Shown: in pieces, positions 1-6,047 of the stretch
How positions within the stretch are numbered: the first letter of the stretch is position 1
Layout: each line of letters starts with the position of its first letter
Assembly: GCA_002689665.1 (NCBI GenBank)
Contig: NZEN01000065.1
Span: forward strand, 2,969-9,015
Reading direction: 5' to 3'
DNA: 6,047 bases
From: Opitutia bacterium
GTDB taxonomy: Bacteria; Verrucomicrobiota; Verrucomicrobiia; Opitutales; Seribacteraceae
Notes under the pieces: model-generated
What the model was told of the DNA's origin: nothing
Databases searched by the model: none
The model's input: only the letters and a program-made list of their open reading frames with translations
Made by a program: the position numbers and the translations under genes

Positions 1-1
1 T

Positions 2-208
2 GAAACGAACGGTGACAAACATGAAACCGTAGAAATGCCTTTTGAAGGTAATGGTTTTAATTATGAAGCAGAATCTTTTGGCACTCTCTGGTTGGAAGGC
101 AAAAAAGAGAGTCCAATTATGCCATTGAACGAAAGCTTGGAAATCATGAAACAGATGGATCAAATTCGCAAAGAATGGCCCTTAATCTACCCAATGGATT
201 CTGAATAA
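2..208 (+). CDS. 3' end (last 68 codons) of a Gfo/Idh/MocA-family NAD(P)-dependent oxidoreductase (dihydrodiol-dehydrogenase-like); 5' end lies outside the window
   Basis: The frame is open from position 2 to TAA at 206-208. Translation is ETNGDKHETVEMPFEGNGFNYEAESFGTLWLEGKKESPIMPLNESLEIMKQMDQIRKEWPLIYPMDSE. The pattern G-x-x-YEA...G-x-KESP-x-x-PL-x-ES-L...MD-x-IR...YP-x-D matches the C-terminal tail I remember for dimeric dihydrodiol dehydrogenase-type Gfo/Idh/MocA proteins. It is not in the supplied ORF track, probably because it lacks a start codon. Confidence 0.6.
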   Translation, partial: ETNGDKHETVEMPFEGNGFNYEAESFGTLWLEGKKESPIMPLNESLEIMKQMDQIRKEWPLIYPMDSE

Positions 209-214
209 CCGTTT

Positions 215-940
215 TTAAGGTCTCTCATACCAAAACCAACAGAGCTTACGAAAACGCACGGCAAAAGGGAAAAAAAAGAGCATAAGTAAGTAAAAAGTCA
301 TCTGCCAATTTCCATGCCAATCCAGTTTCCTGGAGGAGGTAATAACCGGAGGATCCGTTATAATAAAAAATTTTTGCCTGGATTTTCGCTTTAATCTCTT
401 GAGGTTCCGTACAAAAACCAGTTCTTCACCCGCGTACATGGTCTCAGGAAAACCTCCGCATGAGACAAAATCTTCTTTTCGACAAAAAATGAAGCTTCCT
501 GCCGCCAATCGAAAAGTCCTCGATAACCAATTCCACAAGGACGGAATAAATCTCCCGAGAAAAAGCTTGTTCTGATGACCATCAAACTCAACTAAGGCCC
601 CGCCTCCAAAGAAATTATCCTCAATCAGGGCATTCATCGCCTGCTCGATGTGTCGAGTAAATATGATTGTATCTGCATCGACAAAAAAAAGAAAATCACC
701 GCTAGCATAACGACCTCCAACATTTCTTGCTTTGGCAATTTGTCGAACCGGTTCATGTACCACAACTGCCCCCTTTTCTTTAGCAACCGCAGCGGTATTG
801 TCTGTTGAATTATTATCAACCACGACAACCTCCCAGTTACTAATCAGGCCTATTTTTTTTATGGCAGTAGTTATTGCCTCTATTGTATGAGGGAGGAATT
901 TCTCTTCGTTGTAAGAAGGAATGATAAAAGAACAATTCAC
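215..940 (-). CDS. Family 2 glycosyltransferase (GT-A fold), 241 aa, GTG start
   Basis: N-terminus is MNCSFIIPSYNEE (the IIPxYNE motif). Other GT2 motifs are VVVDNNSTDNT, ARNVGG and the DxD motif FFVDADT. The C-terminus has ITSSRKLDWHG followed by a hydrophobic, aromatic-rich tail (WQMTFYLLMLFFFPFAVRFRKLCWFWY). The start at 938-940 is GTG, with TAAGG immediately upstream. Confidence 0.9.
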   Translation of the reverse strand: MNCSFIIPSYNEEKFLPHTIEAITTAIKKIGLISNWEVVVVDNNSTDNTAAVAKEKGAVVVHEPVRQIAKARNVGGRYASGDFLFFVDADTIIFTRHIEQAMNALIEDNFFGGGALVEFDGHQNKLFLGRFIPSLWNWLSRTFRLAAGSFIFCRKEDFVSCGGFPETMYAGEELVFVRNLKRLKRKSRQKFFIITDPPVITSSRKLDWHGNWQMTFYLLMLFFFPFAVRFRKLCWFWYERP

Positions 941-974
941 CTTAAATTGTTCGGTAGCTCAGTTGCAAAAAGCC

Positions 975-1595
975 TTACTTATTAAATTTTTTCGCCCGGC
1001 GGCTCGCACCAAAAGAAAGTCCTGAAACCCATCCCTCCAAGCGAGCAGTGGGACGGCCTCCATATTGATCACAATCACCTTTGGCTGCCAAAGGTTTGGT
1101 TCCCTGTATATCAGCCGCGATTTGAGAAAGTGTTGGTACTTTCTCCCCACGATCTTTCATAGCTTGATGCAGAAATGCCAAGCGGTCGATTTCAAGCTGA
1201 CGAGATAGATTGGAAAGGGTTTTCCTGAACTCAGCAACACCACCTGCCCCATTGGTCTCGGGAATATCATCTACTGTTGCTTTACTGCTAGATTCCGAAG
1301 GTGATTCTTCCGCAACAGAACCTTCTTCAACTGGAGCCAACTCTTCGGAAAGAGGTTCATCGGGGGCAATATTTTCTTCGATAGGGTTATCGACCACTTC
1401 TTCAGACGAGTCAAAGTCGTCCATGGAAAACATTTCTTCACTGCTATCAATATCACCTTCGTCATCAACCGCCGGGGGGATACCAACTTCCACCGCACCT
1501 TCGGGCTCACCAGACTCTGAATCAACGGTATTTTCTTCGTCGTCGATTAACTCAGACAATTCCTCATCTGAGGGCTGCTCTTCGGAGTCGCTCAT
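975..1595 (-). CDS. Hypothetical protein, 206 aa: extremely acidic, low-complexity N-terminal half plus basic C-terminal domain; no signal peptide or TM segment
   Basis: ATG is at 1593-1595 and TAA at 975-977. Residues 1-104 contain 40 D/E and no K/R/H, and the first basic residue is K105. Residues 105-206 are net basic (about 17 K/R versus 12 D/E) and of ordinary complexity (EFRKTLSNLSRQLEIDRLAFLHQAMKDRGEKVPTLSQIAADIQGTKP...SRRAKKFNK). It is co-directional with the upstream gene and 33 nt downstream of it. A 129-aa antisense ORF also exists but looks like a compositional shadow. Confidence 0.75.
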   Translation of the reverse strand: MSDSEEQPSDEELSELIDDEENTVDSESGEPEGAVEVGIPPAVDDEGDIDSSEEMFSMDDFDSSEEVVDNPIEENIAPDEPLSEELAPVEEGSVAEESPSESSSKATVDDIPETNGAGGVAEFRKTLSNLSRQLEIDRLAFLHQAMKDRGEKVPTLSQIAADIQGTKPLAAKGDCDQYGGRPTARLEGWVSGLSFGASRRAKKFNK

Positions 1596-1628
1596 TTAGA
1601 AATGGTATTGGGGTTGGGGTAAAACAAG

Positions 1629-2504
1629 TTAGTCATTTGTAGTATTCGAATCGCCCGTGCGAATCAAGAAAAGTTTTTGATCGGGCCGTATGGAAGAGGA
1701 CGCTTTTTCGCGATAATCATGATCAAACTCAAGAAATGTAAGCTCTTTCTGAACTAAAGACGCTTTTAGATAAAAGTGCTGATCAGGTTCATTTTGTTCG
1801 TAAGCTAGATATTTAAATTCATCACGAAACCCAGACTTTATTCCATCTTCTATAAAAATTCCTGACCCTGATGGAGAAACGCTCAATACATCGATTTCTA
1901 ATTCATCACCAAAATAATGATAAGGGGGTCTTTCAATTTCACTCAAAAGACTGTCCTTTTCTTCTTGGTAGGACCTTTGTGCAACTTCCCTGCGTGTTCG
2001 TAAAGCTGACAATTCGGCATCTAGTTGGTCTCGCATCGATTTGACTTTTTTGTTTTGCTCTTCGATTTCCTTTAATTCTGACCTAGCTTTCTCTACTTCC
2101 AATCGAATCGGGTCTCCCTGCTTTCTTTTTTCCGTAGTCCTTTCAGTCTGTTCGGCAAGCTCTTTGCGAACAGATTCTAATTCTTTAATTAATTTAGTTT
2201 TTCTTGCGGAAAGATCGCTCTCCTTAAGTAAGATAATTTCTGCTTCCTCTTTAAGTTTTTCCGCGGCTGCCTGAGTCTCCTCAATTTCTAGCCTGAGTTT
2301 TCCTCTTTCACGAAACATTCCGTTAATCAAATCGGATGATTTATTTTGATCACTCTCAAGATCAAACTTCGCATCCTTTTTTAAGTTTTCTGCGTTCTTA
2401 ATTTTAGAGCTAAATGACACAAAATCTTCTTGGTTAATGAAAAATAGAACACCCGCCGCAACCAGTGAACTCCATGCGAGAATTCTAAAGATGATAGAGA
2501 TCAT
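1629..2504 (-). CDS. Hypothetical bitopic membrane protein (CC2), 291 aa from ATG 2502-2504: N-terminal TM helix, long coiled coil, beta-rich C-terminal domain
   Basis: The ORF is open to a TTG at 2538-2540, but ATG at 2502-2504 gives MISIIFRILAWSSLVAAGVLFFINQED, a short basic N-terminus then a TM helix then acidic residues, consistent with N-in/C-out. About 150 aa of K/E/L/R-rich sequence with heptad character follow (KLRLEIEETQAAAEKLKEEAEIILLKESDLSARKTKLIKELESVRKELAEQ...). The C-terminal ~95 aa are non-helical in character (ELEIDVLSVSPSGSGIFIEDGIKSGFRDEFKYLAY...YLKASLVQKELTFLEF). Stop is TAA at 1629-1631. Confidence 0.8.
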   Translation of the reverse strand: MISIIFRILAWSSLVAAGVLFFINQEDFVSFSSKIKNAENLKKDAKFDLESDQNKSSDLINGMFRERGKLRLEIEETQAAAEKLKEEAEIILLKESDLSARKTKLIKELESVRKELAEQTERTTEKRKQGDPIRLEVEKARSELKEIEEQNKKVKSMRDQLDAELSALRTRREVAQRSYQEEKDSLLSEIERPPYHYFGDELEIDVLSVSPSGSGIFIEDGIKSGFRDEFKYLAYEQNEPDQHFYLKASLVQKELTFLEFDHDYREKASSSIRPDQKLFLIRTGDSNTTND

Positions 2505-3324
2505 ATTCGCTAACAGTAAGAAGTTTGGCTGGCTTACCAAGTAGCGGGATGATGGAAGCCACGGCTTGGTTCAGTTCTGAATGAGTAATCTTAATCTTAC
2601 AAATCTCATCCCCGTTACTTCGAATGGCGAATAATTTGTCTTTAAGAACACCATCCTCCTGCCCGACGGGTAATCCCAGGAGACCATTATTAAGATCAAT
2701 CTTCATGTAAGAAAGTCGAATATATTCGCCTTTCTCCAACCAATTCCTGGAAGTTTTATCGCGAAAAAGGGAAGATGTTGTTTGATCAAAATGCTCCTTA
2801 AGTATCTTGGTAACCGCCTCGTAGTTCTCTAAAGAGTCATTTAGAACCTGAATTTCACTTTCCAAATTTTGCGTACTGTTTAATAAATTATTCTTATTTA
2901 CTTCAATCGCTGGAATTTCGGCAATATTTGCTTGGTGTTTTACCTCTAACTCATCGAATTCTTTTTTCACCTTAATTATCTGCAGCTTTACTTCTCCACT
3001 TGATTTTTGACTCTCTTCAATGGCAGTTTCTAAATCGGCAATAATTGATGCTGACTCGTCTCTGGCTTTTTGTTGGGTTGACTGCTCAACAGTTGCTTCA
3101 AATTTTTCTTCCTCCAGTTTTTGATTTTTGATTCTTTCCCGACCGTAACGCGTAGCGTGTTCCTTATTAAACTTCTCTTTTTCCTGTAATAGAGTATCTC
3201 TCTCCTTGAGAATTTGCTGAATTAACGCTTGTTCATCTTTCAATTTCGACTTCAACGAAAACATGTACCAAATGGCCACGAGTCCAAAGAGTATGGCTAG
3301 TCCATTTAAAATGAGTTTAAGCAT
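2485..3324 (-). CDS. Hypothetical bitopic membrane protein (CC1), 279 aa: N-terminal TM helix, long coiled coil, beta-rich C-terminal domain
   Basis: ATG at 3322-3324 overlaps the upstream TGA by 1 nt (TGATG). The TM helix is MLKLILNGLAILFGLVAIWYMFSL followed by KSKLKDE. About 165 aa of K/E/Q/L-rich coiled-coil-like sequence follow. The C-terminus is EYIRLSYMKIDLNNGLLGLPVGQEDGVLKDKLFAIRSNGDEICKIKITHSELNQAVASIIP. Stop is TAG at 2485-2487. Confidence 0.85.
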   Translation of the reverse strand: MLKLILNGLAILFGLVAIWYMFSLKSKLKDEQALIQQILKERDTLLQEKEKFNKEHATRYGRERIKNQKLEEEKFEATVEQSTQQKARDESASIIADLETAIEESQKSSGEVKLQIIKVKKEFDELEVKHQANIAEIPAIEVNKNNLLNSTQNLESEIQVLNDSLENYEAVTKILKEHFDQTTSSLFRDKTSRNWLEKGEYIRLSYMKIDLNNGLLGLPVGQEDGVLKDKLFAIRSNGDEICKIKITHSELNQAVASIIPLLGKPAKLLTVSEYDLYHL

Positions 3325-3914
3325 CAGGGCAAAGCAGGTAACGGAGCGAAAGGCGAGGGTTCTTCCATTGCTCCTTCAGCGGGAGCATCCAAGGGTATCC
3401 CGGGTATATCTGAACTGGGGGCAGTTGCATCAGGTAGAGTAAATTCGATAGTAGACATGGGGATAAAAGCATCCATATCGGCATTACCATCTTCCTCAGG
3501 AACTGCTTCCACCACTTGCTGAGATTGATCTGTTTCGTTTGATTCCCTAAGAGCAATCTGCTCTCTAATCTGGGAAATCCTTGCTTCTCTCTCATCTTCC
3601 CATTGGCGATCCCGTTTTTTATCGAGCTTTACTTTGTGTGTATGTAAAAGATCTTCGTCACGTCCATTCACTCCTGAGAAGAAATACATCGAATTCAATC
3701 GGCCAAATTCATCCCTAGACCACGCCCGCCCAATCGTTTGATTATCCACCACCGGTTGCATCTCCCGTGTTAGGGGATTGTATTGGTACCTAGCATTCCA
3801 TGCGTTATAAATCACTGGATAATCATTTTTTTTCGCGGTTTGGCGACAGCCCAAAATTGTTAGTCCTACAAACGATAAGAACAACCATTGGCGAATTAAT
3901 TTGGGCATAATCAT
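3324..3914 (-). CDS. Hypothetical lipoprotein, 196 aa, with acidic and proline-rich C-terminal tail
   Basis: The N-terminus MIMPKLIRQWLFLSFVGLTILGC has a basic n-region, a hydrophobic core and an I-L-G-C lipobox (SPase II type). The mature N-terminal ~70 aa are aromatic-rich (YPVIYNAWNARYQYNPL...WSRDEFGRLNSMYFFSG). A charged helix follows (KKRDRQWEDEREARISQIREQIALRE). The final 73 residues contain no K/R/H and are rich in D/E/P/A. ATG at 3912-3914 lies 2 nt after the mpg stop, and an alternative ATG is at 3906-3908. Confidence 0.85.
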   Translation of the reverse strand: MIMPKLIRQWLFLSFVGLTILGCRQTAKKNDYPVIYNAWNARYQYNPLTREMQPVVDNQTIGRAWSRDEFGRLNSMYFFSGVNGRDEDLLHTHKVKLDKKRDRQWEDEREARISQIREQIALRESNETDQSQQVVEAVPEEDGNADMDAFIPMSTIEFTLPDATAPSSDIPGIPLDAPAEGAMEEPSPFAPLPALP

Positions 3915-3916
3915 AA

Positions 3917-4453
3917 TTAAGCACCAGATTTAGCTTTTGAAAACCAAAATCTGTAGGGTTTTTGCGCCCAATATTCTCCAGCAAAATTTACACCGATACG
4001 CGGACCCGATTGAATCTGCCTTTTTAGCACATTTCCTCTTTCAAACCAAAGACCATTTGAATGGATGGCTCTTTTGCGATTTAATTTTCCATCAATTCCC
4101 AATTTTCGGGTTAGTCGTCCAGGTCCGTTGACATCCAGAGTTCCCCGCAAAAGGACGGCTGAGGGGTAACCTTCTCTTTCGCACACAATATTGAGGAGCC
4201 AATGCATTCCATAGCATAAATAAAGATAAATAACACCTGCTTCGCCATACATAACCTCATTCCTCGGGGTTTTACCCTTGGACGCATGACAAGCAAGATC
4301 CTCCTCTCCATCGTATGCTTCCGTCTCACTAATGGTCATTTTGACAACCTCGCCCTTTTTTTTACTGACACACAAGTTGGCTCCCAAAAGCTCACGGGCA
4401 ACCAGCACTACCGGTCGGTTAAAAAAGTCTTTTCCGAGCAAAGCATGGTCCAT
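3917..4453 (-). CDS. mpg: DNA-3-methyladenine glycosylase, AAG/Mpg family (3-methylpurine glycosylase), 178 aa
   Basis: The N-terminus is family-typical: FFNRPVVLVARELLGANL. The catalytic block ISETEAYDGEEDLACHASKGKTPRNEVMYGEAGVIYLYLCYGMHWLLNIV is colinear with the human AAG VETEAY...H...TPRN...YVY..YGM motif. Later motifs are AVLLRG, GPGRLTRKLGID and GPRIGV. ATG is at 4451-4453, 3 nt after the dtd stop. Confidence 0.93.
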   Translation of the reverse strand: MDHALLGKDFFNRPVVLVARELLGANLCVSKKKGEVVKMTISETEAYDGEEDLACHASKGKTPRNEVMYGEAGVIYLYLCYGMHWLLNIVCEREGYPSAVLLRGTLDVNGPGRLTRKLGIDGKLNRKRAIHSNGLWFERGNVLKRQIQSGPRIGVNFAGEYWAQKPYRFWFSKAKSGA

Positions 4454-4456
4454 TTT

Positions 4457-4909
4457 TCAATAAGACTTATTTTGGGAATCAAGCCAGATCGTCACCGGAC
4501 CGTCCTCTTTCATTTCGATATTCATGTGAGCCCCAAATTTCCCAGTCTCCAAACTTCCACCAAAAGAATTACCTAAAATCTCCAGGAACTGTTCATAGAG
4601 TGAAATCGCTAGAGATGGCGGTGCCGCTTTATTAAATGAAGGTCTGTACCCTTTTTTTAGGTTTCCACAAAGAGTAAATTGGCTGACAACGAGTATTCCC
4701 ATGTCGTCTCGAACCGGCAAGTTCATCTTGCCCTCGTTATCATCAAATATACGTAGGCCGAGGATTTTTTTACTACCCCATTCCAAATCTGTCACTTGGT
4801 CTATCTTTTCAATTCCGATGTAAACAAGCAAACCTTGATCTATCTGACCAACCACAGAACTAGCGACCCGAACACTCGCAGCATGAACTCGTCTGACAAG
4901 TAACCTCAA
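4457..4909 (-). CDS. dtd: D-aminoacyl-tRNA deacylase, 150 aa from TTG at 4907-4909
   Basis: Dtd signatures are present: SQFTLCGNLKKGYRPSFNKAAPP and the C-terminal DGPVTIWLDS. The ORF track begins at TTG 4925-4927. The downstream TTG at 4907-4909 gives the canonical Dtd N-terminus M-RLLVRRV and is preceded by GGAGAA with a 9-nt spacer. Stop is TGA at 4457-4459. Confidence 0.92.
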   Translation of the reverse strand: MRLLVRRVHAASVRVASSVVGQIDQGLLVYIGIEKIDQVTDLEWGSKKILGLRIFDDNEGKMNLPVRDDMGILVVSQFTLCGNLKKGYRPSFNKAAPPSLAISLYEQFLEILGNSFGGSLETGKFGAHMNIEMKEDGPVTIWLDSQNKSY

Positions 4910-4918
4910 AATGCTGTC

Positions 4919-4924
4919 TTCTCC
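4919..4924 (-). promoter_or_regulatory. Shine-Dalgarno sequence of dtd (GGAGAA), 9 nt upstream of the TTG start
   Basis: The minus strand reads TTCTCC-TCCTTTTG-GGAGAA-GACAGCATT-TTG. The GGAGAA element at 4919-4924 is complementary to TTCTCC at 4933-4938, so a 6-bp hairpin with an 8-nt loop is possible. Confidence 0.45.
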
Positions 4925-4951
4925 CAAAAGGAGGAGAATAAGTCGGAAAAA

Positions 4952-5923
4952 TTAATCTTCTTCTGCTACCGCATCCATTACCTCGGCCGCGGCTTTGGCC
5001 GCAAGCGGAGTCGATAGATAACGCTCACCACAACTCGCTCCAATCACTACAATTCTTTTGCCGGCCATCTCCGGTTTAGCTGCAATACGAAGAGCCGCAG
5101 TAACCGTGGCTCCAGTAGAAATACCTCCTAGGACTCCTTCTTCTAAACTTAATTGCCTCGCCATTTCAAAGGCATCCTCACTGGTTACCAATTCAACATC
5201 ATCAACAATATCCAAATTTAAGTTTTTAGGAACAAATCCCGCACCAATACCCTGAATTTTATGGGGTCCTGGTTGAACCTCTTCCCCATTTCGGGTTTGG
5301 GTGATAACTGGGCTTTCGGCCGGTTCAACAGCGATTGATTTCATATCAGGGTTTCTCTGTTTAATAACTTCCGAGACTCCCGTAATGGTCCCGCCTGTAC
5401 CTACACCCGCGACCAGACAATCAACCTGCCCTTCCATTCCAGACCAAATCTCTTCCGCTGTTGTTATACGGTGAATTTCAGGATTCGCAGGATTATTAAA
5501 TTGCTGGGGCATAAAAGCATTGTTCCCGTGTTTCTCCATCAACTGGGAGGCCTTAGAAATAGCACCTCCCATCCCTTTGGGGCCGGGAGTCAGTACAATT
5601 TCAGCACCAAGAAGACGAAGTAGCAGGCGTCTCTCCTTCGACATAGTCTCAGGCATCGTTAAAATGCATTTGTAGCCTTTGGCAGCACAAACGAAGGCCA
5701 GAGCAATCCCCGTGTTACCGGAAGTTGGCTCGATCACCACACTTTCAGGGGTAAGCGAACCGTCTTTTTCGGCAGCCTCAATCATCGCTGCCCCAATTCT
5801 GTCTTTAACACTCGCCAAAGGATTAAAGAATTCTGATTTCAAAAATATTTGTGCGTCGAGACCCTTGGTTACTTTTTGCAGCTCAACCAGGGGAGTTTTT
5901 CCTATTGATTCAATAATATTCAT
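4952..5923 (-). CDS. cysK: Cysteine synthase A / O-acetylserine sulfhydrylase (PLP-dependent), 323 aa from ATG 5921-5923
   Basis: The N-terminus is [15 protein letters not shown]. Family motifs are the PLP-lysine motif SVKDRIG, the substrate loop PTSGNTG, the PLP-phosphate loop [22 protein letters not shown] and GERYLST. A strong SD, AAGGAAGG, lies 4 nt before the internal ATG. The track's ATG at 5966-5968 would add a 15-aa extension that is not family-like. Confidence 0.95.
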
Positions 5924-5924
5924 G

Positions 5925-6047
5925 TTACCTTCCTTTACTTTTAGGACCGTAGCTTCGTATTGGAGCATTTCTGTTCACTTCAGCGTTCTTTAAACGATAA
6001 ACAATACGAGCTTTCTCCAGATCCTGAGTGCTCATTTCCATCTTTAC
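5925..6047 (-). CDS. Open frame running off the window edge: either the 3' end of an upstream gene or a 38-aa small ORF (ATG 6039-6041); product unknown
   Basis: The minus-strand frame is open from 6047 to TAA at 5925-5927. Translation is [40 protein letters not shown]. The stop sits between the cysK SD and the cysK ATG. It is too short to be in the ORF track, I recognise no family, and coding status is unproven. Confidence 0.3.
5928..5935 (-). promoter_or_regulatory. Shine-Dalgarno sequence of cysK (AAGGAAGG)
   Basis: The plus strand reads ccttcctt at 5928-5935, which is AAGGAAGG on the minus strand. It is followed by TAAC and then ATG (5923-5921). Confidence 0.6.

Follow-up and report, generated by a model that had tools for sequence, protein, structure and literature searches.

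MreC, a dimeric scaffold, consists of a transmembrane (TM) helix, a coiled coil and small periplasmic beta-barrels. In PilN-PilO-PilP and in GspL-M, two paralogous bitopic coiled-coil proteins form a heterodimer and a lipoprotein is bound via a disordered region; PilN-PilO-PilP, the alignment subcomplex of type IV pili, connects the inner membrane with components of the outer membrane. In the energised tethers TolA and TonB, a TM helix at the N-terminus serves as anchor and is followed by a long, extended spacer in the periplasm and a small C-terminal domain; their partners are lipoproteins (Pal) and channels of the MotA/ExbB family. In the alphaproteobacterial protein PopZ, a short motif conserved at the N-terminus is followed by a long disordered stretch that is acidic and Pro/Glu-rich, and by a small helical domain at the C-terminus. 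TsaP and FlgT, which are soluble periplasmic proteins with LysM or other N-domains, share a C-domain (FlgT_C, PF16538) that is a small beta-roll/barrel and forms periplasmic rings around envelope machines; in TsaP, the FlgT-like domains encircle the PilQ secretin as a ring in the periplasm (bioRxiv 10.1101/2020.05.29.123786).

We analyzed a stretch of 6,047 nucleotides of Opitutia bacterium DNA (hereafter the window) that contains four consecutive minus-strand genes, here named LIPO, CC1, CC2 and ACID. We tentatively favour the view that they point to a lineage-specific periplasmic envelope assembly of marine Opitutales that would act as a scaffold, spacer or tether. The features used in the analysis are as follows.

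3324..3914, minus strand: LIPO, predicted lipoprotein of 196 aa with signal peptide and lipobox (Cys23), N-domain, helix and acidic Pro-rich tail
3327..3353, minus strand: short motif SPFAPLPALP at the extreme C-terminus of LIPO, conserved clade-wide
2485..3324, minus strand: CC1, predicted bitopic protein of 279 aa with TM helix, helical stalk and C-terminal beta-barrel
2488..2745, minus strand: C-terminal beta-barrel domain of CC1, residues ~194-279 (AlphaFold2 model and profile)
1629..2504, minus strand: CC2, predicted bitopic CC1 paralogue of 291 aa with TM helix, helical stalk and C-terminal beta domain
1650..1907, minus strand: C-terminal beta domain of CC2 (hhalign against the barrel superfamily profile)
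975..1595, minus strand: ACID, 206 aa, with hyperacidic disordered N-terminal region and helical C-domain
215..940, minus strand: glycosyltransferase of family GT2, 241 aa with a GTG start codon (Pfam Glycos_transf_2, E 2e-24)

Gene models and conserved gene order

Rechecking of the ORF coordinates confirmed the four minus-strand genes and their lengths as described in the first-pass annotation. The start of CC2 was placed at the ATG at 2504 (291 aa) instead of the TTG at 2540 given in the mechanical ORF list; the homologues and the public gene calls all open with the conserved MI(S/L)(I/F)IFR. Homologues of all four proteins keep their lengths over 25% to 98% identity, and dN/dS is 0.06-0.21 (0.06 for LIPO), comparable to the adjoining cysK, dtd and mpg; LIPO, CC1, CC2 and ACID are therefore real genes under purifying selection. 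The junctions from which co-translation had been deduced were verified as well: the stop codon TGA of LIPO (3324-3326) and the ATG of CC1 (3322-3324) overlap by one base (TGATG), CC1 and CC2 overlap by 20 nt, with the CC1 stop at 2485-2487, and CC2 and ACID are spaced by 33 nt. However, the neighbouring gaps are similarly short (dtd-mpg 3 nt, mpg-LIPO 2 nt, ACID-GT2 34 nt) and the majority of intergenic gaps on the 20.8-kb contig are below 50 nt. As tight junctions are general in this compact genome, co-translation is a weak argument for a common function.

The order dtd-(mpg)-LIPO-CC1-CC2-ACID-GT2 is invariant in about 100 loci, with dtd upstream and GT2 immediately downstream at every locus that reaches far enough. 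LIPO, CC1 and CC2 remain adjacent at every locus examined, including those of a 54% GC lineage, and their junctions are overlapping or near-abutting in most lineages. In some loci mpg has been lost while the order LIPO-CC1-CC2-ACID stays. Likewise, GT2 adjoins ACID at every locus reaching it, including the GC-rich locus L030, in which the downstream genes are otherwise different and a sugar epimerase gene has been inserted shortly before LIPO. The check proposed in the first-pass annotation, whether the order recurs independently of mpg and dtd, thus came out positive for mpg but not for dtd, which is upstream wherever the locus reaches far enough. Because dtd on the upstream side and GT2 on the downstream side belong to the synteny just as much, the four-gene boundary is not supported, nor is the self-contained module of the first-pass annotation. 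GT2 is possibly part of the same unit, and if so, the description of the module as lacking an enzymatic component may be wrong. The lipoprotein and the two look-alike bitopic coiled-coil proteins did stand as a real unit: they are deeply conserved, their junctions are tight or overlapping, and CC1 and CC2 are paralogues.

The four families always co-occur and have the same narrow taxonomic range, which is one group of marine Verrucomicrobia (Opitutales). As the carriers all come from a single clade, inheritance of the genome structure could account for part of the conserved order. At its strongest, this reading supposes no single system at all, but functionally unrelated or loosely related, lineage-specific envelope and cytoplasmic genes that are adjacent because the whole cysK-dtd-...-GT2 segment was inherited unchanged in a compact genome. 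The invariant order indeed spans at least eight or nine genes, short gaps are general across the contig, nothing visible connects the predicted cytoplasmic protein ACID with CC1 or CC2, and in distant lineages CC2 and ACID are further apart, by about 140-220 nt. Nevertheless, in most lineages LIPO and CC1, and likewise CC1 and CC2, still overlap or are separated by a few nt despite the mpg loss and the epimerase insertion nearby, CC1 and CC2 have been retained as a paralogous pair, and the shared range and constant co-occurrence of the four families also argue against this explanation, which we consider unlikely.

The CC1/CC2 pair and its beta-barrel domain

CC1 and CC2 each contain one hydrophobic segment within residues 4-23 (Kyte-Doolittle 19-residue mean 2.1-2.2), the predicted TM helix (residues 4-22 and 5-23, respectively), directly followed by ~170 residues that are nearly free of Pro and Gly. 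The stalk prolines, Pro138 in CC1 and Pro132 in CC2, are each invariant and occupy equivalent positions. The stalk lengths are kept although sequence identity falls to 25-30%. CC1 homologues measure 274-282 aa down to 27% identity, the exceptions being two 255-aa sequences whose starts were chosen downstream of the public gene call. An hhalign comparison of CC1 with CC2 (Prob 97.6, E 3.7e-12) aligned 239 collinear columns, from the TM helix through the barrel, and on this profile evidence the two proteins are distant but true paralogues. Most homologues carry conserved basic residues before the TM helix and acidic residues after it. Hydropathy, flanking charge and analogy suggest an N-in, C-out topology, in which only 3-7 residues of either protein would be exposed to the cytoplasm.

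The C-terminal barrel is the best-conserved portion of the CC1 family. Its AlphaFold2 model, of moderate confidence (mean pLDDT 68.5), consists of a helix followed by six strands. With the CC1 barrel profile, the domain was also recovered from proteins of different layout, namely exported tandem-barrel lipoproteins and other TM-coiled-coil proteins. Among these relatives are proteins with signal peptides or lipoboxes, and judging from such export signals the domain is extracytoplasmic in the relatives, which fits an inner-membrane-anchored structure extending into the periplasm. The CC2 beta domain aligned with the barrel superfamily profile in hhalign (Prob 76, E 2.3e-5, 71 columns in register) and was missed by HMMER with the barrel profiles; it is probably a divergent copy of the CC1 barrel.

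The proteins had been called unrecognisable, and it is true that no significant family match was obtained; the CC1 barrel, however, belongs to a wider superfamily that the profiles link weakly to FlgT_C/TsaP/MreC-type barrels, all of the links being sub-threshold. Weak FlgT_C matches, the only recurrent Pfam signal, were found in 8 of the 24 superfamily representatives (best single-domain E 6.5e-4). The protein P0081 reaches 27.3 bits over its whole length, against a gathering score of 27 bits, yet no single stretch of it passes. As the CC1 barrel itself has no FlgT_C match and the superfamily matches lie below the gathering score, neither was assigned to that family; moreover, TsaP and FlgT, unlike CC1 and CC2, have neither a TM helix nor a long coiled coil. 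A profile search of PDB sequences with the barrel returned only TsaP (E 0.036). A tandem-barrel relative matched the MreC barrel core with E 1.5e-4 as a whole protein (22 bits versus a cutoff of 28) and with E 0.013 when one of its repeats was scanned alone. Foldseek of the CC1 barrel model (pLDDT 68.5) against the PDB gave generic ATPase N-terminal barrels as the best matches (E 0.03), and the structures of FlgT, TsaP and MreC were not among the top 50.

LIPO and the proposed arrangement

The N-terminus of LIPO, MIMPKLIRQWLFLSFVGLTILG-C23, comprises a basic n-region, a hydrophobic core and the lipobox ILGC ending at Cys23. This Cys is invariant in 11/11 aligned homologues, whose lipoboxes vary (VGC, FGC, TGC, SAC). 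By its predicted signal peptide and its lipobox with the invariant Cys, LIPO qualifies as a bacterial lipoprotein (SPase II substrate). Cys23 is followed by a conserved N-domain of ~90 aa (WNARYQY...GRxWxRDxxGR...), a helix and an acidic Pro-rich tail; the invariant columns of the 11-sequence alignment are the Cys and 13 others. Residues 124-196 form a stretch of 73 aa without K or R. In the tail motif SPFAPLPALP, P188, P191 and L192 are invariant, and a paralogous lipoprotein encoded 4 kb downstream on the source contig contains 3-4 copies of the PFAPLP motif. LIPO had no family match in Pfam or NCBIfam and no PDB match.

On several points the first-pass annotation proved exact: it correctly gave the lipobox, one N-terminal TM helix in each of CC1 and CC2, and the stretches of 73 and 104 aa without K or R, and no P-loop occurs in LIPO, CC1, CC2 or ACID. 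Its statement that the four proteins fall in no recognisable family also stood, since Pfam, NCBIfam, PADLOC and PDB profile searches and Foldseek yielded nothing significant for any of them, and the families it had named as possible contradictions (PilN/O/P, MreC, HlyD, TolA, EzrA) gave no match to the window proteins. Against EzrA, SMC and other coiled-coil families, CC1 and CC2 produced only low-scoring matches of the coil region (SMC, Rad50, ATG16, crescentin etc.), far under the cutoffs. Similarly, no PADLOC anti-phage model applied: CC1 and CC2 gave coiled-coil noise only (JetC, LmuB, E above 0.002), and LIPO, ACID and GT2 gave nothing.

The constraint on the genes, their domain architecture, the CC1/CC2 paralogy, the export of the barrel relatives and the conserved order are directly supported, and they make LIPO-CC1-CC2-ACID a reasonable lead to a lineage-specific envelope system. 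In the arrangement that we propose, CC1 and CC2 would be paralogous type-II bitopic inner-membrane proteins whose ~170-residue stalks, matched in length and with one conserved proline each, probably pair as a heteromeric coiled coil. Projecting into the periplasm, the stalk would carry two small heads, beta-barrels of FlgT_C/TsaP-like type. LIPO, as the lipid-anchored partner, probably docks via its helix and/or the C-terminal PFAPLP motif, and the three proteins together would have a structural rather than an enzymatic role, as a scaffold, spacer or tether spanning the periplasm. ACID and GT2 are constant neighbours whose physical connection to the assembly is unproven.

The proposed arrangement is paralleled by that of PilN-PilO-PilP, and LIPO-CC1-CC2 might accordingly be an alignment subcomplex that ties an inner-membrane platform to the outer-membrane part of a trans-envelope machine encoded elsewhere (pilus, secretion or motility). 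Two paralogous bitopic coiled-coil proteins with a lipoprotein carrying a disordered region follow the same logic, the proteins structurally closest to the barrel (TsaP and FlgT) are pilus and flagellar accessories, and a MotA/ExbB-like channel with two TM-coiled-coil proteins is encoded 4-6 kb downstream. However, LIPO, CC1 and CC2 had no match to PilN, PilO or PilP (PF05137, PF04350, PF04351) or to T2SS L/M at E up to 1; a distant relative (P0100) had an N-terminal T2SSM match under the cutoff (E 0.002). The folds also differ, the modelled C-domains being barrels as opposed to the ferredoxin-like core and the HR beta-sandwich of the Pil proteins; the CC1/CC2 stalks are about four times the length of the much shorter PilN/PilO coils, and the gene order is not pilMNOPQ. 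No pilM, pilQ, ATPase or secretin gene lies within 10 kb on either side, and no pilus or flagellar genes are found nearby. We therefore regard this reading as quite unlikely.

CC1 and CC2 share with MreC the order of parts (N-terminal TM helix, coiled coil, small beta-barrel), and could be imagined as a morphogenetic scaffold that, like MreC with PBP2, organizes enzymes of peptidoglycan synthesis or hydrolysis. The weak MreC matches of the tandem-barrel relative and of its single repeat are in line with this, as is a distant TM-coiled-coil-barrel relative encoded between lnt/lptFG and mreBCD-pbp2-rodA, directly upstream of the latter. That relative, however, coexists with a genuine MreC and so does not replace it. 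CC1 and CC2 have one barrel instead of two, a stalk of about 170 aa versus about 60 aa, and form a paralogous pair with a lipoprotein; neither they nor their 11-member alignments match the MreC model (PF04085) at E up to 0.5-1. With MreC missing from the top Foldseek matches, and no mreB, mreD, pbp2 or other elongasome or peptidoglycan-synthesis gene within 10 kb on either side, such a role is very unlikely.

Two further candidates were rejected. An HlyD-type membrane fusion protein, in which lipoyl and beta-barrel domains flank an alpha-hairpin, is contradicted by the lack of HlyD and Biotin_lipoyl matches in Pfam and NCBIfam and by a coil that begins directly after the TM helix; no ABC, RND or MFS pump gene is adjacent. 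TolA and TonB resemble CC1 and CC2 in the order of anchor, spacer and small C-terminal domain, but the CC1 C-domain is a predicted all-beta barrel as opposed to the alpha/beta fold of TolA-III or TonB-CTD, no TolA_C or TonB_C match was obtained, and an SHLS-type motif was not seen when the CC1 and CC2 TM helices were read by eye. The nearest MotA/ExbB-like gene, about 5 kb from the CC2 stop, has its own two adjacent TM-coiled-coil partner genes.

ACID and GT2

Residues 1-104 of ACID form a hyperacidic, predicted disordered region free of K and R, with the conserved short motifs VExGIPP and SSEExFSxDDFD; the net charge of the protein is -35. The C-terminal ~90 aa are a helical domain, modelled by AlphaFold2 as five helices (pLDDT 72.6), that closes with the invariant GWxSGLSFGxxRRAKKFxK. 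The family is restricted to the same clade as LIPO, CC1 and CC2. Foldseek, PDB and Pfam searches matched the C-domain to no solved structure or family. A GYF domain, defined by a beta-beta-alpha-beta-beta fold and the motif GP[YF]xxxx[MV]xxWxxxGYF, was rejected: the sole PDB sequence match was the CD2BP2 GYF domain at E 2.2, the AlphaFold2 model is all-helical, and neither Foldseek nor Pfam returned GYF.

ACID has neither a signal peptide nor a TM helix and is predicted to be cytoplasmic. Since CC1 and CC2 would expose only a few residues there, nothing visible ties ACID physically to them. Of the earlier picture of an inner-membrane complex reaching through the periplasm, the periplasmic reach agrees with the extracytoplasmic barrel relatives, whereas ACID as its possible cytoplasmic component has no visible link to it.

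GT2 has TIGR04283 as its best NCBIfam match, below the cutoff, and is followed by a GFO/IDH oxidoreductase of the sugar-modifying type. The two enzymes might belong to a glycoconjugate assembly/export unit: they would synthesize a lipid-linked sugar at the cytoplasmic face, with ACID as an adaptor, and LIPO-CC1-CC2 would steer or hold the product on the periplasmic side, somewhat as a polysaccharide co-polymerase does together with an outer-membrane lipoprotein. Such a unit would suit the constancy of GT2 where other flanking genes change, the oxidoreductase and the epimerase of L030, but it is highly improbable given a small, non-processive-type GT2, one TM helix in CC1 and CC2 versus two in co-polymerases, and no Wzz, Wzc, Wza, flippase or polymerase match in Pfam or NCBIfam.

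No ACID family member has a Pfam match. In its layout of motif, acidic disorder and helical C-domain, ACID may be likened to a PopZ-type acidic hub, but its C-domain is unrelated in sequence and ends in the basic RRAKKF tail.

Gene organization and conservation of the locus

The genes of the window form one unbroken string on the minus strand, running from cysK to a family 2 glycosyltransferase gene (GT2). Within this string lie four genes of no recognised family, which encode a lipoprotein (LIPO), two bitopic proteins built of a TM helix, a coiled-coil stalk and a C-terminal beta domain (CC1 and CC2), and a soluble protein with a hyperacidic N-terminus (ACID).

Genes of the window
4952-5968, minus strand: cysK, cysteine synthase
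4457-4927, minus strand: dtd, D-aminoacyl-tRNA deacylase
3917-4453, minus strand: mpg, methylpurine-DNA glycosylase
3324-3914, minus strand: LIPO, 196 aa
2485-3324, minus strand: CC1, 279 aa
1629-2504, minus strand: CC2, 291 aa
975-1595, minus strand: ACID, 206 aa
215-940, minus strand: GT2, family 2 glycosyltransferase

The features on which the first-pass annotation had based a translationally coupled, envelope-associated module were reproduced. LIPO ends on the base pair triplet whose last position opens the CC1 start codon, a one-base overlap (TGATG), CC1 and CC2 overlap by 20 nt, and CC2 and ACID are separated by 33 nt. A LIPO signal peptide with Cys23, a single strongly hydrophobic segment at residues 4-23 of both CC1 and CC2, stretches free of K and R of exactly 73 aa in LIPO and 104 aa in ACID, an ACID net charge of -35 and the absence of a P-loop from all four proteins were likewise recovered. 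The CC2 start is the ATG at 2504 and not an upstream TTG, as supported by the conserved N-terminus of the homologues and by public gene calls. All four genes are under purifying selection, with dN/dS values (0.06-0.21) within the range of the housekeeping neighbours. Tight spacing alone is weak evidence for a module, because short gaps are general across the compact source contig: only 3 nt separate dtd from mpg and 2 nt mpg from LIPO, with the majority of the remaining gaps below 50 nt. A promoter and terminator consensus scan gave no excess of sites over shuffled sequence; inside the module, one promoter-like site was returned (within CC2) and the coding strand had no terminator-like site. 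No Rfam RNA family was found in the window.

Two flanking gene starts deserve mention. As listed (338 aa, ATG at 5968), the cysK ORF probably includes 15 codons too many (window 5923-5968): residue 16 is where the alignment of most of the more distant homologues begins, the gene calls of relatives are 323 aa, and in the source contig the long form would run 44 nt into an infA-like upstream gene. Public gene calls for GT2 are only 202 aa, from an internal ATG; its homologues cover the full 241 residues that begin with the GTG at 940, leaving a 34-nt gap after ACID. The best NCBIfam match of GT2, TIGR04283, lies well under its cutoff (98 vs 182 bits).

A set of 5.8 billion proteins contains just 25 CC1 clusters at 90% identity. 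Exact copies of CC1 are present on contigs from Tara Oceans and other marine metagenomes, and among species-representative genomes its relatives are restricted to marine Opitutales, Opitutia or Puniceicoccaceae-like MAGs (Verrucomicrobiota). The profile of the ACID C-terminal domain retrieved 29 clusters, two of them labelled by taxon (an Opitutae MAG and a partial sequence labelled Rhodobacteraceae). The viral contigs searched contained no relatives.

Synteny was analyzed in 13 loci from genomes, in several metagenome contigs and in another 80 metagenome loci. The order cysK-dtd-(mpg)-LIPO-CC1-CC2-ACID-GT2 is invariable as far as each contig extends. Conservation of the gene order independently of mpg and dtd, a check suggested in the first-pass annotation, held for mpg but not for dtd: mpg is absent from several lineages (e.g. 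L012, L017-L023), so the module is independent of it, whereas no module separated from dtd or GT2 was found in about 100 loci. The four-gene boundary drawn there is thus arbitrary on both sides, since dtd and GT2 always flank. Three more distant lineages (L030, L112, L113) retain dtd-mpg upstream. The most divergent locus, L030, has 54% GC vs 43% in the window, its CC1 and CC2 are 31% and 25% identical to those of the window, an inserted sugar epimerase gene separates mpg from LIPO, and different genes lie beyond GT2, yet LIPO-CC1-CC2-ACID-GT2 is kept. The CC1/CC2 overlap is preserved throughout at roughly 17-26 nt and the LIPO/CC1 junction is mostly overlapping or within about 40 nt; in distant lineages the CC2-ACID gap grows to about 140-220 nt. 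LIPO-CC1-CC2 is therefore a robust unit, with ACID and GT2 as constant companions. That the genes belong to no single system, and only their synteny has been inherited in a compact genome, would fit the generally short gaps and the constant presence of dtd; considering the block kept at L030, we regard this as unlikely.

Rates along the conserved segment are uneven: where dtd is ~52% identical, cysK is ~85%, ACID and GT2 ~48%, and LIPO, CC1 and CC2 27-34%. Such fast change is typical of envelope or structural proteins. In two long-read-derived contigs (L024, L025) many genes of the region are fragmented, probably by assembly frameshifts, which accounts for several short ACID "proteins" in the database.

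The coiled-coil pair and its barrel domain

Pfam and NCBIfam searches with the four proteins, as well as a Pfam scan of every member of their alignments, returned only coiled-coil noise. PDB sequence and profile searches (CC1, ACID C-domain, full-length ACID, LIPO N-domain and CC2 C-domain) gave only coiled-coil matches or E-values above 0.1, and none of the characterised systems named in the first-pass annotation as competing identities was matched. Membership in a defence system was also considered and rejected, as PADLOC gave noise only.

No similarity between CC1 and CC2 was detected by direct BLASTP. Their family profiles are collinear from the TM helix through the stalk to the C-domain (hhalign Prob 97.6, E 3.7e-12, 239 columns), and the paralogy is visible only by such profile-profile comparison. 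The lengths of both proteins are strikingly constant though identity drops to 25-30%: 274-282 aa for CC1, except for two 255-aa sequences whose starts were chosen downstream of a public 283-aa call, and about 289-304 aa for CC2. A single proline is invariant in each stalk, P138 in CC1 and its positional equivalent P132 in CC2; otherwise the stalks are almost without Pro and Gly. These features are compatible with a heteromeric coiled coil whose helices run in register over a fixed length, a pairing that we infer.

The most conserved part of CC1 is its last ~85 residues, for which AlphaFold2, run on the domain alignment, predicted one helix and, after it, a small barrel of six strands (mean pLDDT 68.5). 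A Foldseek search of this model against the PDB gave nothing significant and nothing below E 0.03, the best matches (E 0.03) being beta-barrels at the N-termini of V1/F1-ATPase subunits and FliI. The CC1 barrel, searched exhaustively by HMMER against 1.84 billion representative proteins, detected about 30 CC1-type proteins and, with E-values from 1e-4 to 1e-11, the same barrel in other architectures; the broad barrel profile, used in a word-indexed homology search, returned only 5 fragments.

Other architectures containing the barrel
Other TM-coiled-coil-barrel proteins, 280-304 aa
Opitutae proteins ending in the barrel, 440-544 aa
Protein with signal peptide, coiled coil and two barrels
Lipoproteins with three or four barrels in tandem

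The exported relatives indicate that the barrel works outside the cytoplasm, which supports an N-in, C-out topology for CC1. All named members of the barrel clusters are annotated "hypothetical protein". In the 440-544-aa family (P0089, P0098, P0101, P0102, P0106), the N-terminal TM helix is followed by a conserved region of ~200 aa, then by a coiled coil and finally by the C-terminal barrel. The CC2 C-domain was not detected by the HMMER barrel profiles; it aligns in register with the barrel by hhalign (Prob 76, E 2.3e-5) and is probably a divergent copy of it.

The only recurrent family signal was FlgT_C, sub-threshold in 8 of the 24 barrel representatives (best E 6.5e-4). With the broad barrel profile, TsaP was the sole match among PDB sequences (E 0.036); TsaP forms a ring around the PilQ secretin, built by two FlgT-like beta-roll domains (bioRxiv 10.1101/2020.05.29.123786). 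A PilNOP-like alignment subcomplex serving a machine encoded elsewhere may be considered here, but is rather improbable given that no characterised system was matched. An MreC-like morphogenetic scaffold, in whose favour the MreC barrel core gave a sub-threshold match in one representative and the gene of one barrel relative is placed between lptFG-lnt and mreB-mreC-mreD-pbp2-rodA, is still less probable. The gene of a second barrel relative adjoins pgi. The barrel's weak kinship to FlgT_C, TsaP and MreC nevertheless brings the proteins close to a type of periplasmic scaffold already known.

The lipoproteins and the acidic protein

LIPO, which has no family or PDB match, consists of a conserved N-domain with invariant residues W39, A41, R42, Y45, R50, G62 and G71, then a helix and a variable acidic, Pro-rich tail. 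In many lineages the tail conserves an FxPxPFLPQGI-like motif, and the C-terminal (S)PFAPLP is nearly invariant. A LIPO paralogue with the common N-domain signature is found 4 kb downstream in the source contig.

Second lipoprotein
L001:14691-15326: lipobox FQSC, 211 aa; ~2.3 kb beyond the GT2 end of the window

Its acidic tail bears 3-4 DPFAPLP repeats, and PFAPLP looks like a candidate short docking motif. The adjoining 156-aa gene (L001:14205-14675) also encodes a lipobox (LSSC).

ACID has no signal peptide, TM helix, PDB match or Pfam match. Its acidic region contains the conserved islands VExGIPP and SSEExFSxDDF(D/E), and its C-terminal ~90 residues, with a mean identity of 74% across the clade, finish in the invariant GWxSGLSFGxxRRAKKFxK. 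The AlphaFold2 model of this domain has five helices (pLDDT 72.6), and Foldseek found nothing below E 2.6. A GYF domain, suggested by a marginal sequence resemblance (E 2.2), was rejected on the strength of the all-helical model. We presume a likeness in architecture to acidic hub proteins such as PopZ, as a lead only, with no profile match. As CC1 and CC2 expose only 3-7 residues to the cytoplasm, they offer ACID no evident handle, and its link to the LIPO-CC1-CC2 unit is positional only.

Possible role and wider neighbourhood

These are real, conserved genes that lack annotation and are probably envelope-associated, in agreement with that part of the first-pass proposal of a novel system; its function, complex and four-gene boundary we only infer. 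We tentatively favour a lineage-specific periplasmic scaffold or tether, in which an inner-membrane CC1/CC2 coiled-coil stalk with FlgT/MreC-like barrel heads would have a lipoprotein partner. A glycoconjugate unit centred on GT2 would account for the constant company of this gene; we regard it as no more probable than the MreC-like scaffold. The scaffold could be extended, quite speculatively, to an undescribed Opitutales-specific trans-envelope apparatus of LIPO, CC1, CC2, possibly the second PFAPLP-tailed lipoprotein, ACID and GT2. A heteromeric coiled-coil "ruler" with FlgT-like heads would read PFAPLP docking motifs on lipoproteins, setting or sensing envelope spacing, and would be coupled in the cytoplasm to a PopZ-like acidic hub and the glycosyltransferase.

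Marine Opitutales are abundant, mostly uncultured and have small genomes, in which genes held under purifying selection are likely to matter to the cell. If the scaffold reading is true, a paralogous coiled-coil pair with FlgT/MreC-like barrels and lipoproteins bearing a short proline motif would constitute a new way to build a periplasm-spanning structure. The analysis would also define a barrel-domain superfamily at present without annotation in several architectures. As a putative scaffold, the gene set varies a known TM-coiled-coil-barrel design and is restricted to a single marine clade, and the present result is a hypothesis-generating annotation rather than a functional discovery.

Further genes were observed in the source contig. 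L001:15803-18957 encodes a MotA/ExbB-family protein (354 aa) and, after it, the products of two overlapping genes (328 and 361 aa). Both of these products have an ExbD/TolR-like N-terminal TM segment and a coiled coil, and the 328-aa protein has a weak SHD1 (SH3-like) match. This three-gene arrangement is conserved in relatives (L007) and may represent an energised envelope system of its own within this neighbourhood. A 799-aa protein with TIR (ThsB_TIR/TIR_2) and TPR domains is encoded at L001:3284-5683, upstream of the window region; relatives (L008, L024) retain it in their corresponding neighbourhoods, and it could be a defence or signalling protein.
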